Part shown: positions 1 to 32,728 of the stretch, piece by piece
How the letters are laid out: every line of letters begins with the position of its first letter
Numbering within the stretch: the stretch's first letter is position 1
IMG/VR virus record: IMGVR_UViG_3300045988_120863
Source: a virus
Direction: 5' to 3' (one strand)
DNA length: 32,728 nt
The notes under the pieces: model-generated
What the model saw: only the letters and a program-made list of their open reading frames with translations
Told to the model about the DNA's origin: nothing
The model's database searches: none
Translations under genes and position numbers: made by a program

Positions 1-55
1 GAAGTGCGTCCGAGGCCTTGCGACCTCTTTCGCACTTCACTATACAATCAACATA
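1..55. repeat. Terminal direct repeat, copy 1 (exact duplicate of 32674-32728); circular-assembly overlap
   Basis: gaagtgcgtccgaggccttgcgacctctttcgcacttcactatacaatcaacata is present at both window ends, 55/55 identical. Confidence 0.95.
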
Positions 56-68
56 GGCCCCTTGTCAA
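39..68 (-). promoter_or_regulatory. Sigma70-type promoter of the early operon (reads across the circular junction toward 32639)
   Basis: Minus strand reads TTGACA (68-63), then 18 nt, then TATAGT (44-39). It lies about 100 nt upstream (through the junction) of the first early gene. Confidence 0.5.
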
Positions 69-99
69 GTGATTTGCGAAAATTTTAGTAATTTATTTT

Positions 100-1131
100 T
101 CAAAGGCTGTTCATGCAGGCCTCGAACACCTCCGCCGCCGTGTGGAAATTGAATATCTTCCGGGGATAATTATTGATCCATTCCTCCGTTTTTTTCAGAG
201 TAGAGGCCGGAATAGTTGCAAAATCTGTCCCTTTCGGGTGCTTGCGGCGGATCATGCCGTTTTGTCGCTCGTTCGATCCTCTTTCCCATGAGCTATACGG
301 GTGGCAGTAATAGACCGTCGTCCGGGCACCTTTCCGCCGACAAGCCTTTTCCATGCCCGCGCAGTCGGCAAACTCCGGGCCATTGTCTACGGTGATCGAC
401 CGAAATACCTTGTAGAAAAGGGCGCCGTATTTGCGCTCGAGCGTGTTTAGGGCCTTTACCACGCTTTCGGTGGTGTTCGTCTTTATCGGGATCATAATTT
501 CATGGCGAGAGAGCCGCTCCGTGAGTACCAGCAAGCGTGGACGGCTCTTTTGTATGCCCTGTACGGTGTCCATTTCCCAATGCCCGAAAGTCTCTCGGGA
601 GTTGATCTCCTCCGGGCGCTGTTCAATGCTCAAGCCTTTAGGGGCCCGGGCCGCACGGACGCGGCGATAGCCCCTCTTTTTTGCCGTCTTATGAGGGAGG
701 TCTTTATTCGTTATCCCGAGGAAAAGGCCGAGGTCGATATAGCGATAGAGAGTGCGGACGGAAATCTCGGTATCGAATACGAGGCCCTTTGCCTTGATCT
801 CGCCGAGGGCGGCCTCCGGCGATCTGTTCCCGCCTTTGATGGCGGCCTCGAGGTATCGGGCGAGGCGGTGATCCTTGCCGATTTTGAGACCCGGCCCCTT
901 GTCCGGGTAGTGATCCTCGTACCGAGCTTGTGCAATATCGGGGATATAGCACTCCCGGTCTATGAGCTCGGTCGTGCGCTGAATACCGAGGCCGCGCTTG
1001 ATCTCCCGGTAGATCGTGGAGACATGGCGGCCCAACTCGTCGGCGATCCGCTGTTTCGACCACCCATCTTTGAGGCGTGTCTCGATAATAAGGCGCTCTC
1101 TCCAAGTCAAGTGCTGGTAGTTTTCTCCCAT
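100..1131 (-). CDS. IS30-family DDE transposase (343 aa)
   Basis: ATG at 1131 has GGAGGG 7 nt upstream; the track ORF starts 8 codons earlier. N-terminal HTH LTWRERLIIETRLKDGWSKQRIADELGRHVSTIYREIKRG. DDE contexts HWEMDTV, ITVDNGPEF and SSWERGSNERQNG are typical of IS30 transposases. Confidence 0.85.
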   Translation of the reverse strand: MGENYQHLTWRERLIIETRLKDGWSKQRIADELGRHVSTIYREIKRGLGIQRTTELIDRECYIPDIAQARYEDHYPDKGPGLKIGKDHRLARYLEAAIKGGNRSPEAALGEIKAKGLVFDTEISVRTLYRYIDLGLFLGITNKDLPHKTAKKRGYRRVRAARAPKGLSIEQRPEEINSRETFGHWEMDTVQGIQKSRPRLLVLTERLSRHEIMIPIKTNTTESVVKALNTLERKYGALFYKVFRSITVDNGPEFADCAGMEKACRRKGARTTVYYCHPYSSWERGSNERQNGMIRRKHPKGTDFATIPASTLKKTEEWINNYPRKIFNFHTAAEVFEACMNSL

Positions 1132-1150
1132 TTCCAAACCCTCCTGGTAA

Positions 1151-1188
1151 ATCAAAGCCCCGCCGCGGCCATGTAGACCGGGCGGGGC
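1151..1188 (-). terminator. Hairpin terminator after the RHH gene, directly abutting the transposase RBS
   Basis: Stem gccccgcc (1157-1164) pairs with ggcggggc (1181-1188). On the minus strand it is followed by TTTGAT, a weak U-tail. Confidence 0.45.
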
Positions 1189-1193
1189 GTGGT

Positions 1194-1385
1194 TTATTTC
1201 TGCAAAAACTCCTCTATCGCTCGTTTGATAATTTGAGCCTGGACGGCCCCCTCAGCGTCGCACTTTTCCCGAAATGCCGCCGCGAGGTCTTTCGGCACAC
1301 GGACGGAAATCACGTCATAGGCTTTTTGGTTGTATCTCGACTTTACCGCCGTCGAGGTCTTAGTCTTTCTCTTGCTTTCTTCCAC
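1194..1385 (-). CDS. Ribbon-helix-helix (Arc/CopG-like) DNA-binding protein, 63 aa
   Basis: GTG start with GAGGAGG 7 nt upstream. YDVISVRVPKDLAAAFREKC...IIKRAIEEFLQK fits a strand-helix-helix layout. Confidence 0.6.
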   Translation of the reverse strand: MEESKRKTKTSTAVKSRYNQKAYDVISVRVPKDLAAAFREKCDAEGAVQAQIIKRAIEEFLQK

Positions 1386-1537
1386 GTTTCCGCCTCCTCA
1401 CGTTGATAACGATAGAGCATACCGCGAGGGTGATACTCACTCCGCACAAAATATAAATGACTGTGTCCATGACGGTTTGACATTGAGCCCGTTTCATGTT
1501 ACTATGCAAGGGCGAGGGGGATTGCTCCCCCTGCCCT

Positions 1538-1663
1538 TTACTCGGTGAGCTTTTCTATCAGCAGTAGAATGGCAATCACGAGGTTTAGGATCGCGGTAAC
1601 AAGGTTTATGTAGCTGTCCGGCTCGGCCTTGTTGCCGCTTTTCTTTTTGCGTTTTTTGCTCAA
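1538..1663 (-). CDS. Small membrane peptide (41 aa), TTG start
   Basis: AGGAGGA (1671-1677) lies 7 nt upstream of TTG at 1663. Product is SKKRKKKSGNKAEPDSYINLVTAILNLVIAILLLIEKLTE: a basic N-terminus plus one TM helix. The longer track ORF would overlap the XRE gene. Confidence 0.35.
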   Translation of the reverse strand: MSKKRKKKSGNKAEPDSYINLVTAILNLVIAILLLIEKLTE

Positions 1664-1749
1664 TGCTTTATCCTCCTTTCGCTTATTATAATACCATACT
1701 GCTTGCAGTATGTCAATAGTTTTTTGCAAAAAATATCCGCCTCGGGAAA

Positions 1750-2010
1750 TCAATCCCGGGGCGGGTTTTTGTCTGCACCTATGAGCCAATCGGCGGAGAC
1801 GTGGAAAATTCTCGTCAGGACGAGGAGCTCGTAATCCGTCACGAGGCGAGAGCCGCTCTCGATCCGACTAACTGCGTCTTGTTCAATGATCGCGCCCTCT
1901 GTCTGCATTTTCGCCGCGAGGGCTGTTTGTGATAGGCGGGCCCGGAGGCGTAGCTCCCGGACGCGGTCGCCCGATACGTTCCCCTTGCCCTCAAATTGAA
2001 ATTTTCTCAC
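1750..2010 (-). CDS. XRE-family HTH transcriptional regulator (repressor-like), 86 aa
   Basis: HTH_3-type segment LSQTALAAKMQTEGAIIEQDAVSRIESGSRLVTDYELLVLTRIFHVSADWLIG. GTG start. Confidence 0.8.
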   Translation of the reverse strand: MRKFQFEGKGNVSGDRVRELRLRARLSQTALAAKMQTEGAIIEQDAVSRIESGSRLVTDYELLVLTRIFHVSADWLIGADKNPPRD

Positions 2011-2100
2011 TCGCCCGAGTTCCTCCTATGGTAATATCCAATATTCTAATTGACATTAACATATTTTCCTCGGGTTCTTATGGGAATACTCCATAGCTCG

Positions 2101-2131
2101 AAAAAATAAGGGCCGGAGTTTCCTCCGGCCC
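2101..2131 (-). terminator. Rho-independent terminator after the endolysin gene
   Basis: Stem gggccggag (2110-2118) pairs with ctccggccc (2123-2131) around a 4-nt loop. The minus strand then reads TTATTTTTT. Confidence 0.75.
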
Positions 2132-2138
2132 GCTCGGG

Positions 2139-2969
2139 TTATGCTTTCTCTCTGGCCTCGTGGTACATGACGGCCACGATTGCGGCCTTGAGGGTCTCCT
2201 TGCGGAGGTTGAGGTCGGTCGCGCATACCTCTTTCGGCGTCCCGCCGTTGACGGCGCCGGAGTCCAGCAAGGCCGCCGCGGCGCCTTTCCAGTATTCCGG
2301 GACGTCTTTCAAGTCCTTATAGACAGGGTTTTCCTCGTCGAGGACTTCTTTCACGGTCTGACGGATCAGGGCCTTTAATTCTTCGTTGCTCATGTCGATT
2401 TCCTCCTCATAGGTAACGTAGGGGATTTTCCCCCACTTTTTCCACTTCCGGGCGTTGTACCCGGATTTACTTCCGATATTTGCGACGGCGGTAATCTGTA
2501 CGCCGTTTTTCCATGCGGGCGTACACTCTACCGCGAGCCCGCCGCCGACATAAATTCCGATATGGCCCGTCGTCCACACCGCCGCCCCGGGCGCGATCCC
2601 GGAGAAATCGGTCGAGACGCCGGAACAAATCGAGATCATACCGTCCGCCGAAATGTCTGGGCAGGCGCCCGCGAGTACCTGGTTCATGGTCGGATAGGTG
2701 GCGCCGCCGTAGGTTCTGGCGCTATCCCCGCTCCACCCCCACAAGATCGCCTTAATGAGGCCCACGCAATCGAAATAAAACGCCTTGGGGTTTCCGGCGT
2801 AGCGGCGAGCGGCGTCAATCCACCCCTTTTCTGTATTCTTTGCGTAGGCGTTCGCCGCCCGGGTGAGACTCGCGTCGGTGATCGGCGAGCCGAGGCCGCC
2901 CCAAATATACGAGGTCTTATAGTCCCGGGCGATAGAGAGCGCCTTTGCGATAAAGTCGGCCGAGTTCAT
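2139..2969 (-). CDS. Endolysin, NlpC/P60-type cell-wall hydrolase with a C-terminal extra domain
   Basis: SYIWGG, FDCVGLIK (catalytic Cys context) and GHIGIYVG (His context). It is the last gene of the lysis cassette. RBS GAGGAGGG. Confidence 0.8.
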   Translation of the reverse strand: MNSADFIAKALSIARDYKTSYIWGGLGSPITDASLTRAANAYAKNTEKGWIDAARRYAGNPKAFYFDCVGLIKAILWGWSGDSARTYGGATYPTMNQVLAGACPDISADGMISICSGVSTDFSGIAPGAAVWTTGHIGIYVGGGLAVECTPAWKNGVQITAVANIGSKSGYNARKWKKWGKIPYVTYEEEIDMSNEELKALIRQTVKEVLDEENPVYKDLKDVPEYWKGAAAALLDSGAVNGGTPKEVCATDLNLRKETLKAAIVAVMYHEAREKA

Positions 2970-3191
2970 TTACTTTCCCTCCTCAGTGGTCTGAGTCCCG
3001 TCCGTGGTGCTCTGTTCGCGCTGGGTCTGAGTGCCGAAATAGAACGCGATCACGACGGCGTACACGGTCATAAAGTCCTGCGCGATTTTGTTCGTAACGG
3101 CGAGGTAGGCAAAAACCGCCGTGAGGGTGATCGTGACAATGGATTTCACGGAGAGGAGGTTTGCGATACGCTTGATGATCTTTTCATTCAT
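2970..3191 (-). CDS. Holin (73 aa, two TM helices, charged C-tail)
   Basis: Internal ATG at 3191 with GAAAGGA upstream. Product MNEKIIKRIANLLSVKSIVTITLTAVFAYLAVTNKIAQDFMTVYAVVIAFYFG... Sits directly upstream of the endolysin. The track ORF's N-terminal extension is Arg/Pro-rich and overlaps the previous gene. Confidence 0.6.
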   Translation of the reverse strand: MNEKIIKRIANLLSVKSIVTITLTAVFAYLAVTNKIAQDFMTVYAVVIAFYFGTQTQREQSTTDGTQTTEEGK

Positions 3192-3211
3192 GGTGTAGTC
3201 CTTTCCCCGGG

Positions 3212-3511
3212 TCAAATCCCGGTGTCCCCTAAATCTTTTGTTGTTGGTTCTTCCTTGTCGTCCTTTTTGAGGACGGTTTTCAGGCATAGCAAGAGGAGCT
3301 CGCCGCCGAAAAAGCCGAGGATCACGCCCAGGAGGGCCGCGGGGTCGTTTCCCGTCCTGGACATGATACGGAGCGCGTACCAGCTCGCCCCGGAGGCGGC
3401 GGCCACACAATAGGCGATTGTCACCTTTGCGAATAGGTGAGGAATTTTCCCGATCCGCTTCACGAGCCGGGAGAGACGAGAGGGCGTTTTCGCCTCATAT
3501 TTCCCGCTCAT
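3212..3511 (-). CDS. Holin-like membrane protein (99 aa, two TM helices)
   Basis: Hydrophobic helices LFAKVTIAYCVAAASGASWYAL and AALLGVILGFFGGELLLLCL followed by an acidic/basic tail. Located in the lysis cassette. Confidence 0.5.
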   Translation of the reverse strand: MSGKYEAKTPSRLSRLVKRIGKIPHLFAKVTIAYCVAAASGASWYALRIMSRTGNDPAALLGVILGFFGGELLLLCLKTVLKKDDKEEPTTKDLGDTGI

Positions 3512-3825
3512 AGCCCCACCCGGGCCAATATGTAGCCCACCACCGCCGCGGTGACGAGGAGGATCACTTTCTCGACGAGGGTTTTCCAGCGGTTCCCCGG
3601 CTCCGCTTCGATCTTCTCCACCTTGCCGGAGAGATCGGAGAGGTCGGTTTTAACCTCCTTGATCGCCTCCGTTTGGTGCTTCTGCTCTTTCGCCATAACC
3701 TCGACCGAGGTCGCGAGGCGGTTTATTGCCTCCGTGCTTTTCTCGAGGTGGTCGAGCCTGTGCGTGTTCGATTTACTGCGGGCCTCCGTCTCGGCCAGCT
3801 TTACGGCCATTTCTTCGCCCGTCAT
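3508..3825 (-). CDS. XhlA-like lysis-associated protein (coiled coil plus C-terminal TM)
   Basis: A long heptad-like region ends in RWKTLVEKVILLVTAAVVGYILARVGL. The architecture and its position upstream of the holins match the PBSX-type XhlA family. Confidence 0.6.
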   Translation of the reverse strand: MTGEEMAVKLAETEARSKSNTHRLDHLEKSTEAINRLATSVEVMAKEQKHQTEAIKEVKTDLSDLSGKVEKIEAEPGNRWKTLVEKVILLVTAAVVGYILARVGL

Positions 3826-4613
3826 GCCGTCACCCCCTCGGCGGTCTTGATCGCCGCTAAAATATCCGCCTTTAGTGTTAAGCCCGTGAGCGCGATCCCG
3901 TTCTCTGAGGCGTACTCCTTGAGCTCCGCGACGGTCATAGCGTCCAGGTCTTTAACCTCCGTCCACCCGTAAACCCCGGGCTCCCATACGTTATTGTCGA
4001 GATCGGACGTCCATTTCTTTTCAGAGTGGGAGACCTTGGCCCCGGCGCTATATGCGTCATGGGCCCCGATGGGCTGGGCCCACTTCGGCCACTCTTCGGA
4101 GGGATCGGCGATCTCGGCCCACAAGCTCGCCGCGGCGTCCGGCGTCCAATTCTCCTGTGAGGTGTGAGCCTGGACGCAACGATAGAGGCGGCCCGCGTGG
4201 AGGCGGATCGCTCCGGCCTTATATGCAACGGGATAGGCCCATTCGGCAAACTGCGAGGCGTTCTCCGCCGCCGTGGTGTCGTCGATCTGTCCCGTCTCGG
4301 CCATAACGGTAAAGACGATAGAGGCGGCCACGGTTGCTTGTGCCATGTCCTCGACCTCCGCCGCGAGCTGTGGCGTGTGATCGGTCTCGACAAGGACGCT
4401 CTCGACCTCATACCACCGATAAAAGAGCCCGTCGCCGGACTCCTCGCGGAGGAGATCGCCGACGATCACCTCGTAGACGCTTACCTTGTCCTCCTGGGTC
4501 TGCGTGAATGTGACGAGGTCGCCCGTGAGGCCGATCTCGGCGTCGGACTTGATACGGAGATAGCGGAGGCTTTTCCCGTTCCGTCTCGTGGTTCCGATCA
4601 TGTACTCGAGCAT
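3822..4613 (-). CDS. Phage protein with two CBM5/12-like carbohydrate-binding repeats and a C-terminal HeH/SAP-like motif
   Basis: YKAGAIRLHAGRLYRCVQAHTSQENWTPDAAASLWAEI and YSAGAKVSHSEKKWTSDLDNNVWEPGVYGWTEV resemble chitin-binding type-3 repeats. The C-terminus reads MTVAELKEYASENGIALTGLTLKADILAAIK. RBS AAGGAG. Confidence 0.5.
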   Translation of the reverse strand: MLEYMIGTTRRNGKSLRYLRIKSDAEIGLTGDLVTFTQTQEDKVSVYEVIVGDLLREESGDGLFYRWYEVESVLVETDHTPQLAAEVEDMAQATVAASIVFTVMAETGQIDDTTAAENASQFAEWAYPVAYKAGAIRLHAGRLYRCVQAHTSQENWTPDAAASLWAEIADPSEEWPKWAQPIGAHDAYSAGAKVSHSEKKWTSDLDNNVWEPGVYGWTEVKDLDAMTVAELKEYASENGIALTGLTLKADILAAIKTAEGVTA

Positions 4614-5668
4614 AATATTCTCTCCTTTCGCGACGCCTCCCGGACGACGCTCTTTATTGTTTTCTCGATAGGCCGGACGTGCTTATCGTAGAGGCTCCAC
4701 CCGGCACAATGCTTTAGCTGTCCCGACCGTGATAAAATTCCCCGTGCCTGGATCGGCGCTATTTTGCGGTGGGCCGCGATCCGTTTCCGGGCCCGGGTGC
4801 ATTGTCTTTTCAGGCGGAGGAGGTTTTTCTTGCGGATCAGAGTTAGGCCCCGTTTGTAGCGGTAGCCGACCGCGTTCACCATGCGTTTGCGGGTGTTGTA
4901 GAGTTGCCAATTCTCCTTTAGGCGGAGGCCCATTCTCCCCAAAAACTCCATGATCGACCGGATCGCCCGATGGAGTTTCTTTTTGTTGTGTCCGAAAATA
5001 GTCAGGTTGTCAATATAACGGACGTAATGACGGACGCCGTCTCCGAGCTTTTCCCGGATATAGTGGTCGAGCGGCTCGAGGACTGCGTTCGCGAGCCATT
5101 GAGAAATGTAAAACCCGATCTTGATACCGTCCTTGATGATCCGCCAAATGAGGCCGAGAAAAGCCTCGTCCTTGATCTTTCGCCGGAGAAACCGCATAAC
5201 CTCTCGCGGAGAGAGGGAGGGATAAAATTTCTTTATGTCCAGCTCGGCGGCGTACTTTGTGCCTTTCTGGTCTTTCTCGAGCCACTTCTCAATAGCTTTC
5301 CGGGCGCGGTGCGGGCCCCGGCCTGGTATGCTCCCGCAACAATAGAAATCCATTCCGCGCATGAGGACAGGGGCCAGGACTTGAACGATCATGTGGTGAA
5401 CGTATTGATCCGGCCATAGGGCGGGCTCGTTGATCTCGCGCCATTTCCCCGCCGTGGAGTCGTAGCGAGGAAATGTCCGGGGCTTTTTCGGGTGGAAATC
5501 CCGTAGGAGTTCGCAAAGCTCGTCCGCCCGGGCCTCTTTCGTGCTCTCCACCCATTGAGCCGTTTTATTCTTCTTCCGGGGCTCATTTACTGCCTCGATT
5601 GCTAAAAGGGCGTTCTCACGGGTGCAAAGTTTCTCCATGAGATACCCGATCCGTTTTGTATTTTTCAT
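4598..5668 (-). CDS. DGR reverse transcriptase (356 aa)
   Basis: Motif A is AAELDIKKFYPSL. The DGR-typical motif is GFYISQWLANAVLEPLD. Motif C is VRYIDNLTIFG. Start set at ATG 5668 (MKNTKRIGYLMEKL...), because the upstream part of the track ORF is the translated TR. Confidence 0.85.
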   Translation of the reverse strand: MKNTKRIGYLMEKLCTRENALLAIEAVNEPRKKNKTAQWVESTKEARADELCELLRDFHPKKPRTFPRYDSTAGKWREINEPALWPDQYVHHMIVQVLAPVLMRGMDFYCCGSIPGRGPHRARKAIEKWLEKDQKGTKYAAELDIKKFYPSLSPREVMRFLRRKIKDEAFLGLIWRIIKDGIKIGFYISQWLANAVLEPLDHYIREKLGDGVRHYVRYIDNLTIFGHNKKKLHRAIRSIMEFLGRMGLRLKENWQLYNTRKRMVNAVGYRYKRGLTLIRKKNLLRLKRQCTRARKRIAAHRKIAPIQARGILSRSGQLKHCAGWSLYDKHVRPIEKTIKSVVREASRKERILCSST

Positions 5669-5817
5669 GCTGTGGTCGCCTTTCGGACGTAAATAATTTT
5701 TCTTATTCACCTCACGGCCTTTCAAATCCATATCGGGCTTACTTGGCCGTGTCCCTGCGGCGAAATTTTCACCGAGCGGTGAGGAAAAGACTACGCGGAG
5801 TTTCGGGTATGGAATAA

Positions 5818-5960
5818 GTAGCCGCGAGCCGAGGTTGGAGTTCGTGCTGGAGGGCGCGTAGTAGCCGTTGAGGTAGAACGGCCCCGCGTTGGTGCCGTTG
5901 TTGTAGTTGCCGCCCACATAGAGCCCACGGACGCCGGAGTTATAGTTGCAATAATCCGGG
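5818..5960 (-). repeat. DGR template repeat (TR), 143 bp
   Basis: 133/143 identical to 6077-6219 at a constant offset of 259. All 10 mismatches are at T on the plus strand, which is A on the coding strand. TR reads as an Asn(AAC)-rich version of the VR peptide. Confidence 0.9.
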
Positions 5961-6022
5961 CCCGGAAAACGGAGACCCCGGTCGCATGGCGTAGCCAGTC
6001 CCTAAATTGCGAGGTTTTTTAT

Positions 6023-6063
6023 GGGGGTTGCGACCCCCAAACCCCCGGGCGGCTTACGCCGCC
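6023..6063 (-). promoter_or_regulatory. Two GC-rich hairpins immediately 3' of VR (candidate DGR target-recognition structure)
   Basis: ggcggc-ttac-gccgcc (6048-6063) has the target stop codon in its loop. gggggt-tgcg-accccc lies at 6023-6038. Neither has a U-tail on either strand. Confidence 0.5.
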
Positions 6064-8108
6064 GAGGGGAGTTTTTGAAGCCGCGAGCCGAGGTCGGAGT
6101 ACGTGCTGGAGGGCGCGTAGCAGCCGTAGAGGTAGAACGGCCCCGCGAGGGTGCCGTCGTAGTAGTTGCCGCCCACATAGAGCCCACGGACGCCGGAGTT
6201 ATAGTAGCAATAATCCGGGACGTAGGTCGTGTCGGAGCCGCCGACCGTGTTCGGGTAGATAAAGGAATTATCGGAGGAGTCATGCCCCCACGCCTTGATC
6301 CACCCGCCCGAGGTCGCTCGCGTGTTGCTTCTTACGGTGGCGCCCGTGCCGTTGTAGGTATCTGCGAAATTCGCCGGGTTGTTGTAGGTGCAAATATTCG
6401 CGCCGGAGAAAATAATTCCGTCGCGCCACTCGAGCACATTTCCCCACCAATTTTCAATATTGCGGTACTGGATCGCGACGTTTCCGTCCGTGCCCGCGGC
6501 GCGGCCCGTGTGGTAGGTCATGGAGTCGGTTCCGCCCGTATTGATAACGGAGCCGGAGTCCACGTTTCCGCGCCCGATCTTGGTTTGTCCGTTCCAGTTC
6601 GCGAACTCGACGAGGTAGAGATACCAAAGCGTGAGTTGCAAGGCGAAATCCGCTTGATAATATCCGGTTCCGAGGGCCTTAATCCCGCTCCTGAACGAGG
6701 AGAGGGAGGTATTCACTTTCGGAGACTGGCCCGTCCTGGACTGATAGGAGGAATTGCACTCGTAGCGGCCAATATAGACGACGTCGCGCTCTCCGACGCC
6801 GTCACCGCGGTCTCGGTGGGCCGGGGAGACCTGGAAACCGTCTGTTGCCTGGTCTGCGATCTGCACCTTAAAGGGCGAGTGCGTCACCTTTACCCAAAAT
6901 TTCGGGATTTTTACGAGGGTGTTATTTCCGTCCGTTACCTTTGTCATGCCCGACCACGGGAGGCAGTTATCAAAGGGAGAGCTCCCGGCCCCGGTTCCCA
7001 CCGCGGGGACGGGATCAGCAAAGAGGGCCGAGTCGTCCGTCCTGGTGAGGGCCGTCGTGCTCGAGCCGTCCCAGGTGACGCCGTAAATACGGACAAAGGC
7101 CGCCGTCACGTTGCAAGTCTTATTCGCAGGGGCGTTGTGGTTGGTGCCCGCGGAGACCTTGATCGTGATAACCGCGGAGCCGCTCTTTTGATTGACGCCG
7201 GAAACCGTGACTTTCGTCCCGCTCACGCTGACGGTGGCGACGCTGGTATTACTGGACTCGGCGGAGATCGTACCGTTACCCGCCCGCGTGACGTTGATCG
7301 TCCCGGTCGGGTTCGAGCTGTCCAGCGTGAGGGAGGTCGGAGAAATGCTCAGACTGCCCGCGGCCTTGCCGATAGTCCAGTTTACGGACTTCGCCGCCGT
7401 GGTTCCGTCGCTCCACTCATAGTTAGAGGTCGGAGTAAAGGTCGCGGCGTAGGTTCCGGCGTTCGTGGCCGACGTCGTCCCGCCGAGCGTCAGTTGTGCC
7501 GAATTGTAGTTGTTCCAGTTCGGCGAGAGCGAGGAGCCCGTATAGGTGAGACTCCCGCTCTGGCTCGGGACGGTGGAGATCACGGCGCGGGAAACGGTGA
7601 CGGGCGTCGTCACCGCCGCCGAGACGCCGTTTTCCGTATATTTCACGGTGACGCTCTGACTCCCGAGGGAGGTAAAGGTCGAGGGGCTCGTCGTGTAGCC
7701 CGTTACTGCCGCCGTGCTCCCGTCCGTATAGGTGGCCTTTACGACCATTCCCGCCGCGGAAAACGCCTCTCCGTAGCGATACGCCGTCTTTGTGGGCGGC
7801 GTGGTGACTGCAATCGAGACGAGTTTCGGGATCACGGTCACGGCCTGGGAGGCTGTGACACTCTTTCCGCCCTCGGTATATCGGATCGTGACACTCGTCA
7901 CGCCGTCCAGCAAAGGCCCGCTCGGCTCCACGGCGTAGCCCGTGGCGGCCAGCTTGGCGCCGTTGGAATAGGTCGCCGTTACCACCATTCCCGCGGGGTC
8001 GAAACTCTCGCCGGAGAGGTATCTCGTTTTCGTGGGCGGCGTCGTAACGGCAATCGAGACGAGCTTGATCCCGCCTCCGCCGCCGACCATGTTATACACG
8101 TTTCCCAT
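6054..8108 (-). CDS. DGR target: tail fibre / receptor-binding protein (684 aa) with Ig-like repeats and a C-terminal variable region
   Basis: It carries two Big_3-like repeats (KLVSIAVTTPPTKT.Y..GE.F..AGMVV.ATY). The C-terminus GGNYYDGTLAGPFYLYGCYAPSSTYSDLGSRL is encoded by VR. RBS GGAGGG. Located at the distal end of the tail module. Confidence 0.85.
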   Translation of the reverse strand: MGNVYNMVGGGGGIKLVSIAVTTPPTKTRYLSGESFDPAGMVVTATYSNGAKLAATGYAVEPSGPLLDGVTSVTIRYTEGGKSVTASQAVTVIPKLVSIAVTTPPTKTAYRYGEAFSAAGMVVKATYTDGSTAAVTGYTTSPSTFTSLGSQSVTVKYTENGVSAAVTTPVTVSRAVISTVPSQSGSLTYTGSSLSPNWNNYNSAQLTLGGTTSATNAGTYAATFTPTSNYEWSDGTTAAKSVNWTIGKAAGSLSISPTSLTLDSSNPTGTINVTRAGNGTISAESSNTSVATVSVSGTKVTVSGVNQKSGSAVITIKVSAGTNHNAPANKTCNVTAAFVRIYGVTWDGSSTTALTRTDDSALFADPVPAVGTGAGSSPFDNCLPWSGMTKVTDGNNTLVKIPKFWVKVTHSPFKVQIADQATDGFQVSPAHRDRGDGVGERDVVYIGRYECNSSYQSRTGQSPKVNTSLSSFRSGIKALGTGYYQADFALQLTLWYLYLVEFANWNGQTKIGRGNVDSGSVINTGGTDSMTYHTGRAAGTDGNVAIQYRNIENWWGNVLEWRDGIIFSGANICTYNNPANFADTYNGTGATVRSNTRATSGGWIKAWGHDSSDNSFIYPNTVGGSDTTYVPDYCYYNSGVRGLYVGGNYYDGTLAGPFYLYGCYAPSSTYSDLGSRLQKLPSAA
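6077..6219 (-). repeat. DGR variable repeat (VR), 143 bp, 3' end of the fibre gene
   Basis: See TR. VR differs from TR only at TR-adenine positions. In TR coordinates these are 5819, 5836, 5842, 5862, 5869, 5889, 5890, 5899, 5902 and 5947. Confidence 0.9.
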
Positions 8109-8110
8109 AT

Positions 8111-8794
8111 TTAACCCTCCACTTTGATTTTCATAATCGAGACCTTGAGGGCCTCGGTCGGTGTTTCTTCACAATGGAATGTGATCTGTCCCGCCGTGGC
8201 GACGCTGTCCGCATGGATCACGGCGGAGGTATAGGCGCCGTAGCTGTCCGGGTCGGGGGTGATGATATACCCGTAGCCGGAGACAACGAGGCCCGCGTTC
8301 TGCACAGTCTGAGCGCCGTTCGACCACCCGCTCACGGGAAGCGTGACGGCGATCTCGTTCGCACCCGGGCCCGCGGGGCCCTGGTCGCCTTGGTCGCCCT
8401 TGCCGCCTTTGAGCTCCCCGGAGTTATATTTCTCCTGAAATGTCTCGCCGTCGTCAAAGGTGACGCCGTCCGCCGTCGCGGTCTTGGCCGCGTCCTTGAT
8501 ATTGTCGATCATGGCCGCATGATCCGCCGCGGTGTAGTTGCGACCGATCAGCTCGCCCGCGTTCCAGGACTTCGCGGAGCCCTCGACGCCGCGGGTACAC
8601 CCGGAGAGGGCGTTTGCCGTCTTGGCGGTATAGAGGATCGTCTCGCCGCCCTCGTCGGTGCCGATTGTGGCGTAGTTCGGAGCGTCAGGAAATGCCGAGA
8701 CGTCCGAGACTTTTATGATGGTGTCCGCCGCGCCGATGGTGTCCGTGAGGGTGGCTTGAGGCGAGAACGGAATACCGTAATACATGGGTTTCAT
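8111..8794 (-). CDS. Tail fibre protein with a short collagen-like segment
   Basis: ATG at 8794 has GGAGG upstream. Five G-X-Y triplets (GGKGDQGDQGPAGPG). Sits between Tal and the DGR target. Confidence 0.5.
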   Translation of the reverse strand: MKPMYYGIPFSPQATLTDTIGAADTIIKVSDVSAFPDAPNYATIGTDEGGETILYTAKTANALSGCTRGVEGSAKSWNAGELIGRNYTAADHAAMIDNIKDAAKTATADGVTFDDGETFQEKYNSGELKGGKGDQGDQGPAGPGANEIAVTLPVSGWSNGAQTVQNAGLVVSGYGYIITPDPDSYGAYTSAVIHADSVATAGQITFHCEETPTEALKVSIMKIKVEG

Positions 8795-8808
8795 GGGTTG
8801 CACCTCCG

Positions 8809-10761
8809 TCAAACTGTGTTATCGCCGCGGGACTGTATGAAGCCCTGGACGATAAGGTCGATACTGATATAGGCGAGGTCGTCCGGCCTCACCTCGAGCG
8901 ATAGCCAGCTCCCGCGGGGGATCATGTTGTCCGAGCCTACCAAAAAGGCCGTTATATCGAGCTCGGCATTTCTCCCGGCGAAATCCGCCTTTTTCTCCCC
9001 GTTGACGTAGAGGGAAAAATTCTGAGGGTTGCCGTACTCGAAAATGCCGGGTGTGATCTTGTGCTCGTGGCCGGGTATCGTGACCTTATGGGAATGGCCG
9101 GGGATCGTAATATCGTGCGTATGGGCCGGGATCGTTACCTTGTGGGAGTGATCGTCGATCTCTACCTCGTGATTGTGCCGCGGGATCGTGATTTCGTGGT
9201 CGTGCTCTCCGTGGGAGTGGGCGCCGGACTCGATAAAGGTCGCGTAGCCGTCCGCGATCACGTTCCCGTTGGCGTCCTTTCCGCCGTAAACGGCCAGCTT
9301 TACGCGGTCGGGTATGCCGTGGTTATGCTTCGCGGCGTTATACATGGCCGCCTCGGTCGGATAGATGTTTTCGGCGGAAAGAATAACCGCGGTCGCCGTG
9401 AGCGTCTTTTTCGCCTCGTAGGTGGTGGAGGTGTACGTCCCGCCGCCCGAGGTGGTCGTCGCGGTGGTTCTGCCGCCCGACGAGCTCGTCCGGGTGTCCT
9501 CGTCGCTCGTGCTCGAGGTGATGGTCTTACTCTCCGCCGCCTCCGTGGCCTTGGAGTATGCGCGGAACTTTTTCATGCGTACCTTTACGAGGACTTTATT
9601 CACGATCCGCATTTCCGAGGGGAGAAAGAAATCCATTGTCGCCCCGGAGTCCGGGGCGCTGTTGGCTTGGAGGGCTTGACTGTAAATCTGCGTCGCGCCC
9701 TGTGCGTAGGTCTGCTCGATCCGCTGACGATCCGCCATATCGGCCAGAGAGGCCGCGATAGAGGTCTCCCGGTTGGCGACGGTGATCGTGGACTCTTTCA
9801 AATCGTCCCGTTTCCTGGTTAGCTCGGTTATGTAGGTATCGACGGAGTCCCCGACCTCCGGGAAGATAATACGGACGCGCTTTCCGATTGCGGCCTTATC
9901 ATAGTCCGAGGCCGTGAGTTCGTGAAAACCCACGGAGTAGGAAACGAGCGGCTCTTGCAGTTCTGAGAGCATGATCTCCGCCGCCGCCTTGAGGGAGGCC
10001 GCGTCCTCATACCGCCGATCTATCCACACCCTTTCAATGATCCCGTACTTGTCCGTGATTTCTTTCGGGCTCTGAATGTACGGGACGCCGTCGTTTACGC
10101 CCTTAATATTGAGCTGGTTTATGCCCTCGCCGTAGCCCAGCGGATAAAGCCGGGTAACGATATTCTGAGGATCACGGCCTCGTGTGTAGCTCGTCATATT
10201 GTAGCGGCGCCGGACGTACATTTCAGGCCGCCCGGTCGTGACGAGCTTTTTCAGGGAGAGGCGCCACGGGTAAACGGTGGTATCTGTGACGATCATAGGG
10301 GACGAGAGCGGAGAGAGGACGGAGAAAAGCGCCGAGAGGAGCGACTCTTGCTCCCACCCGTATTCAAATTGATTTCGGAAATCGCACTCGTCGAGCACCC
10401 AATTTTTCACGAGCTGGTGATCCAGGATATAACGGATCACGTCGGCTGTGTAGACGCCCAGGTTTCCGACGACATGGTAGCCGAAAAGGACATTGTCGAT
10501 CAGCGTCGCGAGGACGTGCTCGCATTGATAGGAAATCCCGCCCGACTCGGAGACGGAGAGGGTCTCCGGCATGATCCGATAGAGCTCCCCGCCGTCCGGG
10601 CGGACGTAATAGAACGGCTTACAATACTCGTTTTTCGAGTCTCCGTATGGGAGGGAAAAATAGAAATACCACACGGAGTTGATTTTCTGCGACTCGGAGG
10701 CCGCGTAGGCGTTCTCGAGGATCGCCACGCGCCGCCGCGTCTTGTCGAATACTTCAATCAT
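8809..10761 (-). CDS. Tail-associated lysin-like / tail tip protein (Tal, Prophage_tail-type N-terminus) with a His-rich repeat region
   Basis: The N-terminus MIEVFDKTRRRVAILENAY...YQCEHVLATLIDNVL matches the siphophage minor structural / tail endopeptidase type. Seven HxH motifs lie at 9046-9219. Confidence 0.7.
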   Translation of the reverse strand: MIEVFDKTRRRVAILENAYAASESQKINSVWYFYFSLPYGDSKNEYCKPFYYVRPDGGELYRIMPETLSVSESGGISYQCEHVLATLIDNVLFGYHVVGNLGVYTADVIRYILDHQLVKNWVLDECDFRNQFEYGWEQESLLSALFSVLSPLSSPMIVTDTTVYPWRLSLKKLVTTGRPEMYVRRRYNMTSYTRGRDPQNIVTRLYPLGYGEGINQLNIKGVNDGVPYIQSPKEITDKYGIIERVWIDRRYEDAASLKAAAEIMLSELQEPLVSYSVGFHELTASDYDKAAIGKRVRIIFPEVGDSVDTYITELTRKRDDLKESTITVANRETSIAASLADMADRQRIEQTYAQGATQIYSQALQANSAPDSGATMDFFLPSEMRIVNKVLVKVRMKKFRAYSKATEAAESKTITSSTSDEDTRTSSSGGRTTATTTSGGGTYTSTTYEAKKTLTATAVILSAENIYPTEAAMYNAAKHNHGIPDRVKLAVYGGKDANGNVIADGYATFIESGAHSHGEHDHEITIPRHNHEVEIDDHSHKVTIPAHTHDITIPGHSHKVTIPGHEHKITPGIFEYGNPQNFSLYVNGEKKADFAGRNAELDITAFLVGSDNMIPRGSWLSLEVRPDDLAYISIDLIVQGFIQSRGDNTV

Positions 10762-11453
10762 AAATATCTCTCCGTATAGATGATCTGTCCCTCGAGGGCG
10801 CCCCCGGTCGCGCTTTCCACGATCAGGCGGAGGAGCTCTCTCGAGACGTTGATCCAGTCTCCCGACTGAGCATAGAGCACGTTTTCCCCGTCCAGCATGG
10901 CGAGGAAAACGTCACTATCGAGCCGGAGCTCGCCCCCTGGCGGAATGGTGACTTGCATAAGCACGACCTCCGCCGTCTGAGATGTGGCGTCCATGATCGC
11001 CGTGAGAATATCCGCCGCCACAAAGGCGGTGCAAATATTCTTCGAGGCGCTCCCGTTGGCGTTTAGGGCCTCGTAGGCCGCGACTATTGTCGGGATATGC
11101 TTCGACCCCTGCACCGCCGCCGCGAGGCTGTCAGCGGACGTCAGGGCGGCGCGGAGGTTCTTTATTGCCCCCACCTCCGCCGCGAGCCGTTCCGCCGCCG
11201 TAAACTGGGCGACAATGTTCGCCGACATTTTTACCGTGGAGGAGAGGGCCTCGGTCGCGCTCATGGTGGAGACGACCGAGATCGTCCCTCGGGTGTAGCC
11301 CTGGACGGCGTCGGCGTACCGTTCGCGGACGTCTACGGGGATCGCCACGCCCGCAACGGAGTTCAAAGCCTCGGAGAACGTCTCCGCGATCTCGATTGTT
11401 TTCGTCTCGAGATTGACGGAAAATTTCGCGAGGCTATATCTCCTCTCAAACAT
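10758..11453 (-). CDS. Tail-module protein (231 aa); C-terminal part resembles the C-terminal domain of distal tail (Dit) proteins
   Basis: An Ala/Ser-rich repetitive N-half (SATEALSS, TAAERLAA, SADSLAAA) is followed by VTIPPGGELRLDSDVFLAMLDGENVLYAQSGDWINVSRELLRLIVES...IIYTERYL. Confidence 0.4.
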   Translation of the reverse strand: MFERRYSLAKFSVNLETKTIEIAETFSEALNSVAGVAIPVDVRERYADAVQGYTRGTISVVSTMSATEALSSTVKMSANIVAQFTAAERLAAEVGAIKNLRAALTSADSLAAAVQGSKHIPTIVAAYEALNANGSASKNICTAFVAADILTAIMDATSQTAEVVLMQVTIPPGGELRLDSDVFLAMLDGENVLYAQSGDWINVSRELLRLIVESATGGALEGQIIYTERYL

Positions 11454-12232
11454 CAGTTAATCCCCACCTCGATAGCGGCCTCGGCAATCGTCGGCATATA
11501 TCCTTTCTTGATCTCCACCGACTCGACAAGAGCCTTGATATACACGGGCTCGCCGGACGAGGAGGCCGAGTAGATGGCCGAATGTGTCCAGGTGCCCCAC
11601 GCCGTAGAGGGACGGTTGAACGCGGTCGCGACGGAGTTCCGGGCGATAATCTGTCCCGAGGTTTGCTCCGCGGGGGCGCCGAACGTGAGCGCGGCGCGGG
11701 CGTAGTTGTCGCCGGAGAGCTCGGAGCCGCCCGCCTCCGGCGAGCCGTTCCAGAGGGAGAAATACGGTGCGATCCCCTGGATCGACTGGCCGCGGAGAAT
11801 GTTCAAAACCTTAGTTTTCCACGCTCTCGAGAGGTTTCCCGTGAGATAGAAAAGGACGTCTCCGGCAAGGAACACGGGAGGCTCGTCGGCGCCGATTACG
11901 AGGGGTTCCACGAGCTCGCCGCGGCAAAGCATATTGCCGCCCGCGAGGGAGTCCAAAATACCGACGTGCGTAATGGTGCCCGCCGCGGTGACGGGCGTCG
12001 GGAAAGTAATGTCCTCGAGGTTTTGGACGCCGATACCGCCGTTTGTCTCTGCGGGAGAGGAGAAATCAATCTCGATCCGCTTATATCCCGCATAGCTTAC
12101 CTCCGTACCGCTTGCCCCGTCCTCGCCGGGGTCGTTGAGGTAGAGAGCGAGGTAGACTTTCGCGGGGGCCGCAAAGGTGACGCCGCGGAGGACGTTCAGG
12201 ACGCCGTTTTCCAGGTAGTCGCAAGCATACAT
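11453..12232 (-). CDS. Tail-module protein (259 aa) with an internal tandem duplication
   Basis: ATG at 12232 with AAAGGAG upstream. The halves align: VLNVLRG..YLALY..PGEDGASGTEVS..YKR...SPAE..G..N..F..P...GTITH versus VLNILRG..YFSLW..PEAGGSELS..YAR...APAE..G..N..F..P...GTWTH. Confidence 0.4.
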   Translation of the reverse strand: MYACDYLENGVLNVLRGVTFAAPAKVYLALYLNDPGEDGASGTEVSYAGYKRIEIDFSSPAETNGGIGVQNLEDITFPTPVTAAGTITHVGILDSLAGGNMLCRGELVEPLVIGADEPPVFLAGDVLFYLTGNLSRAWKTKVLNILRGQSIQGIAPYFSLWNGSPEAGGSELSGDNYARAALTFGAPAEQTSGQIIARNSVATAFNRPSTAWGTWTHSAIYSASSSGEPVYIKALVESVEIKKGYMPTIAEAAIEVGIN

Positions 12233-12234
12233 GA

Positions 12235-12765
12235 TTAAACACTCCTTTTTATGGCTGTAATGGTTACGTTTGAAATATCTGTTTCCGACGTGTTGCGGAG
12301 CACGATCACGCAAGGGGCCTCCGCCGTCCCCTGGTAGTCGATCACGTTCTCGCCGTTCTTGAGCGGCTCAGTGATCGTCTTTCCAAATGCAAAGGGCGGG
12401 TTATACGACCATGTGATCGTAAACTCGCCATATTTGAGGTGTTGGGACATGGGCGGCCCGCCCGACAATCTGGCGAGATAATACTTGTCCGGCTCGCGGT
12501 CGAAAATCAGCCGCCCGGAGCCTGAGAGCCAGTAGGCAATTTCCCGGCACACCTCCGGGACAGTCTTTCCCTCCGGGCAGACGAACGAACAAAGAACGCT
12601 CTCGGCCCGCTCGTTATAGACCGCTCCGACGTCGTCGTAATAGCCGGAGCGCCCGGGGATCGTGATTTTTCCCTCCCGCTTTGGCGGGAGGAGTGTCCGG
12701 CTTTGATCCTGTGTGTAAATGCCGAATTTGCTACTATGGACGCCCTTAAAGGAAAATCCGCTCAT
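12235..12765 (-). CDS. Distal tail protein (Dit), N-terminal Sipho_tail-like part (176 aa)
   Basis: MSGFSFKGVHSSKFGIYTQDQSRTLLPPKREGKITIPGRSGYYD... is typical of siphovirus tail component proteins. It lies immediately after the tape measure with an ATGA overlap. Confidence 0.65.
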   Translation of the reverse strand: MSGFSFKGVHSSKFGIYTQDQSRTLLPPKREGKITIPGRSGYYDDVGAVYNERAESVLCSFVCPEGKTVPEVCREIAYWLSGSGRLIFDREPDKYYLARLSGGPPMSQHLKYGEFTITWSYNPPFAFGKTITEPLKNGENVIDYQGTAEAPCVIVLRNTSETDISNVTITAIKRSV

Positions 12766-15700
12766 AGGCTACCGCCTCCTCTCGATCTTTTTTCCCGCTC
12801 CGTCATGTAATAGAGCTCTTGGGCCACGCGCTCGACGTCCTGGTCGTCCCGGACTTCCATTTTCTCGATATGGAATTGATAGGTCGAGCCCCCGCCGCCC
12901 ACTTTCTCGGTGGCCGCGGCGACGACCGCGGCGGTCTGCCTCTGCTGGGCGGCGACGGCGTCGGCCTCTGTGCCTTTCGGCTGCGCCCGCTCATAGGCCC
13001 GGATCGCGGATTTTGCGAGGGACTCATACGTCCGCTCGAGTTGGCTCCGCATATCCTCTCCGCCCTCAATGGCGCCGAGGATCGTATTCCGACCGTCGTC
13101 ACGGAATACGCGGGACGGGGAATGAATGTCCAGGGTAGATTTATAGGCGTTGTTTGCCGCCCGGGCGAGGGATCGGTAGGTCGATACCAGGGAGGAGCGC
13201 ATACTTTCGGCGCCCTCGATATAGCCCTCAATGGTGGCGGCGCCCGCGGCCCCGGCCTCTACGGAGACGTCGAGCTCGTCCATGCAATCTTTCATGCGCT
13301 TCTCGATGTCAGCCATTTTTTCGGAGAAATCCGTCTCCATTTCGGCGACGGTATCTCCAAAGGCATTTTTACCCTCCTCGACCTTTGCGAGCTGTTCGTT
13401 CAGGGCCGCGATCTCGTCCTCGCCGCCCTCGACAATGGCCGCGAGGATCTGAGCGGACTCCTCGGAGCCGTCCGCGAGCTTTTTCACGAGGCCCTCGTCT
13501 ACGCCGAGTTCCATAGCCTTTTGAATGTTGGCGGCGTAGGTCTCCATATAGGAAACCTGGCCCTTGAGGGTCTCAATCAGGCTATCAATGGAGGTTTTGG
13601 CCGTGCCGTCGAGATCATTAAAGAGCCCGAGTTGTCCCTCGATACTCTCGACCGCTTTCGCGTGGCTCTCCTCGTAGGCCGTTTGTAGGGCCTCCATTTC
13701 GGAGATCAGTCCATTTACTGTGGAGGTCATTTCCTCGGTGGCCTGGGCGCTTTTTTCCTGCCACGCGCCGAACTCCGCCGACTCCTCCTCGAGGGCGGCG
13801 ATCTGCGCTTGATTGTCCTCGAGGGCCGTTGTGAGCTCGTCTATGTTGTTTTGGAGCGTCCAGGTATTCCCGGAGCCTGTTTCCTGGGCCTCCGCAAGGG
13901 CCGCTTGCGCTTCTTCGAGGCGGGAGGTTATCTCCGCTTGCTCGGTGTAAAGCTCCGAGAGGCGGGCGACCTGGGCCTCGTACTCCTCTTGATCCGCCGC
14001 GCGTTCGACCAGGGCGTCGAGGGCCTCGGTCGTCATGTTGATCGAGTCCGTGGCGGCGTCGTAGGCGAGACCGAGGTTCGGAACGTCCTCGTTAAGCTGG
14101 GCCACCATTTCGGCGATTGCGGCCTTTTGAGCGGCGGATTTTTCCTCTACCTCGAGGAGGGATTGCAGGGAGTCCACCGTCGCGGCGGTCGTGGCCTGTT
14201 CCTCGGCCATAGAGTCGGAGAGTTCCTCATAGGCCGACTTTGTTTCCTGGAGAGACTCGGTAAAGGCCCGCGTCTCCTCGTCTGCATTGTCCAGGGTGAG
14301 GATAAAGGTTCCGATAGCGGCCACGAGGGCAGTTACCCCCGCCGCCACCAAAAAAGCCGGATTTGCCGCCATTACGGCGTTAAGTACGCCTTGCGCCACG
14401 GCGGCAATACTCGCGGCGTTGGCCGCGAGGGTTACTCCCGCCGCGAGAGTGCCGATCCCGACCGTTGTCGCCGTGATCGCCTTGACGAGCCACGGGTTTT
14501 CATTGACGAAATCGGTCGCCCAGGTAAAGGCGTCCGCGCCCACGGAATACAATTTCTCGAGGGCTGGGTTCAGTTGGTCGCCGATGGCGATTTTCAGGTT
14601 TTCCGAGGCCGTCGTCATTCGCTGTTGTGCAAATTCCGTTGTATCGGCCATTGTCTCGAAATTCCGCTCGACGGCGCCGGAGCTGTTTTGCATTTTTACG
14701 AGGGTATCGTTAAATTTCTCCGATCCCTGGTTGAGGAGCGTTAGGGCGGCCTGTCCGGCTGTGGTAGAGCTCCACAAGTTCGAGAACGCGGTCGAGTTCC
14801 CGTCTACGCTGTCCGAGAGGATCGAGATAACGTCGCCCAGGCTTGCGCCGTCCGCCATGAGTTCGGCAAAGGATTTCCCGGTCTGCTCCTCGAGGATCGT
14901 CGCGACGGTGCCGCCCTCGGAGGCCAGCTCGTTAAACATGGCGCCGAGGTTCGTCGTCGCTATGGCCGTATTCGTGCCGCTTGCGGTGATAATCGCATAA
15001 GAGGCGGAGAGCTGGTCGAGGCTCACGTTATACGCCGCCGCGGTCGGGATCACACGTCCCATAGTGGCCGCAAGCTCGCCGACGCTGGTTTTACCGAGGT
15101 CTTGCGTCTTTACGAGCATAGAGGCGACCTTTTCGGCGTCCGAGCCCGCGAGGCCGTAGGCATTGAGGGCAGTCGTAACGACGTCAACGGCGGTCGCTGA
15201 CTCCGTAAAGCCCGCGACGGATAGCTTTGTCGCGGTAGAGACGAAATCAACCACGTTCGCGGTGTCCACGCCCGCCGACAAGGCTTGATATGTGGCCTCG
15301 GCGAGAGACTCCACCGCGACGCCCGTCTCGCCGGAGAGGCTCACAAGCTGGGCTTTGATCGTGTCCATAGAGACGACGGAGGTATCGGCAAGGGTGGAAA
15401 CCTTGGCGAGGGCCGTCTCGAAACCCGCCGCGGCCTTAGAGCACTCCATGAGTGCGTCTGCGATCTCTTTCACGCTCTTAGCGACGCCCGCCGCGGCCAG
15501 TGCGGCGGCGAGCTGGGTTATTCCGTCCTTGGAGTCTTTGACCTTGTTCCCGAATTTGTCGATAGAGGTCGCGCACCCATCTGTTGACTTTTTGGCCTCG
15601 TCGAGGTATTTATCGTTTTCGCTTATAGCCTCGTTCGTCTCGTTGAGCTCGATCTTTGCCTTGTTTAACTGCTGTTGCCAGTTCTCGACGCCCCGCTCGG

Positions 15701-16130
15701 CGGCGTTCTGTCCGGCTTCGGCGTTCGCGAGCTCCTCTTTCCACTTTTCGAGCTCGGCGGTGAGGGCCGCTTGCTCCTCTGAGGTGTCCCCGGTCGAGTC
15801 TTTCAGCTCCGCGAGGGCTTGCTCATACTTCGAGACGTTGGCCTCCGCCGCCGCGACGCGGTCGGCGTATGCTGTTTGTGCCTTTTGGCAGTTCTCGAGG
15901 GCCTTTTCCAGCTCGGCGACCTTTTTCGCCTGGGCCGTCTGCATAGCAGAGAGGGCCTCACCTTTCGCCGTGAGGGCCTCCATGCTGTTCGCGTTGTTCT
16001 TATATTCGCTCTGCACCAGGGCGAGGGACGACTTGAGCGTCTTTAACTCCGAGTTGCAAGAGGCTATTTTCTGTTTATACTCGGCCTCGCCCTCAACGGC
16101 GAGTTTGGTCGAAATCGTTCTTACTGCCAT
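12762..16130 (-). CDS. Tape measure protein (1122 aa)
   Basis: Supported by its size, long coiled-coil N- and C-regions, central hydrophobic TM-like block (PWLVKAITATTVGIGTLAAGVTLAANAASIAAVA...) and position in the tail module. Confidence 0.85.
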   Translation of the reverse strand: MAVRTISTKLAVEGEAEYKQKIASCNSELKTLKSSLALVQSEYKNNANSMEALTAKGEALSAMQTAQAKKVAELEKALENCQKAQTAYADRVAAAEANVSKYEQALAELKDSTGDTSEEQAALTAELEKWKEELANAEAGQNAAERGVENWQQQLNKAKIELNETNEAISENDKYLDEAKKSTDGCATSIDKFGNKVKDSKDGITQLAAALAAAGVAKSVKEIADALMECSKAAAGFETALAKVSTLADTSVVSMDTIKAQLVSLSGETGVAVESLAEATYQALSAGVDTANVVDFVSTATKLSVAGFTESATAVDVVTTALNAYGLAGSDAEKVASMLVKTQDLGKTSVGELAATMGRVIPTAAAYNVSLDQLSASYAIITASGTNTAIATTNLGAMFNELASEGGTVATILEEQTGKSFAELMADGASLGDVISILSDSVDGNSTAFSNLWSSTTAGQAALTLLNQGSEKFNDTLVKMQNSSGAVERNFETMADTTEFAQQRMTTASENLKIAIGDQLNPALEKLYSVGADAFTWATDFVNENPWLVKAITATTVGIGTLAAGVTLAANAASIAAVAQGVLNAVMAANPAFLVAAGVTALVAAIGTFILTLDNADEETRAFTESLQETKSAYEELSDSMAEEQATTAATVDSLQSLLEVEEKSAAQKAAIAEMVAQLNEDVPNLGLAYDAATDSINMTTEALDALVERAADQEEYEAQVARLSELYTEQAEITSRLEEAQAALAEAQETGSGNTWTLQNNIDELTTALEDNQAQIAALEEESAEFGAWQEKSAQATEEMTSTVNGLISEMEALQTAYEESHAKAVESIEGQLGLFNDLDGTAKTSIDSLIETLKGQVSYMETYAANIQKAMELGVDEGLVKKLADGSEESAQILAAIVEGGEDEIAALNEQLAKVEEGKNAFGDTVAEMETDFSEKMADIEKRMKDCMDELDVSVEAGAAGAATIEGYIEGAESMRSSLVSTYRSLARAANNAYKSTLDIHSPSRVFRDDGRNTILGAIEGGEDMRSQLERTYESLAKSAIRAYERAQPKGTEADAVAAQQRQTAAVVAAATEKVGGGGSTYQFHIEKMEVRDDQDVERVAQELYYMTEREKRSRGGGSL

Positions 16131-16173
16131 ACGGCGAGGCTCCTTTCGTGTATGGGAATACTCAATAAATTAC

Positions 16174-16202
16174 TTGATATTCCCATAAAGGCGGGTTATA
16201 CT
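16174..16202 (+). promoter_or_regulatory. Sigma70-type promoter of the lipoprotein moron
   Basis: TTGATA (16174-16179), then 17 nt, then TATACT (16197-16202). It is flanked and overlapped by the inverted repeat tatgggaata (16151-16160) / tattcccata (16178-16187). Confidence 0.6.
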
Positions 16203-16250
16203 TGCCCTATGAAATGCAAATATTTTCGCTTTATGTTGGAGGTGTTCAGT

Positions 16251-17018
16251 ATGAGGAAACTTTCTTTTTTGGCGCTTGTGCTTGCTATGTGCTTATGCCT
16301 CGGAGCGTGTTCCAGCGGCGAGGCACCCTCCGTGCCAGAGGAGCCGACGACCGCCGTCCCGGAATATTCGTTCATAAACTCCGACCGATACGTCCAAAAC
16401 GGGACGACCGGGATCGGGTATCGCGTGGCAATCGGCGACGGCGCGACCGAGGAGGAAATGAGGGCCGTTTTCGGGGAACTCTGTTCCGCCGACTCCTACG
16501 ATCTGCACACGGTATGGTTTTACGGCCTCCCGAGCGACGTCGAGGACGTCGGCTCGTTTTCCGTAGGTATGCTCGAGGAAAAATCTCGCGGCGCGGAGCC
16601 TGTCTTTACGCCCTGCACCTATGACGCCGATACAATAGCGGCTTTGAGGGAGAGAGGAGCGGAGATCGAACAATCCGACGAGGCCCGGAGTATTCCGCGC
16701 CCGAGCATACAACAAGAGGCCCTCGTCGAGGAAAACCGTTTCTATCCCGTAGACGGCGCGATTTTCACCACCGCCGCCGACGAGAACGGCCTCGCCGATA
16801 CCCCGTTTTGGGTTCGCGGAGAGATCGTCTCCCGCTCCGACGTCGGAGGTTATGATACAATCCAGCTCTCCACGGAGTACGGGGCCCTCTATATTTCCGC
16901 CGTCTCGGTCAATATTCCCGAGATTGACGAGGGGGCGGAAATAACCGTCTATTTCGTCTATTCCGGCTTTTCTGACGCCCTGGGCGGGCCCTGCGGCGTG
17001 TATGCCTATCACGAATAA
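16251..17018 (+). CDS. Lipoprotein (255 aa), antisense moron within the tail module
   Basis: This is the only plus-strand gene. GGAGG lies 8 nt upstream of the ATG. The signal peptide MRKLSFLALVLAMCLCLGAC carries an L-G-A-C lipobox. It has its own promoter and terminator. Confidence 0.75.
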   Translation: MRKLSFLALVLAMCLCLGACSSGEAPSVPEEPTTAVPEYSFINSDRYVQNGTTGIGYRVAIGDGATEEEMRAVFGELCSADSYDLHTVWFYGLPSDVEDVGSFSVGMLEEKSRGAEPVFTPCTYDADTIAALRERGAEIEQSDEARSIPRPSIQQEALVEENRFYPVDGAIFTTAADENGLADTPFWVRGEIVSRSDVGGYDTIQLSTEYGALYISAVSVNIPEIDEGAEITVYFVYSGFSDALGGPCGVYAYHE

Positions 17019-17030
17019 AAACTCCCGAGG

Positions 17031-17064
17031 AGGGGCCGTTGCTGTCACGCGGCGGCCCCTTTTA
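17031..17064. terminator. Hairpin between convergent genes (lipoprotein gene versus chaperone T-extension)
   Basis: aggggccg (17031-17038) pairs with cggcccct (17053-17060). TTT follows on the plus strand. On the minus strand a U-run appears only 9 nt downstream. Confidence 0.55.
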
Positions 17065-17594
17065 GTCGTCCTGAACGGCCTTTTTGCCACGGGCCCGGAG
17101 CCATAGCTCCCACATATCGAACAATTCTCCCGGAGGCATGAGGAGCGCCTCTTTCCGGGAGACGCCGCATAACGCCGCGATCCGCCCGTAGTGGGCGCGT
17201 GTCACGTCGTTTTTTTTTGCGCGTTCAGCTCGGCGAGGCCGAGGTCGATCTCGTCGTTTTCTTCGACGACTTCCCGGCCATAGCCGAGCTCCATAGCGGC
17301 GGGGATCGCGAGCTTGAGGGCCGCGATCTCGCTCGGTGTAATAGTGGCCCGGATCGTGGCCGCCTCGATGATCGGCCCCTTGTCGTAGCCCAGGTGTCGG
17401 CGGGCGAGCTCGCCTTGCTCGGCCAAAATGGCCGCGGCCTCACAAGCTACGGAGAGTCCGTCCCGCGTGTTTTTGCCAATGGCCCCGAGGAGTTCCGCCG
17501 CGGTGCCGAATTTTTCTTGCAGTTGAAACATGGCCTCCCCGGTATAGGCGAGGTATTGCGTTCTCCCAGCGAGGGTGATTTTTACGGCTTTCAT
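17062..17594 (-). CDS. Tail assembly chaperone -1 frameshift product (gpGT-like), about 177 aa
   Basis: A -1 slip on A AAA AAA (A-run 17210-17218) opens a 49-codon frame (NDVTRAHYGRIAALCGVSRKEALLMPPGELFDMWELWLRARGKKAVQDD) that ends at TAA 17062-17064. Confidence 0.6.
17202..17594 (-). CDS. Tail assembly chaperone (gpG-like), 130 aa
   Basis: Lies between the major tail protein and the tape measure. RBS GGAGGG. Ends with CAA AAA AAA ACG ACG TGA, which contains a slippery A9 run. Confidence 0.7.
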   Translation of the reverse strand: MKAVKITLAGRTQYLAYTGEAMFQLQEKFGTAAELLGAIGKNTRDGLSVACEAAAILAEQGELARRHLGYDKGPIIEAATIRATITPSEIAALKLAIPAAMELGYGREVVEENDEIDLGLAELNAQKKTT

Positions 17595-17657
17595 GGTATG
17601 CCCTCCAAAGTGTGAAAATAGGGAGGCGAGGGAAATCCCCGCCCCCCTGCGTCAGCT

Positions 17658-18227
17658 TTAGCCGCCCGGTGTGACGGTTCCCTTGAGCTGTTCCTTAACC
17701 CAAGCTTTCGCCGCGGCCTCGGTGGTGAGCTCCTCCGTAATTCTCCAATCATCGGAGTTGCAACGGAAAACCGTAAAGGTCGTGGAGTTCGTACCGAACG
17801 TGATAGAGTCCGCCTTTGTGGCGGCGTTATCATTTCCGAGCACGGCCTTAACCCTGGGGTAGAAATAGCCCTTAAAGAGCTTCACACCCTTACGCATAAG
17901 GACTTTGTAATAGGCGAGACCGCCCAGCGGCGCGGAGTCGCCCGCCTTGTAGTGGACTTTCTTCTCCTCGACGGTGCACCCGTAGACCTCCGCCGCGACG
18001 TCGTCCGTCATGTCGTCGGTCTCCATAGCCACCGAGCCGGACGAGAACTCGTCCACGCTCTCGGCGAGCTCGTCGTCGGCGTAGAGCTTGCCGGAGGCAA
18101 GGTTTACGGTGAGATCAGCCTTGACGAGGCGTCCAATATTGACCGGGCCCTCGTAGGTGGGGAGGGCGTCGTCCGGCTCGGTCTTGATCTTGGAGAAATG
18201 CGGATACTTAGCTCCGAAACTTGCCAT
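17658..18227 (-). CDS. Major tail protein (189 aa)
   Basis: Supported by position and size. RBS AGGAGG. The sequence resembles phi13-type siphovirus major tail proteins (MASFGAKYPHFSKIK...LVKADLTVN...). Confidence 0.7.
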   Translation of the reverse strand: MASFGAKYPHFSKIKTEPDDALPTYEGPVNIGRLVKADLTVNLASGKLYADDELAESVDEFSSGSVAMETDDMTDDVAAEVYGCTVEEKKVHYKAGDSAPLGGLAYYKVLMRKGVKLFKGYFYPRVKAVLGNDNAATKADSITFGTNSTTFTVFRCNSDDWRITEELTTEAAAKAWVKEQLKGTVTPGG

Positions 18228-18248
18228 AGTAAAACCTCCTATTGAGAA

Positions 18249-18668
18249 TTAAAGTTTTTTGCCGTCCAGGTAGGCGTGATAGACTTTCTCGCCCGCCGCA
18301 ACGGCTTCTTGTTCTTTCCGCTCGTTCGCGGTTTTGAGGGCAGGGCGGCCCGGTTGGCCTCTTTTGCCGAACTCATTCACAAAGGCGACCTCCGCGTTAC
18401 GGGTGCCGCGCTTGTTGTGGCCCTGCGGGGCGACGGTGATCGACTTGTCGAGCCCCGTCCGCTTGATCTTGCCCTTTTTGATCGAGGCGGCGGTCGTGCC
18501 CGTATAATACGGGCCTTTCCACATTCTCGACGCTTCCGACCGCTGGGCGGCCTCGATTACGTCGGCCTCTGCATTGAGCATTTGATCCGTTACGGAGTCC
18601 GGGAGGCGGGCCAGTTCGTCGAGATCGCCGATCAGGTCGTCGAGGCCGGAAACGGACATGGTTCCCAT
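18249..18668 (-). CDS. HK97 gp10-like tail/neck protein
   Basis: Start at ATG 18668 in a TAATG overlap. NAEVAFVNEFGKRGQPGRPALKTA fits the gp10-family EFGT...P motif. Confidence 0.55.
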   Translation of the reverse strand: MGTMSVSGLDDLIGDLDELARLPDSVTDQMLNAEADVIEAAQRSEASRMWKGPYYTGTTAASIKKGKIKRTGLDKSITVAPQGHNKRGTRNAEVAFVNEFGKRGQPGRPALKTANERKEQEAVAAGEKVYHAYLDGKKL

Positions 18669-19000
18669 TATTCCGCCCCCACTCCCCGGGCGAGCTGACA
18701 CTCGAAAACGTGGTGCTGACCCTCTTTGTCCGAGGCGTTTGTATAACTCGGCCAGGTAGTGCCCGCCGCGGCCAGTGCTTTTTTTATGGCCCGCCGCTTC
18801 TCGATAGTGTCCTCGCCTGTCGGGGCGAATAGGTGGACGGAGATCGAGAAAAGCTCATGCTCCGGCTCGTCGTCGCCGAAATCTGTCGGGGTGGATATGT
18901 ACCCGAATGTGATATAGGTCGGCTCGGTGCCCTCGTAGGTGTCGGCCTCGACGGGCGCCACGGGCTCGAGAGCGGCTTTCAGTAGGCTATTGACCGTCAT
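18668..19000 (-). CDS. Neck / tail-completion protein (110 aa), family not recognised
   Basis: Internal ATG at 19000 forms an ATGA overlap with the upstream gene. The assignment rests on position in the head-tail joining block. Confidence 0.4.
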   Translation of the reverse strand: MTVNSLLKAALEPVAPVEADTYEGTEPTYITFGYISTPTDFGDDEPEHELFSISVHLFAPTGEDTIEKRRAIKKALAAAGTTWPSYTNASDKEGQHHVFECQLARGVGAE

Positions 19001-19341
19001 ACCGCCGCCCCCTCTCCGCCGCCGTCCTGGGCGCCCTCGGCGGGCTTCGGAGCCTCTTTGCAATTAAGCTCGATAACCTCGCCCGCTCGAGTGTACGTCC
19101 TCACGACCTCGTAGGGGTTTCCGCCGTATTCGATCCGGGTCTCGCTCTCATAGTCCGATCCTCGCACCTCGAGGACAAGAGCGATTTTGTCTCCGGCCTG
19201 TTTGGCGGCGTAGAACTCGGATCGGGTCGCGGATTTCTTGTTGACAAAAACCTCCCGCCGCGCTTCATTCTCGACCTTGTAGCCGTTTTCGTTGACCGTT
19301 TTTTTCACGCCGACGAGGGTCGCAATATCTCGCCAATACAC
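18997..19341 (-). CDS. Head-tail adaptor / head closure protein
   Basis: 114 aa with a GTG start. The pattern ...SATRSEFYAAKQAGDKIALVLEVRGSDYESETRIEYGGNPYEVV... is typical of SPP1 gp16 / HK97-type adaptors. Confidence 0.55.
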   Translation of the reverse strand: MYWRDIATLVGVKKTVNENGYKVENEARREVFVNKKSATRSEFYAAKQAGDKIALVLEVRGSDYESETRIEYGGNPYEVVRTYTRAGEVIELNCKEAPKPAEGAQDGGGEGAAV

Positions 19342-19346
19342 GAGAG

Positions 19347-19682
19347 CTACACCTCCTCCGTGGGTTCGATATAATCCGAGGCCATAGAGAGCGCGATCTT
19401 TTGACTCCTGAACGAGGCGCGGTATTTATCCGCGTCGTCGTTGTCGAGGCCAAACTCCGCCTTGACATAGGTCGAAATCGCTTGCTTTACGAGCGGATCG
19501 GTCTCGTCCGCCGCCCTGGCCGGGAGGACGCCGCCGCGCATGAGATCGGCGCGGGCGGCGAGGATCAGGTCTTTAATTTCCCCGTCCAGCTTATCGACGG
19601 ACGAGCGCACCCGGAGACGAATATCGGAGAGGTACTCCGAGGAGACCTCCGCCGCGGCGGTTGTGTTCGCTTGCTCGCTCAT
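19347..19682 (-). CDS. Head-tail connector (gp6-like)
   Basis: 111 aa with RBS AAGGAGG. EYLSDIRLRV...IKDLILAARADL...VKQAISTYVKAEF follows the gp6-like DNA-packaging/connector pattern. Confidence 0.6.
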   Translation of the reverse strand: MSEQANTTAAAEVSSEYLSDIRLRVRSSVDKLDGEIKDLILAARADLMRGGVLPARAADETDPLVKQAISTYVKAEFGLDNDDADKYRASFRSQKIALSMASDYIEPTEEV

Positions 19683-19692
19683 GGCGTCCTCC

Positions 19693-19959
19693 TTAACCCG
19701 AGATCGTGTACTCCGCCGTCAGGACGTCCGAGGCGGTATGCCCGTCCGCGTAGGCTTTCGCCTTGATCGTCACGGCCTCCGTAATGGTGATCTTGTTCTC
19801 GTAGAGGGTGGACGACTGCGTCGGGTTAGACTTGTCCAGCGTGTAATAAATCCTCGCTCCATCGGTCGCAGAGGAGAGCTCTACCTCCGTACCGCTGGCG
19901 ACCGGGCCCGCGGCAGGGTTCGCCGCGGGCGTCTCAGTCTTGGCCGATGGAACTACGCT
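19693..19959 (-). CDS. -1 frame C-terminal extension of the capsid protein: Ig-like (chitobiase/Fn3-associated type) domain, 88 codons, no own start codon
   Basis: The frame is open from 19995 to TAA 19693-19695. No ATG, GTG or TTG occurs before the domain. ATDGARIYYTLDKSNPTQSSTLYENKITITEAVTIKAKAYADGHTASDVLTAEYTI. It is entered via the A7 run at 19959-19965. Confidence 0.6.
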   Translation of the reverse strand, partial: SVVPSAKTETPAANPAAGPVASGTEVELSSATDGARIYYTLDKSNPTQSSTLYENKITITEAVTIKAKAYADGHTASDVLTAEYTISG

Positions 19960-21290
19960 TTTTTTACGCGGATAAAGCCGTTTTCGGTGACGACGTTACC
20001 GCCGATCATGGCCTCGCCCATGACAGCGAGGAGGCCCTCGGCGAATTTGTAATCGCGGGAGACTTCCACGGAGTAGGGGCCGAACAAATCGAGCTGATAG
20101 GCGTAGGGCTTGCCGTATGCCATGCAGTAGGACGCCGCGGCGGTGCCGGAGGCAGACAGCGCGGGAAGATCGTCCACAATGCAGAACTTCACGACGAGGC
20201 CGCCGTCCTTGATGGTGCCCGTTGTGGTGCTTTCCTCGGAGAACTCGATCTCATAGACCGCCTTTTTCTCGTTGGTGCCGCGGACGTCACCGAACGCGAT
20301 CAGGTCGGTCTTGTTCAGCAGGAGGACGCCGCCGCCCTCGACGTTCTTCGCGCCGCCGTAGCTGAGAGCAATCTTGCGGAGCGTGGTCTCGTCAATGGAG
20401 GAAATCTCGAGGTCGGTTCCGGCGCTGATGGCCGCGGCCTTGAGAATACCCGTAGGCTCGGGGATCGTGGCGGCAGGATTACCCGTAACGATCAGGGTTC
20501 CCGTCTTGGCGCGGAGAGCGTTCAGGGCGGACGCGGAAACGCGATCCTGATAGTTGAGCGGGGTCGTGCGCTGGATATTGCGGGAGACATAGGAGAGGGT
20601 CGTTACCAGGGTCGGCACGATCTTAGCGATCTTGAGGTTCGGAGTGCTTTCGGGGGTGGCGGAGCCGTCGTCTTTCTTGGTGGCCGCGGTCTGGCCGCCG
20701 CTTACCTCGTAGGCTACGGAATCCTCGCCCATACCGTCAGCGGGGACGACGCGCACCATATCGACGATCCCGGAAACGACATTCTGACCGGGGTTAATGC
20801 CGGAGACGCGGGACGGCTGGGCGATATTGCCCCCGGACAGCGTCAGGGAACGGTGGAGGGCCTCGGTCGTGATCTCCATGCGGTGCTCAGTCGCGAAACG
20901 CTGGGCGCGGGCCTCGACCTCACCGACGCCGATACCCTGCAAGTCGGCCATGCGGGCCGCGCGAGCGTTTACGCCATAAGGCAGGCCACCGCCCGCCGCT
21001 TCGCCGTGAGCGCCGCCGCGGCCAGTAATGGGATTGACGGGGCCCGGGGTGGGATCGCCCTCGTCGCCGGAGCCACGGTCGCCGTGGCCGCCGCGCTCGC
21101 CCTGGTGGGGATCAATGCCGCCATTGAGGCGGCGGGTCGCGGCCTCTCTGCGGTCGAGCTCGCGCTCCTCTTTGTCCAGGTCGTCAAGCTCACGCTCGAG
21201 GGCGTCCATATCGACCTCGTCGGTTCCGGCCAGCATGGCGCGGATTTCGGCGCGGCGCTTTGCGATTTCCTTACGTCTTTTTTCAAACAT
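19953..21290 (-). CDS. Major capsid protein, HK97 family (445 aa)
   Basis: It has an N-terminal coiled-coil delta-like region and lies after the protease. RBS AGGAGG. Confidence 0.85.
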   Translation of the reverse strand: MFEKRRKEIAKRRAEIRAMLAGTDEVDMDALERELDDLDKEERELDRREAATRRLNGGIDPHQGERGGHGDRGSGDEGDPTPGPVNPITGRGGAHGEAAGGGLPYGVNARAARMADLQGIGVGEVEARAQRFATEHRMEITTEALHRSLTLSGGNIAQPSRVSGINPGQNVVSGIVDMVRVVPADGMGEDSVAYEVSGGQTAATKKDDGSATPESTPNLKIAKIVPTLVTTLSYVSRNIQRTTPLNYQDRVSASALNALRAKTGTLIVTGNPAATIPEPTGILKAAAISAGTDLEISSIDETTLRKIALSYGGAKNVEGGGVLLLNKTDLIAFGDVRGTNEKKAVYEIEFSEESTTTGTIKDGGLVVKFCIVDDLPALSASGTAAASYCMAYGKPYAYQLDLFGPYSVEVSRDYKFAEGLLAVMGEAMIGGNVVTENGFIRVKKA

Positions 21291-21305
21291 GGTTCTTTCC
21301 TCCTG

Positions 21306-21914
21306 TCATTCGTCAGTATGTGAGTAGGTACGAGTGCGAGCTAAAAGCCTCCGCCGCCTCGCGGCTTGCTCCAAAACCTTAACCTCTTTCGAGTGCTCCA
21401 CCTCGAAAAAGGATCGTGCGGAGAGGGACGTCTCCTCATACGCGGGAATATCCACCGCGGAGACGTCGTATAGCTTGCGGATTTTAGTAATCGTCCGGGT
21501 GTGCGTGACGTTGTCATACTTGGACTCGCGCACGGAGAACGAAAAACTCATTTTGTCGATATAGCCGCCGTCGATCTCCTCGTAGAGATCGCGGCCCGCG
21601 GCGGTGCCGGAGAGATCGGCCTCCATATCGACGCCGCGGTCGGTGATATTGAGGCTCAGAGTCTTATTACGGAGGCGGGCGACCACCTTTCCGCCGTGGT
21701 TGTAATTCATAATCACGTCGGACATATCGCACCCGTCAAAGGCGTGGCGGTCGATCACCTCGTAATATTTGACTCCGTCATACTCATAAAGGCACGTCGG
21801 GGAGTCGAACACTACCGCCGTACCACGGACGCGATATGCGTCGTTTTCTCCCTCGCGTGGAATGAGGGAGAAATCTTGCAAGGCTCTATATTCTCGGCCT
21901 TTCTTGATAGGCAT
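21306..21914 (-). CDS. Prohead maturation protease (HK97 family)
   Basis: 202 aa between portal and capsid. YRVRGTAVVFDSPT...IDRHAFDG...VIMNYNHGG is the typical pattern. Confidence 0.75.
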   Translation of the reverse strand: MPIKKGREYRALQDFSLIPREGENDAYRVRGTAVVFDSPTCLYEYDGVKYYEVIDRHAFDGCDMSDVIMNYNHGGKVVARLRNKTLSLNITDRGVDMEADLSGTAAGRDLYEEIDGGYIDKMSFSFSVRESKYDNVTHTRTITKIRKLYDVSAVDIPAYEETSLSARSFFEVEHSKEVKVLEQAARRRRLLARTRTYSHTDE

Positions 21915-23201
21915 TTACTGCCCCTCCTTTCCTGTTTTCGGCTCTGTCGGCTCTGGGCCTTTCTGTGGATCGTCGGGCGGAGGGTCGGTCTCCGTCGTCT
22001 GGCCCGTGCTCCCGAGCTGGTATTTGTCGATAATATCGGCGTTTACCATGTTCAACGTCTGCACCCTGCGGGCGCCCTCCTCGCCGCCGATGGGCGGGAA
22101 ACCAAAAATATCGAGAACTTGATCCAGGGAGACGGCGCCGATATTCGTCAAGAACTGAGCCGCCGAGACGCGCTTGTCGAGGGTCTCAAACTGAATACGA
22201 TCCAGCTCGCAAACGATCTCATTTCCGAAACCCTGCTCCCGCTCCGTAAATAGGGCATTTGTGAGGCCTTGGGCCAGTTGCATATAAAACGGGGCGAGCT
22301 GTCCGCGATAAAAAGCGTCCATTTTCTCGGCGTCGGCCTTGTTCTGAACAATGTCCTCATTTACACCGAAATAGTCGTAAATCTCCCGCCGCACAAACTC
22401 GAGTTGTCCGACTGGGAGGGGCGTTTCCTTTTGCGTGATGGGCGTATATTCGTACTTGTTATCAATGACGATCACGCCCGCGCCGTTCGTCTCCATGCGG
22501 AGGTTATCTCGAATGAAGTCGTCGCGGCGGCTGTTCAAATCCTCCTGTTTGGTGACGCTGTTCGCCTTGAGTATGCCGCGGATCACGGAGACGAGCTTTG
22601 CAAACTTGCTCATACTCTTGTTGAACGAGTCCGCGGTCTCGAGGGTGGGCGTCAACGGCGTGTTGTTGTCGCCGAAAATATCGTTATCGAGATAGTGACG
22701 GCGGAGGTGGATAATCTGCTCGTATGGGACGGTATATACCGAGCCTGTGGCAAAGGTGAGGCGGGCGTACATTTGTCCCATGTACTCGACAAGATCGACG
22801 CGGGAGGCGTTGATCGGGTAAAGGGCCGTGAGCTTTCCACCGTCGAATACGGGCAGAATAAAGGCGTTGTTGTAAACCGCAAATTGAGCGGCCACCCGGT
22901 AATAAAAGGCGTAGGCCGTCATATACGGGTTGGGTTTGCTTTGCAAAAGGCGGTTGATATAGTCGGACATATCCTCGCGGCGCCCGCTCGCCCGCCGAAT
23001 GTGCCTCGGCTGGATTTTGGCCGCGTTTCGCGCCCAGGCGTCCACCGCGGCGCGGACGGTCGCAATATCCCAGGCCCGCCCGGAGAACGGCGTAAAGCTC
23101 GAGTCGAAAGAGGATAGGAGCCGAAACGCCGGGAGGTTTGAGCCTCCGTCTCCCGTGGGGCGTTTCCCGAAAATGCTTTGAAATAGGCCTCGAATGTTCA
23201 T
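21915..23201 (-). CDS. Portal protein (HK97 family)
   Basis: 428 aa, immediately downstream of the large terminase, with an acidic/Pro-rich C-terminus. Confidence 0.8.
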   Translation of the reverse strand: MNIRGLFQSIFGKRPTGDGGSNLPAFRLLSSFDSSFTPFSGRAWDIATVRAAVDAWARNAAKIQPRHIRRASGRREDMSDYINRLLQSKPNPYMTAYAFYYRVAAQFAVYNNAFILPVFDGGKLTALYPINASRVDLVEYMGQMYARLTFATGSVYTVPYEQIIHLRRHYLDNDIFGDNNTPLTPTLETADSFNKSMSKFAKLVSVIRGILKANSVTKQEDLNSRRDDFIRDNLRMETNGAGVIVIDNKYEYTPITQKETPLPVGQLEFVRREIYDYFGVNEDIVQNKADAEKMDAFYRGQLAPFYMQLAQGLTNALFTEREQGFGNEIVCELDRIQFETLDKRVSAAQFLTNIGAVSLDQVLDIFGFPPIGGEEGARRVQTLNMVNADIIDKYQLGSTGQTTETDPPPDDPQKGPEPTEPKTGKEGQ

Positions 23202-23205
23202 TTTT

Positions 23206-24858
23206 TCACCCCACGTTATACATGAAATCTTCGTAATACTTGACGTAGATCGTCCAGGCGTTGAGGAGCGAGACCATGCCGTCGATCCTGCGCTTTTCGG
23301 TGATCTTTACGGGCTGAATGTTGTTGAGGCCCGATTTTTTGACGCCCGTATTCGTCAAGCACCATACGAGCATAGGGTTTCCGTTGTAATTAACCTGTTT
23401 CCCCTCAAGAGCGGCGCCCATTTCCCGCATGGGCTGACTCCATGTATAGGGGCCCTGGGCGACGGCCTCCATATCGAAACCGTTTGATCGCATTTCGTCC
23501 ACCCAATAACCCGCGAGGGCCCGGTCGTAGCCGACTTTTATACAGTCGATTTTGTACTCGTCCCGCATTTGGCAAAACCAGGCCGTGACGTCGGAATAAT
23601 TGACGCGGTTTCCCGGGCAGATAGTGAGGAGGCCGCGGTCGGCCCATTTTCGATATGGGGCCTCGTTGGTGTTCTTCTCCTCGAGGTGTGCGACACGCTT
23701 TTCCGGGAGGAAATATTGTTGCAGAACATAGACAATCGGGTCTCCCGGCTTGCGTATGAGGAGCGTCGCCGCGGTGAGGTCGGTCGTAGCCGAGAGGTCG
23801 CACCCGCCGAGGGCGTAGGTGTTATAGACGTCCTGGAACTCAAAACGGAGGTCGCTCTTAATGGCGTCGAAAGAGAGCCAAACCGCCGCCGACACTTCCC
23901 GGATATTGAAATCCTTGCAGAGGACGCCGGGGAGATCGTCGGGGCTGTTCTTCGCCCGCTGGACAAAGTCGGCAAGGGTCTTATACTTCTTGATCGTCCC
24001 GAGGCCCGGGTTCGCCTTTTGCCATTTGGTCGGGTCTGTCCACTCCTCGCGGGCGTCCAGCTCGTAGAGGATCGGGAGGAAAGTCGGCTCCTCCATTTCG
24101 CCGTCCGCAATTCTGCAAGCGATCTCATAGAGGCTATCGAAAACGCTCTCTCGGACGGTGCCCGCGGTGGTAATCATCACAACGAGCGGTTGGCGGCGCG
24201 AGGAGGTGGACTGTTTCATAACCTCATAGAGGCCGCGATCCTTTATCGCGTGGAGCTCGTCAATGATTACGGCGTGAGAGTTCAGGCCGTCCAGGGTGTT
24301 AGAGTCCGAGGCGAGGGCCTCAAAGGTCGAGGCCGTAGCCGGAAAATAGAGATCATTCCGCCGCTTTTTCAGGACGGCCCGTAGCTCCGGCGACTGCTTC
24401 ACCATGTTTATAGCTTCGGTGAGGACTTTTTTCGCCTGGTCTCGTTTGGTGGCGACGGAGTAGATTTCCGCCGCGCCCTCATAATCCGCGATCAGCATAT
24501 AGAGCGCAATCGCGGCGAGGAGTGTCGATTTTCCGTTTTTACGGCCTACGAGAAACATCGTCTCGCGGTATCTGCGGAAACCCGTCTCCCGCTCGAGGAA
24601 ACCGAAAAGGGCTTGAATATAGGCCTTTTGGAAAAGCTCGAGCTTGAGAGGGGCACCGATCACGCCTTGAGACTGCTTGCAAAACCGCTCCGCGAATAGG
24701 ATCGGGCGCTCGCCGACGTCCTCGTCGAAATAGTACGGAGAGGCCGGATCGGGCTCGCGGATTTCCCGGGCGAGGCGCTCGTAAACGGCACGGACGCGCC
24801 GGGAGGTGACTACCTTTCCGCTCTCGATTGCCTCCCAATACTCGAGAATGTAATTCAC
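23206..24858 (-). CDS. terL: Terminase large subunit
   Basis: 550 aa. Walker A context FLVGRKNGKST. GTGA overlap with the small subunit gene. Confidence 0.85.
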   Translation of the reverse strand: MNYILEYWEAIESGKVVTSRRVRAVYERLAREIREPDPASPYYFDEDVGERPILFAERFCKQSQGVIGAPLKLELFQKAYIQALFGFLERETGFRRYRETMFLVGRKNGKSTLLAAIALYMLIADYEGAAEIYSVATKRDQAKKVLTEAINMVKQSPELRAVLKKRRNDLYFPATASTFEALASDSNTLDGLNSHAVIIDELHAIKDRGLYEVMKQSTSSRRQPLVVMITTAGTVRESVFDSLYEIACRIADGEMEEPTFLPILYELDAREEWTDPTKWQKANPGLGTIKKYKTLADFVQRAKNSPDDLPGVLCKDFNIREVSAAVWLSFDAIKSDLRFEFQDVYNTYALGGCDLSATTDLTAATLLIRKPGDPIVYVLQQYFLPEKRVAHLEEKNTNEAPYRKWADRGLLTICPGNRVNYSDVTAWFCQMRDEYKIDCIKVGYDRALAGYWVDEMRSNGFDMEAVAQGPYTWSQPMREMGAALEGKQVNYNGNPMLVWCLTNTGVKKSGLNNIQPVKITEKRRIDGMVSLLNAWTIYVKYYEDFMYNVG

Positions 24859-25244
24859 CGCTTACCAGCTCCCGCGGGCTTCGTGGCGAAATTCATAAGC
24901 TCCTCTCCGGCCTGTTTCTGAGTTTTCTCCGGGAGGAGGTCGAGGAGACTTTTCGATAGGGAGGTAAACGACTTGATCGTCGTATTGTAGCTCTTGAGGG
25001 CCGGGGTTTCGCGGCGTAACTGCTGGGCGCCCTGCTTAAAATCTTCGATCAGGTCGCCCGCGTTGATCTCCTCGACGAGGCGCTCGAGAGTGACGGTCGT
25101 AACGGCAAATTGATAGATCAGGCCGTCCGCAAATTGCTTTCTTTCGGCGGGTAGATCACGGAAAAGACGCTGAATTTTCTTTCTTTTTACCTCGATTTTG
25201 TCGGAGATAGAGAGGCTTTCATAGGGGATTTTTGATTTTGCCAT
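24855..25244 (-). CDS. terS: Terminase small subunit (P27-like)
   Basis: 129 aa directly upstream of terL. The helical sequence loosely resembles P27-family small subunits. Confidence 0.6.
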   Translation of the reverse strand: MAKSKIPYESLSISDKIEVKRKKIQRLFRDLPAERKQFADGLIYQFAVTTVTLERLVEEINAGDLIEDFKQGAQQLRRETPALKSYNTTIKSFTSLSKSLLDLLPEKTQKQAGEELMNFATKPAGAGKR

Positions 25245-25536
25245 TAGATGTGTAACCTCCTCTCTTTTTGCGCTATACCCCCCCTTATGTATGCGCCCGG
25301 GGGGTTCTAAACGAGGGTGGAAAGCGGTTCGGAATGGCTATCCCCCGGGTGTCGAGGTGGGGGGGAGGGCCTCGAGGCCGGAACTCCGCCGCGGATCGTG
25401 TTTCATTTCCGCCGCTTCGCTTTTTTGTCCACATTTCCCGCGGCGATTGTGGATAACCCGGGAGGCGTGGGGGTTGCGGAGAGGTGAACTTTCTGCGTCT
25501 GCGATCTGCACGGGCCGCCGTCGCTTGTTCTTGTGC

Positions 25537-25836
25537 TTATGACAAAAGCTCACGCTCGACAAGGTTTCCCTCCTCGTCGAACATGAGGCCGCGATCTGTG
25601 GGTAGGTCGGAGGCGTGGGCGATGGCGTGGCAATCCCGGCAAAGTAACTCGAGATTATTCTCGCCGAGCGCGATCTCCGGCGTGTTGATGTTCTCCGGCG
25701 TCAAGTGCTCTTTGTGGTGGACGATCTCGCCGGGGCGCCCACACTTCACGCATAGGCCATGATCCCGGGCCACGATATAAGCACGAGTGCGGCGCCATTC
25801 TTTCGAGAGATAAAAACCTCGTGCAAACTCTCTCAA
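25537..25836 (-). CDS. HNH endonuclease (99 aa), packaging-associated
   Basis: TTG start at 25836 with GGAGG 7 nt upstream. CVKCGRPGEIVHHKEH...NNLELLCRDCHAIAH is an HNH motif with two Cys pairs. Confidence 0.8.
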   Translation of the reverse strand: MREFARGFYLSKEWRRTRAYIVARDHGLCVKCGRPGEIVHHKEHLTPENINTPEIALGENNLELLCRDCHAIAHASDLPTDRGLMFDEEGNLVERELLS

Positions 25837-26022
25837 ACGCTCGCCTCCAAATGGTACGAAAGAGGCGCCCCTCCCGGCCTCGGGCGGCCTCACGCATAGA
25901 GCGCAAGGCCTCGGCAGAAAAGGGCGCACGGCGACGGGCTTTCCCGCCCTCTTTCACGTTACCAGCGTAACACAAGGGCGCGGTCTTGTCCGTACAGACT
26001 TTTTTCAATTTTCCGGGCGCGG

Positions 26023-26460
26023 CTAAATGGAGGCGAGAGCCCCCGCCCCATAGTACAAAACCGCAAAGGCCGCGACGGCCTTATTCCTGAGATCATAGAT
26101 CGACGTCTTGGAGCTATACGAGAGCTCGTCCGCGATCTGCTCTTTACTCTTGTGCTCGATATACCATGCACGGAGGAGCTCGGCGTCGGCGTCGTCCAGT
26201 TGAGCGAGGACGCGGTCGATCTCCGCTATCGTGCTCCGGGTGGCTACGATCTCCCGGTTTATCTCGGCCAGTTCCAGGCGGGCGGAGGTATGCGCGTTGA
26301 TACCGCCGCTCGAGGCATAGGGCCGAGGCTTGATATTATCTCTCTCGGCCTTTGCCTGAGTGGAGGCAAGCTCACGCCGCCGCCCGAGGTTCTCGAGTGC
26401 TTGCTCAAGGTTTCCGCGCTGTGCAAGCAATCTCTCGGCGGCTTTGAAATAATTTATCAT
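26023..26460 (-). CDS. Sigma-70 region-4-like HTH protein (putative late-gene activator)
   Basis: The C-terminus reads LLRAWYIEHKSKEQIADELSYSSKTSIYDLRNKAVAAFAVL. It lies just upstream of the packaging module. Confidence 0.5.
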   Translation of the reverse strand: MINYFKAAERLLAQRGNLEQALENLGRRRELASTQAKAERDNIKPRPYASSGGINAHTSARLELAEINREIVATRSTIAEIDRVLAQLDDADAELLRAWYIEHKSKEQIADELSYSSKTSIYDLRNKAVAAFAVLYYGAGALASI

Positions 26461-26861
26461 ATCCGTTTCCCTCCGTGGCGGTATTCGCGTCCGAGGTTGT
26501 AGCGGTGTTTTGCCATGACAACGGCGTCAACGTCTACCCCGAGCGCGGCCATGAGGTCGAGGGTTCGGAGGATCACGTCGGCCAGCTCGACCGCGATCCC
26601 CTCCGGCTTGCAGGCTCCGGCCTTTTCTCCTCCGGCGTCAGGGTGGCCCACGTTCTCACAAGTGAGGGCAAAATCGCAATCGTCCGGCGAGAGCGCACAC
26701 GTCCCATAGACGAGAGGGCTCCCGTTTCTGTATTCCTCGAGAGCCTCGGACAGTTCGCCGTGGATCAGGCAAAGGGCCTCCGGGAGAGAGGGCGGCTTTT
26801 CCCACCACCCATGATTGACCGCGTTCTCGTGGACTTCCTTTGCGAGCTCGTTAATATTCAT
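26457..26861 (-). CDS. MazG-like nucleotide pyrophosphohydrolase
   Basis: ATG at 26861 with AAAGGAG upstream. Contains LIHGELSEALEEYR and GIAVELADVILRTLDL helices. Confidence 0.6.
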   Translation of the reverse strand: MNINELAKEVHENAVNHGWWEKPPSLPEALCLIHGELSEALEEYRNGSPLVYGTCALSPDDCDFALTCENVGHPDAGGEKAGACKPEGIAVELADVILRTLDLMAALGVDVDAVVMAKHRYNLGREYRHGGKRI

Positions 26862-26928
26862 AGCTTGCACTCCTTTCCCTGGGCTTCGTTCCCAAACTTT
26901 ACGCATTTACAAGGCCATAAAAGGCCGA

Positions 26929-27678
26929 TCACTCAATCGGTCGTTTTCGGCGCCGCTCATGCTTCGGCGGCGTCAACACATACTTAAAGTAGAGGTAGCC
27001 CCATTGAGTTTCTTTGCTCTCGACTAAAACATAGCCTTTCGGCGGGCGAGGAGGGCGCGTCGCTGAGTAGTTCCGTTTTACGACGGTCGGCTCCTCGCGC
27101 TCCGGGCGCTTGAGGTTCTTCGTCTGTTTCCAGCGGTGGCCGCCCTGCTCCGGCGTCCAATGGTCGAAAAGGTAATTTGCGAGGCCCGTATAATCGCGGC
27201 CATAGTCTACACCATTATAATAATTGTGCTCTCTGAGGTGCTCGATCCTCAACACGTCGCCGAGGCCCCAAAGATCGCGGATCAGCTTTTCCGAGACGCC
27301 CTCGGAAATCATGTGAAAATGTATGCGGAAAGTCGTCTTGCCGCGGCCCATGTAAATATTGATCTTCGCGTCCGGCGCGTGGTATTTCAGGCGGCGGACG
27401 TAGAGGTCGCGAATACGACGGGCCTCGTCGAATGTATGTACTTCGCTCTCATTGTCGAGCGTGAGGGTGCTATATAATGATGTAGGGCCGTAATTCTCAT
27501 TTATGAGGCGAGCGTGTTTCCGCCGCGAAATGCCGATCCTGTGTAGCTCCCGCTCCTCCTCATTTTTGAAGCGCGGGCGTGGCTCTGCCTTTTCAAGGCT
27601 CTTGATCCGATCCGGGACGTTATAAACTTCCTGCTCGCAAACGACCCCCGAGAATGTGCGTCGTTTCACTCGTTGCAT
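26929..27678 (-). CDS. HUH-type rolling-circle replication initiator (Rep), 249 aa
   Basis: Motif I-like YSTLTLD, HUH motif RIHFHMI and a candidate catalytic Tyr region DYTGLANYLFDH. Confidence 0.55.
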   Translation of the reverse strand: MQRVKRRTFSGVVCEQEVYNVPDRIKSLEKAEPRPRFKNEEERELHRIGISRRKHARLINENYGPTSLYSTLTLDNESEVHTFDEARRIRDLYVRRLKYHAPDAKINIYMGRGKTTFRIHFHMISEGVSEKLIRDLWGLGDVLRIEHLREHNYYNGVDYGRDYTGLANYLFDHWTPEQGGHRWKQTKNLKRPEREEPTVVKRNYSATRPPRPPKGYVLVESKETQWGYLYFKYVLTPPKHERRRKRPIE

Positions 27679-27714
27679 ATCAAAAACCGCCTTTCGGGCG
27701 TGGGTTTAGGCCCC

Positions 27715-27743
27715 TTGCATTTTCTTCCCGGAGGTGATAATAT
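27715..27743 (+). promoter_or_regulatory. Plus-strand sigma70 promoter with extended -10
   Basis: TTGCAT (27715-27720), then 17 nt, then TAATAT (27738-27743), with TG one nt upstream of the -10. Confidence 0.55.
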
Positions 27744-27749
27744 AATAAA

Positions 27750-27819
27750 GGTATGGCAATCTCCCTCCGGGTGGTTGCGCCCCCGACGCTCTCGTCAAGC
27801 GTCGGGGGCTTTTTCTTTT
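27750..27819 (+). ncRNA. Candidate ~70-nt antisense small RNA upstream of rep
   Basis: The promoter at 27715-27743 is followed within ~35 nt by a perfect 12-bp GC stem (27779-27790 / 27798-27809) and TTTTTCTTTT (27810-27819). There is no plus-strand ORF. Confidence 0.45.
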
Positions 27820-28027
27820 ACCCGTTTTCCACGAGGCCGCGGGCCGTCGCGGTATGGTCTTTTCCGTCCGCAAGGTCTACGCCGACGTAATAGGCGCGGG
27901 CGGGAGGCGTGATCCTTGCGGTGTTGGCCTGGGCCCAATCCGCCGAGGCGGCCTCTTTGCAGTCGCACCGCTCGCCCGCGTCCAGGTGAGCCCCGCAAGA
28001 CGGGCACTCCTTAAAGGGTGTACTCAC
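27818..28027 (-). CDS. Small zinc-ribbon-like protein (69 aa)
   Basis: GTG start with AAAGGAG 8 nt upstream. CPSCGAHLDAGERCDC. Confidence 0.5.
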   Translation of the reverse strand: MSTPFKECPSCGAHLDAGERCDCKEAASADWAQANTARITPPARAYYVGVDLADGKDHTATARGLVENG

Positions 28028-28355
28028 TTTCTGCGCTCCTTTCTCGGCGGCCCTTGGCTCGCCGGAGGTCTGCGATCCAGTCGAGGAGCGTTCTTTTCGC
28101 GGCGTAGTAGATAGGCGGGATCAGGAGGAGGAGATACTCTCCGCCGCGGGCCTGATAGCCCCGCTCGAGATAGGCGTAAATCACGCCCAGGCGAAACGCC
28201 GTCAGAGTTACCAGGATCACGAGCGACCACTCGATCAGCGGGCCCGGATAGATATAAAGGGCGAGGCCGCGGGCGGCCAGCCGAAACGCGCTCTTGCGGC
28301 GGTTCCACCTGATATTGAAACGCTCCCGCGGGTGCTTCGTCGTGTAGAGTCTCAA
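28011..28355 (-). CDS. Hypothetical membrane protein (114 aa)
   Basis: Hydrophobic helices LIEWSLVILVTLTAFRLGVIYAYL and YLLLLIPPIYYAA. ATGA overlap with the upstream gene. Confidence 0.5.
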   Translation of the reverse strand: MRLYTTKHPRERFNIRWNRRKSAFRLAARGLALYIYPGPLIEWSLVILVTLTAFRLGVIYAYLERGYQARGGEYLLLLIPPIYYAAKRTLLDWIADLRRAKGRRERSAESEYTL

Positions 28356-28582
28356 GACTTTTCCTCCTTTTCTATGTCCTCGACCGTCTCGTATTTGCGG
28401 AGATCACACTCCCACGTCGGGAGGAGGCGGTTCAAGCCTGGGATCAGGTTCCACGCCGAGAGCCACCAATAACGGGCCTGTCGGCGAGCGCATAGGAGAG
28501 AGCCGTATTTTTTATGTAGGCTCCGGCAATCGTGGCACGGTGGCGGGAGTTCGACCTCCGCCGCCTCTGGCTTGTCCATCAT
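28352..28582 (-). CDS. Hypothetical Cys-containing protein (76 aa)
   Basis: In-operon ORF with start overlapping the upstream stop. CHDCRSLHKKYGSLLC. Confidence 0.45.
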   Translation of the reverse strand: MMDKPEAAEVELPPPCHDCRSLHKKYGSLLCARRQARYWWLSAWNLIPGLNRLLPTWECDLRKYETVEDIEKEEKS

Positions 28583-28758
28583 TCCGCCGCCACCTCCTCG
28601 AGGAGCTCAAAGGTACACTCGCGGGCGATCTGCGTCCAGCGGGCGGCCCACTTTCTCGCGGCAGAGATCACGGCCTCGTATTTCCGCGGGCCCGTGACCT
28701 CGACAGCGCCATAGGCCGGGTGAGATACTTTCCAACGATATACGGGCTTTTTATTCAT
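28579..28758 (-). CDS. Hypothetical protein (59 aa), not in the supplied ORF track
   Basis: ATG at 28758 with AGGAGG upstream. ATGA overlaps at both ends. Product MNKKPVYRWKVSHPAYGAVEVTGPRKYEAVISAARKWAARWTQIARECTFELLEEVAAE. Confidence 0.5.
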   Translation of the reverse strand: MNKKPVYRWKVSHPAYGAVEVTGPRKYEAVISAARKWAARWTQIARECTFELLEEVAAE

Positions 28759-29135
28759 AAGTCCGCCTCCTTTGTGATCCCGTGTGTTGGCTCCTCGTAA
28801 CTTCCATATACGAGACTCGAATAATACCCGACCATGTCAATTTCAAGTGCCCGGTCGTCGATATAATAGTCGGCGTAGACCTTGCGGCAGTTGTTTCCAT
28901 ATCGGGAGACACATTCCGGGAGATTGTCGTTTACTGCGTCGAACTCGAGGCCGTGATCCTCGCACCATTTCACCGCCGCCGCCAAATCGTCTCCAATTCG
29001 ACACGTCCATAGAATGAGACGGTCTCCGGCTCGGCGGATTCGCTTCGCAAAGTCCAGCACGTCAGGCTTCGGCGCTCCTATGCGCGGGTATTCATCAAAA
29101 CAAAGGGTTCCGTCAAAGTCGATTGCGTAAATCAT
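28755..29135 (-). CDS. HAD-superfamily hydrolase-like protein (126 aa)
   Basis: N-terminal motif I is YAIDFDGTL. A C-terminal YIDD supplies an acidic motif. Confidence 0.5.
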   Translation of the reverse strand: MIYAIDFDGTLCFDEYPRIGAPKPDVLDFAKRIRRAGDRLILWTCRIGDDLAAAVKWCEDHGLEFDAVNDNLPECVSRYGNNCRKVYADYYIDDRALEIDMVGYYSSLVYGSYEEPTHGITKEADL

Positions 29136-29139
29136 GGCC

Positions 29140-30744
29140 TTACTCTCCGTCCTCGAGATCGCAAGAGCGGGTTTCGCTCCGGGAGACCTTGATTTTTCCC
29201 TTGCTTGTGACGGAAAATTTCGCCTTGCACCGCCCGCGAACGTTCAGGCTCGCGGAGGAGATCGGGCCGCGGGCGATCATTTCGACCACGTTCTCGAGGA
29301 GGCCGACCGCCTCGTCGGGGATCGGCTTAAAACCGAGACTCTCGGCGTCGTCGCCGAAAAGACGTTGCACACGCTCGCAAGCGTCCGCCACCTGTTCATG
29401 TACGCGGCGTTCTTGCCGTGCAGTCGGGCAGTTGCAAACCTCCGTCGCCGTGTCGTCTGCGGCGGCCTGGGACGGGTGGGGCCCGACTTCCTGGATTTGA
29501 CCGCAATACCGACAAGCGCCCGTTGTGACGGCCATAGCGACGCCGATAACCGGGGCCCGGTTGGCGACGGCCTCCTCGCAATCACAAAGGCGGGTAGCGG
29601 CGGCGTCCGCGGTTCGCTGGGTCGGAAAACCTCCCTCACGGGCGCCCTCGAGGGTTACGCCCCACTCACGCCCGCAATACTTACACTTTCCGAGCCTAAA
29701 CGATCCGATCTCCTCGTCCTCCTCCGTAGGAGCGGGATCGGGTTCGGCGGCGGCTTTGTCGTATTGCTCAAGGTATCGGGCGAGCACTTGCTCCTCCGCC
29801 TTGAGGGCGTCATAGTCGCCGAGGGTCGGGATCGCGTCGGACGGGCCGGAGAGGATCGCGGAAATGTTGGTGTATTTCTCCCTGGCGTGTTCCTCGACGG
29901 TCGGGGCCGGGGCCTTTGCGTCCTCGAGGGCGGCGCGGAGATCGGCCTCCTCGCGGGCGAGGTCTCCTTGCTCCTCGTCGAGAGCTGTATTTTCTGCGTC
30001 GATGGCGTCTCGGTCGTTGGGATCGGCCTTGTCCCGCTCCTCAAACATGAGGGCGGAGAGATCGCGGCGGCGGAGATCAATCCGAATGAGGCGATCTTGC
30101 ACCTCGGCCAAACGGGCGCGGTCGGCGTCGATCTTGGCGATCATGCGGTCGCGATCCTCTGCGTTCATGTCTCCGGCGTAGGCGTAATAGCTCGAGGCCT
30201 CCTCCGGGACGTCCGAGGTGGAGAGAGGCGCCCCGTCCTCCGCCGTGGCCTCCTCTTTCGTGATCGCCACGAGCTCAATCAACCAGGCGGGCGTTACATT
30301 TTCACCGTAGGCGGGCTCGATAGATTTTACCCGCGCAAAGCGGCGGGCGGCGTCCTGCGGCATAGAGACCGGGGAGGCCCACTTATAGGCGGCCTGTTCC
30401 GGCTGAACGACGGAGTCGGCGGCCAGGATCACGCGCTCGGACTCTCCGCCCTGTGGGTTCTTGAGACGATACCAGGGCTCGCGGATAAATACGACGTCCG
30501 AGACCTCGACGGGAGAGGCGAACACGTCCGCGACGCCGTCTCCCGCTCCGAGACGGTTTCCGTCCTGGCCTACGAGGTGCCAAATGTCGGCACAATCGGC
30601 GTCCCGGTGGAACGAGGCGCCCTCGATATAGCGCGGCGCGGGTTTGATGAGCTTCGTAATGGTGAGCCCGCCGAGCTTGTCCAGCTCCCGGGCGTCCTGG
30701 GTGGTTAAAATCAGGCTTTTCATGGTATGGCGATCTCCTTTCAT
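29140..30744 (-). CDS. Hypothetical multidomain protein (534 aa): ASCH-like N-domain, acidic coiled coil, two CxxC...CxC repeats
   Basis: The ATGA-coupled start at 30744 is preferred; ATG 30723 is the alternative. VVFIREPW...KWASPVSMPQDAARRFARV resembles ASCH-like phage proteins. CKYCG..x29..CDC and CRYCG..x22..CNC. Confidence 0.5.
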   Translation of the reverse strand: MKGDRHTMKSLILTTQDARELDKLGGLTITKLIKPAPRYIEGASFHRDADCADIWHLVGQDGNRLGAGDGVADVFASPVEVSDVVFIREPWYRLKNPQGGESERVILAADSVVQPEQAAYKWASPVSMPQDAARRFARVKSIEPAYGENVTPAWLIELVAITKEEATAEDGAPLSTSDVPEEASSYYAYAGDMNAEDRDRMIAKIDADRARLAEVQDRLIRIDLRRRDLSALMFEERDKADPNDRDAIDAENTALDEEQGDLAREEADLRAALEDAKAPAPTVEEHAREKYTNISAILSGPSDAIPTLGDYDALKAEEQVLARYLEQYDKAAAEPDPAPTEEDEEIGSFRLGKCKYCGREWGVTLEGAREGGFPTQRTADAAATRLCDCEEAVANRAPVIGVAMAVTTGACRYCGQIQEVGPHPSQAAADDTATEVCNCPTARQERRVHEQVADACERVQRLFGDDAESLGFKPIPDEAVGLLENVVEMIARGPISSASLNVRGRCKAKFSVTSKGKIKVSRSETRSCDLEDGE

Positions 30745-30995
30745 TTTGTTGCTTTTCCGCCGATGGTGACGAGGAGGATCGGGGCCGGAGTGTCCGGCCA
30801 GTCGTCCACGTCAGCGGTGATCCGCTCGACGATGTTATTTCCGCACACCTCGACGCACCGCGTTTTTTCGAGTTCCTCGACCGTGCCTCCGGCCACCGCC
30901 TCAGAAATATCGGCTCCGAGGTGGTGGATCACAAAGAGGCGTTCTTTCGGTAGGAGCAGGGCCATGAGGCCGGATAGGGTGAGCTTGTTATTCAA
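30741..30995 (-). CDS. Hypothetical protein (84 aa; start uncertain)
   Basis: TTG at 30995 has AGGAGG 9 nt upstream. The alternative ATG at 31013 has no RBS. Confidence 0.35.
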   Translation of the reverse strand: MNNKLTLSGLMALLLPKERLFVIHHLGADISEAVAGGTVEELEKTRCVEVCGNNIVERITADVDDWPDTPAPILLVTIGGKATK

Positions 30996-31881
30996 TTTCG
31001 TATTCCTCCTCATAGTCTGCAAGATCGGAGAACTCCATTTGTCCCGGGAGTACCCCGTCCTCCATCCACCAATGAAAACAGTCAAGCCCGGTTCGCCAGT
31101 CTGTCGGGAGATTTCGGCGGAGGCGTTCTTTAATCATGTTGTCAAACGCCCGAATATACATTTTTTCGTATTGTGGATAACGGAAAAACTCTTTTTGTCG
31201 TCCCGCTGTTCCGGCCATAGGACACCCAATGCACCCGACCCGTGAATAACCGCACTCGTAGAGGGGATTTATTTCGATCTTTTCGGCCTCGATATAATCC
31301 CAAACGTCCGAGTCTTTCCAATCGACGATAGGGTTACAAATCCGCTTCGCCTTTAGGGTGCAAGTCTCAAATAAACGGCGGCGGTCGTCGTTGTCGTTAT
31401 TCAATATCACTTTTTTGGAGATGTCCGAGGGCATGGTCTCATATATTCCGCGGCTATTTTTCCGCTTGACCGACTCGGCCCAGCGAACGCCCGTTGTGAT
31501 AAAGCGTCCGCTCCCGCCGCGTTCTTTTAATACAGAACAGCAATAGCGAACGAGCCGGGTCGGTGGCATGAGCTTTTGCGGGATCAGGTTCCACATGGAG
31601 GTACGCTTTCCTTTGTAGACGGGCATATTTACGGCGCATTTTATTCCCTTGTCCTCGAAGTGCTGGAATTTCTTGCGGATAAAATAGACCGTCTCGGGCG
31701 CGTCCGCGGTTGTGTGATTGTGCATAACTTCAAACGGTATTCCCGCCCGCTCGGCGAGGTGAGTACAAATCGAGCTGTCTTTTCCGCCTGAGTCAGTAAT
31801 TACGAGGGGCGTCTTGTAAACTTGGAGGGCCATTTCCGACGCGGCGCGGAGGCGTTGGATTGCGGTTTGCTCTAAATCCAT
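30988..31881 (-). CDS. PAPS-reductase-family (ATP-PPase fold) protein, 297 aa
   Basis: Start at ATG 31881 (MDLEQTAIQRL). The P-loop-like motif is VITDSGGKDSS. CNPIVDWKDSDVWDYI and a Cys cluster GCIGCPMAG are also present. Confidence 0.65.
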   Translation of the reverse strand: MDLEQTAIQRLRAASEMALQVYKTPLVITDSGGKDSSICTHLAERAGIPFEVMHNHTTADAPETVYFIRKKFQHFEDKGIKCAVNMPVYKGKRTSMWNLIPQKLMPPTRLVRYCCSVLKERGGSGRFITTGVRWAESVKRKNSRGIYETMPSDISKKVILNNDNDDRRRLFETCTLKAKRICNPIVDWKDSDVWDYIEAEKIEINPLYECGYSRVGCIGCPMAGTAGRQKEFFRYPQYEKMYIRAFDNMIKERLRRNLPTDWRTGLDCFHWWMEDGVLPGQMEFSDLADYEEEYEIE

Positions 31882-32108
31882 GTGCCCGAGCCTCCTTTTT
31901 CGGCCCAGCGCACGACCCCGCGAGGAGTAACGCAAACGTCGTCCTCGGCCTCTTGCTTTAGCCACTCGTCCCACATAATCACCGTTTCGGGATCAGGCAT
32001 TTTCAGTTTATAAGAGCACCCTTTCGCCTCGAGGGCGTCGTCCTGGATCATGCAAAGGAAATCCGCTAAATTCTGCGGGCTTTGTGTCACGATCTGAAAA
32101 TTTGTCAT
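31872..32108 (-). CDS. Hypothetical protein (78 aa)
   Basis: ATG at 32108 forms an ATGA overlap with the upstream gene. The track's N-terminal extension is Arg/Pro-rich. Confidence 0.45.
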   Translation of the reverse strand: MTNFQIVTQSPQNLADFLCMIQDDALEAKGCSYKLKMPDPETVIMWDEWLKQEAEDDVCVTPRGVVRWAEKGGSGTWI

Positions 32109-32353
32109 ATCGCGGCCCCTCTCGGTGCGGACGCGGCAGGGCGGAGGATCGTCGTATAGAGCCACTCTCCGGCAAGGTCTTTGTAAACGATCAAATCCTC
32201 CCCGAGCGCCCAAAAATCAGGGCGGCTATATGCAATTTTGAGATTTGCGCGGCGGCGCTTGACTTCCGGGGCCGAAATATACTCCGCTCTTATTTTCTTG
32301 ATCCTGGGCCCGCGCCTGTGATCGAGCACCTCTATTTCGATTGTTCTCGTCAT
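32105..32353 (-). CDS. Hypothetical protein (82 aa)
   Basis: AAAGGAG RBS. Second gene of the early operon. Confidence 0.5.
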   Translation of the reverse strand: MTRTIEIEVLDHRRGPRIKKIRAEYISAPEVKRRRANLKIAYSRPDFWALGEDLIVYKDLAGEWLYTTILRPAASAPRGAAI

Positions 32354-32384
32354 GGTATGGTAATCTCCTTTCGGGTGGTCGGCC

Positions 32385-32639
32385 TTATATGGCCGCCTGT
32401 CGTTTGCCGCGGGACTTCTGAAAATTCCGCTCGGCGGTGATCTGCGCGACCTTTGCGCTATACACGCGGAAACCGTACTTGTCTACGGCCCCGGTATAAC
32501 CGTTCCTCAATTCGCGGTAGATCGTCGCGGGGTGGACGCCGATTTTCTCGGCTATGAGGGCCACCGGGGCCCGGTCATTGTGGAGCCGCTCAATAGTCGC
32601 CCGATCTTCCGGCCCGATGTATCGGAGTTTTTGGCCCAT
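32385..32639 (-). CDS. Stand-alone IS30-type HTH (HTH_38-like) DNA-binding protein, 84 aa
   Basis: ATG at 32639 with AAAGGAGG upstream. IGPEDRATIERLHNDRAPVALIAEKIGVHPATIYRELRNG aligns with residues of the transposase N-terminus at about 14/41 identities, including the TIYRE core. Confidence 0.7.
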   Translation of the reverse strand: MGQKLRYIGPEDRATIERLHNDRAPVALIAEKIGVHPATIYRELRNGYTGAVDKYGFRVYSAKVAQITAERNFQKSRGKRQAAI

Positions 32640-32660
32640 TTCTCCGGCCTCCTTTCGTGT

Positions 32661-32713
32661 AAAATAAAAAAGTGAAGTGCGTCCGAGGCCTTGCGACCTC
32701 TTTCGCACTTCAC
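32661..32713 (-). terminator. Strong rho-independent terminator downstream of the transposase gene (spans the assembly repeat)
   Basis: On the minus strand: GTGAAGTGCG-aaa-GAGGTC-gcaa-GGCCTC-gga-CGCACTTCAC followed by TTTTTTATTTT. Confidence 0.7.
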
Positions 32714-32728
32714 TATACAATCAACATA
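32674..32728. repeat. Terminal direct repeat, copy 2 (exact duplicate of 1-55)
   Basis: 55/55 identity with the window start. Confidence 0.95.

Follow-up and report, generated by a model that had tools for sequence, protein, structure and literature searches.

An IS30-family transposase as the probable integrase of a gut phage, with possible targeting of host promoters

Phages with an IS30-type integrase are already known as a class from Faecalibacterium phage FP_Lagaffe (2018) and the IScream phages (Nature 2025). The IScream phages are prophages of gut Clostridia that have no conventional integrase and are found in varied host contexts (Wirbel, Hickey et al., Nature 2025; PMC12823448). Within 1 kb of one of their ends there is a complete IS30 transposase gene that points outward, an inward-facing IS30 gene without the catalytic domain lies at the other, and the phages carry a complete set of structural and lysis genes (PMC12823448). 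The transposases average about 52% identity within the group and form a single phage sub-clade in the paper's tree of IS30 proteins (PMC12823448). The text of that paper contains no mention of inverted repeats, target-site duplications, promoters or target preference (PMC12823448). IS30 transposase is also able to stand in for the integrase of lambda (Kiss 2003, as reported in PMC12823448). For Lagaffe, the integrase has been classed with the IS30-family transposases (Cornuault et al. 2018; PMC5883640; NC_047911), and the prophage is flanked by direct repeats and carries a DGR and a cos site (PMC5883640).

Among insertion sequences, IS30, IS3, IS21 and IS256 share a reactive intermediate, a joint in which the inverted repeats (IRs) abut across a short spacer (PMC3299598). 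The two-step circle pathway includes joint promoters, which are known for IS2, IS911 and IS30-type elements, and an N-terminal fragment of the IS30 transposase binds the inner IRs and overlaps the promoter (PMC3299598). Promoter targeting has been described for the Mutator-like elements TnGBS, ISLre2 and ISKra4, at a distance of 15–17 bp, and was called unique to those families (Guerillot et al. 2014; PMC3942029). The Spiroplasma plectroviruses, too, encode an IS30-family transposase that is presumed to integrate them, but these are small ssDNA filamentous phages and their enzyme is very distant (SpV1-R8A2B ORF3 matches the present one at 26% identity). In ICE6013 of Staphylococcus, an IS30-like DDE enzyme replaces the tyrosine or serine recombinase and the excised circle has a short coupling sequence; this element is conjugative and not a virus, with 3-bp repeats and an AT-rich palindromic target rather than promoters. 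The first-pass annotation of the present locus had named ICE6013 as the precedent, a reasonable analogy, although Lagaffe (PMC5883640) and the IScream phages (PMC12823448) are closer ones.

We have analysed the IMG/VR record IMGVR_UViG_3300045988_120863, a stretch of 32,728 nt (the window), and all coordinates are window positions. The two termini of the window are identical over 55 bp, which bears out the earlier statement that the genome is circular; its true length is 32,673 bp. The transposase gene and the elements that define the phage ends are as follows.

100..1131, minus strand: IS30-family DDE transposase gene, an intact ORF of 343 aa with its ATG at 1131 and its stop at 100-102.
56..81, minus strand: phage right end (IRR), with outer tip GGGGCC at 56-61, inner 20-bp IR core at 62-81 and -35 hexamer TTGACA at 63-68.
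54..55, no strand: spacer of 2 nt between the abutted ends, TA here, varying among otherwise identical circular contigs.
28..53, minus strand: phage left end (IRL), with outer tip TGTTGA at 48-53, inner 20-bp IR core at 28-47 and -10 hexamer TATAGT at 39-44.
32674..32728, no strand: terminal redundancy of the contig, equal to 1-55, an assembly artefact marking a circular sequence.

The transposase matches Pfam HTH_38 (E 8e-13, 48 bits, cutoff 27) and rve (E 9e-8, 32.7 bits, cutoff 32.6), and the NCBIfam IS30 equivalog NF033563 aligns over profile positions 1-267 of 267 with 230 bits (cutoff 80). Its catalytic triad is D188, D249 and E283, with 33 residues between the second aspartate and the glutamate. 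This DD(33)E spacing is the signature of the IS30 family (ISfinder). The earlier reading of an intact IS30-type transposase with HTH and DDE regions is thus upheld, and so is the reading that it is the sole recombinase among the matches listed. That is, when all 129 ORFs of 70 aa or more in the six frames were scanned against Pfam, rve was found in the transposase gene only, and Phage_integrase, Resolvase and Recombinase were absent among 25 of 28 families listed, so that a conventional integrase, which would have spoken against this role, did not appear among those matches. The same scan located portal, terminase, capsid, protease and tail genes. The HTH of the transposase also comes near Sigma70_r4_2, below threshold (24.4 bits vs 25.7), which is suggestive for the reading of a -35 box but is not evidence of it. 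At the protein level, the transposase is 51% identical to that of Lagaffe, 44–65% identical to the transposases of other IMG/VR joints, and 31–35% identical to passenger IS30 elements in phages. In the assemblies it occurs in 134 blocks, and the RHH protein encoded next to it occurs in 11,435.

An imperfect 20-bp inverted repeat, with 16/20 matches, is formed by 28-47 and 62-81. In the whole genome, the consensus of this 20-mer is present only at these two places and in the assembly duplicate at 32701-32720 (chance expectation 0.00); the left end as a whole is duplicated at 32701-32726 by the assembly overlap. The two ends lack complementarity in their outer 6–7 nt (GGGGCC vs TGTTGA). Around the 1.1-kb transposase gene itself, IR pairs are found at chance level only. 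The first-pass annotation was therefore right that no terminal IRs flank the gene, but the pair of regions it had compared (56-99 with 1132-1193) was the wrong one: as the termini of the entire phage, both IRs lie downstream of the transposase gene. In the circular genome these two ends are abutted, 2 nt apart, like the minicircle joint of IS30, IS3, IS21 and IS256. At the assembly level, the spacer dinucleotide differs among 15 circular contigs (CA in 6, AA in 3, TA in 2, TT in 2, CT in 1 and CC in 1).

The integrated state has also been found. Lysogens carry the phage cut open precisely at the joint, between 15-bp duplications, at many chromosomal sites. In at least 14 distinct host contexts, the transposase gene occupies the very end of an integrated prophage, and the identical protein is present at the prophage-host junction in loci L001, L003, L007 and L021-L030. 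Homology of the integrated copies to the circular genome stops at base 56, in ...CTTGACAAGGGGCC, 44 bp past the transposase stop codon, and the opposite prophage end begins with TGTTGATTGTATAGTG. All unique junctions (14 right and 28 left) break at the same two bases, 56 and 53; at every site, 44 bp separate the right end from the stop codon, and the gene is directed outward. For the four elements with both junctions (L036/L003, L039/L007, L012 and L065), the target duplications are exact over 15 bp, and no unoccupied copy of the four reconstructed target sites was present among all fetched loci. In addition, a scan of bacterial genome contigs gave two close loci only, and the host names Firmicutes bacterium CAG:124 and Lawsonibacter sp. 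Nucleotide searches of the phage collection, both distant and near, matched fragments of the transposase gene and nothing of the phage body.

With this prophage-end position, the sole IR pair and the 15-bp duplications, the suggestion that the IS30-type enzyme is the phage integrase and not a passenger IS is well supported. Contrary evidence was sought as well: no IRs or target duplication bound a unit of about 1.1–1.2 kb, and diverged relatives (transposases 44–65% identical) keep the transposase gene at the same locus. We thus consider it highly probable, on the sequence evidence of metagenome assemblies, that the 32,673-bp phage is a single IS30-like transposable unit with the IS30-family transposase as its integrase.

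The joint between the two ends and the region just inside the left end contain three further features.

39..68, minus strand: joint promoter TTGACA-18-TATAGT, with 11/12 consensus matches, assembled only by abutting the right and left ends.
32661..32713, minus strand: leader hairpin at 32672-32713 (= 1-40) with a U-run at 32661-32671, the 5' arm being the inner left IR.
32385..32639, minus strand: gene of an HTH_38-only protein of 84 aa (Pfam HTH_38, E 2.7e-10).

The spacer of the joint promoter is 18 nt, against an optimum of 17. In the integrated state, the best -35 match at the spacing of the joint promoter has 1–4 of 6 positions over 31 left junctions. The same promoter design recurs in Lagaffe, nd12, nd4, MT835543 and Dulem virus 34, whose transposases are 46–52% identical to the present one. 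The leader hairpin folds with -29.4 kcal/mol (z -6.8) and the U-run directly adjoins it; an equivalent hairpin and T-run are conserved in the relatives. It is a predicted terminator, of the transposase message in the circle and of host-derived transcription in the prophage. A transcript starting about 7 nt past the -10 of the joint promoter retains a hairpin of -18.8 kcal/mol, which counts against an assured escape from termination. As for the strong terminator that had been noted after the transposase gene, the hairpin and U-run are real, but they lie beyond the joint and follow the gene only in the circular form.

Counted from the left end, the HTH-only gene comes first, starting 87 nt inside it, and it is likewise the first downstream of the joint promoter. 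Its product is 34% identical to residues 1–47 of the transposase, that is, a paralogue of that enzyme's N-terminal DNA-binding domain, and belongs to a family of about 83 aa which is conserved in diverged phages. A homologue search with the 84-aa protein gave close relatives on short contigs only, and the generality of the gene is taken from the alignment-based IMG/VR scan.

This gene bears on a different picture, in which the phage is the cargo of a composite transposon, mobilised by an intact IS30 element on one side and a decayed one on the other. The two ends do carry an IS30-related HTH_38 gene (left) and a full transposase (right), and Wirbel et al. report truncated and variable inward IS30 genes and draw this analogy (PMC12823448). 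The HTH-only protein corresponds to their "truncated inward IS30". Such a composite requires IRs on either side of each IS, whereas the IR 20-mer occurs just twice, one per phage end, with none 5' of the transposase gene or 3' of the HTH-only gene. Moreover, the HTH-only gene is not a decaying pseudogene: in five aligned phages (35–42% identical) it is intact, with 82–122 aa as annotated, a core of about 83 aa, and its own RBS and promoter. We regard the composite as improbable. Since there is a single IR pair, the whole phage should be one unit and not a composite, and on this point our reading departs from the composite-transposon-like framing of the IScream paper (PMC12823448).

The host sequences next to the junctions show a preference. 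In the flank of the left end, a motif C-TTG-A is found at positions 26–30 and TAnAAT at 50–55. TTG is 27–29 nt from the left end in 19 of the 28 sites (binomial P about 6e-25) and in register in 0/14 right flanks. The same register is observed in 17/21 integrated loci of diverged lineages. That is, the host -35 hexamer sits 26 bp from the left end and 11 bp from the right end, the sigma-A-type promoter fires away from the phage, and the insertion is both oriented and positioned upstream of host promoters. About one fifth of left junctions, such as L053, L062, L077 and L078, do not have a promoter in register. We have also considered the target as a mimic of the right IR, in view of CTTGACA and A-rich sequence upstream in both, but at position 18 the IR has a G that no target shows, and the cleavage geometry differs, so this is left as speculation.

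A pattern near promoters might also arise without any target preference intrinsic to the transposase, if insertion is random and gene-sparing insertions alone survive. Harm is expected to be smaller between genes, and the motif is missing from a minority of sites. Selection after insertion, however, would not fix the distance to one base (index 26 in 19/28 sites) or the orientation (0/14 right flanks), nor would it repeat the register in lineages whose transposases are 44–56% identical, and as the whole explanation it is quite unlikely. Survivor bias could add to the intergenic enrichment. We lean, with some reserve, towards reading the IS30-type integrase, here and in the wider IScream/Lagaffe clade, as a transposase that targets promoters: integration would be joint-mediated and in one orientation, with a 15-bp duplication 11–26 bp upstream of a sigma-A -35, and the joint promoter would exist in the circle only, so that the early operon may sense the integrated versus the free state.

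That the transposase belongs to a passenger IS30-family insertion sequence, with another agent responsible for integration, is hardly tenable. Such passengers do exist in phage records, for example phiPV83 and bIL311/IS983 (31–35% identity), but this gene has no surrounding IRs or duplication, the prophage boundary is 44 bp from its stop at every site, its position and the module order are conserved in diverged phages, and no other recombinase is among the matches listed. DDE chemistry and many insertion sites would also fit a Mu-like lifestyle, with replicative transposition as the replication mode and headful packaging from integrated copies, but this is very improbable given the circular contigs, whose 2-nt joint is precise and whose ends are free of variable host DNA, an HNH endonuclease and large terminase that we read as typical of cos packaging, the cos site shown for Lagaffe (PMC5883640), no MuB-like ATPase or Mu-transposase domains among the matches listed for the 129 ORFs in Pfam, and a duplication of 15 bp against the 5 bp of Mu-like phages.

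Expression of the transposase, under the single-unit reading, may depend on the genes upstream of it.

1194..2010, minus strand: upstream control module with an XRE regulator (1750-2010), a promoter and an RHH protein (1194-1385).
1716-1688, minus strand: promoter TTGACA-17-TATTAT of the XRE/RHH module, from the promoter scan.
1139..1189, minus strand: RBS AGGAGGG (1139-1145) and GC-rich hairpin (1157-1189) before the transposase gene.

The XRE regulator and the RHH protein thus adjoin the transposase gene on the same strand, as had been described, and the order XRE/RHH/transposase is shared with Lagaffe. Toward the transposase, the end of the RHH gene is followed by the GC-rich hairpin with UUUGAUUU and, directly downstream, by the RBS. 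The 79-nt stretch from the end of the RHH gene to the transposase start folds with -35.1 kcal/mol (z -3.5), and the promoter scan detected no promoter between the two genes; there is no room for a dedicated transposase promoter, in agreement with the first-pass view that the RBS abuts the RHH hairpin. The XRE/RHH module is the likely origin of read-through into the transposase gene, and read-through control fits the sequence.

We propose the following mechanism. The transposase would be expressed weakly, via read-through out of the XRE/RHH module, and would bind the 20-bp inner IR cores and cleave the outer tips. Both ends would then be transferred into the target with a 15-bp stagger. Upon induction, one end would be strand-transferred to a point 2 nt outside the other to regenerate the circle, which would explain the spacer variation. 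In the circle only, the right-end -35 and the left-end -10 would form a strong promoter for the HTH-only paralogue and for the early genes, which run in the same direction. After integration, the joint promoter would be without its -35, and the left-end hairpin and U-run may shield the phage against transcription that enters it. Both hexamers are overlapped by the IR cores, the probable binding sites of the HTH-only protein, which may so regulate the joint promoter or the access of the transposase; the N-terminal fragment of the IS30 transposase is a model for this role.

Compared with the IScream phages, the present phage likewise has an outward transposase at one end, an inward HTH-only gene, no tyrosine or serine integrase, and structural genes; for it, the present analysis also defines the two ends, a duplication of 15 bp, a joint of 2 nt with its promoter, and the targeting upstream of promoters. 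Lagaffe has the same module order of HTH regulators, transposase, joint and HTH protein, and a joint of the same design (25-bp IRs and TTGACT-16-TAATAT, then a hairpin and T-run). Unlike the present phage, it is of the myovirus type, has a length of 48 kb and belongs to Faecalibacterium and Blautia; its phage body has no nucleotide similarity to the present one, and its IR tips are complementary (TTTTCC/GGAAAA) while those here are not.

With IS elements, the phage shares an HTH and DDE enzyme with DD(33)E, bipartite ends (a binding core on the inside, a cleavage tip on the outside), imperfect terminal IRs of about 20–30 bp, and a circle whose abutted IRs are about 2 bp apart. It differs from IS30 elements in its cargo of 31 kb, in the DNA-binding fragment being a separate gene, and in a joint promoter which faces the cargo (the HTH-only and early genes) and not the transposase gene. 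Target duplications in the IS30 family are typically 2–3 bp, and the 15 bp found here are well outside this range. TnGBS resembles the phage as a large mobile element with a transposase in place of an integrase, but the transposases of the Mutator-like elements are of an unrelated superfamily, and these elements are conjugative or IS, not phage. Their distance to the promoter is 15–17 bp (TnGBS/ISLre2/ISKra4), against 11/26 bp with a 15-bp duplication here.

Relative to the Lagaffe and IScream papers and the literature searched, three points are apparently new: the single IS30-like unit, the circle-only joint promoter, and the oriented insertion at fixed distance upstream of host sigma-A promoters. 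The base-pair ends support IS30-type transposition as the integration route of an abundant human-gut phage, and they correct the published composite-transposon picture to a single-unit one. The rules obtained (15-bp duplication, 2-nt joint, 26 bp upstream of the -35) would allow exact calls of prophage boundaries in this class. They could also explain how hosts from different families are lysogenized without an att site: if the targeting is true, the universality of sigma-A promoters would account for both the att-site-free integration and the reported host range across families. In that case promoter targeting would no longer be unique to the unrelated Mutator-like elements, and the phage suggests a compact promoter-targeting integrase system.

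Bases 1-55 are repeated at 32674-32728, so the window is circular and the genome size is 32,673 bp. Almost all of the genes are carried by the - strand, including the transposase and two regulators upstream of it:

100-1131, - strand: transposase ORF, 343 aa; domains HTH_38 and rve core
1194-1385, - strand: RHH protein
1750-2010, - strand: XRE regulator

Against the NCBIfam IS30 equivalog model, the transposase scores 230 bits (cutoff 80). D188, D249 and E283 form its catalytic triad, and 33 residues separate D249 from E283, which is the signature spacing of the IS30 family. We have run Pfam on every six-frame ORF of 70 aa or more (n=129). The domains detected cover portal, terminase, capsid, protease, tail, HNH and reverse transcriptase; among the 25 families listed, none is a tyrosine or serine recombinase, and rve is confined to the transposase gene. 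The first-pass annotation had described an intact IS30-type transposase beside XRE and RHH genes as the sole recombinase; domains, score, gene positions and the scan all agree with this description.

The transposase RBS lies 11 nt past a GC-rich hairpin plus UUUGAUUU, which ends the RHH gene. A promoter scan found no promoter-like site between the RHH gene and the transposase gene, and the closest one on the - strand is at 1716-1688. Low-level expression by read-through, as proposed earlier, is plausible. Facing the 1716-1688 site, a + strand promoter-like site (TTGACA-17-TACTAT with TG) is located at 1477-1505, with a terminator-like + strand hairpin downstream at 1735-1766. Positions 1477-1766 could encode an antisense RNA of ~250 nt across the XRE/RHH/transposase control region.

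A renewed search on both sides of the 1.1-kb transposase gene found no inverted repeats (IRs) bracketing it, in line with the first-pass annotation. Instead, an imperfect 20-bp IR (16/20 matches) is located at 28-47 and 62-81, both arms being downstream of the gene and 14 nt apart. Its consensus has no further occurrence in the genome (0.00 matches expected by chance). The arms mark the two termini of the complete phage, brought together in the circle. We have queried public assemblies with the exact transposase, the RHH protein, the small HTH protein and the neighbour of the latter, which yielded ~32 kb circular contigs and long bacterial contigs with prophage; further left-end loci came from a metagenome scan for the left end. 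In the transposase orientation, all integrated copies match the circle to ...TTTTCGCAAATCACTTGACAAGGGGCC and then continue into unrelated host DNA (right-end alignment A1), while on the left side host DNA switches to phage at TGTTGATTGTATAGTGAAGTGCG (left-end alignment A2). In window coordinates, base 56 is the last of the right end and base 53 the first of the left. Unique junctions number 14 on the right and 28 on the left. For four elements both junctions are known, and each of these carries exact 15-bp direct repeats of host sequence (locus pairs L036/L003 and L039/L007, and deletion derivatives L012 and L065). IS30 elements typically duplicate 2-3 bp of target, and the 15-bp duplication departs from this.

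The two derivatives keep both ends and the 15-bp duplication. The one at L012:9914-12399 is 2,486 bp long with the transposase reduced to its last ~290 nt, and the one at L065 (reverse strand, 1232-6801; 5,570 bp) retains transposase, RHH and XRE without structural genes. Either may be a prophage in decay or an element mobilisable in trans.

In the circular contigs, the spacer between the ends is always exactly 2 nt, and its dinucleotide varies (CA 6, AA 3, TA 2, TT 2, CT 1, CC 1). Repeated formation of circles from integrated copies, with flanking bases picked up each time, would be expected to produce such variation. In the IS3, IS30, IS21 and IS256 families, circles whose ends abut are known to serve as the substrate for insertion (PMC3299598). 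In a diverged lineage (left end CGCAAATGC...; loci L072-L076 and IMG/VR loci L100-L112), one circular joint apparently has a 3-nt spacer instead of 2, and across the clade the spacer may vary somewhat in length.

The phage gene closest to the left end is also related to IS30:

32385-32639, - strand: HTH-only protein, 84 aa, HTH_38 alone

Its identity to residues 1-47 of the transposase is 34%. A composite, with two IS copies flanking the phage, was rejected, because the genome has a single IR pair and neither IS30-related gene has an IR on its inner side. This arrangement points to one IS30-like unit carrying ~31 kb of phage cargo. The HTH-only protein is kept in diverged phages with a common ~83-aa core at 35-42% identity (alignment A4), and this conservation argues for a functional rather than decaying protein.

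The central idea, IS30-type phage integration, is already published. The integrase of Faecalibacterium prophage Lagaffe was placed in the IS30 family, with flanking direct repeats (Cornuault et al. 2018, PMC5883640). Wirbel, Hickey et al. (2025, PMC12823448) coined 'IScream phages' for the class, in which one end has a full-length IS30 facing outward and the opposite end a truncated IS30 that lacks the catalytic part; a gut virus catalogue gave them 1,780 candidates, and they validated the class experimentally in Blautia hansenii. Our phage fits every descriptive feature of this class. A search of the GenBank phage collection found nothing close to its body.

The source samples are gut metagenomes throughout, and all of the evidence is drawn from assembled sequence. 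Copies of the left-end gene are present in Firmicutes bacterium CAG:124 (98% identity) and in an isolate of Lawsonibacter (90%; Oscillospiraceae, class Clostridia), and host flanks contain sporulation genes. The exact 63-aa RHH protein is present in 11,435 assembly blocks, versus 134 for the exact transposase; the lineage, or at least an RHH-bearing module, is apparently very frequent in human gut metagenomes.

The phage also carries a complete diversity-generating retroelement (4598-8108, - strand):

4598-5917, - strand: reverse transcriptase (RVT_1)
5820-5960, - strand: template repeat, 141 nt
6079-6219, - strand: variable repeat, 141 nt, 94% identical to the template

All 9 of the 9 differences change a template A to another base in the variable copy, which is the 3' end of a Big_3 tail-fibre-like gene (6054-8108). 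The sole convincing + strand gene (16152-17018; 288 aa), within the tail module, resembles a moron or lysogenic-conversion gene; its product starts with a lipoprotein-type signal peptide (…CLGACSS). Two early-region - strand genes encode a PAPS-reductase-domain protein (30988-31974; E 4e-22), split or fused in several related contigs, and a sub-threshold BT0820-family HAD phosphatase (28755-29135; 98 bits vs cutoff 165).

Across the joint, the two ends together supply promoter hexamers:

63-68: -35 hexamer TTGACA, right end
39-44: -10 hexamer TATAGT, left end

TTGACA-18-TATAGT matches the consensus at 11/12 positions, and at integrated left junctions (n=31) the best host-supplied -35 at the joint spacing has only 1-4/6 matches; the predicted promoter would exist only in the circle. 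Just downstream is a hairpin (-29.4 kcal/mol, z -6.8) that uses the inner left IR as its 5' arm and directly adjoins a U-run, followed by an AGGAGG RBS and the HTH-only gene. Transcripts entering from upstream, which in the circle are the transposase message and in the prophage come from the host, include the entire hairpin, while a transcript begun ~7 nt past the -10 has a weaker stem (-18.8 kcal/mol) ending 5 nt short of the U-run. The hairpin may shield the early operon from outside transcription, and the joint promoter would read through it. The layout is common to Lagaffe and four other relatives (nd12, nd4, MT835543, Dulem virus 34), with the -35 in the right end, the -10 in the left, a spacing of 16-18 nt, and then hairpin, T-run and HTH-only gene.

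We have aligned the 28 unique left flanks outward from the junction, position 1 adjoining the phage. Positions 26-30 read C-T-T-G-A (21, 25, 24, 24 and 16 of 28), positions 50-55 TAnAAT, and positions 18-22 are A/T-rich. This motif reads as a predicted sigma-70/sigma-A promoter with a 17-nt spacer, directed away from the phage. The host -35 hexamer starts 26 nt from the left end, which places the 15-bp duplicated segment 11-26 bp upstream of the -35 box. TTG occurs at the fixed index in 19/28 sites against a background of 0.023 (binomial P 6e-25), while among the right flanks (n=14) it occurs in 0/14 and none has a good promoter; insertion is therefore oriented. Left junctions L053, L062, L077 and L078 depart from the pattern.

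The HTH-only alignment, used to scan IMG/VR, brought up 303 relatives. We retrieved 80, and 45/80 have an IS30 transposase directly upstream, 44-65% identical to ours. At integrated loci of diverged lineages (n=21), where the phage ends are defined to about 2 nt, the best promoter has its -35 at index 26 (11), 27 (4) or 28 (2). Survivor bias could also be invoked for insertion upstream of promoters, but the single-base register, the orientation and the cross-lineage conservation argue for enzyme specificity. As leads only on promoter recognition, CTTGACA is found both in the right IR core and in the target, and Sigma70_r4_2 matches the HTH of the transposase below threshold. The same insertion site was seen in contigs of different samples (L027 and L030; L011 and L036; L020 and L039), which suggests either lysogenic strains common to several people or promoter hot spots.

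Our literature searches found no follow-up to the IScream work. The Nature paper (PMC12823448) and the preprint mention no target sites, direct repeats, target-site duplications or promoters, and 'inverted repeat' appears in the preprint only in a generic IS-element definition. Promoter-upstream targeting is known for the Mutator-like TnGBS, ISLre2 and ISKra4, where it was termed unique (PMC3942029), whereas the phage enzyme belongs to the IS30 family. If true, promoter targeting in an IS30 clade would be a convergence with Mutator-like elements.

Follow-up and report, generated by a model that had tools for sequence, protein, structure and literature searches.

Evidence for a tail-fibre-diversifying retroelement with no detectable Avd gene and a YIDN reverse transcriptase in a temperate siphovirus of gut Oscillospiraceae

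Does a reverse transcriptase (RT) gene lying next to a pair of near-identical repeats, one of them inside a tail-fibre gene, mark a diversity-generating retroelement (DGR), and how closely does it follow the known pattern? The question is raised by a 32,728-nt stretch of viral DNA (IMGVR_UViG_3300045988_120863; hereafter the window, with positions counted from its first letter), in which an earlier note had described a complete DGR acting on the tip of a tail fibre. Our analysis leaves us highly confident that the locus is a DGR of a temperate siphovirus of gut Oscillospiraceae, diversifying the tail-fibre tip. DGRs that act on the tail fibres of gut phages are well documented, and the kind represented by Bordetella phage BPP-1 is well known; the departures from the BPP-1 paradigm are the lack of a detectable Avd gene and the YIDN active site of the RT.

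Results

Template and variable repeats

Re-alignment of positions 5818–5960 with 6077–6219, at an offset of 259, reproduced the gapless 143-bp alignment described previously, with exactly 10 mismatches over the 143 nt. All 10 lie at the positions listed in the earlier note, and in the template repeat (TR) each is a T on the plus strand, i.e. an A on the coding strand, while the 113 non-adenine positions are identical without exception (113/113, 0 differences), just as had been counted. With a probability of 4e-8 for all ten mismatches falling on A, the reported adenine-only pattern is confirmed as real. The tally of 30 coding-strand adenines in the 143 nt of TR also held (18 of them within nine AAC codons), and the peptide translations of both repeats agreed with those given earlier.

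An independent repeat finder returned a slightly shorter pair, 5820–5960 and 6079–6219, at 94% identity. The mismatch left outside, 5819/6078, is located 3' of the GC-rich block CTCGGCTCGCGGCT common to both repeats and is found in the same state in every relative, so that we regard it as a fixed flank difference of the IMH/IMH* type and not as a product of mutagenesis. One of the ten adenine-restricted differences is consequently a boundary difference, and the corrected repeat is 141 nt long and ungapped, with 9/9 differences on coding-strand TR adenines. Repeat finder and re-alignment together thus define a non-coding TR at 5820–5960 (minus strand, 29–30 adenines) and a variable repeat (VR) at 6079–6219 (minus strand, nine A-to-N changes relative to TR). 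When both strands of the window were scanned and scored on non-A positions, only TR and VR reached 113/113, against a background maximum of 53/113, and VR is therefore single.

Reverse transcriptase, spacer RNA and repeat flanks

TR lies downstream of VR at a spacing of 118 nt and adjacent to the RT gene, upstream of it, with 150 nt between its end and the RT start codon. The RT is encoded at 4598–5668 (minus strand, 356 aa) and was recognised by Pfam (RVT_1), PHROG 1423, a PDB match and its homologues. A longer listed version of this ORF (4598–5917, 439 aa) was rejected, as its start falls inside TR; judging from the homologues, the true start is most likely the ATG at 5668. A DGR-typical SQWLANAVL motif had been noticed earlier in the RT that follows TR; motif 4 of the enzyme, IGFYISQWLAN, fits the [I/V/L]GxxxSQ signature of the DGR clade, group II and retroviral RTs having QGxxxSP (PMC7826257). 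The closest PDB relative was the BPP-1 enzyme bRT (8ub7, E 5e-17), ahead of retron and group II RTs (E 2e-10 for the latter), and phage matches by tblastn included the DGR phages BPP-1, VHML, Hankyphage, crAss-like, FP_Epona and Idris; motif, PDB match and phage matches all place the enzyme in the DGR clade.

Between TR and the RT start, at 5699–5781 (minus strand), Rfam detected a full-length structured RNA, RT-18 (RF03021), scoring 69.9 bits (gathering score, 41.3) and present at the equivalent position in 11/11 relatives tested. By analogy, it is the positional counterpart of the BPP-1 spacer (Sp) RNA, which belongs to a distinct family, RT-10 (PMC5737381), and it may likewise have a role in priming (PMC5737381, PMC6182149).

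At the 3' end of VR sits a GC-rich IMH-like block, CCTCGGCTCGCGGC (6080–6093, minus strand), whose copy in TR (5821–5834) is identical. Immediately beyond it the flanks part company, continuing as TCAAAA... on the VR side and ACTTATTC... on the TR side, and these flanks are constant in all close relatives; the arrangement of a common GC-rich block followed by differing flanks is that of IMH and IMH*, and a corresponding function is suggested by BPP-1 (PMC5758913). Two predicted hairpins provide the GC-rich inverted repeat that is expected to follow VR but not TR. Hairpin A (6039–6074, minus strand), directly 3' of VR, has the outer stem AAACTCCC/GGGGGTTT enclosing an inner hairpin, GGCGGC-GTAA-GCCGCC (6048–6063), and carries the stop codon of the target gene within its loop; its stem, CTCCC(C/T)...GGGGG, is kept in 18/18 diverged loci. 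Hairpin B (GGGGGT-CGCA-ACCCCC, 6023–6038, minus strand), a candidate cruciform or target-recognition element, occurs with its CGCA loop in 23 loci; its closing pair covaries (CG 7, UA 5, AU 3, GC 1). Both hairpins (6023–6074) are conserved across the 18 diverged loci, with compensatory changes in hairpin B.

Accessory genes

No Avd, 23S_rRNA_IVP or four-helix-bundle match was obtained among the window ORFs tested (Pfam, NCBIfam, PDB sequences), nor could avd be accommodated in the mere 118 nt that separate VR from TR. The word "complete" therefore has to be qualified: RT, TR, VR, RT-18 RNA, IMH-like block and hairpins are all in place, but a recognisable Avd gene is not. This gene is not universal among DGRs, being present in 74% and lacking in 26% of the 372 surveyed by Wu et al. 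2018 (PMC5758913). Their avd-less systems and the present one are alike in having no recognisable avd, HRDC or MSL gene, a situation which, in the proposal of those authors (PMC5758913), implies Avd-independent mutagenic homing.

It is conceivable, if fairly unlikely, that the cassette nonetheless needs an Avd-like or other factor, supplied by the phage from beyond the window, by the host, or by a gene too diverged to be recognised. Avd is essential in BPP-1, where bRT is inactive without it (PMC6182149); sequence conservation among Avd proteins is very poor (PMC5758913), which makes negative HMM searches weak evidence, and several small ORFs in the window have no assignment. Against such a dependence stand, besides the negative searches, the VR–TR gaps of the relatives (mostly about 75–230 nt, too short for avd), the lack of an annotated avd in the cultured relatives FP_Epona and Idris, and the finding of Wu et al. 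that genomes with avd-less DGRs have no distal avd (PMC5758913).

The gene immediately 3' of the RT encodes a 263-aa acidic protein (3822–4613, minus strand), its start overlapping the RT stop by 16 nt. Its N-terminal domain of ~90 aa gave no family match and is followed by CBM_5_12 and SAP domains; its positional equivalent in the sister clade with YxDD enzymes is a Phage_tail_APC tail-fibre assembly chaperone. Some avd-less DGRs carry an acidic gene, CH1 (Wu et al., PMC5758913), with which the present ORF could not be equated. We doubt that this ORF forms part of the DGR; more probably it is a phage gene of the usual kind, associated with the fibre.

The target protein and its place in the tail

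VR occupies codons ~630–677 at the 3' end of a 684-codon gene (6054–8108, minus strand; ORF, Pfam, PHROG and AlphaFold model) and encodes the ~48 residues that precede the C-terminal tail of the protein, which bears out its earlier placement near the C-terminus of a 684-aa Ig-repeat fibre. The N-terminal region of the protein contains two Big_3 Ig-like domains (Pfam) and further beta-rich repeats, and the domain carrying VR spans ~aa 335–684. The C-type-lectin fold that the earlier note had proposed to look for was recovered in a confident AlphaFold model of aa 335–684 (pLDDT 89.6, pTM 0.92), on which the VR residues are predicted to be displayed. Its best PDB fold matches by Foldseek (TaqVP, Mtd, FGE and TvpA) were all DGR variable proteins or FGE. 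The nearest was TaqVP of Thermus aquaticus (PDB 5vf4; E 5e-10, TM 0.55), which shares the C-type-lectin/FGE-like fold with a C-terminal VR, but is only 15% identical in sequence and is a cellular protein outside any phage fibre, without Ig-like N-terminal repeats. Mtd matched less well (E about 1e-3, TM about 0.32), and no PDB sequence match linked the target to Mtd at E ≤ 0.1. Membership of the Mtd family was rejected on both grounds, and the designation "Mtd type" applies to function and fold class, the nearest structure being TaqVP: on the model, the target has the fold class of Mtd and would work like it while standing outside its family.

The genes run in the order TMP, Dit, Tal, target and lysis genes, which places the target at the distal end of a siphovirus tail module, as had been stated. 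Prophages in Firmicutes bacterium CAG:124 and Lawsonibacter point to a host in the Firmicutes, family Oscillospiraceae (gut Clostridia), in keeping with the Gram-positive-type siphovirus previously suggested. The target itself belongs to PHROG 5302 ("tail protein", E 1e-61) and matches a "tail collar fiber protein" in BFVD (TM 0.9). Synteny, family labels and predicted fold together point to a tail-fibre, receptor-binding role, through which changes in VR would switch tropism.

An alternative role as an adhesion or decoration protein, whose Ig-like and lectin domains would bind mucus or other environmental glycans and leave host range unaffected, seems to us unlikely. The Big_3 domains would suit such a protein, and some DGR targets of Faecalibacterium prophages resemble Hoc-like mucus-adherence proteins (PMC11792537). 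However, the gene is situated between Tal and the lysis cassette and not in the head module, the PHROG and BFVD matches both name tail proteins, the sister clade has its fibre assembly chaperone immediately 3' of the cassette, and in one related locus (L013) the target is joined to the upstream, fibre-like 233-aa protein as a single 850-aa ORF.

Active-site substitution and diversification in relatives

In place of the canonical YxDD box, motif C of the RT reads YIDN (codons at positions 5006–5017), aligned with YMDD of bRT. In other RTs, Asn for the second catalytic Asp of this motif is expected to impair catalysis, and the locus could in principle be a relic, its enzyme dead and its VR/TR differences inherited from a YxDD-bearing ancestor. 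The relatives make this very improbable. Y-x-D-N is found in 115/120 of the closest RT homologues and is kept in 51 loci with intact ORFs, down to about 44% RT identity; each of 41 non-redundant YxDN loci has adenine-specific VR differences. Moreover, genomes with 98–100% identical RTs and identical TRs carry different VRs, and diversification must therefore postdate the D-to-N change. On these sequence patterns, the YxDN clade is evidently active despite the substitution. A-to-C changes are almost absent from it (4%, compared with 26% in the YxDD sister group).

The layout and the adenine-only pattern were found again in dozens of related prophages. Among seven related IMG/VR loci, 88/90 VR/TR differences fell on TR adenines, and the same was true of 888/913 mismatches across the 70 loci that passed an 80% filter (window included). 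TR is identical in loci L002–L011, whose VRs differ. The target protein belongs to a 90% cluster with 2,735 member sequences, and in 14 near-identical targets 19/49 VR codons vary, compared with 17/635 elsewhere (Fisher p = 1.6e-14), all 19 corresponding to A-containing TR codons (p = 3e-11). Since near-identical targets vary almost only at such codons, the lineage appears to be actively diversifying, with variation confined to TR-adenine positions among assembled genomes.

There is virtually no chance that we are dealing with an ordinary duplication or gene-conversion tract that diverged at random, with an unrelated RT of the retron or group II intron type beside it: a direct repeat does exist, but nothing further speaks for this, and the adenine specificity of the differences, repeated in about 70 loci, refutes it. 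Against it stand also RT scores far below the NCBIfam cut-offs for group II (TIGR04416, 70.8 bits versus 300) and retron (St85, 54 versus 235) enzymes, and an Rfam search of the window that gave RT-18 only and neither intron RNA domains nor a retron msr/msd.

Discussion

If the locus operates after the manner of BPP-1, the TR–RT-18 transcript would be reverse transcribed by the RT, with priming probably from within the structured RNA and with copying faithful save opposite adenines, and the resulting cDNA would take the place of VR. The GC-rich IMH-like block, the VR-specific flank and the hairpins after VR would give this transfer its direction. As many as about 20 codons could be rewritten, most of them AAC, TAC and TAT; they are predicted to lie on the ligand-binding face of the C-type-lectin-fold domain at the fibre tip, and rewriting them would change receptor specificity.

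Several features are shared with the BPP-1 system (mtd-VR/avd/TR/brt). Both RTs belong to one clade and carry the [I/V/L]GxxxSQ motif; in each system TR precedes the RT gene, a structured spacer RNA separates the two, and a tail-fibre gene bears at its 3' end a VR with adenine-only differences. A GC-rich IMH-like block and inverted repeat after VR and a C-type-lectin-fold variable domain are likewise common to both. The present element differs from BPP-1 in lacking a detectable avd, in the mere 118 nt separating VR from TR, in having RT-18 instead of RT-10 as its spacer RNA and YIDN instead of YMDD as motif C, and in a target with no sequence similarity and just a weak fold match (TM about 0.32) to Mtd. 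BPP-1 is also a podovirus, whereas the present phage is a siphovirus with a Gram-positive anaerobe as host.

Closer in host are the cultured Faecalibacterium/Butyrivibrio phages FP_Epona (MG711462) and Idris (MN882554), which infect related Clostridia; Lagaffe, Roos and Pioen are further cultured phages of the same comparison group with DGRs (PMC11792537). The cultured phages share the gene order target-VR, TR, RT, small ORF, (XkdX), holin and endolysin, and in FP_Epona and Idris 13/13 and 17/17 mismatches, respectively, fall on TR adenines. Their RTs, however, are only 35–47% identical to the one described here and keep the canonical RYMDD, and their VRs do show A-to-C changes (2/13 and 4/17). 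FP_Epona further differs in its contractile-tail context, with a P2-like baseplate; its target carries the annotation of a BPP-1-like major tropism determinant.

Template and variable repeats

Computed alignment of 5818–5960 with 6077–6219 (offset 259, ungapped) returned 10 mismatches, at 5819, 5836, 5842, 5862, 5869, 5889, 5890, 5899, 5902 and 5947, and at every one of them the template repeat (TR) has T on the plus strand, i.e. A on the coding (minus) strand. Coding-strand adenines account for 30 of the 143 nt of TR, with 18 of the 30 held by nine AAC codons, while none of the 113 non-adenine positions differs between TR and the variable repeat (VR); the chance of 10 random mismatches all falling on A is 4e-8. 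These mismatch positions, the adenine count and the lack of non-adenine differences had been reported in the earlier note and were reproduced exactly when its re-alignment check was run. An independent repeat finder returned the pair as 5820–5960 and 6079–6219, both on the minus strand. Of these mismatches, the one at 5819 falls 3' of a GC-rich block (CTCGGCTCGCGGCT), where VR is flanked by TCAAAA... and TR by ACTTATTC... in all close relatives, without exception; since it is unchanging, we regard it as a fixed IMH/IMH*-type flank difference, not a mutagenesis event. All 10 differences described earlier are therefore on template adenines, but one belongs to the flank, and the true repeat is 141 nt long with nine A-to-N changes.

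When the whole window was scanned on both strands by scoring non-A positions, TR and VR alone reached 113/113 (background maximum, 53/113), so the retroelement has a single VR, and no second or remote copy was found in the window. TR is in frame with the reverse transcriptase (RT) gene, with no stop codon between them, and gene callers consequently report a 439-aa 'RT' starting inside TR. The homologous proteins P0001 and P0002, both 439 aa, result from the same TR-included calling, which is an annotation artefact.

A DGR-type reverse transcriptase with an atypical motif C

The RT ORF as called (4598–5917, minus strand, 439 aa) begins within TR; RT homologues start at the equivalent of the ATG at 5668, giving a 356-aa protein (4598–5668). 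This protein matches Pfam RVT_1 and PHROG 1423 ('reverse transcriptase'), and its closest solved structure is the RT of the diversity-generating retroelement (DGR) of Bordetella phage BPP-1 (8ub7, E 5e-17), with group II intron and retron RTs behind. The DGR RT signature IGxxxSQ (PMC7826257) is present as IGFYISQWLAN. Identity as a group II or retron RT was rejected, the respective NCBIfam models scoring far under their cut-offs. A tblastn search of the deposited phage genomes returned 125 records, including the DGR phages BPP-1, VHML and Hankyphage, crAss-like phages, and the cultured phages FP_Epona (Faecalibacterium) and Idris (Butyrivibrio); blastn against the deposited phage genomes found no close relatives, only short weak matches. 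The SQWLAN motif, the PDB match and the DGR-phage matches together bear out the earlier claim that a DGR-type RT follows TR.

Motif C, encoded at 5006–5017 (minus strand), reads Y-I-D-N, not Y-x-D-D, with Asn-221 aligned to the second catalytic Asp of the YMDD box of bRT, the BPP-1 enzyme. RY[I/M]DN occurs in 115 of the 120 closest homologues, at identities down to 46%. D-N is found in the 51 fetched related loci whose RT identity is about 44% or higher, and canonical D-D in the next RT group (41% identity or less, 29 loci); the fetched Y-x-D-N loci are L001–L051 and L053. When the 150 nearest representatives of 50%-identity clusters were compared, 23 had D-N and 77 D-D. By these alignments, YxDN is a property of the clade. 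No YxDN RT was found in a cultured phage (FP_Epona and Idris both have YMDD), and a full-text literature search for YMDN, YIDN and YxDN, which does not reach supplementary alignments, returned no relevant paper.

Substitution spectrum at template adenines

The two RT groups differ in the outcome of adenine mutagenesis, as compared on VR/TR pairs of the window and of L002–L089. In YxDN loci (n = 41 non-redundant, 530 substitutions), 55% of changes were A-to-G, 42% A-to-T and 4% A-to-C, compared with 38%, 36% and 26% in YxDD sister loci (n = 21, 228 substitutions; chi-square p = 4e-20), bearing in mind that these spectra come from VRs after selection, that targets differ somewhat between the clades and that the comparison is phylogenetically one contrast. 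In AAC, the second A had changed to C in 1 of 451 cases (0.2%) in the YxDN clade, against 26% for A-to-G. For bRT, G misincorporation, which yields A-to-C, amounts to 22–26% and peaks in the NAC context (PMC12875486).

The missing A-to-C changes cannot be put down to genome GC content, since low-GC YxDN loci also lack them and high-GC YxDD loci have them. Selection on the encoded residue would need Thr (AAC-to-ACC) to be counter-selected everywhere while Ser (AAC-to-AGC) is common, which seems unlikely, so that a mutational bias is the simpler reading of the A-to-C scarcity. Taken further, it is possible, if rather doubtful, that the spectrum is intrinsic to a clade of RTs active in vivo without the accessory protein Avd, which would almost never insert dG opposite A. 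The clade in question is sizeable, covering no fewer than 23 of the 150 nearest clusters at 50% identity, and sits mostly in prophages of Oscillospiraceae and other Clostridia. If the spectrum were an enzyme property, the clade would serve as a natural experiment for finding out what determines how adenine mutagenesis turns out, and would also inform how a DGR RT functions without Avd.

Apparent absence of avd and the ORF downstream of the RT gene

The gap between VR and TR is 118 nt in the window and about 75–230 nt in most relatives, so short that it leaves no room for an avd gene. Pfam searches of about 45 window ORFs gave no match to Avd or a four-helix bundle, and Avd was likewise not matched by NCBIfam (small unassigned window ORFs) or in a concatenated PDB-sequence search, where scFv matches were artefacts of the inserted glycine linkers. 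Avd is essential for bRT activity (PMC6182149); however, the protein is missing from 26% of surveyed DGRs, for which Wu et al. proposed a mechanism independent of Avd (PMC5758913). The DGRs of FP_Epona and Idris share the avd-less layout of the window. The clade appears to function without a protein that is essential in the sole biochemically dissected DGR.

Nearly all loci carry a small acidic ORF that overlaps the stop codon of the RT gene (3822–4613 on the minus strand of the window; 7140–7796 in L016 and 7022–7513 in L052, two related loci). An acidic accessory gene, CH1, has been described in avd-less DGRs (Wu et al., PMC5758913). A CH1-like role is doubtful here: the likeness is by description, and the post-RT ORFs form two unrelated families, of which the sister-clade one encodes a chaperone for tail-fibre assembly (Pfam Phage_tail_APC, PHROG 4912). 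The product of 3822–4613 has an N-terminal domain of ~90 aa, for which no family match was found, followed by CBM_5_12 and SAP domains. As the families are unrelated and one is a chaperone, the kept position of the ORF is best explained by placement of TR–RT between the fibre gene and its usual downstream neighbour, an arrangement that adds support to the fibre assignment of the target.

Target protein and tail context

Pfam places two Ig-like Big_3 domains in the 684-aa target (6054–8108, minus strand), which contains VR, and PHROG 5302 ('tail protein') is a further match; no relative was found in the PDB by sequence. An AlphaFold model of residues 335–684, built with 36 homologues, reached pLDDT 89.6 and pTM 0.92, and its best PDB fold matches were all DGR variable proteins or their FGE relatives: TaqVP at the top (E 5e-10, TM 0.55), FGE and TvpA, and variants of Mtd, the BPP-1 protein (E about 1e-3, TM about 0.32). 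In BFVD, the model matched 'tail collar fiber' proteins of gut phages (TM about 0.9) and also tail fibres of crAss-like phages. The C-type-lectin fold that the earlier note proposed to look for is confirmed by the model and its PDB matches; its assignment to the Mtd type holds for that fold, but the nearest fold neighbour is TaqVP, not Mtd.

The late operon (minus strand) runs TerL, portal, protease, capsid, connector, tape measure (1,122 aa), Dit, Tal (Prophage_tail / tail spike), a 233-aa protein, target, TR–RT, a 263-aa protein, an XhlA-like protein, a putative holin (called by position only, without a family match) and endolysin. This siphovirus order, with the Big_3 domains and the PHROG match, agrees with the initial description of an Ig-repeat fibre within the tail module. 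In the related locus L013, a homologue of the 233-aa protein and the target form a single 850-aa ORF (3044–5596), the window counterparts of which are two genes, 8111–8812 and 6054–8108, suggesting that the two proteins may be parts of one fibre. The homologue of the 233-aa protein holds a short collagen-like G-x-y run. Together, genomic context and predicted fold support well a putative tail-fibre and receptor-binding role for the target.

Structured RNA and hairpins flanking the repeats

Between TR and the RT start, a full-length match to the Rfam family RT-18 (5699–5781) scored 69.9 bits (gathering score, 41.3), and RT-18 was present at the same position in 11 of 11 relatives tested. In the work of Weinberg et al., RT-1 to RT-19 are orphan motifs found close to RT genes; RT-10 was noted to separate TR from brt in BPP-1, and it was speculated that further members of the series are parts of DGRs (PMC5737381). 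RT-18 sits here exactly where BPP-1 has RT-10, which gives this orphan family a genomic role as a TR–RT spacer RNA in DGRs of Firmicutes phages.

Directly after VR, the spacer folds into two hairpins. Hairpin A (6039–6074) has the target stop codon in its loop and a CTCCC(C/T)...GGGGG stem in 18 of 18 diverged loci; hairpin B (6023–6038; GGGGGT-CGCA-ACCCCC) recurs with compensatory changes of its closing pair (CG 7, UA 5, AU 3, GC 1). Both correspond to the GC-rich inverted repeat of BPP-1, which promotes homing according to passages in PMC5758913 and PMC3240598. An A-run instead of a T-run follows hairpin B, and a scan of the VR–TR spacer for terminators or promoters gave nothing beyond shuffle expectation. 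A sub-threshold match to the Rfam GP20-b RNA at 6012–6070 (minus strand; 23.1 bits, gathering score 36.2) overlaps both hairpins and probably reflects just these.

Diversification within the lineage and its hosts

The 90%-identity cluster of the target comprises 2,735 distinct sequences. Across 14 full-length members, 19 of 49 VR codons were variable, with up to 8 alleles per site, compared with 17 of 635 codons outside VR (Fisher p = 1.6e-14), and all 19 were among the 21 adenine-containing TR codons (p = 3e-11). In seven IMG/VR loci with 76–100% identical RTs, 88 of 90 VR/TR mismatches fell on TR adenines, and loci sharing an identical TR carried different VRs. For 70 loci from viral and GTDB genome collections, the window included, the figure was 888 of 913, entry having required at least 80% of mismatches on A. 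The locus is very probably the DGR of an actively diversifying lineage. Metagenomes in which the phage occurs include the IMG samples 3300029246, 3300045988 and 3300029584. The same prophage was found in Firmicutes bacterium CAG:124 (98% RT identity) and Lawsonibacter sp. (93%), and hosts of the wider RT clade, from genome matches, are mostly Oscillospiraceae and other Clostridia.

In function and layout, the element is a BPP-1-like DGR that acts on the tail fibre of a phage. All but two of the defining features open to testing were found, the exceptions being the canonical YxDD box and Avd, which some DGRs do without. Comparable DGRs on tail proteins of gut phages have been documented well, among them examples from prophages of a related genus, Faecalibacterium, for which activity was again deduced from adenine-specific differences between cognate genomes (PMC11792537), and the DGR target of FP_Epona is annotated as a BPP-1-like tropism determinant. 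The element is therefore of an already known sort and, as such, ordinary. It adds a well-supported, evidently active DGR in the under-studied Oscillospiraceae, for which cultured lysogens exist. Lawsonibacter sp. LCP25S3_E2 carries the 93% identical RT, and Butyricicoccus pullicaecorum DSM 23266 and Bacterium D16-76 carry RTs with YMDN. The one aspect of specialist interest could be the avd-less, A-to-C-poor YxDN clade: this combination offers a testable lead on mutational spectrum and minimal Avd-free systems, of use to DGR biochemists and to those engineering DGRs for directed evolution.

Variant loci and other genes of the window

Several short tandem VR/TR-like segments lie upstream of the RT (about 4800–5900) in L075, L076 and L077, YxDD-clade loci from MAGs of uncultured Bacilli, Bacillales and Tenericutes; these may be multi-VR or degenerate cassettes. 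In another genome, the TR-ORF/RT (protein P0022) is cut at residue 265 and continues as an rve transposase, a junction suggestive of inactivation of the DGR by an IS insertion. Homologue P0125 lacks VR, spacer and TR, so that target residues 1–609 run straight into the RT, and in P0014 the RT is fused to the 263-aa protein encoded downstream; both are either natural deletion/frameshift variants or assembly errors.

Within the window, an IS30-like transposase (HTH_38 + rve) occupies the left end (100–1155, minus strand) and an HTH_38-only ORF the right end (32385–32720, minus strand). Auxiliary genes, all on the minus strand (26457–26906, 28755–29135 and 30988–31974), comprise a weak match to a MazG-like pyrophosphohydrolase, a BT0820-family HAD phosphatase-like ORF under the family cut-off, and a PAPS-reductase-domain protein.
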